From NCBI GenBank assembly GCA_048887225.1, contig JBHLJY010000003.1:32001-96000 (forward strand): a DNA stretch of 64,000 nucleotides, written 5' to 3'. A model generated the notes under the pieces. That model saw nothing but the letters and a program-made list of their open reading frames with translations. It was not told the DNA's origin and made no database searches. Shown piece after piece: positions 1 to 64,000 of this stretch. Positions within the stretch are counted from its first letter, which is position 1; each line of letters begins with the position of its first letter. The translations under genes and the position numbers were made by a program. The stretch is from Candidatus Hodarchaeota archaeon. Its GTDB lineage: Archaea; Asgardarchaeota; Lokiarchaeia; Sigyniarchaeales; SOKP01.

Positions 1-817
1 ATACCCAATGCCAGATGGCTCTGTTAAACAAATTCCCAATAATATTTTGCATCAAGCTCCTGAAATTATGTTTCAACCGGGAATGCTCGGGTATAATATG
101 ATGAACATTCCACAAGCGATAATTTACTGTTTACAAATGATGGATAGCGCTTATTGGTATGACTTGTTATCTCATATTGTGCTTTCAGGCGGGAATCTTA
201 TGTATAGCGGATTTGAAGAACGATTAAAACAAGAAGTAATAACAATTTTACCCCAATTAGGGAATATTCCTAGACCTCAAAGGCAACCAACTCTTAGTGA
301 AAGCTACGACACCAGACTCGAAGCAATCGAAACAACCCAAAAAATACAAGATACATGTTCTAAATGTGGAGCATTAGTAGACTTATCTGATGGAAAAGAA
401 TCATGTCCATTATGTGGGGCGAGTATGAAATTGCCCCAGCTATCCATAGATTTAGGTGGATCAGGTGATATGATATCCTCCTCTAAAAGAATTTGTCCTT
501 TTTGTAATAAGGGGATTAAAGATGATTCTTCAATATTTTGTCCTTATTGTGGGAAAAATATCCAAATGGCAGATATATCAACGACTTCGGAAAAAATTAT
601 GGAGGAAGCGATGACTGCTACAGAATTTAAGGCTGAATTTAACGCATCCGATGAAATTATTAAATTTTTAATTCCAGAAAATCTCCAATATGCTGTTTTT
701 TATGGAGCATCTATCCTTGGAAGCCTTCCTAGTTTCCAGAATCTTTTCATTACTCACGAAGAATTCCAAGCTAACACAAATGTATTATATAGAGATATTT
801 CAGATGTCTTTAGATAA
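1..817 (+). CDS. Actin-related protein, C-terminal part (5' end outside the window), with an inserted double zinc-ribbon
   Basis: YPMPDG, APEIMFQP, IVLSGGNLMYSGFEERLKQE and PENLQYAVFYGASILGSLPSFQNLFITHEEF match actin motifs ([63 protein letters not shown]). Four CxxC motifs are inserted. The frame is open to the window edge. Confidence 0.9.
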   Translation, partial: YPMPDGSVKQIPNNILHQAPEIMFQPGMLGYNMMNIPQAIIYCLQMMDSAYWYDLLSHIVLSGGNLMYSGFEERLKQEVITILPQLGNIPRPQRQPTLSESYDTRLEAIETTQKIQDTCSKCGALVDLSDGKESCPLCGASMKLPQLSIDLGGSGDMISSSKRICPFCNKGIKDDSSIFCPYCGKNIQMADISTTSEKIMEEAMTATEFKAEFNASDEIIKFLIPENLQYAVFYGASILGSLPSFQNLFITHEEFQANTNVLYRDISDVFR

Positions 818-919
818 TGAAGCAAATGGTTCTAAAATCATTAAATTTCGTTAATTTTTAATTTCAAGCTAAATTTAAAAATTTAAATTTAGTAAATCAA
901 ACTAAGGTTAATAAATCAA

Positions 920-2068
920 TTGAAAACTTCAAAATTTCGAATCCTAACAGTTTTCATATTATTCCTTGTTATATCTTTAAGTTTATCTCCTTTTGTTCTT
1001 GCTCGCACACGAAAAACCTATTTAACTGATTTCCTTTTAGAAACTTATATTGATGATGAGGGATTTTCGAATTGTGATCGCGAAGAATATCGCGAAGATG
1101 GCGATGATGTGTCTTATGAAGCAACAGCTTATGCTCTAGAAATTCTTGGAGAATACAATTTATTAGAAAAGAAAGATCTGTTTGGAAAAGTTGAGGAATC
1201 TTACAATTCTTCAGATCTTCAAGAATATTTAGAAGAAAAACTCAATTCTATATATACTTCTGGTAATATAGATATATATAATACGTTTTATATTTTAAAA
1301 TCATTAGAAGAAATGGATTACGAGATAGCTGGAGCTTTGGCACTGCAAATCAAATCATATATTGATAGTACAGCACAGGCTGATGGTGGTTTTTCTGGTT
1401 CAAGTACATCTTCTTCATCTAATCTAATCTCAACTTATTTTGCTTTACAAATTTTAGATCTATTAGATCTACCAATACCAAATTCAAAAGCATTTATTAG
1501 CTCATGTAGTAATCCAGATGGGGGATATGGTGGTGATAGTACTTCTTCCTCAACTATTACTAATACTTACTACGCAATTTTAATCATGGATTTTTATGAT
1601 GATTTTGGTTCATTAGCATCTGAAGATTTGACAATTAAATATCTTAATTCATTTTTTGTAGATGATGAAAATGACGAAGATAATTACGGGGGATACTTAC
1701 CTGATCACAATGCTGAATATGCATTGCTTAGCAGTACATATATTTGTATAAAAGCAATCTCATTAATCGATGAGGATGAGTTTGGGGATAAAGATGATAC
1801 AGCACAATGGGTTATGAACCACCAAAATTTTCAAGACGGAGGTTTTGTCGATGAGAGTGATGGATACGATCAAAAATTTTCTTCAGTAATTAATACATTT
1901 TTTGCTTATGAGACATTGAAATTGCTTGGAAGAGAAGAATTATTAGAAGAAAAAGTATTCATGTTGGAATTTGAGTGGTATGATTGGATAATCTTTGTCA
2001 TTATATTGATCATCCTTGTAGCACTTGCCTTAGTAGGTATTAATATTTGGCGAAAAAGAAGATTATAA
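920..2068 (+). CDS. Secreted, membrane-anchored prenyltransferase/squalene-oxidase-repeat (alpha/alpha barrel) protein
   Basis: N-terminal signal peptide, repeated Q/N-x-DGG(F/Y)...T(Y/F)(F/Y)A motifs, C-terminal TM helix with basic tail (WRKRRL). TTG start. Confidence 0.8.
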   Translation: MKTSKFRILTVFILFLVISLSLSPFVLARTRKTYLTDFLLETYIDDEGFSNCDREEYREDGDDVSYEATAYALEILGEYNLLEKKDLFGKVEESYNSSDLQEYLEEKLNSIYTSGNIDIYNTFYILKSLEEMDYEIAGALALQIKSYIDSTAQADGGFSGSSTSSSSNLISTYFALQILDLLDLPIPNSKAFISSCSNPDGGYGGDSTSSSTITNTYYAILIMDFYDDFGSLASEDLTIKYLNSFFVDDENDEDNYGGYLPDHNAEYALLSSTYICIKAISLIDEDEFGDKDDTAQWVMNHQNFQDGGFVDESDGYDQKFSSVINTFFAYETLKLLGREELLEEKVFMLEFEWYDWIIFVIILIILVALALVGINIWRKRRL

Positions 2069-2154
2069 AACATTTTCTTTCCTTTTTATATTTATTCAAA
2101 ATATTAAATCTTTTTTATAGAAAGCTCTCAAATTTAATTAGTGAATTATTAATA

Positions 2155-3015
2155 ATGGAAAAGATACTTGAAGGAAAGAAATTAGCAGATAAATTAAATT
2201 TTAAATTAAAAGCTAAGATTGATGATATTGTAAAAAAAATAGGAACCCGACCGAAATTAGCTACTATTTTATTAGGAAAAGACCCTGCATCAAAAGTATA
2301 TGTGAATATTAAACATAAAACATGTACTAAAGTTGGTATTGAATCACATCTGGTTGAACTCAGTGAGGATACAAACAAGACAGAGTTATTAAACGAAATA
2401 GAAATACTAAATAATGATAATACTATCCATGGCATATTATTACAATTGCCTCTTCCAATGAAGCTTCGAGACTTTATACCTCATTTTCATGAAAAAATAT
2501 CTCCAATTAAAGATGTAGATGGATTTCATCCAATAAATAGAGGTAAACTCTTTGATTACAACGAGGAATTTGCGCCATGTACACCTAAGGGCATTATTGC
2601 TCTGTTAGAGAATTACAATATTGAGATAAAAGGAAAAGATGTCACTATAATAAATAGATCTAATCTAGTAGGAAAACCGTTAATATTTATGTTTTTAAAG
2701 AGAAACGCGACACCGTCTATCTGCCATACATCAACAAGGGATATTGGTCGTTATATAAAACAAGCAGATATATTGATTGTGGCCGTGGGTCGTCCAAATT
2801 TCATAACTGAAGAAAAAATTAAAAATGATGTTATCATTGTCGATGTAGGGATTAATAGAGTTGAAGGCAAATTAGTCGGGGATGTTGATTTTAAAGGCGT
2901 TTTTGAAAAGTGTGGAGCAATAACACCCGTACCAGGGGGTGTAGGACCTTTAACTGTAAGTTTTTTGCTTCGTAATACTTTCAGTGCGTTTAAAAAACAA
3001 TTAGATATAAATTAA
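2155..3015 (+). CDS. folD: Bifunctional methylene-THF dehydrogenase/cyclohydrolase
   Basis: ILEGKKLA, GILLQLPLP, KDVDGFHP, PCTPKGI, NRSNLVGKP, ITPVPGGVGPLT. Start moved from 2047 to the ATG at 2155, which removes the overlap and gives a typical N-terminus. Confidence 0.95.
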   Translation: MEKILEGKKLADKLNFKLKAKIDDIVKKIGTRPKLATILLGKDPASKVYVNIKHKTCTKVGIESHLVELSEDTNKTELLNEIEILNNDNTIHGILLQLPLPMKLRDFIPHFHEKISPIKDVDGFHPINRGKLFDYNEEFAPCTPKGIIALLENYNIEIKGKDVTIINRSNLVGKPLIFMFLKRNATPSICHTSTRDIGRYIKQADILIVAVGRPNFITEEKIKNDVIIVDVGINRVEGKLVGDVDFKGVFEKCGAITPVPGGVGPLTVSFLLRNTFSAFKKQLDIN

Positions 3016-3117
3016 ATAAAATTAAAGAGAAAAAAAATCAATATATTACTTTCAGAATTATAAAATAAATAAATAAGATTATAAAATACTGAAAAGAATA
3101 ATTCTAACATTCATATT

Positions 3118-3570
3118 ATGGCAGTTTTAGAAGTTGGCATCAATATCGGAAACCGTAATATTCTTGAGATTCTCTATTACACATCATCAGACGTTTTAGA
3201 TCCAAATTTACGTGCTGGTTTTCTTTCCGCTTTGGAAAGTTTTACAACTGAGGTTTTTGGAGATGACATAAATGTAGTTTCATTAGCTTCTTTTAAGCTA
3301 GTTTGTTATTGTGAGATGATAGCGCTATCAGGGGAAGATAAAGACAATACCCAACCATTATTAGCATATGCCATAATAGAAAAAGAAACAGACTCAGAAA
3401 TTGTCAAACGACTTTTAAAAGAAATTATTCAAAATTTTTTAAATCAATATTCTGTTATAAATATTTTCGAAAAGAAAGGAAAATATTTTAGGAAGTTTGA
3501 AAGCAGTATCAATGATATACTTGGAGACCTTAGAATGAAAACGGAAGATCGATTCAAATCAATATTCTAA
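3118..3570 (+). CDS. Longin-like domain protein (Asgard type)
   Basis: 150 aa with a beta-beta-alpha(LRAGFLSALESFTTEVFG)-beta-beta-beta-alpha-alpha pattern typical of longin folds. Confidence 0.65.
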   Translation: MAVLEVGINIGNRNILEILYYTSSDVLDPNLRAGFLSALESFTTEVFGDDINVVSLASFKLVCYCEMIALSGEDKDNTQPLLAYAIIEKETDSEIVKRLLKEIIQNFLNQYSVINIFEKKGKYFRKFESSINDILGDLRMKTEDRFKSIF

Positions 3571-3606
3571 CTTCCTACTTCTTAGAATCTAAGTTAATGT
3601 GATTAT

Positions 3607-4803
3607 ATGAGCTCAAATATTGGTCCTGAAGCGAAAGCTGCTTATCAGAAATATTTAGATGCGAGTTCTCTTGAAGAGAAAATAAACAAATTAGAAGAAT
3701 TTATTTCTTTAGTTCCTAAACATAAATCTACAGAAAAAATAGTAGCTCTTAATCGATCTCGTCTCGCGAAATTAAAACGTGAACTTGAAGAACGAAAACA
3801 TAGATTAAAAAGCGTAAAAAAAGTTATAAGTCCGTTCTCAATAAAAAAAGAGGGAATTCAAGTAATTCTCGTTAGTGATTACCATATCCCTGGAGTTGGG
3901 AAAACAATGCTATTGAATTACTTAACTGGCGCTGCCAAAGATAGAATTGGCAAATTTACAGCTCTTCCTGAAATAGGTATATACGAATATAAAGGAATTA
4001 GGTTTCAAATTGTAGATATGCCGTCATTAATGGAAGGGGCATCGAAAGGAATAGGAAATGGTAAAGAGATTCTCTCACAATTAAGATCTTCAGATTTAAT
4101 ATGTTTGTGCATTGATTTATCAAGAGATATTTATACTCAAATGAATTTATTATTAACAGAATTATCTAACGCGGATGTGAAAATTAATGTCCCTCCTCCT
4201 CCTATTATTGTTGAAAAAACAGGCTCTAATAAAATTCAAATATATTACATAACAAAAGAAGCCCATAAGAACAAAAATATAGAAGAATTAAATGAAAAAA
4301 TAAAGGAAATAGTCCAGGAAGCTGGAATTCGAAACGCTATTGTAAAAATTTATGGCAAAATTACTATTGACAAAGTTGTAGATGCTTTAACACCTTCTGT
4401 AGTATATAAAAATGCAATAATATTAGGGACTAAAGGAGATCTCCCACAAACGGAGGTTGCTTTTCACAAATTAAAAAGTGGATTTTCTGATAAATTTCCA
4501 CTAATTATAGGTACAAGTGTACAAAAAAAGAATTTTCCTGAAAATTTTGGCGAAATTATTTTAGAATTTTTAAAAAAAATAAAAATTTTTACAATGGATA
4601 AACATGGAACTCTCGCTGAAAAACCATTGATAATGGATGAGAGTGCCACTGTAAGAGATGTAGCATTGAGAATTCATAGAAGCTTCTTTGAATTATTTGA
4701 TTATGCTATTGTTGTTAGAGAAAGCGCACGTCAAAAACGGAAAAAAGTTGGTTTAAAATATATATTGAAAAATAATGATATAATTGAGATTCATACAATT
4801 TAA
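3607..4803 (+). CDS. DRG/OBG-family GTPase with C-terminal TGS domain (divergent G motifs)
   Basis: PKHKSTEK...RLAKLK helical N-terminus, PGVGKT (G1), FT (G2), DMPS (G3), TKGD (G4), TGS-like TVRDVALRIH...VGLKYILKNNDIIEI. Confidence 0.9.
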   Translation: MSSNIGPEAKAAYQKYLDASSLEEKINKLEEFISLVPKHKSTEKIVALNRSRLAKLKRELEERKHRLKSVKKVISPFSIKKEGIQVILVSDYHIPGVGKTMLLNYLTGAAKDRIGKFTALPEIGIYEYKGIRFQIVDMPSLMEGASKGIGNGKEILSQLRSSDLICLCIDLSRDIYTQMNLLLTELSNADVKINVPPPPIIVEKTGSNKIQIYYITKEAHKNKNIEELNEKIKEIVQEAGIRNAIVKIYGKITIDKVVDALTPSVVYKNAIILGTKGDLPQTEVAFHKLKSGFSDKFPLIIGTSVQKKNFPENFGEIILEFLKKIKIFTMDKHGTLAEKPLIMDESATVRDVALRIHRSFFELFDYAIVVRESARQKRKKVGLKYILKNNDIIEIHTI

Positions 4804-4867
4804 AAAGATAAAGAGAACTCCTTTAATTTAATAATTTAAAGATTACAATAACATTATTTAAATCAAT

Positions 4868-5821
4868 TTAATTAAGGTAAGAATCAATATCATCATTCAT
4901 TTGTAATATTTTCGTAATTGCGGCGGAAAGCTCGTGAACTGAAACCTCTTCTTTATTTATTAGCAATTTCGCTAAGTTTTGGTAATCCTTCCACTTAATA
5001 TCAGAGGTTACATTCTTGAGTTTATTACTAAAACTATATAAATTTAAATAAACATCCCTATAACTTCCTTCAGTAACGGATTTACTACCTAATAATTTTA
5101 TAGCTTGAGCTAAAGTGAGCTTGATTCTTTCTAAATAATATTTTAATTTTATTTTAGTGTCTTTTAGATTATCTTTTAATAATTTAACGTCTTCTTGGTA
5201 TTTGAAAAAACCTTGCTCATCTTTTAATCTTTCTGAAATTTCAAGTAATTTCTTACTGATCCCTAATTTTCTCTGGATATTGGTTATTTTTTCCAATTTC
5301 GAGAGTAATAAGTCTTTTTCCTGAATTAAATTTTCTTTTTCTTGAAGAGATAAGTCTTTTTTATGAGCCCAAATTGATTTCAAAACAAGATCAGGCTTTT
5401 CGATTAATGATTTATCCCCAATTAATTTCTTTTGAGATTGTATCAATTCTGAGATAGGCGTGTTCAAAATGTCAAAATCAGCCTTTATTCCCTCCCAATT
5501 AAGAAAAATCTCTTTATAATCAATGAGAATTTTAATAAATTTTGGAATTAATTTGTTAACAAGTTTATAATCTTCATTATCGGCAATAATTACAAGATCA
5601 GTCTTAATTTCGTTTATTGCGGTAAAAAAAACAGAATAATTGCCTAATTCGACATTCTTTAATTCTTGGGAACCTTCAAGAACCACTTCAGACACAAATG
5701 ACTTTAAAGTACTAAAAAATGAGCTAAAAAGATCTAATTTTCCATCACTGATGTCTTGGAAGCTTTTGTCATATAATAATAAACCAGATTCTTGCTGATA
5801 TAGAAATATGGTATATAACAT
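4868..5821 (-). CDS. Longin-like N-terminal domain plus helical C-terminal region
   Basis: IFLYQQESGLLLYDKSF...LFSSFFSTLKSFVSEV is a longin-type N-terminus, followed by a charged helical region. Confidence 0.65.
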   Translation of the reverse strand: MLYTIFLYQQESGLLLYDKSFQDISDGKLDLFSSFFSTLKSFVSEVVLEGSQELKNVELGNYSVFFTAINEIKTDLVIIADNEDYKLVNKLIPKFIKILIDYKEIFLNWEGIKADFDILNTPISELIQSQKKLIGDKSLIEKPDLVLKSIWAHKKDLSLQEKENLIQEKDLLLSKLEKITNIQRKLGISKKLLEISERLKDEQGFFKYQEDVKLLKDNLKDTKIKLKYYLERIKLTLAQAIKLLGSKSVTEGSYRDVYLNLYSFSNKLKNVTSDIKWKDYQNLAKLLINKEEVSVHELSAAITKILQMNDDIDSYLN

Positions 5822-5931
5822 TGTTTATTTTTTTATAAATAAGTTCTTAATATAGGTAAAAACCCAAAATTGAATTATATTTCCTATTATCTAATTAATT
5901 CTTTTTTCTATTTTAATGTGACTTCATAAGT

Positions 5932-8601
5932 TTAATCTTTAATTTTTTGAATCACTTTTGGGATTTCGGAGATTTGTTCTTTATATTTTTGTTCTAAATT
6001 AGAAATTCCTTCTGAAATGTTCTTAATGCTTTCCAAAGAATATATTAAATTTTCCAAGTAATCTATGATATCTCCTTTAAAAATCAATATTTTATAATAT
6101 TCTTTAAAATATTGACTTATTTGCTCAATAGATAATCCTTTATCTACTCTTAAATCAAATAATAATTTTTCAAGATTCAATCTTCCACAATTACAATAAG
6201 GATTATCTTTACAATTACAATTAAAAATATCATTAATCCATTTAGTGATAAAATCAATAAATTCTTGTGAAAACTTTTTTCTCTTTTTGATATTTTCTGC
6301 GTTCATTAACGATAATATACTGGCACTAAATAAATTATTGCTAAGATACTTCAAATTAACATTTTTAGCCAAATCCGTAACAATAGTTTTAGTTAAATAT
6401 ACATTTTTAAGTGGTTTCAACTCTAAAGCAAGGTCTATTATAGTATTTACAGTTTTTTGCCTTATTTTATCCATTATTTCTAAACTTTGTTCAATTGTCA
6501 GAAATGATTTAGAAATCGCCCGACCTAGGCGCCTAACTTTATGACGTAAATTTTCTTTTATTCGAATTAAATTGCTTGAATTTAATTTTTTTAAGAAACG
6601 ATCAATATCATATTCTTGATTAATTAATGAATTTCCAAATTCAAATATAGCTTCCATATCAATTCCTTGATTAAACATAGAAATAAATGCAAGTAATTCA
6701 GTTAACGATTTATCCTCATTTGGTTCTAATTCATAATCTTTAATCTTTCCATTTAATAGGTTAATAGCAATATTATCCTCGGTAATTTTCATTTTGGGAG
6801 AATATATTTTCCCTGGTTCTACTAGTAAGTAGGCAAATCCTTTTTCATGTTTTTTTAAACGGCCAGCTCTTCCGAGCATTTGTTCAAATTCAGCGACGGT
6901 CAACCAATTTATTCCCATTGCTAACGATTCAAAAATTACTTGGCTTGCCGGGAGATCAACACCCGCAGCTAGTGCTGCTGTGGCAACTACACCTGCTATG
7001 TTTTGATTTTGAAAATCTAATTCAATTAATTTACGTTCTTCATTTGTTAAACCTGAATGATATGCTCTTACGGATATATCTTTATTTAAGAGATAAGTTG
7101 TTAATAATTCACATTTCTTTCTCGTGTTAGTAAAAACAATTGATTGACCTTTATATCCAAATTTGGACTTTTTACGAAAAGCAGCTCTTACTAAACTTGA
7201 GATATGTTTATGTTTTATTTGTTCATTCAAACATAATAATAAATGTCGTTCAATAGGAACAGGTCTATTATTATATTGGATTAAAATACAATTTAATTTG
7301 TTTGCTAAAGTGGCAGGCTCTCCTAGAGTAGCACTTAGAAACAAAAATTGAGCATTCTTATAAATCGATTTTAACCTAGCGATAAAACCATCTAATAAAT
7401 ATCCTCTGTCAGGATCGATTAATGTCTGAATCTCATCAATAATAATTGTACTGATAATTCCTAGTTTCTCCTTATTCCCACTTCTTAGGATATAATCAAT
7501 GGCTTCATATGTTGCAACAATAATATTAGAATCAATTAATTCATCTAAATTATCTTCTATTTCTCTATCAAGGAGAGATTCTCCCACTCTCTTTGTAATT
7601 TTTAAGTTTAATGACTTATATTTTTGTTTAAATTCTTCTGTTCGTATGTTGGCCAAAGCAACTATTGGAACGAGGTATAACATCTTTAATGTTTTATTAT
7701 TAAGTATTTTTGAAATTCCTGCTAATTCTCCAATTAGGGTTTTACCTCCTGAAGTAGGTGCCATGATTAATTGATTTTTATTTTCTGTAAGAAGGCCTTT
7801 CTTAATTGAAATTGCTTGAATGGGTAATAATGTCGAGATATTTTGATTTTTTAAGATTTCTTTAAAAGAGATAGGGATATCGATACCCTTAACTTTGTAA
7901 TTAAGATATTTCTTACTCAATAATGGATTTTCTTCAATATCATAAAGTGTCATTTCTTTGTTAAACACGGGATTAAAGTCCGGTTTGAATGCACTCAATG
8001 CTTTTTCAATATTTTTAAATTTCAAAATCATATGATTGAACAAATTCTTTAATTTAGGACTATCACGATCCTCTGATATTAAGCCTGAGAGTCTACACTC
8101 CCTTATCACGATATCTAATGCACAATCAGAACAAATAATCTGATTTTTAAAGGATTTAATTTGAATGCTTTTATCTAATATTGTAAATTTCTGTTCATCC
8201 ATGCATGATTTACAAAATGTTAATTTAATTATTTTATTTTTATCATATTGAAGATCTCTAAGCATTTCCATTATAGATGCTAATTCCTCAGGATTCGCTT
8301 GACTCGAAAACGCAATAAATTTATTTTCTTTAGCAAATAAAAATTTTTTAAAAAGACGAGGATTAACTGGAATAAAACTGTCTTGTTGAATTTTATTAAA
8401 TTTGAATGGACGCATTTTATTTTTCATATCTAAACCAAAAAAAATACTTCCTTGAAAGAATGGTTTATTAATAAATGAAAAACTCATGCTTTTCGGTCTA
8501 AAAGATTTCAGATAAAAAAAATTAATAGTGAAAACTAAATCTTTCTTATAATTACGATTTTTATCAATAACAATAAAATAATTCTTTGAAGAAATACTCA
8601 A
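5932..8601 (-). CDS. Archaeal SF2 DEAD/DEAH-box helicase with C-terminal Cys cluster (DUF5814 type)
   Basis: APTSGGKT, DEIQ, SAT, YHSGL, TAALAAGVDLP, QMLGRAGR and C-terminal CNCKDNPYCNCG. Confidence 0.9.
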   Translation of the reverse strand: MSISSKNYFIVIDKNRNYKKDLVFTINFFYLKSFRPKSMSFSFINKPFFQGSIFFGLDMKNKMRPFKFNKIQQDSFIPVNPRLFKKFLFAKENKFIAFSSQANPEELASIMEMLRDLQYDKNKIIKLTFCKSCMDEQKFTILDKSIQIKSFKNQIICSDCALDIVIRECRLSGLISEDRDSPKLKNLFNHMILKFKNIEKALSAFKPDFNPVFNKEMTLYDIEENPLLSKKYLNYKVKGIDIPISFKEILKNQNISTLLPIQAISIKKGLLTENKNQLIMAPTSGGKTLIGELAGISKILNNKTLKMLYLVPIVALANIRTEEFKQKYKSLNLKITKRVGESLLDREIEDNLDELIDSNIIVATYEAIDYILRSGNKEKLGIISTIIIDEIQTLIDPDRGYLLDGFIARLKSIYKNAQFLFLSATLGEPATLANKLNCILIQYNNRPVPIERHLLLCLNEQIKHKHISSLVRAAFRKKSKFGYKGQSIVFTNTRKKCELLTTYLLNKDISVRAYHSGLTNEERKLIELDFQNQNIAGVVATAALAAGVDLPASQVIFESLAMGINWLTVAEFEQMLGRAGRLKKHEKGFAYLLVEPGKIYSPKMKITEDNIAINLLNGKIKDYELEPNEDKSLTELLAFISMFNQGIDMEAIFEFGNSLINQEYDIDRFLKKLNSSNLIRIKENLRHKVRRLGRAISKSFLTIEQSLEIMDKIRQKTVNTIIDLALELKPLKNVYLTKTIVTDLAKNVNLKYLSNNLFSASILSLMNAENIKKRKKFSQEFIDFITKWINDIFNCNCKDNPYCNCGRLNLEKLLFDLRVDKGLSIEQISQYFKEYYKILIFKGDIIDYLENLIYSLESIKNISEGISNLEQKYKEQISEIPKVIQKIKD

Positions 8602-8663
8602 AAGAAAACACGATTAAAGTTTAAAACTTAACTAAATAAGAAAAATACGTCACAGTATAAAAA

Positions 8664-8825
8664 TTAAAAGCCAAATACTTGTTTTATTTTATCGTAAACT
8701 TCTTTAATTTGGCGAAGTTTAGCCTCATCGCCCGAGTTTAAAAAATGTTCAATCCATTGTGCCAAACCACCTTGTTTTATCCAATCCATAAAATATTGAA
8801 CTGCTTGTTTATCAGCTTCTGACAT
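8664..8825 (-). CDS. Unannotated 53-aa helical protein MSEADKQAVQYFMDWIKQGGLAQWIEHFLNSGDEAKLRQIKEVYDKIKQVFGF
   Basis: Hand-translated, ATG at 8825 to TAA at 8664. Higher GC than the flanks, MSE- start, amphipathic pattern, upstream of and co-oriented with the helicase. Confidence 0.7.
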   Translation of the reverse strand: MSEADKQAVQYFMDWIKQGGLAQWIEHFLNSGDEAKLRQIKEVYDKIKQVFGF

Positions 8826-8949
8826 TTTAAACTTGATATATTTTATATTATTAATTTAAAGTTCTTATATAAAAAATATATAATATAACATGTTTATAAT
8901 TTTTTATCAAAAAAAAATGAATCTTTTTAGAAAAAGGAGATAATGAACT

Positions 8950-9909
8950 ATGCCTGATGTAAGAATTAAGACTCCAAACCTCGATGAAATATTCGAGAGA
9001 TGGAAAAATAAAGCAGGAAGGACACAACGTAAGCAAATGGAAAAACAATTCGGAACTAAAGGCTCTATGTTTACATTAGATGCAATATCGGCTGCTGAAT
9101 ATGTAACCCCACCCGCCCTAAAAGGAGCCGCTATTTATTTTTCAATAAAGAAAACTGTTGCGGCTTCGACTGAGAAAGAAGAAATTCTAGTCCAAGCGCC
9201 TAGACTAGGTCGTGAAACTTTTTATTCTTTCAAAGGATCCAAGGATGTTGATAAAGAAAGTTGGAAAGGCACCGAAGAAGTTCCAATATTTGAGTCAATA
9301 CAAGCAGTCCCCTGTAAAACCTGCCGAGGCAAAGGATATATTGAAGATAATTGTAAGAGTTGTAAAGGAACAGGAAAAGTTGTAGAAAATTGGACAATTC
9401 TCGTAGGAGAAGAACAGAAAAAAGAAAAAAAAACATTTGATTATCCATGTGGAAATTGTTGGGGTACGGGGAAATTACCTTATACTTGTAAAGAATGTGG
9501 AGGCTATAAAAATCTCTATAAGTACGAAATCCTTCCAGTCCCTTTCAAATCAGTTGTAACGGGCGTTCCTATACTTCATAGTAGTTTACAAACTAGATAT
9601 GAAAAAGAAATGGGAAAGGATTTACAGGAACTCATTGAAAAAGTAGAAGGTATAAAATTTAACAATTTTAAAGATCTTGATAATAAAGCTCAAGGTTCTT
9701 TGGGTTATTGGGATAAAAACGTTAAGAAAACAATCAATGCTGCGGGAAGTGATTACAAAAAATATGAAAAAGATAAAGATGCAAAAATTCAATCCCAAAT
9801 ATATCTATTTCCAATGATTCAACTAAATTGTAAAACTAAAAAAGGTAAGAAATTCGAAATCTATTCTTTAGGTTCAGCAGAAAACTTTATGATTTATTCT
9901 AATTTCTAA
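8950..9909 (+). CDS. DnaJ-type zinc-finger (CxxCxGxG x4) protein without a J domain, SSUH2-like
   Basis: CKTCRGKG, CKSCKGTG, CGNCWGTG, CKECGG; no HPD motif; C-terminal QIYLFP...GKKFEIYSLG segment. Confidence 0.75.
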   Translation: MPDVRIKTPNLDEIFERWKNKAGRTQRKQMEKQFGTKGSMFTLDAISAAEYVTPPALKGAAIYFSIKKTVAASTEKEEILVQAPRLGRETFYSFKGSKDVDKESWKGTEEVPIFESIQAVPCKTCRGKGYIEDNCKSCKGTGKVVENWTILVGEEQKKEKKTFDYPCGNCWGTGKLPYTCKECGGYKNLYKYEILPVPFKSVVTGVPILHSSLQTRYEKEMGKDLQELIEKVEGIKFNNFKDLDNKAQGSLGYWDKNVKKTINAAGSDYKKYEKDKDAKIQSQIYLFPMIQLNCKTKKGKKFEIYSLGSAENFMIYSNF

Positions 9910-10018
9910 TTTTGGATTTCTATTTTTTTTTATTTTTTATTTATAATTTTTAAGCCTTATGTAAATTAAACTATTAATTAAATTTTAGCTCTTATGATCC
10001 TTTTTTATTCGATATAAA

Positions 10019-10678
10019 ATGGACTCAGCGATTGTATCTTGGAGCGGAGGTAAAGATAGTGCATTAGCGCTTTATTATTTACTTTTAGAAAAAAAATATG
10101 AGGTTAAAACTTTGTTAACCACCGTCTCCGCCGATTATAATCGAATAAGTATTCATGGAGTAAGAAGGAAATTATTAGAAAAGCAAAGCCAATCAATCGG
10201 GATACCCGTTCATATAATCTCACTTCCCAAAGATGTTAGTAATAATGAATACGAGGAAATTATGAGAAATGAAATGATTAAATTTAAAACTCAACAAGTT
10301 AAAAATGTAGCTTTTGGAGATGTATTCTTAGAAGATATACGTGAGTATCGAGAATCCAACCTTTACAAGATAGGTATGAACACAATATTTCCACTCTGGG
10401 GCATTCATTCAAAAGTTTTAGCGAAAAAATTCATAGATCTTGGTTTTAGAGCTATAATAACATGCGTGGATTCAACGGTCCTTGAATATCCTTTTGTAGG
10501 TCAATTTTTTGATGATGATTTTTTATCATCAATCCCCTCTAATGTTGATCCCTGTGGTGAAAATGGAGAATTCCATACATTTGTTTTCGATGGGCCAATA
10601 TTCTCTTATCCAATACAATTTGAAAAAGGGGAAGTTGTATTTAGGGATGAGCGCTTTTATTTCATTGACCTTCAATAA
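10019..10678 (+). CDS. PP-loop ATP pyrophosphatase, diphthine-ammonia ligase (Dph6/DUF71) family
   Basis: SWSGGKDS, FGDVFL, FPLWG, DPCGENGEFHTFVFDGP. Confidence 0.9.
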   Translation: MDSAIVSWSGGKDSALALYYLLLEKKYEVKTLLTTVSADYNRISIHGVRRKLLEKQSQSIGIPVHIISLPKDVSNNEYEEIMRNEMIKFKTQQVKNVAFGDVFLEDIREYRESNLYKIGMNTIFPLWGIHSKVLAKKFIDLGFRAIITCVDSTVLEYPFVGQFFDDDFLSSIPSNVDPCGENGEFHTFVFDGPIFSYPIQFEKGEVVFRDERFYFIDLQ

Positions 10679-10691
10679 ATTTAACTTAGTA

Positions 10692-10787
10692 CTATTGCTC
10701 TGGAAATAATAGTTCCAATTTATATTCTCTTGCCATTTTAATGATCTTTTCATCGACCCCAATATTTCCAAAAGTACGAGTTTCCAT
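10692..10787 (-). pseudogene. 31-codon ORF with perfect SD; probable internally deleted remnant of an aldo/keto reductase gene
   Basis: GAGGTGAT-TTA-ATG, then METRTFGNIGVDEKIIKMAREYKLELLFPEQ*. The first 10 residues resemble the aldo/keto reductase start M-E-x-R-x-(L/F)-G-x-x-G. Confidence 0.45.
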
Positions 10788-10842
10788 TAAATCACCTCAC
10801 ATTTGTTATTTGAAATTATCTTGAAAATAAAAATAAAATAAT

Positions 10843-12297
10843 TTAAAGTTCAAACTCTTTTAATTTAGCTTTATTAGCGGCAACTTTGTCGGGCGTAAGA
10901 TCATACCATTTCCAAAAGATTAATGTACAAACGATTACTAGAATGGCTGGAATTAGAGCAGCATGCATACGAATTCCTAATAGTGCTAATTCAGGTGTTG
11001 GACTCTTAGCAAATAAATCTGCTCTGTCTATAGAACCTTCAACAAATCCTGTTAAAATGTGTACAATAGCAAATACAAGTGCTTGAACTACAAGGCTAAG
11101 CCTAATAAAGAACGTTTGGTATCCGTAATATATCTCATCTTGCCTTTTTCCTATATTCACTGCCGCATCGTCAAGCACATCAGCCATTGCTGGATAGTCT
11201 GCGAACCATTGACCACCAAGTCCAATGCCAAATAGAAATATAGCAATTATGAAGAAGATTATTCCAATTACAAAGAAAATAGGTAGAAAAGTGATAAACA
11301 TCACGAAACCTGCAATTACACATATTTTTTTATTGTTATTTAATTTATGAGACAATTTTAACCAGAATGGTATTGAGATAAAAGCTCCTAAGAGCATGAT
11401 CCCCATAAGGACACTTAAGAACCATGCTTCCATATCTATAACAAAAATTATCATATAGAGTGCTGATGCTGCTAATAAAGCTACTGCGGCTTGATATCCA
11501 AAAAAAATTAACATCTTAAGCATGAATCTTTTATTAGTAATTACACTTTTAGCTACTTTACTAAAAGATTCACGTTTTTCTTCTCTCTCTTTAAGTAATC
11601 TCTCTTGGTGTCGCGCTCTGGTTTTTTTACTTTCTCTTATACCTGGAATCATTAAACAAAAAATTACCATTCCAACTCCGATAAGTACCCACGCTTGAAT
11701 ACGGAATGTCTCAGGTACTCCAAATTCAATAAATAATGGAGGGATTATTGATGAGGCAACGATCCCTGTCATCCCTATGATTGTTCCCATACCTGAAGCC
11801 GTTCTTCGTTCAGCTTGCCCAGGAAATTTATCGGGATACATCGATCGTACATTAATATCCCATAAAGTAAAGAGAGTGTCATAAAGGCAAATACTTACTA
11901 ATAACCAGATAAAAATTATCCATTGATCTTCAATTGGATCTAAATTGAAAGGAACTAAAAAAACCATTAAGTAAGTGAACAGCCATGGGATTCCTCCGAT
12001 GATCACCCATGGAAATCTTCTTCCCCATTTTCTTTCCCATGGCATATGTAATCGATTCATAATAAAACCAATAAGCGGATCGTTTATTGCATTCCAAATT
12101 GAGTATAAGATAAAAGCCAAAGCAACTAATCCTACAAATAAGCCGATTTGCACCTCGTAGAAAATAAATACATACATTCCAAAAGGACCAGTAATCCATT
12201 GACCAAAAAATTGATACATACTATAGCTTGCTGTATTAACTTTGGAACATTCATAAATCTCCTTGTCGATTATACTATTATTCTTTAAATTACTCAT
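10843..12297 (-). CDS. MFS transporter, GPH (MelB/Na+:glycoside) family
   Basis: IWNAINDPLIG...WGRRFPW motif and about 12 TM helices. Confidence 0.9.
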   Translation of the reverse strand: MSNLKNNSIIDKEIYECSKVNTASYSMYQFFGQWITGPFGMYVFIFYEVQIGLFVGLVALAFILYSIWNAINDPLIGFIMNRLHMPWERKWGRRFPWVIIGGIPWLFTYLMVFLVPFNLDPIEDQWIIFIWLLVSICLYDTLFTLWDINVRSMYPDKFPGQAERRTASGMGTIIGMTGIVASSIIPPLFIEFGVPETFRIQAWVLIGVGMVIFCLMIPGIRESKKTRARHQERLLKEREEKRESFSKVAKSVITNKRFMLKMLIFFGYQAAVALLAASALYMIIFVIDMEAWFLSVLMGIMLLGAFISIPFWLKLSHKLNNNKKICVIAGFVMFITFLPIFFVIGIIFFIIAIFLFGIGLGGQWFADYPAMADVLDDAAVNIGKRQDEIYYGYQTFFIRLSLVVQALVFAIVHILTGFVEGSIDRADLFAKSPTPELALLGIRMHAALIPAILVIVCTLIFWKWYDLTPDKVAANKAKLKEFEL

Positions 12298-12473
12298 TGT
12301 GGACCTCTTATTGAGTTAAAAATATCATGTTTACTAAAATGAATCAATTTTTACACTTTTTTAATTTGATTCTTTAAAATTATTCTGTTAAAGAGTTATT
12401 TAAATTTTTTTTAGAATTATTATAAATATCTTGTTTTTAGTCTTTTAATGAACTAATAAAAGTTGGCAAAAAA

Positions 12474-13493
12474 ATGGGTAAACAAAACGAAATTATTGAG
12501 CCATCAAATTTATTTCAAAAAGATGGCTCACTTATGCAAAGAGGATGGGCGCGAAAACCAATCTTAACCTATAACAGGGAAGATATTAGAGCAAAAAAAT
12601 ATAGAATTAAAGAATGGGATCACTATTCAATTTTAAATAAAGAGTATGGATTTCAGATAACAATCGCCGATATTGGGTATTTAAGATTGTTGGGATTTGT
12701 ATGGCTCGATTTTATAAATCACGTTAGATTTGGCAAGGATATTATTCAACTTTTCAAACATATAGATTTACCAAGAAGCTCCTTAGAAGAAAGTGATATT
12801 ATTTTTCCTAGTAAAAAACTGAGTGCAAGAATTTCCACTCGTAAAAGAAAAAGAGCTATTACGATTGATTATCCAAAATTTTATAATAAAGGATTAAAAG
12901 GTGAAATAATCCTTTATGATGAGCCCAAGTCTGATAACACTGTCGTTGTAACGGGCTACGACAATCCTAAAATGTTTTATTATAATCATAAAATTAATTA
13001 TATGCCTGCAGAAGGTATAATGCAATTGGGCAATAAATCTTATAATTTCCACCCAGAAACTTCTTTTGGGCTTTTGGATTGGGGGCGAGGTGTATGGCCA
13101 TACCGAACACATTGGTTATGGGGTTCCGCCTGTGGCAAAGTAGATGGTGTCCCTGTTGCTTTTAATCTTGGGTATGGTTTTGGAGATCTGTCAACTCATA
13201 CGGAAAATATCGTTTTTTACGATGGAAAAGCCCACAAAATTGATGAGATTACATTTCATCACGAGAATCGAGATCCAAAAAAAACTTGGCAAGTTTCTAG
13301 TAATGATAGTAGAATCAATATGGTCTTGAAACCGCTTATTCCACATAAAGCAAAATTAAATTTTGGAATTATTATGTCAAATACTTCATTACTTCATGGG
13401 CTATATAGCGGAGATATAGTTCTAGATAATGGTGAGAAAATACACATTGATGAGATGCTGGGGCACGCTGAGGATATTTACTGGAAATGGTAA
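12474..13493 (+). CDS. DUF2804-family protein (tocopherol cyclase/CrtC-like beta fold)
   Basis: GWAR, RIKEWDHY, LDWGRGVWPYRTHWLW, NLGYGFGD, TEN. Confidence 0.8.
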   Translation: MGKQNEIIEPSNLFQKDGSLMQRGWARKPILTYNREDIRAKKYRIKEWDHYSILNKEYGFQITIADIGYLRLLGFVWLDFINHVRFGKDIIQLFKHIDLPRSSLEESDIIFPSKKLSARISTRKRKRAITIDYPKFYNKGLKGEIILYDEPKSDNTVVVTGYDNPKMFYYNHKINYMPAEGIMQLGNKSYNFHPETSFGLLDWGRGVWPYRTHWLWGSACGKVDGVPVAFNLGYGFGDLSTHTENIVFYDGKAHKIDEITFHHENRDPKKTWQVSSNDSRINMVLKPLIPHKAKLNFGIIMSNTSLLHGLYSGDIVLDNGEKIHIDEMLGHAEDIYWKW

Positions 13494-13537
13494 AAGAAAA
13501 ATTTTATATCAATTAATAAAATCAGAAATAGAAGATT

Positions 13538-14161
13538 TTAACTCTCTATAATAAAGATCTTTTCAAATACTTCAGGTAAGGCATCAACGATTTTTCGTCG
13601 CAGTGTTCGAGTGAAAATCAAGGCAACGACTGCACTTAAACCAAATTGAATTATCCCATTTAAGAAAAATTCAAATAGTGCTGCGGGGAATCCAAATAAT
13701 ATAAATTCATAAACAAAATAACCTAATACCATAATAAGTCCTCCAAATACCACCGCTATTATATCTCTATAACTGAATTTTGGATAATTTTTTCTAGGAT
13801 TCGCAATTACTCCGATAATAAATCCTTCTAAACCTTTAATAATTAAAGTTGCTGGAGCATAGATAGTATAACCTGTAATTATATCGGCCAAAGCAGAACC
13901 AACTCCTCCAGCGATTCCACCAATAACAGGCCCTAATAATAATCCTGTGATCATTACTCCTATATCTCCAATGTTAATAAATCCTTTTGTAGCAGGAATA
14001 GGAATCTGAATAACAATTGTTAACACACAAATTAAAGCACCAAAAATACCAATCATTGCAAGAGATACAGAATTCATTGGCAAAAAATATCCCATAAAAT
14101 CTTTTCCTTTAGATGGAATGTATCTTTTTTCTTTTTCTTCTCCTTTGCTTTCATTCTTCAT
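13538..14161 (-). CDS. ECF transporter S component
   Basis: IPIPATKGFINIGD...GGVGSALADI...APATLIIKGLEG, about 6 TM helices. Confidence 0.9.
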   Translation of the reverse strand: MKNESKGEEKEKRYIPSKGKDFMGYFLPMNSVSLAMIGIFGALICVLTIVIQIPIPATKGFINIGDIGVMITGLLLGPVIGGIAGGVGSALADIITGYTIYAPATLIIKGLEGFIIGVIANPRKNYPKFSYRDIIAVVFGGLIMVLGYFVYEFILFGFPAALFEFFLNGIIQFGLSAVVALIFTRTLRRKIVDALPEVFEKIFIIES

Positions 14162-14317
14162 TTTTCAGAAAAATTTTTGATCTTATATAAGTTTAATCCT
14201 TCTCGCAATCAATGTGAGCTTAAATTAAAGGTTCTTTTTTTAGTAATTAAAAAATCTTTAATATTTATTGCAATCTTTAATACTTATTAAAAAATAAAAT
14301 ACAGAAATTGATAAAAA

Positions 14318-15076
14318 ATTATTGGATGGATAATACTATTTAGTTTTTTAGGGAGTGTTGGTGCTATTTGTGCAGCAGCTAGCTTTGTTTTTTTGGGAGA
14401 GAAATATCAAAAAATGCTTGTGCCCATTCTTATAGCATTTGCTACGGGAATACTTCTTGCTGCTGCATTATTAGGTCTAATACCCGAAGCTATTGAAGAA
14501 ATGGGTGAGGAACCACATGCGATTATGCCATTTATTTTGGGAGGTATTTTGTTCTTCTTTTTCATGGAAAAGATTGTGATATGGAGAAATTGTCGAGATA
14601 ATACTTGTGAGGTTCATTCACATGCCTCAGGCCCTATTATACTTATTGGAGACTCCTTACATAATTTATCAGATGGAGTTGTAATAGCAGCTGCCTTTTT
14701 AATTGATTTTGCCCTTGGTATAGCAGCTGGTATTACAATTTTAATTCATGAATTAGCTCATGAGACAGGAGATTTTGGTATCTTACTTCATACAGGATAT
14801 TCAAAAAAGAAAGCTTTTACATATAATATAGTTTCGAGCGCAACTACAATACCTGCCGCAATAATAGGTTATTATTTGTTGACTCCGTTTCTTTTTATTG
14901 TTCCCTTTTTGTTAGCTATCGCAGCAGCAAGTTTTATTTACATTGCATTAACAGATCTAACTCCTGAACTCCATAAACATACTAGTTTAAAGTATAGCAT
15001 TCGTCAATTAATCCTAATTTTAGCAGGAATTTTTACAATGTTCATATTATTATCGCTAAGCGGGCAAGCACACTAA
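14318..15076 (+). CDS. ZIP-family Zn/Fe permease; first TM helix lies upstream of the TTG at 14393
   Basis: AFATGILL, GDSLHNLSDG, HELAHETGDFG. The frame stays open upstream to TAA at 14312 and encodes IIGWIILFSFLGSVGAICAAASFVFL; inferred ATT start at 14318. Confidence 0.9.
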   Translation: MIGWIILFSFLGSVGAICAAASFVFLGEKYQKMLVPILIAFATGILLAAALLGLIPEAIEEMGEEPHAIMPFILGGILFFFFMEKIVIWRNCRDNTCEVHSHASGPIILIGDSLHNLSDGVVIAAAFLIDFALGIAAGITILIHELAHETGDFGILLHTGYSKKKAFTYNIVSSATTIPAAIIGYYLLTPFLFIVPFLLAIAAASFIYIALTDLTPELHKHTSLKYSIRQLILILAGIFTMFILLSLSGQAH

Positions 15077-15233
15077 TAACATCTAGTAGGTGCTACTGTG
15101 AGGAAGACCTCTAGATATATCATAAAAGAGCGTAATTAAAATGATAATAAATCGTATGTCAATAGACTTATTAACTCTACATCATTATACAATAAAAATA
15201 TATTATATATCTACATAGTATTTAGTTTTTGTT

Positions 15234-15347
15234 ATGAAAGAGAAAACTTCAAATTTATTGTTGGGTATTGCCGGAGGAATAATCATTCTTATTATTGTAA
15301 TTACCATTATTGTGATAATATTCCAACTCGTAAGAAAGTATCTCTAA
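15234..15347 (+). CDS. Unannotated 37-aa single-TM microprotein MKEKTSNLLLGIAGGIIILIIVITIIVIIFQLVRKYL
   Basis: Hand-translated ATG to TAA; 23-residue hydrophobic helix with a GxxxG-like start, flanked by basic residues. Confidence 0.55.
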   Translation: MKEKTSNLLLGIAGGIIILIIVITIIVIIFQLVRKYL

Positions 15348-15396
15348 AAAAATAAACCTTTTTTTAAAAAAAGAATAAAAATTGGAACTTTTTAGT

Positions 15397-15873
15397 TTAT
15401 TTAAGAATTTCATTAGAAGCATATGCTGTTAAGATCTTTCCAAAAAACACATGATGGCTCGCCATACTTCCAGAGCCACATTCATGAACAACTTTGCATT
15501 CATAACTTAGAATACAGTCTTTAATTGTAGGTACTTTAGTTCTTTTTCCCTCAATGATTTCTAGTCCTGCCTCTTTAAATTTATCCGTATTTCTACCTGA
15601 GGATGTTCCAGCAGTATTTATAGCATGTTCAATTTTATTCGAAGGAATATTTATCGTAAATTCATTTATTTGGTTTAATAATTCAAAGGTATAACGACTT
15701 GGTGCGACTGCAGCAGTAATTATAGGAATCATCCACAGCTCTCCTATCGTTTTCCATAACAAAGCCATAACATTTGGATTTCCATTTTTATCAATAGTAC
15801 ACATCAACGCTGCTTTAGACATAAAATATTCAATGTACTCATATGGCCTAATTTCTTTCCTATTTTCTGACAT
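15397..15873 (-). CDS. Flavin reductase-like FMN-binding split-barrel protein
   Basis: PNVM, PSRYT, EFTINIP, GTSSGRNTDKF, ECKV, HHVFFG. Confidence 0.85.
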   Translation of the reverse strand: MSENRKEIRPYEYIEYFMSKAALMCTIDKNGNPNVMALLWKTIGELWMIPIITAAVAPSRYTFELLNQINEFTINIPSNKIEHAINTAGTSSGRNTDKFKEAGLEIIEGKRTKVPTIKDCILSYECKVVHECGSGSMASHHVFFGKILTAYASNEILK

Positions 15874-15965
15874 AATTTATCTGATTATTAAATTTAAATC
15901 AATTATAATATTAATTGAAACAAATATCATTTAAAATTTATTAAAATAAAAAGCGACGATGTATT

Positions 15966-16925
15966 ATGAGTCCAGACCTAATAAGTTTAGGTGAACTCCT
16001 AGTTGAGATTATGCGAACAGAAGTAAATATTCCTCACGGAGATATTGGTGCAAAATATAAGGGCCCATTTCCAAGCGGAGCCCCAGCGATTTTTATTAAT
16101 TCTGCTGCTCGTATGGGAAAACCATTCAATATAACAACTGGTTTTATCGGTGTTATTGGAAACGATGAATTTGGAGCAGCAATCGTTAATAAACTAAAAA
16201 GAGATGGAGTAGATATCTCTCAAATTAGAATTGCTAAAGATAAAACAACGGGAATAGCTTTTAATCAATATAATTCTGATGGTTCAAGAAAATTTATTTT
16301 TGCTGCAGGGGCTGCTGGTGAAACAAATCCTACAGATATTAAAAAAGAATATTTTAAAAATATCAAAGGTCTCCATATAATGGGCAGTGGGCTTTCAATA
16401 AGCGAAAATTCACGAGAGGCTTGTTATAAGGCAATTAAGATAGCGAAAGAACAAAACCCTGAAGTAATTATTTCATTTGATCCTAATTTACGACCCGAAA
16501 TGCTAAATCTGGATACAATTATTAAAATCTGTGAACCTGTTTTAGAAACCACTACTATATTACTTCCCAGCGGGAAAGAAGCTGAAATGTTGGCAGGAGT
16601 TAGTGGAGAAATTGAAGCATGTGAAGAGTTATTAGATATGGGACCTAAAATCATTGTGTTGAAACAGCATAAAGAGGGTTGTACAATTTTCACTCACGAT
16701 AATAGAGATGGAATCAAGGTATCGGGATTTAAAGTAAACGAAATAGATCCAACAGGTGCAGGAGATTCATTTGGAGGCGCATTTGTCGTGGGATATTTAG
16801 CTGGATGGGATTTAAAGAAAGCGGCAGAATTTGCAAATGCTATTGGTGCTTTAAAAGTAGAATTTTTCGGGCCTATGCCTGAAACTACTTATGAAGAGGC
16901 TATTAGTTTATTAGAAAAAGCTTAA
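15966..16925 (+). CDS. PfkB-family carbohydrate kinase
   Basis: GELLVE, SGAPA, FDPNLRP, DPTGAGDSFGG, ANAIGA. Confidence 0.9.
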   Translation: MSPDLISLGELLVEIMRTEVNIPHGDIGAKYKGPFPSGAPAIFINSAARMGKPFNITTGFIGVIGNDEFGAAIVNKLKRDGVDISQIRIAKDKTTGIAFNQYNSDGSRKFIFAAGAAGETNPTDIKKEYFKNIKGLHIMGSGLSISENSREACYKAIKIAKEQNPEVIISFDPNLRPEMLNLDTIIKICEPVLETTTILLPSGKEAEMLAGVSGEIEACEELLDMGPKIIVLKQHKEGCTIFTHDNRDGIKVSGFKVNEIDPTGAGDSFGGAFVVGYLAGWDLKKAAEFANAIGALKVEFFGPMPETTYEEAISLLEKA

Positions 16926-16939
16926 TATATAAATTCTCT

Positions 16940-18979
16940 TTAATATCTTATCTTGTCTTCAAGCTCCATTTTTGAGCGAAAGGTTTTTGGCAGATCAATT
17001 AAATATAAAGAATATACATCTGCTGCTACTATTTGATTGCTTTTTATTTTATAGTATCTAAATCCTGGAGCTTTAAACTTATATTTTAATGATATAGGTC
17101 CAACTGCCTGAGTTTGAAATACAAAAGGTTTATCTACATCAAACCAAATTTTTAATTCTTTTAAATCTCGGAATTTTTTGAAAAAATCTCTATATCTATT
17201 AGTATATATTTCACAAGGAATCCTTATGTATATTGGGAAAAAGAAATACCCAAAATTAATTCTTTCAGGTTCCCTTGCCTCTTTTAATCTAAATTCTTTA
17301 AGAGTGTGAGTATGACCACAGAGTACCAGATCTACTTTTCTTCTGATGATTTTATCTGATCCTGTAAAAATTTTTAGTAGTGTGGCCCAATTATACATAA
17401 TAGTCTGATATTTTAAGTTTAATAAACGATCTACTCTAGGATCTCCTAAATATTTCTCCAAATTATTTTCGTAAAAATCTCTCCATTCTATTTTTCGTTC
17501 TAATTTAAATATCCGTTTGAATTTCCTTTGTTTTAACATATTAAGGCTGGGAGATATTGGAGGCGTGTGCATAACAATAATAATTTTTTCATTATGAGCT
17601 AATCTTATATACGATCTTAATAAATCGACTTGGTAATCTTTTATTCCTTTAGTAGATGGTCCACCGCTTAATAGATCATGTATATCCGCAATAGAATCGT
17701 GTCCTGTATCAATAAAAATAAAATTATATTCATCCCCAATTTTCAATATATAGTTCAAATTAGGATTTAAATATTTGAAATAATCTTTTATGAACTTATC
17801 CTTTGATCTTATAACTGTAAAATAGTTAAAGAACTTAATATCGTAATATCCTTTAATATCTTTACGTCTCATTCCAAAAATCTTATGTGCTTTTGCTATT
17901 CTTAAACTGTAATGGCCCTTACGATAATCGTGGTTGCCAACTAGAGTAAAAATTGGGGCTAAAATTTCTTCTTTATTGATATATTCCTCTTCAGTAAAAT
18001 ATGGATATTTATCCAATCCCCTATTTATGCCAAGTAAGATTTCAATAAACACGAGAAAATTATTTTCATATTGATAATTTCCTCTCGCTATATCAATATA
18101 ATCAACTAGATCACCTGTCATTAGAACAAAATCCAGTTTTTTTTCTTTAACTCTCTCATTAATATAATTAATTAATTTTCTTATGTTTTGATTGAAATTA
18201 TACTTCGCATAGCGTAATTTTTCAATATTTCCTGTCTGAAATTCTTTCCTAAATTCGAAATCTCTCGTTAAAATAAAATAAGCATTGCTGGAAATTTTCT
18301 TTTTCTGGCTTCTATATCTTTTAATTCTATCTTTAGCCTTATCCTTTAAAAATTTCGCAATAAAATCGTTCCTACGAGCAACATGAAAATCTGTGGCATG
18401 AATAAAATTAAAATCAGCCCAATCTTTATCGAAAAAAGCAATTGCGTGATAATTAATTTTATTTTCAATTAAATTTGGAATTTCGTGAATGATATCAAAT
18501 ATTAAAGAAGATCTATTAGTCTTAATTAAAAGTTCACGAATCTTTTTAACGTCTTTTACTTGAAATTTGATTTTATAAAGAACATCTCTCTCTCCAAAAA
18601 GGTCGTCAATCTGCAATAATGTATTAAAGATATCCCACACCATACAATGCTCTTTTTTTAATACACCATTTTCTCTAAAATCTAATTTCTTTATTTTATT
18701 AATCTCTTGTATTTGTAAAGGATATCTTTCACCTCTTCTTTTGGTAAATTCACCTCTTTCTTTTACAATAGGTTGAATATAAATATTCAAGTGATAAGAT
18801 TGTAGAATTTCTTTAGTGCTCTGCCCTGGAATTGCAATTATTAAGGCATCAAAAATAACTTTTTTTTTAAACGCTCCGCTCTCGTCCATAAAATCTCTTA
18901 AGTTTATCAAAATAGGCTGTCCAAAATTTGGCTGTATAATTATAGGATATTTGCCTTTTCTCAGATCTAAATTATACAT
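16940..18979 (-). CDS. Large calcineurin-like metallophosphoesterase
   Basis: DFH, GDLVD, GNHD, MHTP and GHTH motifs in order, with long basic insertions. Confidence 0.85.
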   Translation of the reverse strand: MYNLDLRKGKYPIIIQPNFGQPILINLRDFMDESGAFKKKVIFDALIIAIPGQSTKEILQSYHLNIYIQPIVKERGEFTKRRGERYPLQIQEINKIKKLDFRENGVLKKEHCMVWDIFNTLLQIDDLFGERDVLYKIKFQVKDVKKIRELLIKTNRSSLIFDIIHEIPNLIENKINYHAIAFFDKDWADFNFIHATDFHVARRNDFIAKFLKDKAKDRIKRYRSQKKKISSNAYFILTRDFEFRKEFQTGNIEKLRYAKYNFNQNIRKLINYINERVKEKKLDFVLMTGDLVDYIDIARGNYQYENNFLVFIEILLGINRGLDKYPYFTEEEYINKEEILAPIFTLVGNHDYRKGHYSLRIAKAHKIFGMRRKDIKGYYDIKFFNYFTVIRSKDKFIKDYFKYLNPNLNYILKIGDEYNFIFIDTGHDSIADIHDLLSGGPSTKGIKDYQVDLLRSYIRLAHNEKIIIVMHTPPISPSLNMLKQRKFKRIFKLERKIEWRDFYENNLEKYLGDPRVDRLLNLKYQTIMYNWATLLKIFTGSDKIIRRKVDLVLCGHTHTLKEFRLKEAREPERINFGYFFFPIYIRIPCEIYTNRYRDFFKKFRDLKELKIWFDVDKPFVFQTQAVGPISLKYKFKAPGFRYYKIKSNQIVAADVYSLYLIDLPKTFRSKMELEDKIRY

Positions 18980-19124
18980 TTTTTTAGAGATTTTATTGAC
19001 TTAATTGTTATTTGTTATATTATTACGAAATATTTACAAAATAATTAAGGTTTATAATAATCAAACTATTTCATGATTAAGAATTAAAAACTTATTAGCA
19101 GTTAATTTTTCAGGGGAAATAATC

Positions 19125-19232
19125 ATATCCGAAGAAGAAGAAAAAAGAGAAGAAGAAATTTTTATGAAGTATATTAAAGAATTAGAAAAATTGATTAAAG
19201 AGCAAGTTGATCAAGATAACGATAGATTCTGA
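19125..19232 (+). CDS. Possible 35-aa acidic micro-ORF (I/M)SEEEEKREEEIFMKYIKELEKLIKEQVDQDNDRF
   Basis: Purine-rich, codon-like stretch in an otherwise T-rich intergenic region. Would need an ATA start or the internal ATG. Confidence 0.3.
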   Translation: MSEEEEKREEEIFMKYIKELEKLIKEQVDQDNDRF

Positions 19233-19422
19233 GAAAGTTGTCAAAAAAGTATTGGTTATTTCCTTAGACTTTTTTAGAAGAATAATTGATGGCTCTTTTT
19301 TTATTCAAACAAGAATGGATAATATGAGAAAAATTATAATCACATCCTTTTTTTGATTAATTTTTTATTTTAATAGATTATAATACCAAAATATTCAAAA
19401 AGAATATAAACGATATAAAAAT

Positions 19423-20916
19423 ATGAGTGAGGAAAGATTATATCAACCCGATTTTAGCAGTATTTTTGGAGAATCATATTCAAACGCTTTTCTTTATGGT
19501 CAAGTTGATACTCTAGTCTGGCCTATCTTTAATGACATTGAAATGTCTGACTCATTGAAAAATCTTTTAAAACTGACTAATAAAGAGGATCGAGAATATT
19601 TTTATCACAGAAAAATAAGTTTAGATGACGAAAAGATAGAATTAAATTGTTCTAATATAGATCTTGCGTTAATTCAGGCATTGGAATTAGGAAAAGAATA
19701 TGGTATAACTAACTCTGACGTTGTTGCCGTTGTAAAGAAAGATCCAAATATTTTTAAAGGGATTTTATCTTTTGATCTTCCAAATTCTTCGACCATTTCG
19801 GAGTTTATATCAGATTTAAAGAATATTGAAAAAGAAATAGATGTTGCTGGGATGGTTTTCTATCCTTCTTACACTAAATTAGATTTTACTGATGTAAAAA
19901 ATAATGCACTTGAAGAATTTTTAAAACACTGTAAGGAGAAGAATTATTTTATTAAAATTGATGTTGGAAATTTAATGCTCCCAGATAATTATCCTGAATT
20001 TACATCTTACAATAAAATCAAATCTCTTCTGTCGAGAAATCAAGAAAATATGTTTATCTTAAGCGGATTAGATATTTCTGGAGATTTTAATCTATATTAT
20101 CAACTATTAAAATATTATAATAATCTATGGATTGAAATAGATCCACGGTCTTTCGGAGGTATGACTCCAACCGATTTTTTTAAGCAAATTTTTAATTTAA
20201 AAGGATTCGTTCAAAATAGCTGGTATAGAGTATTAATAGGAAGTGCAACCCCAACATTAGAAATCCCACAAATTGTTAGAGGTTTTATAGAAGCTACTGA
20301 ACAACTTCCTTTTTCTCAAAAATGTATCTTGAGAACTTGGGCATTTCGAAATGTTAATAGATTAAATTCTTCTGTTTTTAGACCTATAATAAATGTTGAT
20401 TTAAAACAATATAGAACCATTTTGAACATCAATAAAATTAAAACTATTGAAAATGACAATGAAATTCACTTTATTTATAAAATTCAGCTTAGAAGCTATA
20501 GCATTACTCAATTAGTTTTTTTAACTAAATTAATTAATGAAGTTTTTAACGATACTATAAATAAAAATCCCAATTTACAGAACGGCGAGATGTTTATAAG
20601 ATCTTATCATACGACTACATCCTTACTTATTAACGAACATGAATATGGTAATTATCTTGATTTACATTACAAATTTGCTGAAATTTCAAAAAAAGATAGT
20701 TCTAACTTTTTACATACTGTCAGAGCCTTGGAAAATCGAGCAGACTTCAATCCTTATGATCATCAATTAGCCACCATCTACGGTAATAGGCAATTAATTC
20801 TTCCTATAATAAATAGAAAATTAGATATTGGTAATAGAGAAAACTTCTATATTTTAGTTACATTTGGACCAAGAGAATTTCAGCTATATATAAGAATTAA
20901 ATTCCTTAAGGAATAA
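19423..20916 (+). CDS. Degenerate amidohydrolase-like TIM barrel fused to a C-terminal YjbQ/UPF0047 domain
   Basis: N-terminal region patterned like Amidohydro_2 (GMVFYP, YNNLWIEI, RVLIGS, NVNRL). C-terminal HTTTSLLINE...LILPIINRKLDIG...FGPRE matches YjbQ. Confidence 0.7.
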   Translation: MSEERLYQPDFSSIFGESYSNAFLYGQVDTLVWPIFNDIEMSDSLKNLLKLTNKEDREYFYHRKISLDDEKIELNCSNIDLALIQALELGKEYGITNSDVVAVVKKDPNIFKGILSFDLPNSSTISEFISDLKNIEKEIDVAGMVFYPSYTKLDFTDVKNNALEEFLKHCKEKNYFIKIDVGNLMLPDNYPEFTSYNKIKSLLSRNQENMFILSGLDISGDFNLYYQLLKYYNNLWIEIDPRSFGGMTPTDFFKQIFNLKGFVQNSWYRVLIGSATPTLEIPQIVRGFIEATEQLPFSQKCILRTWAFRNVNRLNSSVFRPIINVDLKQYRTILNINKIKTIENDNEIHFIYKIQLRSYSITQLVFLTKLINEVFNDTINKNPNLQNGEMFIRSYHTTTSLLINEHEYGNYLDLHYKFAEISKKDSSNFLHTVRALENRADFNPYDHQLATIYGNRQLILPIINRKLDIGNRENFYILVTFGPREFQLYIRIKFLKE

Positions 20917-21273
20917 TAAAAAAGAAAATTACTTATTTTTTAAATATAGCAATTAATTTACTTAGCTTTAAGAGCAGAGTAATTGAAATTAAATTTTTTG
21001 CTACAATTACGAAAAATTTTCATATTTAAACTTATCTATAAAAATTTGAATTTCATTTATAAAAATCGGAAAAAATCAAACATTTAAATATGAGAAAAAG
21101 GTATATTTCATAGATATTTTTTTTAATTGGATGATTTTATATGAACAATTATCTATTTGTTTCAAAGAGTATTTTAATAAAAAATCATCTAGGTAATTTT
21201 TCATATTTAAATGAAAATTAAGTTTTAAAAGCTTTAATTCTAATAACTTATCAATTAAGAATATAATAAAAAT

Positions 21274-22740
21274 ATGGTTTATAATAGCGATATAATGTCT
21301 GACGACGATGAAGAAAAAGACAGTAAAGCGGAAAAGGATATCGATAAAGTAGATAAAGAGTTCTTGTCCAAAGCTAAAAACTCAAGAGATATGATTGATA
21401 AAAAGTTGAAAACCTTCGAGAACACGATTAATGATATTTCAGAGAAAATTAAAGAAGATAAAGAAATACACAAAGAAGAGGACAAAAAAGAATTCTCTCA
21501 AATTCAAAAAGATATGAAAGAAGCACAGATTCAATTTGAGTCCATTTCAAAAAAAATAGCAGACAAAAAAGATTATCTCTCGGCTTTAGAAGAAAAAATT
21601 GCTGAGCTTGAAGAAAATTATAATCGGAAAATCGAAGAAAATACTACTTTAGAAGAGCAATTAAAAATTACAAGGGAAAGTAAAGAGACATTAGACGAAG
21701 AATATAAAGAACTACTTAAAAACAATGAAGAATTAGTAAAAACTTATGAAAATAGACAAGTTGATTTGATTGTCCTTACAGACAGTATAAAGGAAAAAGT
21801 TGCAACTCAAGAGGACTTAAGAGCAAAAATCTCTAAATTAAATAAAGAAATTGAGGAACAGGAAAATAACATCGTCAAGCAAAAAGAAGAGGCAGAAATG
21901 ATTGAGAAAAAATTGAAAAGTCTTAGAACTGAAAGCGATAATATTAAATTATCTATTGATAAAAATAAAATTGAGTACCACCATAGTGAAGAATTAGCAG
22001 AGGCAAAAGAAGCAGAGTTAAAACTATTAAACGAACAATTAGAAAAAAAAGAAGAAAGAATAAAAGAAATTGAAGCCTTGGTTAAAGAGTATCATGAAGG
22101 CTTTCCCGAAATGGAAAAACAAAAGCAAACGTATGAAGAACTTCTTGAAAAATATAAAACTCAACTGACAGAAAAGCAACAAACTATGATTGATATTGAA
22201 TCTCGGATACAAGAGCTAAACGAATCTATGGAAGAAATACAAGAACAAATTAACGGAAAAGAAGATTTAATCAATGTTAGTGAAAAAAGATTAGAAGATA
22301 TAAAAACCGCTATTGAAGAATCAACTGTAGAGTATAAGGAGAGAGAAGATCGGCTTATTGCTTTAACTGAGAAAATTGATCATTTAAAGCCAGATTACGA
22401 GAAATTAGTTAATACAAAAGAAGTTATTGAAAAAAGTATTGGTGATTCTCGCGCACTTTTTCAGAATCTAAAAGATGAATTAGAATCTCAAGAGAAAGAA
22501 ATCAGAGATAAAGAAGCGAGAATTCATCGATTAGAATTTTTATCGTTTATATATAGAGCGTCAAAGTTTTTTGGTGGGATTTTAATAGTCTTAGGTATTA
22601 TTTTTATAATTTTAAGTATTGGCTATCTTGTTAATATTGTAAACTTTGGAGATGCTAATAACTTTTTCATCTTTATTTTTTTGATAATCGCTGCTGGGTG
22701 TAGTATTCTCTCAGGAATATTTCACCTAGAGAAATCTTAA
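21274..22740 (+). CDS. Long coiled-coil protein with two C-terminal TM helices
   Basis: About 410 aa of E/K/L/I heptads followed by two hydrophobic helices; no signal peptide. Confidence 0.85.
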   Translation: MVYNSDIMSDDDEEKDSKAEKDIDKVDKEFLSKAKNSRDMIDKKLKTFENTINDISEKIKEDKEIHKEEDKKEFSQIQKDMKEAQIQFESISKKIADKKDYLSALEEKIAELEENYNRKIEENTTLEEQLKITRESKETLDEEYKELLKNNEELVKTYENRQVDLIVLTDSIKEKVATQEDLRAKISKLNKEIEEQENNIVKQKEEAEMIEKKLKSLRTESDNIKLSIDKNKIEYHHSEELAEAKEAELKLLNEQLEKKEERIKEIEALVKEYHEGFPEMEKQKQTYEELLEKYKTQLTEKQQTMIDIESRIQELNESMEEIQEQINGKEDLINVSEKRLEDIKTAIEESTVEYKEREDRLIALTEKIDHLKPDYEKLVNTKEVIEKSIGDSRALFQNLKDELESQEKEIRDKEARIHRLEFLSFIYRASKFFGGILIVLGIIFIILSIGYLVNIVNFGDANNFFIFIFLIIAAGCSILSGIFHLEKS

Positions 22741-22818
22741 ATCATAAAACTTCTTTAAATTTAATAGCTAGATCTAATGTATAAAATTTCAAATTTTAAA
22801 ATTTAGATGAATTAAGGT

Positions 22819-24714
22819 TTGAACGAGTCAGAATCAGAAGTAATTCCACTTGAAGTTGAGAAAAAATATGGAATAAAAGCTGGAGTTCTATATGGAATAG
22901 GTTGTGGAATTGGAGGTTCGATATTTATTCTCTTAGGTACAGGAATCGGTATAGCGGGACCTGGTGTTTTAATAAGTTTATTACTTGGAGGAATTTTGAT
23001 TTTATTGATTGCCTTAAATTATTCCGAGCTTTCAGCGAGTCTGCCAATTTCTGGTGGCGCATATAATTTTAGTAAAGAAGGTATAGGTGGTTTTTCAGCA
23101 TATATTATAGGTTTTTTTTTATGGATTGCTAATATCGCCACATGTTCCTTTTCAGCCCAAGCATTAGCTTTAATAATCGTGATATTTTTTCCTTTCTTGA
23201 ATAATTATATATTTATAATCATTATTTCAGTGTTTTCAGTTTTATTCATAAGTATAGTATTTTTCAGGACTCAAAGATTTGCTGTAAGAACTTTAATCAT
23301 ACTAACAATAATTTTAATAGCAATTTTTTGTATTTTTATTCTCTCGGGATTATTAATTTCTCCATATACTAATGTATCTGGGTATAATCCTAATTTTATT
23401 TATTCTAAATCAAACTTTTTCGGTGTAATACAAATGTTTGCTCTTCTCTTTATATTTTTTACTTCAATTACATCAAATTTAGCATATTTTAACATAGATT
23501 TAAAAAATCCATCGAAAAACATTCTAAAAGTAAATATTCTTGCAATATTAATAACCTTATTAATTTATTTATCAATAAGCTATGTTGTATTAATCAATGT
23601 TGGCAATAAAATAGACAGAATAGGCGATTCTCCTATTTTATTAGGGGAAATCTTGTTCGATATATTAGGATCTGTAGGTTTTTATCTTATGGGTATAGCT
23701 GCTATTATATCAATCTTAATTGCTATGAACGCGGCTCTTGGTTCTGCTGTTAGCGTTTTTCAAGCTTTATCAAGAGATCATTATTTCCCAAAGATTTTTA
23801 ACGAAGTGAGTAAAAAATCTAATGTTCCAGTATATTCATTAATAATCACAACAATTATAGTAATAATTTTTACGTTTATTGCAACAATTTTTGCTAATAT
23901 TGGATTTACGGCCGGAATAACTATTTTCATATATTTTTTTGGATTAGCATTTGTTAATTTAGCTGCAGTTAATTTAAGATATAAGAGGAAAGAGTTAGAT
24001 CGACCATTTAAAGCACCATTTTTTCCTTTTTTACCAATTATTGTAGCAATAACTTGCCTAATATTAGCGTTTATTTTAGAGCCCAGTGCAATTATTTTAG
24101 GCTTAATTATATTTGCTATTGCGGTAATTTACTATTTATTAACTATAGCTGATCGTTATTCTTTAGTAATTACATTTGCGGGAATAAAATTAATTTCTTT
24201 AATATTTGTAGGTCTTTTCATTTGGATTATTAATAATATAAGCGTAATAAGTGTGTCTATTACCGGATTTAATATCTTTTTTCATTATGTTCTTTTGCGA
24301 ATATTAATATTTATTTGTATTTTCACAATTGGGACAATATTACTTGATTTAGTACCACTTCGAGAGTTAATTTATTTTTTTACTAAAAAATTAGATAAAG
24401 AAAGAGTTGCAATTGACCTTGGATTCGGGCAAATAATTGAATTAGATAAAATGAGATTAAAAATTCTTCAAAGGGTAAATTTAGCTATAGCAATTGGTCA
24501 AATAATATCCTCGTTATTTATTTTCTTTATGATTTATTTATTTGGAATGGAGATTGTCTCAATTGAAAAAATTACTCTCGGAAATATAAATATTAGTCAT
24601 ATAATGGCAGAATATTTATGGCTGACCTGTTTAATTTTATTAGGAAGTTCTCTCTTGGTTAGTGGTGTTTTAATGATATATATAAATCGCGAAGTACTAT
24701 CGCTTGGAGTTTAA
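22819..24714 (+). CDS. APC-family amino acid permease with extra C-terminal TM helices
   Basis: GIGGSIF, YSELSASLPISGGAY, LSRDHYFP, RPFKAP. Confidence 0.9.
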   Translation: MNESESEVIPLEVEKKYGIKAGVLYGIGCGIGGSIFILLGTGIGIAGPGVLISLLLGGILILLIALNYSELSASLPISGGAYNFSKEGIGGFSAYIIGFFLWIANIATCSFSAQALALIIVIFFPFLNNYIFIIIISVFSVLFISIVFFRTQRFAVRTLIILTIILIAIFCIFILSGLLISPYTNVSGYNPNFIYSKSNFFGVIQMFALLFIFFTSITSNLAYFNIDLKNPSKNILKVNILAILITLLIYLSISYVVLINVGNKIDRIGDSPILLGEILFDILGSVGFYLMGIAAIISILIAMNAALGSAVSVFQALSRDHYFPKIFNEVSKKSNVPVYSLIITTIIVIIFTFIATIFANIGFTAGITIFIYFFGLAFVNLAAVNLRYKRKELDRPFKAPFFPFLPIIVAITCLILAFILEPSAIILGLIIFAIAVIYYLLTIADRYSLVITFAGIKLISLIFVGLFIWIINNISVISVSITGFNIFFHYVLLRILIFICIFTIGTILLDLVPLRELIYFFTKKLDKERVAIDLGFGQIIELDKMRLKILQRVNLAIAIGQIISSLFIFFMIYLFGMEIVSIEKITLGNINISHIMAEYLWLTCLILLGSSLLVSGVLMIYINREVLSLGV

Positions 24715-24758
24715 TATCAAAAGAAGAAGATAATTAATCTAAAAAATTCTTTTTTAAA

Positions 24759-25487
24759 ATGGATTTTCCGAAAATAAATCTTCATACCCATACGATTTTT
24801 TCTGATGGTAGAAATAGCATTAAAGAAATCGTAATGAAATCTCTCAAGAAGGGATTAAATTATCTTGCCATTACTGATCATTTTTCAAATTCATGGAAAT
24901 CTGGTATAATTTCTACATTAAACACGACTGAAAAAATTCAGGAATACTTAAAACAGATATCAGATTGTCAGAACTTCTTAAAAAATACTAATAAAACTAT
25001 GAAACTCTACAAAGGTATTGAAATCGATATTGGAAGTTCATTTAATTTTATAAAAAGGTTTATCCAACCAGTCAAATTTAATTTAATCTTATTTGAATAT
25101 CTCGAAACTCCAGAAGGTTTAGCATATATTAGAAATATAATTGAATATTGGAAAAAAACCACTCCTATTAATAATAAATTTCCATTATTAGGCTTAGCTC
25201 ATTTCGATCCATCAAGTTTTATGTATCAAGGCCTAGATCAATTAATATTTTTTCTAAAAGAATATAATATATATTTCGAGTTTAACTCAAGTTATTACGA
25301 ATATTTTTCTCGAAGAAATGAATTATTTTTTCAAAAATTAAAAAAACAAAATATACCTGTAGCTATAGGGAGCGATGCTCATAATTCAAGGGGATTGGAT
25401 GAAATAGGAGAACCTTATGAAATGATTAAAGTTTATAATCTTGAGAAAAACTTAGAAGTATTTTTGGAAAATTTGAAAAAGAGATAA
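24759..25487 (+). CDS. PHP-domain phosphoesterase
   Basis: NLHTHTIFSDG, AITDH, GIEID, LAH, GSDAH. Confidence 0.9.
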   Translation: MDFPKINLHTHTIFSDGRNSIKEIVMKSLKKGLNYLAITDHFSNSWKSGIISTLNTTEKIQEYLKQISDCQNFLKNTNKTMKLYKGIEIDIGSSFNFIKRFIQPVKFNLILFEYLETPEGLAYIRNIIEYWKKTTPINNKFPLLGLAHFDPSSFMYQGLDQLIFFLKEYNIYFEFNSSYYEYFSRRNELFFQKLKKQNIPVAIGSDAHNSRGLDEIGEPYEMIKVYNLEKNLEVFLENLKKR

Positions 25488-25510
25488 TTAAGAAATTATT
25501 GGTTTCTTGA

Positions 25511-25942
25511 TTAAATTGAAAAATTTAATTTGATTTTTCCACTCATTACTTTGTCACCACCTAGTTTTTCTGCTTGGTATTCACAATCTACAATTTTTTT
25601 ATTATTTTTAGTCTTGATGTCAGAAATCTTTCCTTTAAATACTATTACGTCGTCTGGATAAACGGGATTCTCAAATTTTACGGTAATATTACTTAATGCT
25701 TTTATATTACTATCAATCCAATCAATTATCCATTTAGGGATAAAAGAAAATAAAAAATTGCCAGCTACAAGAACATCATTATAGCCTAATCTTTGCACAT
25801 AAATTTTACTAAGATGCATTGGATTAATTTCCCCTATTAATCTGTTATATTGCTTATAGGTTTTTTTATCAACTTTTACATTTAGAGGTGGAATAAGTTG
25901 CCCTATTTTTATCGTATTTAGATCCAATTTTTTATCCAACAT
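25511..25942 (-). CDS. MaoC-family hot-dog dehydratase subunit
   Basis: GEINPMH, G..DVLVAG, VKFENPVYPDD. Confidence 0.85.
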   Translation of the reverse strand: MLDKKLDLNTIKIGQLIPPLNVKVDKKTYKQYNRLIGEINPMHLSKIYVQRLGYNDVLVAGNFLFSFIPKWIIDWIDSNIKALSNITVKFENPVYPDDVIVFKGKISDIKTKNNKKIVDCEYQAEKLGGDKVMSGKIKLNFSI

Positions 25943-25966
25943 TTTAAGTGCATCTAATTTTATTTA

Positions 25967-26458
25967 TTATAATCTGAAAAAACATATATGATTATCAATG
26001 GCATAAATATTATTATTTTCATCTAAAACAGAAAATTTAAAAGTTATAGAACAGTAAACTCCCTTCTTTCCTTTTTTTTCAATTGGTTCTGATAGTTCTA
26101 CTTTTATTGTGTATTTTTTATTCATTAAAAGTGGCATAAAAAATTCTACTTCTGATCCCACATGTATAAATGCTTTAACCAAATTTGAGAATAAATCTGG
26201 TCCACTTTTAGTTAGAATTTGCTGAACTAAAGGATTTGTAAGACTCATTAAATAACCTGGATGGATTATTTTACTTTCAAAACCTGCTTTAATTGCTGTT
26301 GAATCGTCTCGAAAAATTAAATTGTTATCTTCAATCAATTCGCAATATTTTACAATCTCCATTTCATCTTGATCAATTTCTGTAATACCAATATCTTCCA
26401 TATTTTTTTTCAATCGCATATTAAGTTCTTCTATTTTTGATGAACTAATGTTTGTCAT
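25967..26458 (-). CDS. MaoC-N/FAS1-like dehydratase partner subunit
   Basis: EDNNLIFRDD..A.KAGF, IHVGSEVEFFMPL; tandem with the MaoC gene. Confidence 0.75.
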   Translation of the reverse strand: MTNISSSKIEELNMRLKKNMEDIGITEIDQDEMEIVKYCELIEDNNLIFRDDSTAIKAGFESKIIHPGYLMSLTNPLVQQILTKSGPDLFSNLVKAFIHVGSEVEFFMPLLMNKKYTIKVELSEPIEKKGKKGVYCSITFKFSVLDENNNIYAIDNHICFFRL

Positions 26459-26581
26459 AGATTAAACTCTTTTAAAAAGAATTTTTAAATAATCAAATTT
26501 TCACAATTTAATTCCTTTTATTAATAATGAAAGTAAACATAATAATTATCTTTTTATAATCGAAGTTTCTTAGTTTATATT

Positions 26582-27334
26582 ATGGATTTAGAAGAAAAAA
26601 TTGAATTAGCTGCAAAATGGGTCGCCGATTCAAAAAAGTTAGTGGTTTTTACAGGTGCAGGAATATCAACAGATAGCGGATTACCGGATTATAGGGGACC
26701 AGAGGGTGTTTGGACAAGACGCGATAAAGGGTTACCTCCACCTAAATCACCTCCGTGGGATCAAGTAACACCTAATGCTGGACATATGGTTATTGTGGAT
26801 TTATTAAAAATGGGAAAATTAGATTATCTTATCTCTCAAAATGTTGATGGACTCCACGCAAAATCAGGAATCCCTTTTGAAATCATGGCAGAATTACATG
26901 GAAACATGTACTTCATGAAATGTTTAGGGGATTGTGGAAAAAAAATGACATTTGAAGATGCTGGATGGGATAAAAAAAAGTGGGGGAAAGGATATCTCAC
27001 CAATCGGATAAGAAAAGATCAGCCTAATTGCCCTAACTGTGGGGGAAGACTTATTAATAGTATTGTGAACTTTGGAGATCCTTTACCTCAAGACGAATTA
27101 TATGAATCAATAAGAAGATCTGAACAATCAGATGTTTTTTTTGTTATCGGATCTTCCTTAGTCGTAACACCTGCGGCTAGTATGCCTGGGATTGCAAAAA
27201 AAAATGGGGCGAAGCTAATTATTTTGAATGCGGGTGAAACGCCTTATGATCAAGTAGCTGACTTAAGATTTTTTAATACAATAAGTGAAGTACTTCCTCC
27301 AATCATGGAAAAAGTAAAAGCTATGGTTAATTAG
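26582..27334 (+). CDS. Sir2-family NAD-dependent deacylase
   Basis: GAGISTDSGLPDYRG, SQNVDGLH, ELHGN, Zn-binding Cys pairs, FGDPL, GSSL. Confidence 0.95.
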   Translation: MDLEEKIELAAKWVADSKKLVVFTGAGISTDSGLPDYRGPEGVWTRRDKGLPPPKSPPWDQVTPNAGHMVIVDLLKMGKLDYLISQNVDGLHAKSGIPFEIMAELHGNMYFMKCLGDCGKKMTFEDAGWDKKKWGKGYLTNRIRKDQPNCPNCGGRLINSIVNFGDPLPQDELYESIRRSEQSDVFFVIGSSLVVTPAASMPGIAKKNGAKLIILNAGETPYDQVADLRFFNTISEVLPPIMEKVKAMVN

Positions 27335-27343
27335 AGGCTTTAC

Positions 27344-28987
27344 TTATTTTAACTTAGCAAAAATTTTTTTATTTCTGTCGACTTCTTTGAGAATTCTTCT
27401 TCCTTCTTGATTAGATAAGGATAAATTAATATCACTACTTCTACTTAATGAACCTGTAAAAATAAGCTCATTTTCTGCAAAGACTTCAATGTTTTGACTC
27501 GCATATTGAGGATCTGCTTGAATTATAATTTTTTTTTTATCAATTGTAATGTCTAATTCAATCATTTTTTTCATTGATTTCTTCTTTTTATTCGGGAATT
27601 CTGAGAGTTTTTTCCCTCTCCTTGGTTTTATCGGGACTATTACTACATCTTGACCAAAAGAATAAATCTCATATTTTAATTGCCCAGTACCATAATCTCT
27701 AACATCAACAACGGGGCGCGCTAAGTCTTTATCTCTAAATCCATTTGGAACCTTTACTGTCATTTTCAGGACTAAAACATTGGTAATATCTCCTCCTTCT
27801 ATGAAAATAATTGTATCAATAATAGAAGGAAGCATTCCTAGTTCTACACGACCTATAAATCTCTGGATGGCATCTATAGCGGAGGAAGAATGAACCACTC
27901 CTATCATACCTACTCCTGATAAACGAAAATCAGCATAAATTTCAAAATCTTTTGTAGTTCTCACCTCGTCAAAAATAGTATAATCAGGTCTTACAAGCAG
28001 TAAAACGTCCGCAGAATTTTCTAGACTTCCTTCAAGCTTAGTATATTGTGTGATCTCTGGTTCAACTTGTAAATCTCTAACACTTTCTAATGTTTTTACT
28101 ACTTTGTCTCGTTCTAAATAATAATTTGCCAATGCTGCTGAAAACGTTGATTTTCCCGCACCTGGCGACCCCGCTACTAAAATACCTTCTGCCTTTTGTA
28201 ATCTTTCTCTTAATCTACTATCAATACTATAATCATTTAAAGTTAAGCTAACTAAAGGGCGGACTGCTGTAATTTCCACATCATTAGAAAAGGGAGGTCG
28301 AGTGATGACAATTCTAAATTCTCGTAATTGTGCAACTACGGCGCCTTCTTTTTCGATTTCGATAAAGGAACGTTCATCTTCTCTAACATTTTCTATTATT
28401 TCAAGAGCAATATCTTCTATTAATTTATTGTTAATAGACTCATGATCTACCTTTACTAAATGCCAATCACCTGGAGCACCTTTTTTCGCATAAGGGGGCA
28501 AACCTCGTTTAAGATGAACACTCATAGTTGTCTCATCAAAATAATCAAAAATCTTGAGCTTTAAAGATTCTTTTCTAAGGGGTGGCTTCTTTTCCCAAGC
28601 AAATAAAACTTCTAAACCCTCAAAAATACCTACATCCCCTTGAATTCTATCTGCCGTAATTAATATAGCATTGTTTTCTAAAGCAGATTTCCGTATTAAT
28701 GCATCGAGCTCCCCACCTGGACTCATTTTTATTTCCTCTCTCGTTGGGCGACTCCCTATGATTTTCAAATTAATTTTTTTCTCATTATGAAGTTCTCGTA
28801 ATTCTTTTAAGATATTAAGCCCGTAAAATCCTATCTCTTTTTGAATATTTGTACGATATTCAACTTCTGCAATAACAATATTAGAAATAATGATTTCTGG
28901 ATTGTCTCCCAATTCTCCATCCTCAATAAGACTTAGAATCTGACCATTAAAAATAACAGAAGTGTCACATGCAAATTTATCTGGCAT
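27344..28987 (-). CDS. PIN-domain ATPase (PINA/VapC-ATPase family)
   Basis: N-terminal PIN (DTSV, GELDALIR, TAD), GSPGAGKST, LLVRPDYTIFDE, VELGMLP, DLARPV. Confidence 0.9.
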   Translation of the reverse strand: MPDKFACDTSVIFNGQILSLIEDGELGDNPEIIISNIVIAEVEYRTNIQKEIGFYGLNILKELRELHNEKKINLKIIGSRPTREEIKMSPGGELDALIRKSALENNAILITADRIQGDVGIFEGLEVLFAWEKKPPLRKESLKLKIFDYFDETTMSVHLKRGLPPYAKKGAPGDWHLVKVDHESINNKLIEDIALEIIENVREDERSFIEIEKEGAVVAQLREFRIVITRPPFSNDVEITAVRPLVSLTLNDYSIDSRLRERLQKAEGILVAGSPGAGKSTFSAALANYYLERDKVVKTLESVRDLQVEPEITQYTKLEGSLENSADVLLLVRPDYTIFDEVRTTKDFEIYADFRLSGVGMIGVVHSSSAIDAIQRFIGRVELGMLPSIIDTIIFIEGGDITNVLVLKMTVKVPNGFRDKDLARPVVDVRDYGTGQLKYEIYSFGQDVVIVPIKPRRGKKLSEFPNKKKKSMKKMIELDITIDKKKIIIQADPQYASQNIEVFAENELIFTGSLSRSSDINLSLSNQEGRRILKEVDRNKKIFAKLK

Positions 28988-29582
28988 TAAAATCAGAATT
29001 GATATCTTTATTCATAATCTGAAAATTCTTCACATTGTAATAAATAGGCTTACTTAACCTGTCTACTGTTGCAACAATTAGTTCCTTGCGAGAACTCATG
29101 GCAACTCTAGAAATTTTGTCTAAATCTCTTAATTCTATCGGATCTCCCTCAAAAACGGGGAAAATTAAATATTTAGCGGAATCTTTTTCGTAATCTGCAC
29201 CTCTTTTATACACCCGAAATTCAATTCCATCTCCATATCCCGTACGAACTATATATCCTCTCTTTCTTAAATCCATATAGATTATGTACTTATGCCATAA
29301 TTTTTCGTCAAATTGAGTAAAATAAGTTAAAATATCTTCAAAATTGTATTGCTTCTTATTCTTATCATTATCTTCCCATATCAATATCCTATGCCTTTCA
29401 CTAAGGAGTAATACTTCAACAGAATCTAAAATTAAAATTTCTTTTCCTTCCCTATTTTTTTCAACATTCCCTATATATGAAATTTTGTAAAATTCTTCAA
29501 TTCCTGCAAGATCCGAAATCAATACTTTATCTTTCTCTATTGCGCCTTCTACTTGTATTTTCTCATCAGATTTTTCTGTCAT
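28977..29582 (-). CDS. endA: tRNA-splicing endonuclease subunit, probably non-catalytic/structural
   Basis: YMDLRKRGYIVRTG...FRVY..G...KYLI...SRKELIVA. Ser sits at the position of the catalytic His (KDSAKYL versus canonical KEHSxYL). Confidence 0.8.
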   Translation of the reverse strand: MTEKSDEKIQVEGAIEKDKVLISDLAGIEEFYKISYIGNVEKNREGKEILILDSVEVLLLSERHRILIWEDNDKNKKQYNFEDILTYFTQFDEKLWHKYIIYMDLRKRGYIVRTGYGDGIEFRVYKRGADYEKDSAKYLIFPVFEGDPIELRDLDKISRVAMSSRKELIVATVDRLSKPIYYNVKNFQIMNKDINSDFNAR

Positions 29583-29681
29583 ATCCTAATTGATCAATTA
29601 TATTTTCTAATTAATGAATTTAATCATTTCTTTACCCAATTAGAAAAATTAATTTGGTATCGAGTATTTTTTTCCTTAACT

Positions 29682-30251
29682 ATGAAAGAACTGCTGGAAA
29701 AATTGCTAATTCGATTAAAGGGCGCAAAAAAAGTCCTATTTATGGGTATTGGTGAAGAAAAAATGACGGATGATGGAGTAGGACCTTATATTACAAGTGA
29801 ACTTCTTAATTATTCCAGCGAAAAATTCTTATTTATAAATGCTAATATTGATCCAATGTCAAGAATCGATTATATTTTTAATTTTCATCCTTCTCATTTA
29901 GTCATTTTGGATACATGCACATTAGATGCCCCTCCTGGCACCATTGCTCTTTTAGAACGAGAAAATATAGGTGAATTTGTACCAATATCTTCTCATACTA
30001 TACCAATTCATATTGTAATTGATTTAATCCTCGAAAAAATCCCTAATTTGAGTGTACTTATGATCGGTTTTGTTCCAGAAAGTCTTGAAGGATTCGAGGA
30101 GCTTACTTTATATAAAGATAGAGAATTCACTATTGATGATAAAAACGAAAATTTAGACATACCTTTTTTTAATTTTCAACTTACCGAAACAATTCAAAAA
30201 GTAGCTGACGAAATGATTATTGTTATTAAAGAATTAATTAAAAAGTTGTAA
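29682..30251 (+). CDS. Hydrogenase maturation protease (HycI type)
   Basis: MGIGEEKMTDDGVG, HLVILD, SSHTIP. Start moved to the ATG at 29682. Confidence 0.85.
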   Translation: MKELLEKLLIRLKGAKKVLFMGIGEEKMTDDGVGPYITSELLNYSSEKFLFINANIDPMSRIDYIFNFHPSHLVILDTCTLDAPPGTIALLERENIGEFVPISSHTIPIHIVIDLILEKIPNLSVLMIGFVPESLEGFEELTLYKDREFTIDDKNENLDIPFFNFQLTETIQKVADEMIIVIKELIKKL

Positions 30252-30318
30252 AATTTTCTCTTGAATCTTTAATATAATGATATAAACGTCTTAGAAAGAT
30301 TTTTAAAAATTGCTTTGC

Positions 30319-31143
30319 CTAACATACTAAACAATTTTCTCTCTTTTCTAAAATATAACTTTCTAAAGTGTTGGAAAATAGGTCAAATATGATTCGATTT
30401 GGGCAATCTTTTCTATGGATTGCTTGAATTAATATATTCACTGCTAAAGTCGAAGAAACCATTGCTGTTAGAATCATAGTTGCTCCAAATTCTAGATTTT
30501 TAAAATCATGGTTCTCCAGTTCTTTCCAATCTATTTTCTCGAATGATAAGATATTATCTTGTGAAAATTTTTTAACCATTTGTTTACTCCTCACAGAACA
30601 CAAAATTGCTTGAAGACATTCGTAACACGGTTTATTTCCGTCTGAAGCTTGATATAGAATCATCCCCGAATATCCAGAAAAAGGGTCAGTTCCACTATAA
30701 ATCATTGGTTTCCCTAGTTTTAAACATACAATACCAACTAATGATCTCTTTATTTCTGGTAAATCTAAACTATTCATGATAAAATCACTTTCCTTAACGA
30801 TTTCTACTGTTTTTTGCCAATCCTCAAAAATGTCGTAATTGTAGGCTACGATTTCTGAAGATAAATTATCCAAACGATCTAATGTATTTTTTGCTACGTT
30901 GGCTTTATTCTTTCCGATATCTTTCTTTGAATAAAGAGTTTGTCTATTTAAGTTTGAGGCCTCAACGATGTCGTAATCAACTAAAATTATTTTTTTAAAT
31001 CCAATTCTCGTAGCTAATAATGCAATATTGCAACCTATACCTCCAATCCCTAAAATAGACAAAATCGACGATCTTATTTTATTCTGCGAAAACCATGGTA
31101 TTTTTTCTTGACGGGAGAAAAATCTATTATTATATTTACTCAT
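30319..31143 (-). CDS. ThiF/E1-family adenylyltransferase with UBA2/SAE2-like motifs
   Basis: FSRQ, GIGGIGC, DYDIVEASNLNRQ, MNSLD, PMIYSGT, GYSG, CYEC and terminal CLVC. Start moved to the ATG at 31143. Confidence 0.9.
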   Translation of the reverse strand: MSKYNNRFFSRQEKIPWFSQNKIRSSILSILGIGGIGCNIALLATRIGFKKIILVDYDIVEASNLNRQTLYSKKDIGKNKANVAKNTLDRLDNLSSEIVAYNYDIFEDWQKTVEIVKESDFIMNSLDLPEIKRSLVGIVCLKLGKPMIYSGTDPFSGYSGMILYQASDGNKPCYECLQAILCSVRSKQMVKKFSQDNILSFEKIDWKELENHDFKNLEFGATMILTAMVSSTLAVNILIQAIHRKDCPNRIIFDLFSNTLESYILEKRENCLVC

Positions 31144-31220
31144 AATTAATGAGAAAAAAGGAGTAAAGAAATATAAAAATAACAAATTTAAATAATAAAA
31201 AATTATAAAAAAAAAAATTT

Positions 31221-31481
31221 TTAAATCAAAAATCCTCCTGCTTGCGTAGCCATAACAGTTATTACGTCTTTTTTAGGGTGAATCCCGATTTTAGCAAATT
31301 TTAAATTATCTGGTAGTACCTTTCCTTTAAAAATAAATTGAATTGCCAAGATAGGATTCAATTTATATTCTCTCTGAACTGATTTTTTGATATCAGCAAT
31401 ATTTTGATTAGGATCTACCTCAATTAATTTAATAGCTTGGTCTGGAGGGACACCAGTAAGTCGGAACCTATATTGAGTAAT
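31221..31481 (-). CDS. Unannotated ubiquitin-fold modifier with SUMO-like QxGG C-terminus and FLI propeptide
   Basis: Hand translation: (I/M)TQYRFRLTGVPPDQAIKLIEVDPNQNIADIKKSVQREYKLNPILAIQFIFKGKVLPDNLKFAKIGIHPKKDVITVMATQAGG-FLI*. Beta-grasp motifs (EVDP..I.DIK, FIFKGKVL) and di-Gly. Only ATT is available as a start. Confidence 0.85.
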   Translation of the reverse strand: MTQYRFRLTGVPPDQAIKLIEVDPNQNIADIKKSVQREYKLNPILAIQFIFKGKVLPDNLKFAKIGIHPKKDVITVMATQAGGFLI

Positions 31482-31622
31482 TTTTTATCACTTTCTTTTT
31501 TTAGATTAGGATTTATTATATCTATTATATCATTTGAAATAATTAAGGATTTTTATCTAAATAATTATACTTAAGTTTGATGTTTTAAAATTTAAATCTA
31601 TTCCCAAGATAAAATTTGATCT

Positions 31623-31811
31623 TTAAATTCGAAATGGTTCGGGTGGTGGCGGGGGACCAGGTGGTGCTGGGCCTGGATGAATAGGAGGGCTTGGTCGAAA
31701 CGGAGGGCGTTGAAATAAGTTTTCTAAGGACGAAAGTCGATTTTCTAACTCATCTATTTTTTTTTCAATTTTATTTATCCTTTCCAATAAATTCGGGTTT
31801 TCTATTGACAT
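31623..31811 (-). CDS. 62-aa coiled-coil plus polyproline microprotein
   Basis: LLERINKIEKKIDELENRLSSLE heptads, then RPPFRPSPPIHPGPAPPGPPPPPEP. Locally GC-rich, consistent with coding. Confidence 0.75.
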   Translation of the reverse strand: MSIENPNLLERINKIEKKIDELENRLSSLENLFQRPPFRPSPPIHPGPAPPGPPPPPEPFRI

Positions 31812-32020
31812 CTTTAAATAATTTCAATTTATTTTTTTCAATTTTAATTGTTTCATAATAATGGAACTCATTTTTTTTAAAATTTTTATCTAAATTTTTT
31901 TAAAAACAATCTATTTTTATAATCCATACTAAATTTTAATTTTAAGTATTTTTCAAAATATTAAGTTTTAGTTTAGAAAAAAAGTATAATTTTTTATATT
32001 AATACCACTATTATTCTATT

Positions 32021-33136
32021 ATGGAAAGCTGGAATATTTCTAAGAAGCTAAAAAGTGAGTTATTATCAAAAGCCAGTGGTATTGAAGATAATAGCAGAAG
32101 GATATTATTTATTCTAAGAAATCTAGGACCACAAAGATTTACCAATTTAATAAAATATTCCAATTTAAGTAGATCTACAGTCTCAAAATACTTAAATCTC
32201 CATAGTGAAAATAATTATATTGAACAGAAATTAATTCCCGATAAATTTTCCAATCAACGATATCGTGGATATGTCATAACAGATAAAGGCAAGGAAAAAC
32301 TCGGTGCGGAACCTTTAAAGTTAAAGGAAGAATTATTTATGATAAATCAGCTTAAAGAAAACGTTAAAAAGCTTGAAAATTTAATTTCTTTTTATAAAGA
32401 AATAGGTATTGAAGATTCTTTTATTTTTCATGTTGTACGAATTGTTTCAAAAATTGGAGAAAATTTCTTCGAAATTCAACAAGATAGAGATCTTTACCTT
32501 GCATTGTTTTATGTTTTTTACAATTCTATTCTTGGTCAAGGTGCTTTTGCTAAAAAATATTGGAGGTTTGATGAGTCAAAAGTAGAACCTCAAGAGTTAG
32601 ATAAAAATTTTCCTGGCTATAAATTGAATCTAGATCAATTTTGTGAAATTTACAATGTGGCACCAGAGGCTATTAATTACTTAGCAAGATTAAAATTAAT
32701 GTCAAGTGAATTAGGATTTTATTTGATTAAACGTGAAAATGATGATTTCTTTTTTCACGAGGAAGATCTACTAGGAACAACAGCTTTACGCTTAATTAAA
32801 GACCGACTAATTGAGGAAATTATATATATTAATTCCGGATTCCATACAGAACTCTATGATTTAGATAAAATGGCAGCAGAAATAACAGAGCAATTAAAGG
32901 AAATGGGAATAATATGGGAGGCGATCCAAGAACAATTTGAAATATTAATTTTGAATCTTATTATAAAAAATTCTATCGATATGGGCTTTTTAGAAACGGA
33001 TAGAAAAAAACTAATGGAGAGAATTTCAGAATCAAAAAAATTAACTAACTCAATAGAAGGTAGAAAACTTAAAGAGAATATTTTGGAAGGATTTAATATA
33101 CAAAAAGATTTGAATATTCTTACAATCATAAAATAA
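32021..33136 (+). CDS. Winged-helix (ArsR/MarR-like) transcriptional regulator with C-terminal helical region
   Basis: ILFIL...RFTNL...LSRSTVSKYL...YVITDKG. Confidence 0.75.
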   Translation: MESWNISKKLKSELLSKASGIEDNSRRILFILRNLGPQRFTNLIKYSNLSRSTVSKYLNLHSENNYIEQKLIPDKFSNQRYRGYVITDKGKEKLGAEPLKLKEELFMINQLKENVKKLENLISFYKEIGIEDSFIFHVVRIVSKIGENFFEIQQDRDLYLALFYVFYNSILGQGAFAKKYWRFDESKVEPQELDKNFPGYKLNLDQFCEIYNVAPEAINYLARLKLMSSELGFYLIKRENDDFFFHEEDLLGTTALRLIKDRLIEEIIYINSGFHTELYDLDKMAAEITEQLKEMGIIWEAIQEQFEILILNLIIKNSIDMGFLETDRKKLMERISESKKLTNSIEGRKLKENILEGFNIQKDLNILTIIK

Positions 33137-33184
33137 ATAAGAAAAAAAAAAATTAAATAGTTTAACCTTACTCTTTGAGTATGT

Positions 33185-34093
33185 CTATTTCCTTTTCTTT
33201 TTGATTACTATTATAAGTATAATTACCCCAATAATCGCAGCTACAACAATTAGAGTAATCCACCACCAATTTTCTAAGGTATAGACTAAACTTTGTCCTA
33301 ATATTGACAATTCAAATTTAGCGATTGTATCCCCGTCATATTCATATTCATAATAATAAAGAATTCCATCATCTGTGTATCTTGTTTCGGAATCAAAATC
33401 TTCAACACCCGCAGTTGTTGATTCTCTGTTTGTTTTTATACCAACGCCTTTATCTTGGAAAAAATAATTAACTTCCACATCATCGACAGCCCTCGTATCC
33501 TCCAAATTGTTGTCATCTAACCAATCATCGATCTCATTAACAATTTTATTCCATTTAAGATTTTTCGGAACAACAAATTGATAAAGCCCAATACCTAAGA
33601 TATCTTGAAGTCCGTGTAATGCGATTTCAGCATAGACTATTTCTTCGGCTTCATATATAGTGTATGATTCAAGTTTATCAAAGTCGTCCCAAGCTTCAGC
33701 ATCACTTAAATCTTCTGTTTCATACATATTGACTAGAATTTTTACATGTTTGACATCATCCTCATCATCAAGTCTATTAGTAATGTCATCCCAATCAGAT
33801 TCCTTCTCATCTCTAATGTCTTCTACATAAATTTTCCAAGCTTCTACATCATCATCCCAATCATACCAAGAAAAAAATGTATCTGCATTTTGTTCAGCTA
33901 CTAACTCAGATAAACCAATATCTTCGAAATAGTCCTCTAATGGTCCCTTATCGAATTCTGTCTTCCAAATAACCTCTTGCCCTTCGCTTACTCCTAGATA
34001 TCTAGGTTTATCCGCAGCGTAACCAACGGCAATATAGGGCATTAATAAAGATACCATCAACATTCCGTATACTAATATTTTTGATACTTTCAT
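33185..34093 (-). CDS. Acidic cell-surface protein (signal peptide plus C-terminal TM); paralog 1
   Basis: Signal peptide, WKTEFDKGPLEDY motif, ENWWW-TM-KKKRK anchor. Confidence 0.8.
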   Translation of the reverse strand: MKVSKILVYGMLMVSLLMPYIAVGYAADKPRYLGVSEGQEVIWKTEFDKGPLEDYFEDIGLSELVAEQNADTFFSWYDWDDDVEAWKIYVEDIRDEKESDWDDITNRLDDEDDVKHVKILVNMYETEDLSDAEAWDDFDKLESYTIYEAEEIVYAEIALHGLQDILGIGLYQFVVPKNLKWNKIVNEIDDWLDDNNLEDTRAVDDVEVNYFFQDKGVGIKTNRESTTAGVEDFDSETRYTDDGILYYYEYEYDGDTIAKFELSILGQSLVYTLENWWWITLIVVAAIIGVIILIIVIKKKRK

Positions 34094-34241
34094 TTTTCTA
34101 TCATTTTTTTTTGGAAATTAGCCTTAAGTTATTATTTTATTCTTTTATTTAAAAATATTATTTAAAATAGGGAGAAAATCATTTGAGATTACATAGTTTT
34201 GATATTATGTCATACAAAAAAGAGAAAAAATAAAGAAATTC

Positions 34242-35105
34242 TTATCGTTTTTTGACTTTTATTATGATAATAAGGATTATCATAACGATACATATTGCTC
34301 CAGCTAATAAAACCATCCACCACCAATTTTCGCGCAAATATGTACCTCCTATGGTATCCAATTCGAATCTAGCAATTACATCACCATCATAACTAAATTC
34401 ATAGTAATAAAGAATCCAATTAGTTGTATATTTGGAAATCGATCCGAAATCCTCCACTTCCGAACTATATTCGTTATTATATTCAGTAGTTATTCCTACT
34501 TCTTGTTGAGCGAAAAAATATGTTCTTTTTGTGGTATCAATGCTGAGTCTATCTTCATCACCAGTATCGTCAACACTGTCCTCAATCTCATTTACAATCT
34601 TATAAAATTTAAGATTCTTTGGAAGAAAAAACGCAGAGAGTCCCATAGTGTAAGGAATAAATGCTGAATAAAGTTCTTCATCGGGTTCAAAAATTTTCGA
34701 GGTTTCATATTTTTCCATTTTCTTCCAAGCTTCAGGATCATTGATATCTTTTGTTTTGTACATATTATAAATAAATTTAACTCGATCATATTCTTCTGTG
34801 CCAACAGAATCTTCTTTTTCTTCTCTAATGTCAACGATATATATTTTTCTCCCCTCATCCTTTTCATTCCAATCCATAAGATCAAAATCCTCGTCAGCTT
34901 CCAACTCTGCTTCAGTTTCAGTCTTTCCTAGATCTTCATAATAATCTTCTAATGGGCCTTTATCGAATTCTGTCTTCCATATATACGTTACGCCTTCATC
35001 GATTCCCACATATTCAGGCTTTTTTTCTGCTTTAGCGATAACTATATACGATACGAAGAAAGATGCAAGAAGTAAACCATATAATAAAATTCTACACTTT
35101 TGCAT
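34242..35105 (-). CDS. Acidic cell-surface protein (signal peptide plus C-terminal TM); paralog 2
   Basis: Shares WKTEFDKGPLEDY, PKNLK, ILYYYE..YDGD.IA.FEL and ENWWW with 33185-34093. Confidence 0.8.
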   Translation of the reverse strand: MQKCRILLYGLLLASFFVSYIVIAKAEKKPEYVGIDEGVTYIWKTEFDKGPLEDYYEDLGKTETEAELEADEDFDLMDWNEKDEGRKIYIVDIREEKEDSVGTEEYDRVKFIYNMYKTKDINDPEAWKKMEKYETSKIFEPDEELYSAFIPYTMGLSAFFLPKNLKFYKIVNEIEDSVDDTGDEDRLSIDTTKRTYFFAQQEVGITTEYNNEYSSEVEDFGSISKYTTNWILYYYEFSYDGDVIARFELDTIGGTYLRENWWWMVLLAGAICIVMIILIIIIKVKKR

Positions 35106-35209
35106 TTGAACTCTTTTTTTTTGAATTAGTATTAAATATGTACCATCTTCACTAGTAAAAAAGTTTTTTTTAATTCCTTAAAAAACGAAAAAAAAGCGAT
35201 TTTCATACT

Positions 35210-36154
35210 TTAAGAATAATCTAACATTTTATTAATAGGGATTAGAGCTTTTTCGGCAATCGGTTTTGGAACTTTAATTTCAAAATTTTTATCATCCAAA
35301 TTTTCGAGGAGATATTTAATCAACTCAAGACTGTGTTTTTTCATATTATAACAAATCATCTTATCACTTGCTAAATAATAGTCATTATTCGGAAAATCCG
35401 CAGCCATACGTTCCATAAGACCTTTTTCAGTTCCTATTACAAATTCATTTATCTCAGGTGGACTTTCTTTAACGTATCTATACATATGTGACGTAGAACC
35501 AACGAAATCTGATAATTCTCTAACATTTCGAACGCATTCTGGATGTACTACCACTTTAGCATTAGGATACTCTTTTTTTTTTTGCTTAATATCATCTGCC
35601 GTCAATTGAGAATGAACATAACAATGCCCTTTTTCAGGCATTTTGATTGTTTTAATGCCTGATATTTGTTCAGTATAATCTGCCAAATTTGCATCAGGAC
35701 CAAATAGAATTGCTTCAGCATCAAATTCTTCCTTTATTTTTTGTACTATTTTTACGGCGTTGGAGGATGTACAACAAATGTCTGATTCTGCTTTTACAGC
35801 TGCGGTAGAATTAACATAAGTTACGACAGGTAAGCCGGGATAATTTTGTCTAAATTCTTTTACCAATTCTGGCGTAAGAAACGCTGCCATTGGGCAACAA
35901 GATTCATAATTAGGAATTAAAACATGCTTATCTTGATTCAATATTGATGCTGTTTCAGCCATAAAATCAACTCCAGCAAATATTATATATTCTGTATTTG
36001 CTTTTTCTTTGGCTGTACGAGATAATCCGAGTGAATCTCCTAAGAAGTCAGCGATCTCTTGAATTTCTATTATTTGATAATAATGAGCTAAAATAGTAAC
36101 ATCATTTTTCTTTTTTAAATCCAAAATTTCTTCTTGGAGTTGATTCATATTCAT
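35210..36154 (-). CDS. nadA: Quinolinate synthase
   Basis: ILAHYYQ, GDSL, GVDFMAET, CPMA, YVNS, CTSSNA, CYVH, HPEC, CYNMK. Confidence 0.95.
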   Translation of the reverse strand: MNMNQLQEEILDLKKKNDVTILAHYYQIIEIQEIADFLGDSLGLSRTAKEKANTEYIIFAGVDFMAETASILNQDKHVLIPNYESCCPMAAFLTPELVKEFRQNYPGLPVVTYVNSTAAVKAESDICCTSSNAVKIVQKIKEEFDAEAILFGPDANLADYTEQISGIKTIKMPEKGHCYVHSQLTADDIKQKKKEYPNAKVVVHPECVRNVRELSDFVGSTSHMYRYVKESPPEINEFVIGTEKGLMERMAADFPNNDYYLASDKMICYNMKKHSLELIKYLLENLDDKNFEIKVPKPIAEKALIPINKMLDYS

Positions 36155-36255
36155 AAGTATTTGAAATCTAAAATGATTTTATTATTCAATATAAGTTTCA
36201 CAGACAATTAAATCATCTGATTATAAAAAAAATATCTTAAAATTTAAGTAATTAT

Positions 36256-38049
36256 ATGATAAAATCAATGGAGAAGAAAAAAATTTATTTAATTCTTAGT
36301 CTCTTTCTTATAATCTCTAGTATAATTTTAGCTGTTCTATCGATAATTTTTGCGTATTCCATATCAATACAAAGAAATTCATTTCTTGAGAAAGAAGAGA
36401 TTTATTTTGAGAAGTTTTCTGTAAAAGTGAAAGATGGGATTGAAATTAAAGGATTATTATATGTAGATGAAGATCTAGAGGAAAAAGAAGACAATTCTGT
36501 TCCATCTGTATTATTACTCCATGGATTAAATGGTCGTAAGGAACATAAAATGGATATTGTTTTTCAGTTTGTTAAATGTGGATTTGCCGTTTTTTCTGTG
36601 GAGCAGCGCGGACATGGAGATTCTGGTGGTTTTATCAGTTTTTTAGATAAAGAACCGGGCGATATGGAAGATGTAATTGATTATATTGAGGACCATTTTG
36701 ATTTTTCTAATGTATCACACATCGCCTTATTAGGCTTTTCATATGGAGGTGGAATTGGCGCAATCCTACAATCTTCTGATGATAGAATTTATGCCTCTGT
36801 TTTATATCACCCTCTAGTCTCAATAAAACATTTAACTGAATTAATGCCTTTCCAAAATCTCATTGGAGTTACTTATAGCGTAGGCCCTCTTGAAGATATT
36901 AAAGATGGATTCGATGTTTGTACTCCAACTAATACAGCTAATTTACTTTTAATTCATGGAGAAGATGACGAACTCATTTCCTCAGATGATAGTAAAGAAT
37001 TATATGAACAAGTTGATGGAAATTATCGAAATGATATTGGTTTGGAAATTCGACCAGACTTGAATCATTTTGAAACCGAAGTAGACGATGAATCCTTAAA
37101 ATATGCTATTGTATGGTTAGAGCATTTTTATCACGATAAGACTATCGATATTACTAATAGAGATTTTGAAATAAGCTCAATAAAATTAAAAGATTTTGAT
37201 TATCCTGAGAGTTTACTTCCAGAATATTTAATTTTGATTTCAGCAATAATTTTATTTCTCGGAATTAGTTTATTATTATTGCCAAGAAAAATATGGCCTC
37301 TTTCAAGCGACATTCCTTCAAATGAAACAATAGATGACGAGAGAGATCCCCAACTCTATAAAAAAATGGTGTTATCGCATATAGTAATTTATGTTATTCC
37401 CGTAATTATAGGCGCACCCTTATTTGCTATTTTTAATCCCTCTTATCTATTTGGATACTCCTTAATAATACCTATAGCAACGATAATTTTGTTTCTGTTA
37501 ATGCCAAGGTTTGGATATTCTGATTGGAAATCAAAATATAGCTCACATTTAAAAACGGAATGGAATGATTGGTATAACAATAATTTGAAATTACTTCTAT
37601 ATGGCTTATCCATAGTTATGGTTCCAGTATTATTTTACGTTATAATCTTTAATTTTAATGCTAATCTAATGACTAGCTTTCCCATTCCTTTTTTCAATAC
37701 TACAATGATTCTCTACCTCTCAATGGGTATTAGTACTTTTTATATGGATTATTTAATGATACGTGGCATAAAAACTCAACATTCTATTATATTAATTGGA
37801 CTAAGATCTTTAACTTTGATTATATTCTTCACATTTATACCAATTCCACCATTTGGTTTTACTGGGCTTCCCATAAGTGGTGAAATTGCTCAAATATTAA
37901 TTTTTTCATTGATGGGGCTTGTTTTTTGGGCAGCTCTTATGTTGATGAGATTACTTAAGAAGATCTACAAAAATATTATTCCAGTTATGCTGATCTTCTT
38001 TCTCCCCTTAACTATATTTTTATTATTTTTAGTTATCAGAATAGTATAG
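36256..38049 (+). CDS. Alpha/beta hydrolase with N-terminal anchor and C-terminal multi-TM domain
   Basis: LLHG, RGHGDS, GFSYGG nucleophile elbow, HGEDD, NH; about 8 C-terminal TM helices. Confidence 0.85.
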   Translation: MIKSMEKKKIYLILSLFLIISSIILAVLSIIFAYSISIQRNSFLEKEEIYFEKFSVKVKDGIEIKGLLYVDEDLEEKEDNSVPSVLLLHGLNGRKEHKMDIVFQFVKCGFAVFSVEQRGHGDSGGFISFLDKEPGDMEDVIDYIEDHFDFSNVSHIALLGFSYGGGIGAILQSSDDRIYASVLYHPLVSIKHLTELMPFQNLIGVTYSVGPLEDIKDGFDVCTPTNTANLLLIHGEDDELISSDDSKELYEQVDGNYRNDIGLEIRPDLNHFETEVDDESLKYAIVWLEHFYHDKTIDITNRDFEISSIKLKDFDYPESLLPEYLILISAIILFLGISLLLLPRKIWPLSSDIPSNETIDDERDPQLYKKMVLSHIVIYVIPVIIGAPLFAIFNPSYLFGYSLIIPIATIILFLLMPRFGYSDWKSKYSSHLKTEWNDWYNNNLKLLLYGLSIVMVPVLFYVIIFNFNANLMTSFPIPFFNTTMILYLSMGISTFYMDYLMIRGIKTQHSIILIGLRSLTLIIFFTFIPIPPFGFTGLPISGEIAQILIFSLMGLVFWAALMLMRLLKKIYKNIIPVMLIFFLPLTIFLLFLVIRIV

Positions 38050-38079
38050 GAACTTTACTCAATAATAAAAAAGATAAAA

Positions 38080-47856: not shown

Positions 47857-48318
47857 ATGACCGAAAAAGTAATTATAACAAATAAAGGGATGGTACGAGC
47901 AGAATTTAATTTCTGGGTCGGAAAATATATGGATAAATTCTACGATAACTTAGAAAATAAGAAGATAATAGGAAATAAATGTACGAAATGCGGAGTTGTT
48001 TTTGTACCGCCGAGAAAAATCTGTGGTAATTGTAATTTAGTAATTTCACTCGACCAAAACTGGGTTGATTTACCTAATACTGGTACTTTAATGAATTATA
48101 CAATTACACCCTATAAAGTCACCGAAAGAGGTTCAAGAAACGTAAAAAAGGGGCAGATAATAGGGCTGATAAATATTGACGGGAGCAATACAGGGATAGT
48201 TTATAAGTTATTGAATATGGAACCTGGAGAGGTTAAAACAGGGATGAAAGTCAAAATAGAATGGGCTGAAAAAACAAAAGGGGCCCCTTCAGATATAAAA
48301 GGGTTCGTAAAGGCGTGA
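47857..48318 (+). CDS. Zn-ribbon/OB-fold (DUF35) thiolase partner
   Basis: KCTKCG..FVPPRKIC..C, GMKVKIEW. Confidence 0.9.
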   Translation: MTEKVIITNKGMVRAEFNFWVGKYMDKFYDNLENKKIIGNKCTKCGVVFVPPRKICGNCNLVISLDQNWVDLPNTGTLMNYTITPYKVTERGSRNVKKGQIIGLINIDGSNTGIVYKLLNMEPGEVKTGMKVKIEWAEKTKGAPSDIKGFVKA

Positions 48319-48332
48319 GGTGGTAAAGTCAA

Positions 48333-49475
48333 ATGGAAAAAGTAGGAATTGTAGGTTATAATCAAGTCAAATTATCATCAGACGCGAATTATGGTCGTTA
48401 TGAAATGATCTTTGAGGCTGTTAGAGGAGCAATTGACAAAGCAGGCTTAAAAAAGAAGGATATAACTACAGTTATCTCTTGTACAAATGATTATTACGAT
48501 GGGCGGACGATTTCAAATTGTTTTACAGTTGAAGTTGGAGGGGGCTACATGGCAGATGAGAGTAAAGTGGAGATGGATGGTGCACATGGTGTTTTATATG
48601 GATTAATGCGTATATTATCTGGTAATCATAAACTAGCTGTGGTGTGGGGTGGAAGCATGGCTTCTTGCTTTCCATATCACACGACAAAATTATATGAAAC
48701 AGATCCAACATGGGAACGACCAACACAATTAGTAAATGATATAACAGCCAGCGGATTTCAAATGAGGGCTTACATGGAAAAATTTGGTGTAAGTGCTGAA
48801 AATATAGCAAAGGTGGCTGTTAAAAATAGGAAAAACGCAGCTAAAAATATTTTAGCATTACCAGAAGCACAAAATCCTAATTTATCTGTTCAAGATGTAT
48901 TAAATTCTGATAATTACGCAGATCCTGTCACTGAATTAATGGTTGCTCAGCCTTGTGATGGCGTCGCTGCACTATTGTTAGCTCCTGAACAGCAAGCCCG
49001 AAAAATCACGGATAAGCCCGTATGGATTACTGGCGTAGGATGGTCTCAAGATACTTATTATTTAGGCGATCGAGATTTATCTACAATTAAATCAATGGAA
49101 ATTGCGGGCAAAAAAGCATTTGAAATGGCGGGGCTTAATAATCCTCGAAGTCAAATAGATGTAGCTGAATTATTTGAAGCATATGCGCATGAAGAATTAA
49201 TTATGGCCGAAGCTTTAGGTTTGGCCGAGAAAGGCAAAGGATCAAGTTTAAACTCTGAAATTGGCGGTGAATTTCCAATCAATCCTTCAGGTGGTGCAAT
49301 TGGTGGTAATCCTCTTTGTGCTACAGGAATAATCAGGATCATAGAAGCAGTTAAACAACTCAGGGGGGAAGCTAATGGTTATCAAGTAAGTGGTGTTAAA
49401 AGGGCAATAGCTTCGGGACAAATCGGTATGTGTGCTCAAAATAATATATTATATGTATTGGAGGGAGATAATTAA
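48333..49475 (+). CDS. Thiolase-superfamily protein, Ltp4-like
   Basis: DYYDGR, ESKVEMDG, DGVAALLL, DVAEL, INPSGGA; no canonical catalytic Cys. Confidence 0.8.
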   Translation: MEKVGIVGYNQVKLSSDANYGRYEMIFEAVRGAIDKAGLKKKDITTVISCTNDYYDGRTISNCFTVEVGGGYMADESKVEMDGAHGVLYGLMRILSGNHKLAVVWGGSMASCFPYHTTKLYETDPTWERPTQLVNDITASGFQMRAYMEKFGVSAENIAKVAVKNRKNAAKNILALPEAQNPNLSVQDVLNSDNYADPVTELMVAQPCDGVAALLLAPEQQARKITDKPVWITGVGWSQDTYYLGDRDLSTIKSMEIAGKKAFEMAGLNNPRSQIDVAELFEAYAHEELIMAEALGLAEKGKGSSLNSEIGGEFPINPSGGAIGGNPLCATGIIRIIEAVKQLRGEANGYQVSGVKRAIASGQIGMCAQNNILYVLEGDN

Positions 49476-49477
49476 TA

Positions 49478-50725
49478 ATGGGAAGACAAGTATGTTGTAT
49501 AAGTGCAGGTTTTTCAGAACATGCTTCTAAACGCTCTGATGTAAGTATGCCTGAATTAATCAATGAAGCTATTCAGGATTGCATGAAGAAAATTCCAAGC
49601 ATTGGTTTGGATGATATAGATGCTTTTGTTAATGGAAATATGCCCGCTTTTGAGGGTTCTAATATTCCTGAATTATGGATGACTGATTGGTTGGGAGCGA
49701 GAAATAAACCATTAATGCGAGTAACAACTGGAGGTACAACTGGGGGGACAGTCGCTATTTGTGGATATTATAATGTTGCCGCAGGAATACCTGGTGTTGA
49801 TACTGTGTTAGCTATCGCATTTGAACAGCAAAGTCAAGGTGATACAAGCTTAGGTCTTGCAAGTGTTGCACTAGGTGAAATATCAATACTTAACACTTTA
49901 GGGATAACTTATGAACAGCTTACACGTTTATTATCTGCTGGTGCAGCTATAGGAGTTGCTGCTTATCAAGCTACTACCTATATGAATAAAACAAGGATAA
50001 CTGAGGAAGATTTAGCAAGAGTTGTCGTTCAAAATAGGAGAAATGCTGCAAAAACGTGGTGGGCTCACTTAAGAATGCCAAATCTTACAATTGAAGATGT
50101 TTTAGATACTCCATATATTCAATATCCGTTGCGTTATGGGATGGTTTGTCCTTCGTCCGATGGAGCTTGCGCAATGTTATTTACAACGGAAGAAAAAGCT
50201 AAAGAATGGGCTGACATCCCTGTTTATGTAAATGGTGTGGCTAGTGTTGCTAATGAAACAGCTATACTTGGATATGATGGAGCAGGTTCAGCGCAAATTG
50301 ATCCTTCAACTCAATTAGGTGCCATGAAATCAGCAGAATTGGCTTATAATCAAGCTGGAATCTCATTTCCGAGAAAGGAAATTGATTACGCTGAAGTTTA
50401 TGCCCCTTTCCCAAATCAGGAACTCATGTGGGTAGAAAAATTAGGTTTATTCGAAGAAACTACGGCTCCACAAATGTATGAAACAGGTGTGACAGCTCTA
50501 AATGGTGAACTTCCAGTATGTTGTACAGGGGGTGTTGTTTCTACAAACGCAATCGGCGCTAGTGCTATGGAGCGACCCGCTGATGCAGCTTTGCAAATAA
50601 TGGGAAAATCAGCCAACCAAGTTCCAAAGACGGTACATACATCCATTGGACATGGATGGGGTGGATCGCTTAATTTATGTACACTTATGGTATTTTCGGA
50701 TGAACCAAAAAGAAAATGGAGGTAA
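49478..50725 (+). CDS. Thiolase-superfamily protein, Ltp3-like
   Basis: FEG..IPEL, KPLMRVTTGG, CPSSDGACA, EVYAPF, HGWGG. Confidence 0.8.
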   Translation: MGRQVCCISAGFSEHASKRSDVSMPELINEAIQDCMKKIPSIGLDDIDAFVNGNMPAFEGSNIPELWMTDWLGARNKPLMRVTTGGTTGGTVAICGYYNVAAGIPGVDTVLAIAFEQQSQGDTSLGLASVALGEISILNTLGITYEQLTRLLSAGAAIGVAAYQATTYMNKTRITEEDLARVVVQNRRNAAKTWWAHLRMPNLTIEDVLDTPYIQYPLRYGMVCPSSDGACAMLFTTEEKAKEWADIPVYVNGVASVANETAILGYDGAGSAQIDPSTQLGAMKSAELAYNQAGISFPRKEIDYAEVYAPFPNQELMWVEKLGLFEETTAPQMYETGVTALNGELPVCCTGGVVSTNAIGASAMERPADAALQIMGKSANQVPKTVHTSIGHGWGGSLNLCTLMVFSDEPKRKWR

Positions 50726-50731
50726 AATGTA

Positions 50732-51265
50732 ATGTCAGAAAAGAAATTATCTAAAAGAACAGAAAGAAAAGCTTTAGATTATATTAAGAAGGATTATGTA
50801 AGAACAAGAGCAATGCCTGGCGCATGGTATTTATCAAGTTACAAATTTAAATTCAATATAACTCATATGCAACCTTTCTTAAAGAAATTGAAAGATAAGA
50901 AACTTGTTGGAAATCGATGTTCTGGATGCAATAGAATATTTTTCCCTCCAAGACAAGTGTGCGGAGAATGTCTATTAAAACCAGATAGATGGGTTGATAT
51001 CAGAGAAACTGCCAATGTTTCTACTTACGCTATTGCATATCTTAAGAATGCTGAAACAGGTGAGACTGAGGAAAAACCAATGGTCCTGATTCAGCATGAT
51101 GGCTCAGACACTTGCTCAGTAGCTGAATTAGCTCTCAATATTGATGTCAAGGATACTTATATAAATATGCCAATAAAGGTTCATTGGCGCGATGAAAGAA
51201 CAGGTGGATTAATGGATATCGAGTATTACGATAAGATAGAAGATGATTCGAAGGATATAGACTAA
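50732..51265 (+). CDS. Second Zn-ribbon/OB-fold (DUF35) protein
   Basis: RCSGC..IFFPPRQVC..C, MPIKVHW...RTG. Confidence 0.9.
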   Translation: MSEKKLSKRTERKALDYIKKDYVRTRAMPGAWYLSSYKFKFNITHMQPFLKKLKDKKLVGNRCSGCNRIFFPPRQVCGECLLKPDRWVDIRETANVSTYAIAYLKNAETGETEEKPMVLIQHDGSDTCSVAELALNIDVKDTYINMPIKVHWRDERTGGLMDIEYYDKIEDDSKDID

Positions 51266-51314
51266 CATTAATAAAACTAAATTTATTCTTTTTTAATTAT
51301 CTTTTTTTAAATAA

Positions 51315-51959
51315 TTATCGCCAAAAGTGGATTATTGGAGAAAAAGTTTCACCTAACCAATAAAAAAAAGATATCCAATAAATACAAGTTAAACCTAGAT
51401 ATAAAAGTCCAAAAAGGGCTCCAAATAGAAATCCAAATAATACATCAGTTGGGAAGTGAGCACCCAATATCAATCGAGTTATTGCCACAATTACATCAAG
51501 TATAATAAAAATTAATAAAATTATCCAATTCTGGAAGAAAAAAGCAAATATTATCCCAAAAAACAATAAAAAAGTAACATGTCCAGAAGGAAATGATTTA
51601 TCTTCTCTAATTAATTCATCGTGCTGTTTGACTCCTTCTTCTTCTAATTTTACATAAGGTCGGTTTCTTTTTACAATTTTATAACGAATAATAATGTGAA
51701 GTATTATGCTTTGAATAAATCCGCCAGTAAATAAAACAAAAAGATAATAATCTTTAGTAATATAACCATAAATAGCCCAAATAAGCCAAATTAAACCCCA
51801 AAATTGCATATTGGCGATGAATGAGAAAATTTTAGCAAACAATATAATTCTTTTTCCTTTAAGAAATTTATTTTTATAAAGTTTAAGAAATGTTTTTTTA
51901 TCCCACTCATTAATTCTTTGAATTATCCCTCTTGAAGAAGTCTTTTCTGATAATATCAT
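51315..51959 (-). CDS. PAP2-family membrane phosphatase
   Basis: K...KRNRP, SFPSGH, TRLILGAHFPTDV. Confidence 0.92.
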   Translation of the reverse strand: MILSEKTSSRGIIQRINEWDKKTFLKLYKNKFLKGKRIILFAKIFSFIANMQFWGLIWLIWAIYGYITKDYYLFVLFTGGFIQSIILHIIIRYKIVKRNRPYVKLEEEGVKQHDELIREDKSFPSGHVTFLLFFGIIFAFFFQNWIILLIFIILDVIVAITRLILGAHFPTDVLFGFLFGALFGLLYLGLTCIYWISFFYWLGETFSPIIHFWR

Positions 51960-52219
51960 TATATTATTTATATAAAATAATATTAGCCTTAAATTTTGAA
52001 TATGTATAAAGGCAGATATTTATATTTTTTCCTAACTATAATCGTTTTACTAACTTTAATCATTTGAATATTTGTTTAATTTAATTACTATTTTGTAAAG
52101 CTGAATAATTGAATACAATTAAGTCAGTCTTCTTAAAGAAAATTATTATTTTTAATCTAATATTTAAAATTCTAGATAAAATTTTTCAAATTATAAAGAA
52201 TTTATAAGAAGTGTGTTTT

Positions 52220-53593
52220 ATGGTAGAAAGCGTAAGTATATATGAAAAATATTTTAAAGATCCGAAGCGTGAACCTGTCTTAATTGATTATGTCAGGACG
52301 CCTATCGGAAAGAGAAGAGGGACAGTAGTCCGACATCGTGGCGATGATTTGGTAATACATTGCTATGAAACGCTTTTAAATCGGAATGATTTTGATAAAA
52401 GTGTTCTTGGTGATTCGATTGTTTCATGTAATAGTCAGATAGGTGAATGTGCACTAGACATTGGTAGAAACGCCGCTATGGGAGCACATTTACCTGTTTC
52501 TGTCCCAGGTTTCAGTGTAAATAGGCATTGTGCGAGTGGCGCTCAAGCTGTTTTATCTGGCTGGCAAGCTATTGCATGCGGTGCAATGGATGCTGTAATT
52601 TGTGGCGGTATAGAACTTCAAAATAAATATCCTATTATGGCGGACGCGTATGTATTTAATGAAGAATTAGGAAAACCTCTAATGGTTGCCCCAAATAAAA
52701 AGATTTTAACAAATCCTGAAGTTGCTGCTAAGTTAAAAGAATTTAATACAACATTATCAGGGCAAATTAATTCAGCTCACGTTTTAGGTATTCATTATTA
52801 CAGTAAACATAAAGGGATCTCAATGAATGAATTTAAAGGTGAGTATCGAGATGAGTTTAAACAAGAATTGGATCAAATATCATTACTTTCTCATCAAAAA
52901 GCATGTAGCACATACGATGATAGAGCTAAAGAAATTGAACCAATATGGTGCCCTAAACTTGACGAAAACGGAAAACCTATGCTTGACGAAAATAATAATG
53001 TTGCTCAAGATGAAAGTCTTTCTGTATTAACGACTCAAGATGAAGGACCTCGCCCAACTACAAGTATAGAAGCATTATCAAAACTAAAAACAATAATAGG
53101 GCGTAAAAGTCAAGCATTTTTAACGGCTGGAAACAGTTGTCCTACAAGCGATGGTGCTGCCGCACAAATCTGGATGACGAGAGGATTAGCTGAAGATTTA
53201 GGTCTTAACCCTAGAGCCACCATTTTAAATTTTGCTATTGTCGGTACTGACCCTGTATTAATGCTAGATGGTCCAGTTAGAGCTATGCCTGAAGCATTAA
53301 AGCGCGCTAACTTATCATTTGATGATATGGCTTTTATTGAAATTAACGAAGCTTTTAGTTCTGTTGTGTGGTCTTGTTGTAAAGAATTAGGGATAGATTG
53401 GAACGATCCAAGATTTAATCCATGGGGCGGAGCAATCGCACTAGGGCACCCAACAGGAATGACGGGATGCCGACTAATAGGTACAAATTTACACCAATTA
53501 GAGAAGGCTGGAAAAGAATACGCAATTAGTTCTATGTGCGTTGGATTTGGGATGTCTATAGCAACAATTGTAAAAAACGAAAATCCTAAATAA
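52220..53593 (+). CDS. Acetyl-CoA C-acyltransferase (thiolase)
   Basis: RTPIG, NRHCASG, NEAF, GHPTG, MCVGFG. Start moved to the ATG at 52220. Confidence 0.93.
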   Translation: MVESVSIYEKYFKDPKREPVLIDYVRTPIGKRRGTVVRHRGDDLVIHCYETLLNRNDFDKSVLGDSIVSCNSQIGECALDIGRNAAMGAHLPVSVPGFSVNRHCASGAQAVLSGWQAIACGAMDAVICGGIELQNKYPIMADAYVFNEELGKPLMVAPNKKILTNPEVAAKLKEFNTTLSGQINSAHVLGIHYYSKHKGISMNEFKGEYRDEFKQELDQISLLSHQKACSTYDDRAKEIEPIWCPKLDENGKPMLDENNNVAQDESLSVLTTQDEGPRPTTSIEALSKLKTIIGRKSQAFLTAGNSCPTSDGAAAQIWMTRGLAEDLGLNPRATILNFAIVGTDPVLMLDGPVRAMPEALKRANLSFDDMAFIEINEAFSSVVWSCCKELGIDWNDPRFNPWGGAIALGHPTGMTGCRLIGTNLHQLEKAGKEYAISSMCVGFGMSIATIVKNENPK

Positions 53594-53672
53594 GATTCTT
53601 ATTTTTTTTCTTTTTTTTTGATTAAAGAATTAATAAAAAATCATCTATTTGATAATTATTTTTTGAGAAATA

Positions 53673-53792
53673 CTAAAAATCAAAGAATAGATCTTCTAAT
53701 ATTGTTAAGATCTCATCCATCTGAGCTGTTTTTTTCTTTATTATTTCTATTTTCCTTAATTTCAAATGATTGTTGGATCTAACTGTATTCAT
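53673..53792 (-). CDS. Possible 39-aa micro-ORF MNTVRSNNHLKLRKIEIIKKKTAQMDEILTILEDLFFDF
   Basis: Hand-translated ATG to TAG downstream of the tRNA; amphipathic pattern only. Confidence 0.3.
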   Translation of the reverse strand: MNTVRSNNHLKLRKIEIIKKKTAQMDEILTILEDLFFDF

Positions 53793-53868
53793 TTTTAAAT
53801 ATAATTCCGAAATAAATTTAAATAATATTTCAATAAAACAAGAGTATTATAACCAGCTTTTACAAATA

Positions 53869-54013
53869 TGGAGGGAGTGGGAAATCCGAGAATCGAGGAG
53901 ATCTCGAAAGTTTTCGAACCCACGAAGGCCTATGCCACTGGATCTTAAGTCCAGCACCTCTAATCGGTCTTGACCCATATCAAGAGAGTTTGACCAGGCT
54001 CGGTAATCCCTCC
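53869..54013 (-). tRNA. tRNA-Leu(UAA) with two 30-nt non-canonical introns (53960-53989 at 21/22; 53883-53912 at 59/60)
   Basis: Spliced 85-nt product GGAGGGA-TT-ACCGAGCCTGGTCAA^AGGT-G-CTGGA-CTTAAGA-TCCAG-TGGCATAGGCCTTC-GTGGG-TTCGAA^T-CCCAC-TCCCTCC-A. All stems pair, long variable arm, CCA not encoded. Confidence 0.92.
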
Positions 54014-54241
54014 AGCTAAATTATAACAGATCGAAATCATATAGCGAATTTACTTTCTTAGCTGTTAAAGACAATAATTTAAAATAAAAATTTAGATTTA
54101 AAATTTATCTTTGCTATAGATTTAAATAATACCAAGATATTAAAATAGTGATAACAAGATAAGTTTTATATAAACTGAGATTCATTTCTAATTTAACTAT
54201 TATAAAAAAATTATTATTTAGATTAAAACGAGGTTAGTATT

Positions 54242-54619
54242 TTGCCTATTGGTATCTTAATAATTAGATGGGATAATGAAATAGGGCCTATAAACGAAGG
54301 ATTTTATCCTGATAATTTAAAAATTACAAACAACTTGTTGACACAAGTATATTCAAGTCATAGATATCAATCTTTAAAGCCTGGTTTTGCTTCAATCTCC
54401 CTCAAAAATAATAAAGTAGTATCGTTTTTCTCTGGAGTTGGTGAGGATCATATTTCTGTCGAAAACCATGTAATTGCGCTTTTATTACGTCGTGATGAAA
54501 AACCCAATAAATATAGGGAAATTTTAAAAAAAATTGCGGCAGAACTTCTTGATAAAATTCCCGATGGTACGTTTAAAGGCTCCCTACCTGATTTGTATCA
54601 AGAATTAGCAAAAGTGTAG
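54242..54619 (+). CDS. Stand-alone uDENN/longin-like domain protein
   Basis: IIRWDNEIGP....FYP N-terminal motif typical of uDENN/longin modules. SD-like GAGGTTAG before the TTG start. Confidence 0.6.
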   Translation: MPIGILIIRWDNEIGPINEGFYPDNLKITNNLLTQVYSSHRYQSLKPGFASISLKNNKVVSFFSGVGEDHISVENHVIALLLRRDEKPNKYREILKKIAAELLDKIPDGTFKGSLPDLYQELAKV

Positions 54620-54720
54620 TGTTTAAGATATTTCTAATAATTTTCATGAAATATAGCTTTTTTTATTACAAAATAGACAAATATTATAAAGAACAATAAA
54701 ATAATAAGAAAATAAAGTCT

Positions 54721-55824
54721 CTATTCAAATTTTTTGGCCGTTATTTTTCCATCAGCGCTCATTTCGACAGCTCCGATTTTTTGCAATCGGTCAACATCTC
54801 TTTTCACTGTTACCATTGGCGTACCCACAGCACCTCTTAGATCTTCCAAAGAAATTGAACCGACATCTTGGATTATAAAAAAAGATTTAAAAATCGGATC
54901 CTCTTCCATTATTGGCCTTAATGTATCAAGGAAAAATATTTTTGAAAAATTCTCTTCCTTGAACTTCTTTAGGTCAACAATACTTTGTTCAAAATTTTTA
55001 ATTTTTTCATTAGCTTCATTGTTTTTATCGCTTAATTCGCTTAATGTGCTTTTCATCTCATTATACTTTTCAGCCATATCTTTCGCTTCAGCTATTTTTT
55101 CTTTATACTCTATATTTTGCTCTAATAATTGAGTTTCCAATTTTGATATTTCTTGCTTTAATTTTTGTTTTTCTTCTGAATGTTCTAATTTTAAATCTTC
55201 AACTACTTTTATTTTTTGATCTACCAATTGAGTTTCCAATTTTGATATTTCTTGTTTTAATTTTTGTCTTTCTTCTGAATGTTTGATTTTTAAATCGTCA
55301 ACTACTGTTTTAGGAATACCTGCTTTGAAATCCTCCAACTGTGCTTTTAAAGCTTCAGCTTCTGATTCTGCCTCTTTTATTCTATTTGATAAAGTTTTTA
55401 AAGTTTCATTTTTTGCATTAACTTCTGTATTTTTTCCTGCCAATTCTGCTTTTAGATCTCCAATCGTTTCAAGAGCAGCTTCTATTTTTATTTGAGTAGG
55501 ATTCATGCGTTTTATTGTTAATTCTAATTCTTTTTGAGCTTGAACCATTGAACCTTTAGTATGATCTAATTCTAAATCCTTTTCTCTAAGTTGGGCTCGT
55601 TGTTCGCCTATAATTCTTTTTAATTCTATTATATCATCTGGTATATCATCTATTTCGGCTAATTTTGATTTCTGCTCATCCAAGAGAGCTGTCTGTTCAC
55701 TTATAATTTTTTTCTGTCTCTCAACTAATTCAGTTAAACGCCCTATTTTTTCTTCCATGCGTGCTGTCATGTCTTGGCTTTTTTCGAGGTTATCAAGAGT
55801 TTTTCTTAAATCTTTTTTTGCCAT
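54721..55824 (-). CDS. Long coiled-coil protein with C-terminal winged helix
   Basis: About 290 aa of heptads, then GSISLEDLRGAVG.PMVTVKRDVDRL...GAVEM..DGKI. Confidence 0.8.
   Translation of the reverse strand: MAKKDLRKTLDNLEKSQDMTARMEEKIGRLTELVERQKKIISEQTALLDEQKSKLAEIDDIPDDIIELKRIIGEQRAQLREKDLELDHTKGSMVQAQKELELTIKRMNPTQIKIEAALETIGDLKAELAGKNTEVNAKNETLKTLSNRIKEAESEAEALKAQLEDFKAGIPKTVVDDLKIKHSEERQKLKQEISKLETQLVDQKIKVVEDLKLEHSEEKQKLKQEISKLETQLLEQNIEYKEKIAEAKDMAEKYNEMKSTLSELSDKNNEANEKIKNFEQSIVDLKKFKEENFSKIFFLDTLRPIMEEDPIFKSFFIIQDVGSISLEDLRGAVGTPMVTVKRDVDRLQKIGAVEMSADGKITAKKFE
55108..55305. repeat. Imperfect in-frame 99-bp tandem duplication (2 x 33 aa)
   Basis: AATTGAGTTTCCAATTTTGATATTTCTTG occurs at 55127 and 55226. 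Protein: VVDDLKIKHSEERQKLKQEISKLETQL versus VVEDLKLEHSEEKQKLKQEISKLETQL. Outer boundaries approximate. Confidence 0.9.
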
Positions 55825-56089
55825 CGTGATCTTTTCTTCTTTATATTAATTTTAAATCGTAAGTATTAAATGATAATGGAATTATTTATTTTTTTCCATC
55901 AAATATCTATAACTAATAATAGGGTAATCTTTTAAATTGTTATCAAATTATTTAAAATTTTAGTCGATTTACTTTAAATAATTTATTACGATTAAAAGGT
56001 GATTTCATTTTTCAGCTATATATTTTAAATCTAAAATATCTAATCTTTTTATCCTAATATCTTATAATTATAAAAATGAAACCGAGAGA

Positions 56090-56584
56090 TTGGTTTTAAA
56101 CTCTATTATTTTTTTTAAAAATAAAAAAGATATATTAGATTACATTGAAACTAATGATTTGAATTTAAAGAAAAATATTAGTCCAAATGAAGATATTTTA
56201 CTACAAAATCTATTTATTTTAATTAGCAATTATTTTTCAGGTAAAAAATTCAGTTTGTACCAAAAAATTAAAGATTTAAAAATAGATTTAAATCTAAAAG
56301 ATAAATTTTCAACAGAATTTGCTTTAAAGGTTATTAATCACATATTAAGCATTAAATATGGTGAAGTTACAACTTATTCAGATATAGGAAAAGAAATAGG
56401 TTCAAAAGCCTATAGAGCAATAGGAAATGTTTTAAAAAAGAATCCTTTACCTCTTATTATTCCTTGTCATCGGATTATAAGAAAAAATGGAAAAATCGGG
56501 GGTTTTATGGGAAAAATGAATAATACATGGCAACAGAATCTTAAGAAATATTTATTAAATTTGGAAAGGCAAAAATCTATTTAA
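56090..56584 (+). CDS. ogt: Methylated-DNA-protein cysteine methyltransferase (N-terminus probably extends to about 56009)
   Basis: YGEVTTYSDI, RAIG, NPLPLIIPCHRII. Confidence 0.9.
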   Translation: MVLNSIIFFKNKKDILDYIETNDLNLKKNISPNEDILLQNLFILISNYFSGKKFSLYQKIKDLKIDLNLKDKFSTEFALKVINHILSIKYGEVTTYSDIGKEIGSKAYRAIGNVLKKNPLPLIIPCHRIIRKNGKIGGFMGKMNNTWQQNLKKYLLNLERQKSI

Positions 56585-56598
56585 ACATTAAGTCCTTT

Positions 56599-57636
56599 TT
56601 AAAACACACCCGTTCTAATATCAAAAACAGTTCCTACAGAACAATTAAAAGCTTTAGTGTTGAGAATTCTTGATGTATTTATTTCATGAATAAATCTCTC
56701 TCCAGTGCAATGAATAGGAAAAAGATATAAAAACTTGTAATTTTCTTGAAATGTTTTTAAGTATCTTATTGTAGCTCTAATTCTTTCCATCGGAGCGTTG
56801 GCCAAGTGAATTCCTCCTATAATATGAGTTATTAATTTATCAGTCGAATCTTTTACATAATCTATGGTATTCATAATTCCAGAATGACAACACCCTGTTA
56901 ACAATACCACATTTTCATTATACTCGAAAATTAAGCATTTATCATCTAAAATCTTATCTGCTTCAAGTGTTCCTTCTTGAAGTGAGAAAAAATTGTTAAA
57001 ATCTTCTTCCTCGTATTTTCTTGGTATTTCACCACTTACGGTGATTTTTAAATTTTCATCCTTAAATAGCTCGTAAGGATGTCTTGAAAAAAACATACTC
57101 CCACTTAAATCTTTAATTTTTTCTAAATCCACTGGCTCTTGATTTACTATCTTAGATGTATTTAATAAATGTAAAATTTCTTCCCGGGTTTTGCCTTCCA
57201 AATCATTATTTTTAATTTCTTCAGAGCGTCTAAAAAAGCGTTCATATTTTGCATCATTATGGCAAATAATTGTAATATCTCTTTCAATTCGTTTTAAAAT
57301 CTCATTTAATCCACCAATATGGTCGTGATGCCAGTGTGATAGAACAATATAGTCAACCTCATGAACACTGTAATTTCTAATATCTAAATTATGTAAGAAA
57401 GTTAAATTGGTTCCACCAGTATCAAAAATGATTTTTTTTTTCAATTTTGGCCCCCATTGATCGTCAAGGTCATCCATATCATAAATATTAATTAAAAATC
57501 CTAAACCATGCTCAGCCAACGACTTATTAGCAAAAAACTTATTCAAATCTATAAAATCTAAATTGTATATTTTTTGGAGTTGTTGAAATGGTAAAACAAC
57601 ATTGTTCGCTAGAAGAATTATTTCTGTTTTAATCAT
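56599..57636 (-). CDS. Metallo-beta-lactamase-fold hydrolase (COG1237-like)
   Basis: AEHGLG, FDTG, LSHWHHDHIGG, DD, GCCHSG, GGIHL, HCTG. Confidence 0.9.
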   Translation of the reverse strand: MIKTEIILLANNVVLPFQQLQKIYNLDFIDLNKFFANKSLAEHGLGFLINIYDMDDLDDQWGPKLKKKIIFDTGGTNLTFLHNLDIRNYSVHEVDYIVLSHWHHDHIGGLNEILKRIERDITIICHNDAKYERFFRRSEEIKNNDLEGKTREEILHLLNTSKIVNQEPVDLEKIKDLSGSMFFSRHPYELFKDENLKITVSGEIPRKYEEEDFNNFFSLQEGTLEADKILDDKCLIFEYNENVVLLTGCCHSGIMNTIDYVKDSTDKLITHIIGGIHLANAPMERIRATIRYLKTFQENYKFLYLFPIHCTGERFIHEINTSRILNTKAFNCSVGTVFDIRTGVF

Positions 57637-57651
57637 TTGAAAATTAACTCC

Positions 57652-58605
57652 CTACAGAAATAATATTATATAATTTCCTAGAATAATTAAACCCACCGCG
57701 ATTATGAATCTTTTTCTAAATTTCTCCTTTAAAATAAGAATTGAAAAAATTTGTTGAACCATTGGTGTGTTTGCTGTTATTGTACTTGTCAGTACTAATC
57801 CATTTATTTCTGCAGCTTTATAAAATAACGAATCAGCAAAGCCTAAAGATAAAGATCCAGCAATTCCGATATAAGCGTAATACTTTAAATATTTTTTATT
57901 TTCCTTTTTAAAGCCAGAATAGTATTCTCTTTGAGATATACCTAATAAAGCTGTGCTAACTGTGGCAAAAGCGATTCGAATGAAATTAGTGACAAATACA
58001 TCACCACTAATAATTCTTGCTTGATGAAAAGAGACCATTGCAAGTGCCCAAAAGAATGCAGTTCCAATAGCAAAAATAATTCCTATAATAATCTTCTCAG
58101 ATTCCTTTTGTTTTAACTCATTTTCTTCAATTGAATGAGTATCATTTTGTTTTTCTACCTCTTTATCTTTTTTAATTAATAAAAAAACGCTTGAAAGGAT
58201 TAATATACCTCCTATAAAAATTGAGATTGTAATATTTTCACCAAATAAGAAATATGCAAAAGGATAAACAAAAACTAGTGAAATTTGCGTTAATGGATAT
58301 GCCCTGGAAGCATCAATTTTTTTTAATGAAGCAAAGTAAAATATATCACCAATTGTTACTGTAACTCCAGAGATTAAACAAGCAATTAAAAATATATATA
58401 ATTCCTCTTCATTTAATTCAGGAAAAAATTGATAATTTCCAAGAACTAAAGAGATAAGAAGAGTAAAAGCGCTAACACAACATAGTCTAAATAGTATTGT
58501 TCCCTTTGGATCCGTTTTTTCTAATCCTTTTTTATATACCAATGATGCAATAGCCCATGTAAAAATAGCGTCAAGGGCTAATATATATCCAATTAATTCT
58601 GGCAT
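57652..58605 (-). CDS. EamA/DMT-family transporter
   Basis: Two 5-TM repeats; GDIFYF, ASRAYP, LFGE, ILKE. Confidence 0.88.
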   Translation of the reverse strand: MPELIGYILALDAIFTWAIASLVYKKGLEKTDPKGTILFRLCCVSAFTLLISLVLGNYQFFPELNEEELYIFLIACLISGVTVTIGDIFYFASLKKIDASRAYPLTQISLVFVYPFAYFLFGENITISIFIGGILILSSVFLLIKKDKEVEKQNDTHSIEENELKQKESEKIIIGIIFAIGTAFFWALAMVSFHQARIISGDVFVTNFIRIAFATVSTALLGISQREYYSGFKKENKKYLKYYAYIGIAGSLSLGFADSLFYKAAEINGLVLTSTITANTPMVQQIFSILILKEKFRKRFIIAVGLIILGNYIILFL

Positions 58606-58643
58606 TTAATTCGACTAACTAGTTATTTATTTTTATATATTAC

Positions 58644-59207
58644 TTATTTTAGAGAATCATCAATTATTTTTCCGATCAAAATTCTATTAATATATATACC
58701 CTCTTTTAATTTAGCTCCATATTTCCTTCTACCTTCGATTTGATATTTTAACTTCTCAACATATAACTTTTCTGCCATTAGATTGTTATTAAAATATTCA
58801 GTTTCCAGTTTTTTAAGTCCTCTTTCTTTTGCGATATTCTCTATTATTAAAAGTAATCTCGTTCCTAAACCCTTATTTTGAAACTCAGGATGGATTGCTA
58901 TACCCCATTTCCCGATATGACCCATTTTTTTATTTCTAAGGTTTAATTCCAAGTTAGCAGTAGCTATAATTTTTCCATTATATATGGCCCCTATCATAAT
59001 ATAATTGTCTTTATTTGACATTATTATTTCAAAATTTCTTCTATCTTGCTCTAAATTTTCCTTATCAAACTCTAAAGCTAGATATTTATTTACTTGATTA
59101 AGCCAACTGTGAACATATTCATAATTTTTATTGATTTTGTAATCATCCATCGTTAATCTTTTGATGATTACGACTCTTCCGTCTTTTATTTTAAACTCTT
59201 CAATCAT
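58644..59207 (-). CDS. GNAT acetyltransferase
   Basis: IHPEFQNKGLGTRLL, N..AEKLY, EGRR. Confidence 0.9.
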   Translation of the reverse strand: MIEEFKIKDGRVVIIKRLTMDDYKINKNYEYVHSWLNQVNKYLALEFDKENLEQDRRNFEIIMSNKDNYIMIGAIYNGKIIATANLELNLRNKKMGHIGKWGIAIHPEFQNKGLGTRLLLIIENIAKERGLKKLETEYFNNNLMAEKLYVEKLKYQIEGRRKYGAKLKEGIYINRILIGKIIDDSLK

Positions 59208-59345
59208 ATCTCTTTATTTAATCGATTTTAATTTTAACTAGTTTTAAATAATTTTAAAAGTATATTAAAAATAAGTTAAATGAATGCTTAGCCGTTTTAT
59301 AATCTTATTTGAATTTCTTCAATTTAGTAATGAAATGTGATTTAA

Positions 59346-59615
59346 TTGAATTTTATCGAATTAATAAAAGAATTGATTCTAATTCATTGCGCAAGAGGTC
59401 CACTGAGGTGTGACAAATGCAAAAAATTGGTCGCGAAAGGAAAAAAATTCTGTTTAATCAAAGCTTATTTAAAAGCAGGAAAAATTGCTCGACCTATGAC
59501 TCAAATTAATATCAACAATGAGGAAGTATTTTGTGAATACGACGTTGAAAAAGTGTTTGTAGACGAAAATAAAGCAAAGAAATATGCTATAAATAATGGG
59601 ATAGAAATTCAATAG
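59346..59615 (+). CDS. Small Cys-containing hypothetical protein
   Basis: HC..GPLRCDKC motif; SD-like GTGAT before the TTG start. Confidence 0.6.
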   Translation: MNFIELIKELILIHCARGPLRCDKCKKLVAKGKKFCLIKAYLKAGKIARPMTQININNEEVFCEYDVEKVFVDENKAKKYAINNGIEIQ

Positions 59616-59680
59616 TCCAATATGAGAATTTATTTTTAATTTGGAGAAATTTAATATATTTTAAGTTATTTTATGAAATT

Positions 59681-60385
59681 ATGAGAAAAGAAGATATATT
59701 AAGGTCTATAGATGCTAATGTCCTAAGGGACTCTAATATTCAAAAAATAGACCTAAGTAAAAATCAAAAGATAAATAAATCATTAACGTTTAGTTCAGGA
59801 ACGACCACTGTTGGCTTAAAATGTAAAGATGTAGTTGTCTTAGGCACTGATAAAAGAGCTACGATGGCATACTTTATTGCTAGTAAAATATCTGAAAAAT
59901 TATTCAAGATCCAAGATCATTTATGGATGACAACAGCGGGATCTGTGGCTGATTCTCAGTATATCATTGACATAATAAGGGCAGAAACAACGATATATCA
60001 ACTTCAAAAAGAAAAACCAGTTCCTATAAAATCAGCTGGAAAAATGTTGTCAAATCTTCTCTATAGATATAAATTATTTCCCTTTCAAGTTGGTCTTATT
60101 TTAGGAGGCGTGACCAGAGAAGAAGGCCCCGTATTATTGGATATAGGCGCTTATGGTTCAATTTTACCAGAAAAATACGTTGCTGTAGGGAGCGGACAGA
60201 ATTTTTCTTATGGTGTGTTAGAAGCTAAGTATAAAGAGGGATTATCAGTTGAAGAAGGGAAAAAAATCGTCAAGTCAGCTGTAACATCTTCAATAATCCG
60301 AGATATGGCAAGTGGGAATGGAATTGATATTGTTGTTGTTAAAGAGAAGGGTCCCGCAGAAAAGGAGTTTATTTCAATAAAATAA
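59681..60385 (+). CDS. psmB: Proteasome beta subunit with propeptide
   Basis: SG/TTTVG cleavage site, DKRAT, AGSVAD, GSG, RDMASG. Confidence 0.95.
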   Translation: MRKEDILRSIDANVLRDSNIQKIDLSKNQKINKSLTFSSGTTTVGLKCKDVVVLGTDKRATMAYFIASKISEKLFKIQDHLWMTTAGSVADSQYIIDIIRAETTIYQLQKEKPVPIKSAGKMLSNLLYRYKLFPFQVGLILGGVTREEGPVLLDIGAYGSILPEKYVAVGSGQNFSYGVLEAKYKEGLSVEEGKKIVKSAVTSSIIRDMASGNGIDIVVVKEKGPAEKEFISIK

Positions 60386-60638
60386 TGTGGATTCTGCATT
60401 CTTAAGAGTAATCCATAATTTTGCTTTGAATTTTGTATTTTCCCATTATTTTTCTTTTAATAATTACCCTCACTATTTATTAAGTTTTTTCTTTAAGAAT
60501 AAAGTTTAAAAATATAAAATTTTCTAATTTTAATGATTCTAGTAAATTTATTAATAATAGCATATCTTTATAAAGATAAATTACATAATTAAGTCAAAAT
60601 AGTAAACTAATAGATTAATATTGTTTTTGTGAAGAAAT

Positions 60639-61370
60639 TTGACACCTCTACGTGTAATCGTTGATTTATCACATAACGAAAAATTAGAAGATTTTCCGGA
60701 GTTTTCTTTAGGTGAAGACGATTACGATGTTGATTATATAGATAAAACTGATGCTTTCATTGATTTTGATTTAGAAGACTATGATCTTTTATTTATTGGA
60801 AATATTTCCCATTCAAAAAAAAAAAAATCTTCTTTTTTTATACCAGATGAATTAAAGCAAATAAAAAGATTTGTAGGTGAAGGTGGTGGTTTATTATTAA
60901 CATCTGGTGCAGGTGGAGATCAAGATATTCCTATGAAACAAGGTTCTATTAGAGTATTATATAAAGTAACAGGAGTTCGAAGATTTTGGAATGGCAGAAT
61001 ATTAGAATCGGGTACTAATTTCTTAGTAAAAAAAAAAAATGTTTTGATTACTGAATTGTTTTCCCATCCAATTACTAAAGGAATTACAGAATTAGTATTT
61101 CCTAATTGTACATTTTTTAATTTGACAGAAGAAGAAGTTGAAGATATAATAGTAACTTCAGAAAAAGCAGAATTTCAATATCACAACGATGATGATATTG
61201 ATGAAGTAGGACAAGTGCCTATATGTGTTGTTAGTGAATTCTTTAATGGAAGATGTGTAACGATTGGCTCCTCAGATTGGCTAATTGAAGATAGCGACTA
61301 CGGCTTAGACGCGGGGGATAATCTCAAGTTCTTGGAAAATATTATTAAATGGTTATCTTTTGAAATATAA
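60639..61370 (+). CDS. Cytoplasmic GATase-like fold protein (GIFT/DUF4350-like)
   Basis: VDLSHNE, F..DELKQIKRFVGEGGGLLL, HPITKGI, GRCVTIGS, DN.KFLENIIKWL; no signal peptide. Confidence 0.65.
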   Translation: MTPLRVIVDLSHNEKLEDFPEFSLGEDDYDVDYIDKTDAFIDFDLEDYDLLFIGNISHSKKKKSSFFIPDELKQIKRFVGEGGGLLLTSGAGGDQDIPMKQGSIRVLYKVTGVRRFWNGRILESGTNFLVKKKNVLITELFSHPITKGITELVFPNCTFFNLTEEEVEDIIVTSEKAEFQYHNDDDIDEVGQVPICVVSEFFNGRCVTIGSSDWLIEDSDYGLDAGDNLKFLENIIKWLSFEI

Positions 61371-61384
61371 AAATTTTTTCTACT

Positions 61385-62500
61385 ATGGTTTTTAGAATTT
61401 TACGTCCAGACTCGCATTCAGTTTGGCAAAACGAAGATATTCTTAAACGTTTTTCTAAATATAGAGGTATCTTAGATGGAAAGCAAATAGCAAGATATTT
61501 AATAGCTAAAAGCTTAGAATGCAACTTTAACTCCAAGACCGATTCTTTAGAGAATTTAGAGATGTTATTAAAAGAAAAATCTATTGAATTTAACGAGTTA
61601 TTGAAAAATATACCTGAAGAACTTAAAAATCGTGAGATTAAATCAAGTTCTTACGTTGATTTAGCTGAAGATATCGCAAGAAAATATCTTGAAAATTGTA
61701 TTTTTTGCGAAAGAAAATGCGGGGTTAATAGAATTCAAGATGAAAAAGGGTATTGCTTATTAACAAAGGACTCATACGTTTCCTCAGCTTTTTTACATTT
61801 TGGAGAAGAATCTGTTCTCGTTCCATCTGGAACAATATTTTTTCAATCTTGTAATTTTGGGTGTGTATTTTGCCAAAATTATGATATCTCTCAAGCTTGG
61901 AAAGGTAGAAAAAATATTGAGGATATAGCTCAAAAAATTGATAAAGAAAAATTAGCAGCTATAGCAAAAAGACTGGTTGAGAAAGGAGCATTAAATATAA
62001 ATTATGTTGGAGGTGATCCTATACCAAATTTACACACGATTGTTGGTAGTTTAAAATATCAAACATCGAACATTTGTCAGTTATGGAATTCAAATTTCTA
62101 TTTAACTAATGAATCATTGTCATTAATTATTGATTTTATGGATTTTTGGTTACCTGATTTTAAATATGGGAATAATATATGCGCTGAAAAATATTCTGGT
62201 ATTAAAAATTATTTCGATGTTGTATCTCGTAATCATAAGAGAATACATGACGAGGGTAGTGCCGAAATTATAATTCGCCATCTTGTATTACCGAATCATA
62301 TTGAATGTTGTTCTAAACCGATCTTAGATTATGTAGCAAAAGAGATACCCAAATGTGTTGTCAACATTATGGGACAATATAGACCGCAATACAAAGCCCA
62401 TAAATATAAAGAAATTAATAGACATCCCTCAACAAGAGAAATGATAGATGTAAAGAATTACGCTGATGAATTAGGAATATTATATACCCCTGTCTCATGA
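61385..62500 (+). CDS. Radical SAM protein, PflX-like
   Basis: CIFCERKCGVNR, HFGEE, CNFGCVFCQN, NYVGGDP, DFKYG, IRHLVLP, QYRP. Confidence 0.9.
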   Translation: MVFRILRPDSHSVWQNEDILKRFSKYRGILDGKQIARYLIAKSLECNFNSKTDSLENLEMLLKEKSIEFNELLKNIPEELKNREIKSSSYVDLAEDIARKYLENCIFCERKCGVNRIQDEKGYCLLTKDSYVSSAFLHFGEESVLVPSGTIFFQSCNFGCVFCQNYDISQAWKGRKNIEDIAQKIDKEKLAAIAKRLVEKGALNINYVGGDPIPNLHTIVGSLKYQTSNICQLWNSNFYLTNESLSLIIDFMDFWLPDFKYGNNICAEKYSGIKNYFDVVSRNHKRIHDEGSAEIIIRHLVLPNHIECCSKPILDYVAKEIPKCVVNIMGQYRPQYKAHKYKEINRHPSTREMIDVKNYADELGILYTPVS

Positions 62501-62634
62501 ATCGTTTTAAGTTTTAATTCTGCCATTTAAAATTTATCATCTTTCAATCTCTTTTTAGAAAAATCTATAAGGAATCTAATATTTTTAATTTTACCTAATT
62601 ATCAATAATAATGTTCAACTTTTATCAATTTATT

Positions 62635-63744
62635 ATGAGTTTTAAATTGGAAGACGTTAAAGGTTTAGGCAAAAAAGCGGGAAATCTTAAGGATGCCGGA
62701 ATAGATTCAGTTGAAAATTTAGCAAATGCTAAAGAAGATGATTTAATAAAGATTAAAGGTATTGGTAAAGCATCTGCCCAAAAGTTTATCAATAATGCAA
62801 AAAAATTATTGAAAAGTAAAACTAGCGAAGATATGTATGAAGAAAAGGTAGTTTCCGAAGAAATTAATGAGGAAGAAAAAAAAGTTCAAGAAGAACATAA
62901 AAGATTAGAGGAAAAGAAAAGGAATTTAGAAGGAAATACGGTTGAGAAAAATGATTTCATTCTTGTAAAGGTAACAGGGAGAACACAAAAGGGAAAAATC
63001 TTTCAAGTTTCTTCTGTAGACGATGCAAAGAAAGCTGGTATCTATGACGAGAAAAAAGAACATCTTTATACACCTGAATTTGTAATTGTAGGAACACCTG
63101 GATTTTTAAATGAGGGTCTTATGGAAACCATTGAGAATATGAATTATTTTGAAAAAAAATCGGTGCGAATTCCGCCAACAAAAGCTTTTGGTAAACGGGA
63201 TCCCACAAAAATTGAAAGAATTGGTATTGCTAAATTTAGGAGAATGAATGATGGGAAGAAACCAGAAATCGGACAAGATTTTACAAGGAAGGATGGTCAG
63301 AGAGGTACGGTAACTAATATTTTACAAGGTAGGGTTATCATAGATTATAATCATCCTTTAGCTGGGCAATCACTTGATTACAATATTGAAGTAATTGATA
63401 AAATCGAAGATTTTAACAAAAAGATTGAACATTTTATGATATCAAAAGGAATTCCTAAACAAAATGTTTCAGACTTTAATATAAATTACAATAAGGATGA
63501 TCAATCAATTGAATTTACAATCCCGAAACAGTTCTTGTTCCAAAATTTGGCATTATTAAAATTTAGTCTAGCAATAGATTTACAAACTCATATGACAGAT
63601 GAAATCAATGATGTAAAGTTTATCGAAATTTACGAAAAAATGCCAATACCACCAACGCCGTCAGAATCAGTAATGGAAAAAATTGAAGAATATGATAAAG
63701 AACATGAAGAACAAAAAAAAGATCAGACAGATAATAAAAAATAA
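62635..63744 (+). CDS. Long-type FKBP peptidyl-prolyl isomerase with N-terminal helix-hairpin-helix domain
   Basis: LEDVKGLG...LIKIKGIGKASA (HhH2), IPPTKAFGKRD, DYNHPLAG. Probable start at the ATG at 62635. Confidence 0.88.
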   Translation: MSFKLEDVKGLGKKAGNLKDAGIDSVENLANAKEDDLIKIKGIGKASAQKFINNAKKLLKSKTSEDMYEEKVVSEEINEEEKKVQEEHKRLEEKKRNLEGNTVEKNDFILVKVTGRTQKGKIFQVSSVDDAKKAGIYDEKKEHLYTPEFVIVGTPGFLNEGLMETIENMNYFEKKSVRIPPTKAFGKRDPTKIERIGIAKFRRMNDGKKPEIGQDFTRKDGQRGTVTNILQGRVIIDYNHPLAGQSLDYNIEVIDKIEDFNKKIEHFMISKGIPKQNVSDFNINYNKDDQSIEFTIPKQFLFQNLALLKFSLAIDLQTHMTDEINDVKFIEIYEKMPIPPTPSESVMEKIEEYDKEHEEQKKDQTDNKK

Positions 63745-63750
63745 TTATAT

Positions 63751-64000
63751 TTAATCTAATTCACACTTAAGTATTAATTCGTGCTTTTTAATTTCCTTCT
63801 CTTTTTTAAATTCTAATTTTATTTTATAAAATTCTTCTCGTTTTTGTTCAAGTTCAGTTGAGATTTTTGCTGATTTACCTTTTTTTTTTAAAAGTTTCTT
63901 TTTTGCTTTCTTGTACGCTTTTTTAGCCTTCTTATATTGTTTGTTCTTCATCTTATAAACTTTGTATTTCTCATTGATTTCCTGTCTATAGCTTTTAGAT
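63751..64000 (-). CDS. Lysine-rich C-terminal end of a gene starting beyond the window
   Basis: The frame stays open from the listed ATG (63951) to the window edge (SKSYRQEINEKYKVYK-MKNK...). Confidence 0.6.
   Translation of the reverse strand, partial: SKSYRQEINEKYKVYKMKNKQYKKAKKAYKKAKKKLLKKKGKSAKISTELEQKREEFYKIKLEFKKEKEIKKHELILKCELD

Follow-up and report, generated by a model that had tools for sequence, protein, structure and literature searches.

A hidden ubiquitin-family modifier gene with a probable AUU start next to a compact E1-like adenylyltransferase in a Lokiarchaeal genome

What kind of modifier system, if any, is encoded where a reading frame overlooked by gene callers lies next to a gene of the E1 family in a Lokiarchaeal genome? 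The two genes occupy positions 30319 to 31481 on the minus strand of the 64,000-nt stretch of DNA analysed here (the window). The initial annotation proposed that they form a minimal proto-SUMO module, i.e., a modifier and a UBA2/SAE2-like E1 near the root of the split between SUMO and ubiquitin. The answer depends on the identity of the two proteins, on the way the first is translated, and on the gene neighbourhoods of both in other genomes.

The minus-strand frame from 31481 to 31221 is open for 86 codons, ends with TAA and reads ITQYRFRLTGVPPDQ...DVITVMATQAGGFLI. The claim that a hidden beta-grasp protein ending in GG-FLI is encoded here was borne out. The product passes the Pfam ubiquitin model PF00240 with 37.4 bits (cutoff 25.4), and so do 30/30 aligned orthologues. 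Its AF2 model (pLDDT 89.2) is a beta-grasp with the order beta-beta-alpha-beta-beta-short helix-beta. In the Foldseek search, ubiquitin ranks first (TMq 0.72-0.75, TMt 0.80-0.83), whereas SUMO1 reaches only TMq 0.66-0.69. The C-terminal di-glycine of the mature form, Gly82-Gly83 (codons at 31233..31238), lies inside TVMATQAGG and is invariant in 30/30 family members. It is followed by the three residues FLI (31224..31232), a putative protease-removed piece, and the corresponding tails of orthologues are variable, ranging from 0 to about 20 residues. Judged by its sequence, the protein has the free or exposable C-terminal Gly-Gly that is typical of conjugatable ubiquitin-like proteins (Ubl). 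Cleavage of the tail by a protease, which would leave a mature form of 83 aa, and covalent attachment to targets via E1 and E2 are its predicted fate and role. The ORF at 31221-31481 is a genuine modifier gene of ubiquitin fold with a GG-plus-tail end.

The gene is missed by gene callers because a canonical start is absent, as had been supposed: there is no in-frame ATG, GTG or TTG before codon 46. Comparison with orthologues points to an ATT start codon at 31479..31481 (minus strand), 5 nt downstream of the Shine-Dalgarno-like motif GAAAGTGAT at 31487..31495. The 3' end of the 16S rRNA of this genome, GGATCACCTCCT, fits the motif, and GTGAT before starts shows a genome-wide peak at a 5-nt spacer, the same as that of the modifier. 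The aligned start codon in orthologues is ATG, GTG, TTG, ATT, ATA or ACG; cultured Lokiarchaea such as Prometheoarchaeum and Lokiarchaeum also begin the orthologue with ATG or a near-cognate codon. Each of the near-cognate starts has a Shine-Dalgarno-like motif upstream, GGAAGTGAT or GGTGTGAT at the matching position, and the stop-to-stop frames of the orthologues are open just 1-3 codons upstream of the aligned start. Other genes of the genome, uS10 and TFB among them, likewise start at ATA, ATT, ACG or CTG; ATT, ATA and CTG are included among the initiators of NCBI table 11. Taken together, these observations suggest that the modifier is translated from AUU behind the Shine-Dalgarno motif.

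The same region could be read as a broken or recoded ORF, in which the A6 run has one A too many, be it through erroneous sequencing, decay to a pseudogene or a programmed +1 frameshift. The GTG at 31491-31489 is indeed off frame by just one base, and the corresponding GTG is in frame in three relatives (G008, G004, G022), where it would give MIKITQ... as the beginning of the protein. However, the out-of-frame layout is common to at least five species of the genus whose spacer sequences differ, and indels vary the spacer length, as in non-coding sequence. The GTGAT belongs to the optimally spaced Shine-Dalgarno motif, in other species the Met codon itself is ACG, ATA, TTG or GTG, and purifying selection on the protein is very strong. 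Contigs from an independent sediment sample cover the start region without gaps and with identical sequence. The species comparison and these contigs led to the rejection of erroneous sequencing or a frameshift at the A6 run, and a broken or recoded frame of any kind is considered highly improbable.

The modifier was found in 133/400 Asgard genomes, all of one class (families f1-f7). Its identity is 72-100% across the order, compared with neighbouring genes that fall to 44-80%, and within this single Asgard class its conservation is roughly as tight as that of eukaryotic ubiquitin. Public records name family members of the Promethearchaeia/Lokiarchaeia "ubiquitin-like protein". The modifier is thus an already known, class-wide ubiquitin-like protein of this group, and it is the best ubiquitin homologue of its genome. 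Its surroundings are partly conserved. A 62-aa microprotein with coiled-coil and polyproline segments (31623..31811, minus strand) was detected by tblastn just upstream of the modifier in the loci of 11 relatives from at least four genera, with 52-94% identity. A divergently oriented gene for a 371-aa protein with N-terminal winged-helix matches (32021..33136, plus strand) adjoins the modifier gene in most of the family-f1 loci fetched. Its relatives are 36-81% identical, with one weak 23% match at a locus outside family f1, and its matches to Pfam HTH_45, ArsR and MarR are all under the cutoff.

The second gene of the pair, P0002, runs from ATG at 31143 to TAG at 30319 (30319..31143, minus strand) and encodes a compact E1-like adenylyltransferase of 274 aa. 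The earlier statement that an E1-family gene starts 77 nt downstream of the modifier on the same strand is correct; the protein scores 142.6 bits against Pfam ThiF (PF00899). All of the motifs quoted for it are present (GGIGC, SNLNRQ, MNSLD, PMIYSGT, GYSG, CYEC, NCLVC). The family alignment locates the GxGGxG nucleotide-binding loop at G32-G37 (31033..31050, minus strand, like the sites below) and the invariant NLNRQ adenylation motif, which aligns to SNLNRQ of SAE2, at N64-Q68 (30940..30954). Within the family, G32, G34, G35, G37, N64-Q68, K80 and D127 are invariant. On this evidence, the protein keeps every residue predicted to serve in ATP binding and in adenylating a C-terminal glycine.

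The invariant cysteines of the family are just C140 and the four ligands of a zinc site, formed by a first CxxC (C173, C176; 30616..30627) and a second CxxC at the C-terminus (C271, C274; 30322..30333). Cys182 in the crossover region (30598..30600) falls in a variable column, occupied by C, P, N, D, T or V. Given this lack of conservation, Cys182 probably does not serve the family as a whole as catalytic residue. The second CxxC closes the protein at residue 274, and the AF2 model (pLDDT 91.8) consists of the adenylation fold alone, without a UFD. The compact E1 has the defining features of the ThiF superfamily, but neither a conserved catalytic cysteine or Cys domain nor the UFD of canonical E1s. 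Since it lacks a conserved catalytic cysteine, it cannot be a classical thioester-forming E1.

Its relationship to UBA2, which the initial annotation had stressed, is less specific than the motifs suggest. The motif matches are real, as an HMMER alignment with human SAE2 shows, and the single-sequence PDB search puts SAE2 first (74 bits, followed by Uba1 and MccB with 70 each and MoeB with 60). With the family profile, however, SAE2 (87 bits) ties with MccB (89) and MoeB (88), and UBA5 scores 70.6. The best Foldseek matches are UBA5 (6h78), ThiF and MoeB with a TM of 0.76, together with MccB, and SAE2 takes rank 47. Among the NCBIfam equivalogs, the best score is 93.4 (ThiF, cutoff 275), UbaA reaching 54.8 against a cutoff of 450, and a PLM atlas search returned generic ThiF clusters only. 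The compact E1 does differ from the MoeB-like gene at 39998-40747, as stated earlier: the latter is an ordinary gene of the MoeB/UbaA type, with 250 bits to MoeB and 195 to UbaA, and in the tree the compact E1 forms a separate clade that excludes the genome's MoeB with a support of 100/99. Orthologues were found in 8/400 Asgard genomes.

The 77-nt spacer contains a run of eleven T (T11; 31207..31217, minus strand), the T-tract already noted in the initial annotation, for which a 1-nt length variant occurs in natural populations. Oligo-T terminators are known from archaea, and by this analogy the run is a likely terminator of the modifier gene and therefore an argument against co-transcription of the two genes. 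Transcription probably ends there, and the E1 gene is likely a separate transcription unit. A scan for sigma-70 promoters and hairpin terminators yielded nothing usable, as these models are unsuited to archaea. The locus is not an assembly artefact, given that contigs from the independent sediment sample also span the spacer together with the adjoining 5' end of the E1 gene and 3' end of the modifier gene.

Adjacency of modifier and compact E1 across Asgard genomes, which a module would lead one to expect, was not observed. The two genes are neighbours only in the present genome and in that of a sister species (G002). They are apart in five further genomes that have both and in seven metagenome contigs; in one more genome the locus is cut at a contig end. 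Neither tblastn nor a six-frame HMM search found a hidden modifier gene beside the other E1 orthologues. In species of the same genus, such as G009, HycI directly adjoins the modifier gene and there is no compact E1, so the modifier does not need this enzyme. The adjacency represents a single evolutionary event, and the pair is a local arrangement of two sister species rather than an ancestral SUMO system.

No E2 or JAB protease gene of the genome is located within the window, in agreement with the earlier reading, and all matches lie elsewhere. The genome also contains a Ubl-E1(408)-E2-JAB cluster, an E2...E1(526) cluster and six JAB genes. The E1s of 408 and 526 aa carry a eukaryote-like AACT Cys motif (AACTVVGVP and AACTLKGLP) and reach 126-133 bits against SAE2, UBA3 and UBA1; they are far more UBA1/2/3-like than the compact E1.

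These results bear directly on the proto-SUMO reading. It draws on the modifier tail DVITVMATQAGG, patterned like the SUMO1 tail DVIEVYQEQTGG, on a GG-plus-tail precursor in some species, and on the single-sequence match to SAE2. Yet the modifier shows no preference for SUMO: the SUMO model of Pfam (Rad60-SLD, PF11976) gives 20.0 bits, under its cutoff of 23.8, where the ubiquitin model passes, and the family profile scores SUMO1 (17.3 bits), mono-ubiquitin (16.9) and Rub1 (16.7) nearly alike. The fold comparison favours ubiquitin. The enzyme has no Cys domain, UFD or SAE1-like partner, its profile and fold do not single out SAE2, and two other E1s of the genome are much closer to UBA2. A C48 protease (PF02902) had no match in this genome, which is 98% complete. 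The reading fails because the modifier belongs to a known family, the adjacency is not conserved and the E1 is no closer to UBA2 than to MoeB, the points on which the initial annotation had itself made it depend. A proto-SUMO module at this locus is regarded as extremely unlikely, and a tempting story is removed for want of support.

What, then, does the compact E1 do beside a ubiquitin-like modifier? On balance, we lean towards a joint reading in which an AUU-started Lokiarchaeal ubiquitin modifier lies beside an accessory zinc-binding adenylyltransferase of the ubiquitin system. AUU initiation would give an 86-aa precursor that is trimmed to 83 aa ending in QAGG, probably by one of the genome's JAMM/MPN enzymes, and the freed glycine would then be activated and conjugated. 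In most relatives, the canonical Asgard E1 and E2 encoded elsewhere must activate the modifier, because these relatives have the modifier and not the compact E1. The latter, a zinc-binding adenylyltransferase of ThiF fold from a distinct and rare subfamily, would adenylate a ubiquitin-like protein but form no thioester itself, and would act as an accessory part of the Lokiarchaeal ubiquitin system. Of the roles considered for it, this accessory one appears the most likely; any reaction between the enzyme and the adjacent modifier is a prediction from sequence and gene order. A lineage-specific gene order would have placed the enzyme directly after the modifier in the present and the sister species.

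The gene neighbourhoods of the orthologues can be read in two ways. In the closer clade, the gene order leads from the compact E1 through a helical protein of 65 aa, which usually follows it, to HycI, EndA and a PIN/PilT ATPase; it includes no Ubl and is kept in 6/6 contigs. Such a context would fit neighbours by coincidence, the enzyme acting on a sulfur carrier of the ThiS/MoaD/SAMP type, on a tRNA-related substrate or on the 65-aa protein, and the adjacency to the modifier resulting from a local rearrangement confined to two sister species. The genome encodes at least five ThiS/MoaD-type proteins that are candidate alternative substrates. The variable cysteine column, the T11 run and the family profile, with MoeB and MccB scoring as high as any ubiquitin-type E1, are in line with this possibility. 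On the other hand, in three genomes from two other families (G163, G164, G168), the orthologue is flanked by a JAMM gene on one side and a vWA+RING gene on the other; an E2 adjoins this set in G163 and in G168, the latter of which also has a full E1 of 409 aa there. Moreover, no ThiS-type gene is found near the compact E1, and with the ordinary MoeB/UbaA-type enzyme, the window already has a candidate for sulfur carriers. Coincidental adjacency is therefore viewed as a possible but rather unlikely account.

The cluster of G168, in which the compact E1 is found together with a 409-aa E1 and an E2, also raises the idea that the compact E1 is a helper subunit forming a heterodimer with a canonical Asgard E1, as in SAE1-SAE2 or NAE1-UBA3. 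The missing catalytic cysteine would suit such a role. In SAE1 and NAE1, the residues for ATP binding and adenylation are not fully intact, whereas those of the compact E1 all are. Its fold matches homodimeric enzymes, and it is missing from about 98% of the Asgard genomes that have canonical E1s. A heterodimeric partnership is judged improbable.

The subfamily of the compact E1 extends beyond the Asgard archaea. Besides the Asgard members, it comprises a bacterial clade and a clade of diverse protists (Paramecium, Paratrimastix, Syssomonas, Salpingoeca, Ploeotia, Leptophrys, Apiculatamorpha), as well as a giant-virus-like contig. Among distant relatives, the compact E1 is placed within a ubiquitin operon of the order E1-E2-JAMM-compact E1-vWA/RING. 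The free tree search joined bacteria and eukaryotes (support 93/80), but a tree constrained to join eukaryotes with Asgard archaea fits just as well (delta lnL 0.39, p-AU 0.52). If the eukaryotic clade stems from the Asgard clade, the subfamily would provide another Ubl-activating enzyme of eukaryote type that arose in Asgard archaea. The full version of this idea, in which the cysteine-less enzyme shared with protists is an activator of this origin that adenylates without a thioester of its own and has the adjacent Lokiarchaeal ubiquitin as its substrate, is speculative and seems quite doubtful at present.

Searches of the literature turned up no publication that treats this modifier family, the compact E1 or the use of near-cognate starts by Asgard archaea. 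Near-cognate starts (AUU, AUA, ACG, CTG) in Lokiarchaeia bear on every automated proteome of the group; the modifier adds a well-documented case to the evidence for them, and a gene overlooked by standard callers is now correctly annotated. In addition, an E1-like subfamily without a conserved catalytic cysteine is defined, whose context ties it to Asgard ubiquitin operons and which has many protist relatives. Modifier and compact E1 also make a small, co-expressible pair with which activation of ubiquitin-type modifiers in the absence of an E1 thioester could be probed.

Several known systems can be compared with this locus. As for initiation, AUU starts behind a Shine-Dalgarno motif are known from infC and pcnB of E. 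coli. The modifier resembles them in its conserved near-cognate start at optimal spacing from a strong motif. Unlike the E. coli cases, many genes of the lineage are affected (uS10, TFB and others), ACG is included, and the organism is an Asgard archaeon. With SUMO, the modifier shares a Q-x-G-G end after DVIxV, and the adenylation motifs of the compact E1 align with those of SAE2 (GGIGC, SNLNRQ, NALD, CYEC). In contrast to SUMO and SAE1-SAE2, there is no SUMO-specific signal in the sequence or fold of the modifier, the compact E1 is without a heterodimer partner, Cys domain and UFD, and a C48 protease was not found in the genome.

UBA5 is a non-canonical homodimeric E1 that has a catalytic cysteine. 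It provides the best Foldseek match (6h78), and both enzymes are compact without a separate Cys domain. The compact E1 differs in having no conserved counterpart of the UBA5 cysteine and in its lower profile score for UBA5 than for MoeB (70.6 vs 88 bits), and its neighbouring modifier is not of the UFM1 type. The pairs MoeB-MoaD, ThiF-ThiS and UbaA-SAMP are similar in that the compact E1, too, is a small adenylation domain (about 250-275 aa) that has a zinc site of four cysteines. Its fold is matched by ThiF and MoeB with a TMq of 0.76, and by analogy, it would likewise adenylate a protein with a C-terminal Gly-Gly. Unlike these enzymes, the compact E1 stays far under every NCBIfam cutoff, forms its own clade and carries an insertion of some 35 aa in the crossover, and its neighbour is a PF00240 protein instead of a ThiS/MoaD family member.

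The ubiquitin systems of Asgard archaea and Caldiarchaeum consist of gene clusters for ubiquitin, E1-like, E2-like, RING E3 and Rpn11/JAMM proteins (PMC5654768; PMC9192718). The present locus departs from them in that the modifier gene is apart from E2 and JAMM genes, beside an enzyme without a conserved catalytic cysteine and UFD, whereas the cluster-embedded E1s of the same genome (408 and 526 aa) have the AACT Cys motif. It agrees with them in its ubiquitin-family, beta-grasp modifier with a GG end, for which Caldiarchaeum ubiquitin is among the top Foldseek matches, in the E1, E2 and JAMM clusters elsewhere in the genome, and in the position of the compact E1 inside such a cluster in the three genomes of other families.

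The ubiquitin-fold reading frame that the initial annotation had proposed beside an E1-family gene is real, as judged by its open frame, its Pfam match and independent contigs. It lies in a genome of 3.27 Mb (G000; about 30% GC, 98% complete; window G000:C3:32001-96000). The names that homologues bear in public records assign the genome to Promethearchaeota/Promethearchaeia, Asgard archaea of the Lokiarchaeia type. On the minus strand, positions 31481-31221 hold 86 open codons followed by TAA, and the translation, ITQYRFRLTGVPPDQAIKLIEVDPNQ...FIFKGKVLPDNLKFAKIGIHPKKDVITVMATQAGGFLI, passes the Pfam ubiquitin model (37.4 bits, cutoff 25.4). The neighbouring compact E1 gene runs on the same strand from an ATG at 31143 to a TAG at 30319 (274 aa, ThiF domain at 142.6 bits); its product misses every NCBIfam cutoff. 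The 77-nt spacer between the two genes includes a T11 run. Contigs of an independent sediment sample run from the 5' end of the E1 gene across the spacer into the 3' end of the modifier gene, and cover the modifier start region without gaps, which shows that the adjacency is real and so is the start region. The T11 run, at position 31207, shows a 1-nt length variant among contigs from two sediment samples.

The lack of a canonical start, also remarked on initially, was borne out: no in-frame ATG, GTG or TTG precedes codon 46. Across the orthologues, the Met-aligned codon is ATG, GTG, TTG, ATT, ATA or ACG, with ATT in most of genera g1 and g11, and the open frame usually begins a mere 1-3 codons 5' of it. 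Each start codon is preceded, 4-7 nt ahead, by GGAAGTGAT, GGTGTGAT or AAGGTGA. The 16S rRNA of this genome ends in GGATCACCTCCT, and GTGAT before starts peaks genome-wide at a 5-nt spacer, the exact spacing found at the modifier. The GTG upstream just forms part of a Shine-Dalgarno-like motif, and as the spacer differs in length between species, this GTG falls in frame in some of them and out of frame in others. In five further genes of G000, Pfam domains start 5' of any ATG, GTG or TTG: uS10 (ATA, G000:C43:7605-7907, plus strand) and, on the minus strand, TFB (ATT, G000:C4:216785-217753), an FAD amine oxidase (ACG, G000:C1:77150-78571), an ABC ATPase (CTG, G000:C6:137496-138239) and rubrerythrin (ATT, G000:C4:137940-138467). 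A Shine-Dalgarno-like motif lies 4-7 nt ahead of the near-cognate codon in each. Judging from these sequences, near-cognate initiation looks genome-wide.

The hidden reading frame encodes the ubiquitin-like modifier already known from Lokiarchaeia, apparently translated from an AUU start. Public records already name it "ubiquitin-like protein", e.g., in Ca. Lokiarchaeum ossiferum. Six-frame searches recovered it in 35 of 41 same-order genomes (72-100% identity). With a family profile, 133 of 400 Asgard genomes matched; these all belong to a single class (families f1-f7), and the remaining 26 Asgard families gave no match. The modifier changes far more slowly than adjoining genes, with 98-99% identity in the relatives G006 and G009 versus 80% for the next gene and 59% for HycI. 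In thirty orthologues, an invariant TVMATQAGG precedes a variable stretch of 0 to about 20 residues, the mark of a modifier predicted to be processed and conjugatable. Some relatives also carry UBL-domain fusions, in which domains 40-59% identical to the modifier lie within ORFs of 220-1500 aa (G004:C31:12861-13097; G006:C70:3444-3608; G037:C630:1617-1865); G000 encodes none.

The pairing with the compact E1, first read as a minimal modifier-plus-E1 system, is lineage-specific. Adjacency is restricted to G000 and one relative, G002. In G009, of the same genus, the order is PilT-EndA-HycI-modifier-wHTH without the E1; in five other genomes the two genes are both present and unlinked, and in G018 the E1 is cut off by the contig end. 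What is truly conserved next to the modifier gene is a divergently transcribed gene for a 371-aa winged-helix-like protein and, directly upstream on the same strand (31623-31811, minus), a 62-aa microprotein with a coiled coil and a Pro-rich tail (PPGPPPPPEP). The loci of 11 relatives, spanning at least four genera, encode this microprotein at 52-94% identity. It is this microprotein, not the E1, that is the modifier's conserved gene-order partner, and the modifier can clearly do without the compact E1.

The E1 has contexts of its own. In a closer clade (58-69% identity), the order E1, 65-aa helical protein, (HycI), EndA and PIN/PilT ATPase is kept in all six metagenome contigs, none of which has a modifier gene. 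In six metagenome contigs (e.g., L043 4909-5106; L044 4899-5129; L104 3337-3534; L106 3411-3626; L107 3333-3530), the gene after the compact E1 encodes a helical protein of 61-76 aa starting MAWGGSLN, which is missing from G000. In a distant clade (41-44% identity; genomes G163, G164 and G168, of other Lokiarchaeial families), the E1 is flanked by a JAMM/MPN gene (470-490 aa, coiled-coil tail) on one side and an Ssl1-like vWA+RING gene (about 395 aa) on the other. These loci are L065 (G168:C6:261000-280000) 5743-11368, L066 (G163:C23) 318-5082 and L067 (G164:C190) 6-3262; no ubiquitin-like ORF was found within them. An E2 (172 aa) lies beside the cluster in G163 and G168, together with a 409-aa E1 in G168. 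Since two independent contexts tie the compact E1 to the ubiquitin system, activation of a Ubl is its most plausible putative role.

The compact enzyme beside the modifier is a rare E1-like adenylyltransferase that lacks a catalytic cysteine. Just 8 of 400 Asgard genomes (seven genera, three families) have an orthologue, and the protein collection contains about 30 clusters of orthologues. In the family alignment, two CxxC pairs are retained along with GxGGxG, D56/D58, NLNRQ, K80, D127 and C140, and many members have P, N, D, T or V in place of the crossover Cys182. The AF2 model (pLDDT 91.8) shows an adenylation fold and nothing more. Searching 1.84 billion representatives with a profile returned 82 clusters with E below 1e-30. 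Among the next-nearest full-length relatives are proteins of eukaryotes, namely Paramecium sonneborni (783-kb contig), Paratrimastix pyriformis (302-kb contig), Syssomonas, Salpingoeca, Ploeotia, Leptophrys and Apiculatamorpha. One Tara cluster comes from a giant-virus-like contig that also carries MutS and glycosyltransferase genes. In the ML tree, the compact-E1 superclade (100/99) stands apart from MoeB and canonical Asgard E1s and comprises an Asgard (87/45), a eukaryotic (100/99) and a third clade (100/100), bacterial by its nearby sigma-70, transposase and toxin-immunity genes. Bacteria group with eukaryotes at 93/80; an Asgard-eukaryote grouping is equally likely (p-AU 0.52). The compact ThiF-like proteins from protists of several supergroups and one giant-virus-like contig (P0168, P0175, P0179, P0180, P0182, P0184, P0217; locus L108) form a strongly supported clade inside the subfamily. 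They share with the Asgard E1 a four-Cys zinc site and a crossover insertion (IL..x..IS/W motif).

The two genes had been interpreted as a proto-SUMO module, a reading that the comparisons do not support. The modifier passes the ubiquitin model and not the SUMO-type Rad60-SLD (20.0 bits, cutoff 23.8). Its family profile matches best the UBL domains of MDY2/GET5 (34 bits) and RAD23 (26 bits), and scores mono-ubiquitin (16.9), SUMO1 (17.3) and Rub1 (16.7) equally. Its AF2 model is a beta-grasp (pLDDT 89), for which Foldseek ranks ubiquitin first (TMq 0.72-0.75), Caldiarchaeum ubiquitin next (0.73) and SUMO1 after that (0.66-0.69). The 98% complete genome has no Peptidase_C48 match and six JAB/MPN genes. 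The short QxGG pattern alone points towards SUMO.

As for the UBA2/SAE2-like E1, SAE2 tops a single-sequence PDB search (74 bits), so the motifs said to be shared with SAE2 are correct. A specific kinship was not supported: the family profile ties MccB (89 bits), MoeB (88) and SAE2 (87), and the closest structures are UBA5, ThiF, MccB and MoeB (TMq about 0.76), with SAE2 at rank 47. An ordinary MoeB/UbaA-type gene lies at 39998-40747 (minus; 250 bits to MoeB, 195 to UbaA); in many relatives its distance to the ubiquitin-like gene stays at 4-14 kb, a conserved regional synteny. The canonical operon Ubl(118 aa)-E1(408 aa)-E2(175 aa)-JAB(265 aa) is at G000:C2:177246-180340 (minus); its Ubl, extended N-terminally by an acidic stretch, matches ubiquitin only weakly (23.9 bits), and its C-terminus reads ...IPASTAG, with Ala-Gly, not Gly-Gly. 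The genome's other two E1s, found in this cluster and in an E2...E1 cluster, are much more eukaryote-like than the compact E1: the 408-aa protein (AACTVVGVP) reaches 126 bits against SAE2 and UBA3, the 526-aa protein (AACTLKGLP) 133 bits against UBA1.

Follow-up and report, generated by a model that had tools for sequence, protein, structure and literature searches.

tRNA genes with several introns are classic in the Thermoproteales. Multiple non-canonical BHB introns have reportedly been found in the tRNA genes of Thermoproteales/Crenarchaeota, and transposed intron families are said to occur in the Thermoproteales. Positions 22/23 and 59/60 are among the known non-canonical intron positions (Yoshihisa 2014, PMC4090602). 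Asgard archaea have since joined the organisms with heavily interrupted tRNA genes, as genomes have been described in which 92 to 95% of the tRNA genes are interrupted (Valentin-Alvarado 2024, PMC11291895). A preprint of October 2026 that surveyed 90 Asgard genomes described D-arm inserts that tRNAscan-SE overlooks, inserts in the T-arm that lie at canonical BHB motifs, gains that recurred, a pair of EndA paralogues, an absence of copy-paste families, and a median intron length of 22 to 23 nt (10.64898/2026.10.13.758758). The (alpha-beta)2 form of EndA with an L1 loop has been reported in Asgard archaea and linked to a broad substrate range (Kaneta 2018, PMC5829648).

In this study, we analyzed a 64,000-nt stretch of a Lokiarchaeia-type Asgard genome (the window) and a locus in it that very likely works as a tRNA-Leu(UAA) gene. 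No other such gene was found in this genome. We predict that its precursor transcript is ~145 nt long and contains two introns of 30 nt that are spliced by proteins. The two-intron design is already described for Asgard and Thermoproteales archaea, and the gene is ordinary for its lineage. It shares with the Thermoproteales/Crenarchaeota the non-canonical positions 22/23 and 59/60, the presence of several introns in one gene, the combination of strict and relaxed BHB motifs, and, as judged from sequence, an (alpha-beta)2 EndA with the Crenarchaea-specific loop. It differs from them in that the host is a mesophilic, AT-rich Asgard archaeon, and in that the Thermoproteales have transposed intron families whereas here there are none across tRNA types and intron lengths lie tightly at 27 to 31 nt. 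The likeness to the published Asgard cases extends to multi-intron tRNAs, D-arm inserts missed by annotators, canonical BHB motifs at the T-arm inserts, a pair of EndA paralogues bearing the L1 loop, introns gained or lost repeatedly, and the lack of copy-paste families. However, the published Asgard papers focus on Atabeyarchaeia, Freyarchaeia, and Jordiarchaeia, while the host here is Promethearchaeota/Lokiarchaeia-like; the Loki and Prometh lineages are never named in the text of the 2026 preprint (10.64898/2026.10.13.758758). The typical intron is also longer here (~30 nt, against medians of 22 to 23 nt in that survey), and the first intron, unlike the published Asgard cases, occurs in every family orthologue that was resolved, with part of its sequence conserved as well. 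As with the canonical archaeal intron at 37/38, EndA and RtcB would be the enzymes, and each 3-nt bulge would be cut behind its second base, but the central helix of the canonical intron lies on anticodon-loop bases 32 to 35, whereas the helices here lie on D-loop bases 18 to 20a and T-loop bases 54 to 57.

The interrupted gene and its predicted product

The earlier note had read the locus as a tRNA-Leu(UAA) gene with two 30-nt introns and none at 37/38, and had warned that standard scanners might miss or miscall it. These readings held up. Removal of both introns at the boundaries given in Table 1 leaves an 85-nt product that ARAGORN accepts as tRNA-Leu(taa) at up to 110 to 112% of its default threshold, so that cutting after the second bulge base, as had been proposed, restores the tRNA in silico by a strict call, and the anticodon loop CTTAAGA is uninterrupted. 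ARAGORN calls neither the precursor nor either of the single-intron forms. For the whole window, ARAGORN reports 0 tRNAs and Rfam nothing at the gathering score.

In the joined tRNA, the acceptor stem has 7 bp, the D-stem 3 bp with an additional G13-A22 pair, and the D-loop 11 nt (AGCCTGGTCAA). The anticodon stem and the T-stem are both 5 bp in length, the variable arm is long, the T-loop reads TTCGAAT, and the last base is A73, with no CCA encoded. With UAA in a 7-nt loop, the long variable arm, A73, and the 11-nt D-loop, it is a class II tRNA-Leu(UAA), and it aligns with intron-less Leu tRNAs without gaps. The gene is neither split nor permuted, since its three exons follow one another in order on a single strand, within 145 nt.

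Table 1. Positions in the window of the tRNA-Leu(UAA) gene, its parts, a candidate promoter, and an endonuclease gene
Feature	Position	Strand	Remarks
pre-tRNA-Leu(UAA) gene, whole	53869..54013	minus	145 nt; A73 is the last base, CCA not encoded
Exon 1	53990..54013	minus	24 nt; acceptor 5' strand, U8-U9, D-stem 5' strand, D-loop through A21; based on alignment with intron-less Leu tRNAs
Intron 1	53960..53989	minus	30 nt; D-arm, 21/22 (or 22/23); hairpin TCTTGA/TCAAGA
Intron 1 H' strand GATT	53962-53965	minus	pairs with exon GGTC 53992-53995 (G18 G19 U20 C20a)
Exon 2	53913..53959	minus	47 nt; D-stem 3' strand, anticodon arm CTGGA-CTTAAGA-TCCAG, long variable arm, T-stem 5' strand, T-loop bases 54-59
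Intron 2	53883..53912	minus	30 nt; T-loop, 59/60; hairpin TCGAG/CTCGA
Intron 2 H' strand CGGA	53885-53888	minus	pairs with exon TTCG 53915-53918 (T54-G57); T-stem is the 5-bp outer helix
Exon 3	53869..53882	minus	14 nt; U60, T-stem 3' strand, acceptor 3' strand, A73
Candidate archaeal promoter, TATA-like CTATATGA	54037..54044	minus	centre ~28 nt upstream of mature 5' end; putative, read from the sequence
EndA paralogue, putative structural beta subunit	28977..29582	minus	201 aa; PF01974, 73.5 bits; without catalytic His

An alignment that knows nothing of splicing finds the same interruptions. At a relaxed threshold, Infernal aligns positions 53870-54013 of the minus strand end to end with a tRNA-clan model (17.6 bits, below threshold) and places large insertions in the D-loop (43 positions against 10 consensus positions) and in the T-loop (32 against 2). 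Because this search uses no splicing motif, it gives motif-free support for the same two inserts. Such support weighs against a rival view, in which a GC-rich element resembles a tRNA only because two deletions were picked at will. Two deletions do offer many degrees of freedom, and the intron mode of ARAGORN yielded many spurious alternatives on other loci. Nevertheless, when 150 dinucleotide-preserving shuffles of the 145-nt core were put through the same procedure, with 0, 1, or 2 BHB candidates removed before strict ARAGORN, none gave a tRNA call (0/150). Together with the motif-free Infernal alignment and the existence of orthologues that lack intron 2, this result refutes a chance match, to which we assign a negligible probability.

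The genome (3.27 Mb, 30.5% GC, 98% complete) has UUA as its commonest leucine codon, making up 51% of leucine codons and 48.7 per 1,000 codons in 1,390 long ORFs. The earlier note had asked whether another Leu(UAA) gene exists elsewhere in the genome. Neither an intact intron-less copy nor any other second gene was found in the 98%-complete draft by ARAGORN, Infernal, BLAST, our scan of those GC islands that lie outside long ORFs, or a search of the entire genome for UAA anticodon arms, and the locus is very probably the genome's only Leu(UAA) gene. Since UUA is the commonest leucine codon and no other gene for it was found, a working product is required. This requirement weighs against a decaying, disused tRNA pseudogene that acquired two insertions, a reading that would suit the silence of the standard scanners. 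The exons are, moreover, almost invariant across 13 genera with all stems intact, both inserts keep a spliceable geometry with compensatory change between genera, and the genome has about 18 further tRNA genes of the same build. We therefore regard a pseudogene as highly improbable and a functional gene as the better reading.

Splice motifs and their conservation among relatives

Both introns lie in BHB motifs, each built of a 4-bp central helix, a 3-nt bulge on either strand, and one or more flanking helices, but the two differ in quality. The motif of intron 2 is a strict, textbook BHB, in which the T-stem provides a 5-bp outer helix (GTGGG/CCCAC) next to the central helix TTCG/CGGA and the bulges AA|a and tt|T. 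It already forms in the unconstrained minimum-free-energy (MFE) structure of the whole precursor, alongside the acceptor, anticodon, and variable arms. The motif of intron 1 is a relaxed BHB. Its central helix GGTC/GATT contains two G-U pairs and is flanked by the bulges AA|a and ag|A, its outer helix, no longer than 2 bp, is in competition with the D-stem, and its hairpin lies 2 to 3 nt away from the central helix. This motif is not part of the MFE fold, and enforcing it costs 5.3 kcal/mol. Intron 1 and exon 2 begin with the same base, so that in Sprinzl numbering the intron can be placed between A21 and A22 or, equally well, at 22/23. The hairpin within each intron is more stable than its shuffled versions, clearly so for intron 2 (z = -4.35; 0/300 shuffles as stable) and also for intron 1 (z = -2.73; 0.7%). 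The central helices, the 3-nt bulges, and the individual hairpins are thus as the earlier note had described them; its word "relaxed" proved apt for intron 1, where the motif is truly weak.

This weakness could mean that only intron 2 is a normal EndA intron and that the D-arm insert is not removed via the proposed BHB, either because it has other boundaries, because it needs a helper or a prior step, or because it is retained as an enlarged D-loop. Exon GGTC can also pair perfectly with GACC in the intron, which is consistent with such a scenario, as is the finding that only about one-third of the D-arm insertions lie at canonical BHB boundaries in the 2026 preprint (10.64898/2026.10.13.758758). 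However, only the proposed cut yields the 11-nt D-loop of intron-less Leu tRNAs, and an intron-less Leu(UAA) gene of another Asgard family (L126), which came from a phylum-wide search, has a D-loop identical to the predicted spliced one. A retained 30-nt insert would also block the elbow contacts of G18 and G19 in the only decoder of UUA. The orthologues argue in the same direction. The H' strand of intron 1 is conserved as GATY, whereas the second base of the bulge is free to vary (g, t, c, or a), as expected for an unpaired base. In three orthologues (L010, L020, and L022), the 5' end of intron 1, GGTCTT, pairs with AAGACC beside H', which gives a contiguous 6-bp inner helix and hence a canonical motif with the same cut sites. 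Taken together, we consider it unlikely that the D-arm insert leaves by another route or stays in place, and we favor removal of both introns at their BHB motifs.

The conservation of the introns was followed by a BLAST search with the precursor among 60 other genomes of the same family, which found homologous loci in 50 of the 60 and in 12 of 13 genera; the gene structure was resolved for 26 loci with the pipeline used for the gene described here. Intron 1 occupies the same site in all resolved family orthologues, at a length of 28 to more than 60 nt. In addition to the H' strand, its hairpin (cttga...gggtcaag) and the acc or act that follows are conserved. The D-loop insert of six relatives (L009, L021, L024, L011, L012, and L032) measures 60 to 90 nt and has a common segment, aaggccaNaggtcgcttga. 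These longer inserts may be two adjacent or nested introns, a structure that the two-intron pipeline resolves poorly.

Intron 2 has had a different history. It is present in L005-L009 of the same genus and in L011, L012, L014, L020-L022, and L024, and it is absent from L010, from L015 of the same genus, and from L016-L019, L023, L025, and L028-L032, so that its presence varies within at least four genera. The orthologues that lack it read GGGTTCGAATCCCAC or an equivalent, which is exactly the predicted spliced T-loop junction. Where intron 2 is present in relatives, it is 28 to 30 nt long, or 36 nt in one relative of the same genus. Its hairpin sequences are unrelated between genera, except for a core, gatYtcctcga, that is common to two genera, and its H' strand pairs with TTCR in every case, always with T opposite A57. 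The orthologue without the 59/60 intron in the same genus (L015, in genome G049) carries a 30-nt insert in the variable arm instead; the second intron thus differs within one genus.

Sediment metagenomes of other studies also yield contigs with both introns in this arrangement and no joints, and no intron-less allele of the locus was seen among the contigs of four sequencing runs. The same architecture in contigs of other studies excludes an assembly artefact.

Introns and processing enzymes elsewhere in the genome

The gene is one of many of its kind in this genome. We scanned 106 non-coding GC islands outside long ORFs in the manner of SPLITS, allowing at most two BHB introns per gene and grading strict ARAGORN cloverleaf calls by threshold. 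The intron mode of ARAGORN, when run on variants spliced in silico, had proved too permissive, with many contradictory calls, and was replaced by these strict calls. The scan resolved 19 intron-bearing tRNA genes, Leu(UAA) included, 18 of which have non-canonical introns; this census is heuristic and incomplete, as Trp(CCA) and Thr(CGU), for instance, escaped it and were picked up by ARAGORN or Infernal alone. More than half of the tRNA introns (17/28) are 27 to 31 nt long. An intron of 29 to 30 nt at 59/60 recurs in six further genes, those for Met, Phe, Val-CAC, Lys-CUU, Asp, and a tRNA-Sec-like gene. With Infernal and RF00005, only 27 tRNAs are found in this 98%-complete genome.

The introns of different tRNA types do not form shared sequence families. 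Among 20 introns of 26 to 36 nt, the maximum pairwise identity (0.645) is below the mean shuffled maximum (0.687). An origin by copy-paste or transposition was therefore rejected, since the relatedness of the introns does not rise above that of shuffled controls.

Several other loci deserve mention in their own right. The tRNA-Sec-like gene (G000:C4:44501-44751) has the anticodon TCA, a 9-bp acceptor stem, and an encoded CCA, and it reaches an ARAGORN grade of 120 after removal of two 30-nt BHB introns, in the D-arm and the T-loop (C4:44571-44600 and C4:44659-44688). The gene for tRNA-Val(GAC) possibly has an intron at the junction of the acceptor and the D-arm: without 29 nt after base 9 (G000:C14:29696-29724), it scores 118, better than the intron-less call of ARAGORN or Infernal. 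On contig C6, the unit GGCGA-CTTAAAA-TCGCT recurs at positions 13752, 13821, and 13959 (G000), with spacings of 69 and 138 nt, and looks like a CRISPR-type array. In the tRNA-Leu(UAG) gene, the 29-nt D-arm intron (G000:C26:22874-22902) includes a direct copy of neighbouring exon sequence, TTGGTTAAAGGCGCG, which duplicates a D-loop segment, and GGTCAA is repeated in intron 1 of the Leu(UAA) gene. The copy and the repeat hint at an origin of introns by local exon duplication.

Genes for the enzymes expected to process such precursors are present. EndA occurs as two paralogues, each of 201 aa. In the paralogue located in the window, Ser replaces the catalytic His (KEHSVYLV of Methanocaldococcus jannaschii aligns with KDSAKYLI), which suggests a structural beta subunit. 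The other, on contig 1 (L001:1168-1773), is a putative alpha subunit; its residues 25-201 align with residues 11-186 of the catalytic alpha subunit of Aeropyrum pernix (3P1Z_B), gap-free through the Crenarchaea-specific loop, and it keeps both the lysine of the KPR motif in that loop and the catalytic His. The claim of the earlier note that a broad-specificity endonuclease would be needed is thus matched by the gene content: judged by alignment, an endonuclease of this type, with a loop-bearing alpha subunit and a His-less beta subunit, is encoded. The pair also agrees with the L1-loop (alpha-beta)2 EndA reported for Asgard archaea. An RtcB ligase is encoded on contig C13 (PF01139, 483.7 bits). 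The rtcB gene, too, seems to be interrupted, by a BHB-like insert of 29 nt (L003:1473-1501, equal to G000:C13:33458-33486), with the helix TTGG/CCAA and the bulges AT|a and aa|A; removal of this insert in silico restores the motif ISPGGVGY-DINCG, as checked by eye.

It is possible, though we hold this only tentatively, that both introns of the Leu(UAA) gene are instances of a lineage-wide BHB hairpin design of fixed size (~30 nt, made up of 1 nt, a hairpin core of 22 to 23 nt, the 4-nt H' strand, and 2 nt) that is found in many tRNA genes and in protein-coding genes such as rtcB, with 59/60 as a hot spot at which introns have been gained and lost repeatedly, even within genera. If this is true, the unrelated sequences of the inserts would point to an insertion mechanism that fixes length and shape, not sequence.

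A proposed splicing route and its implications

We propose that a heterotetrameric (alpha-beta)2 EndA, whose alpha subunit carries the loop lysine, would cut the precursor after the second base of each bulge, that RtcB would then join the three exons and probably circularize the introns, and that CCA would be added after splicing, given that the gene lacks it. Since both motifs are local, without overlap, no fixed order of removal should be required. In the elbow of a mature tRNA, G18 and G19 contact bases 55 and 56. The two central helices make use of elbow bases (G18-G19-U20-C20a and T54-R57), and the L-shape would thus be reached only after both introns are gone.

Our knowledge of archaeal tRNA splicing is not changed by this case itself. 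The gene adds a well-documented example of the Lokiarchaeia type to the published Asgard tRNA genes that are heavily interrupted. ARAGORN and Rfam both fail to see the only gene that decodes the commonest leucine codon, and such genomes therefore seem short of essential tRNAs unless intron-aware tools are used. The T-loop intron, which is present or absent even within genera, is a useful marker for the gain and loss of introns in this family.
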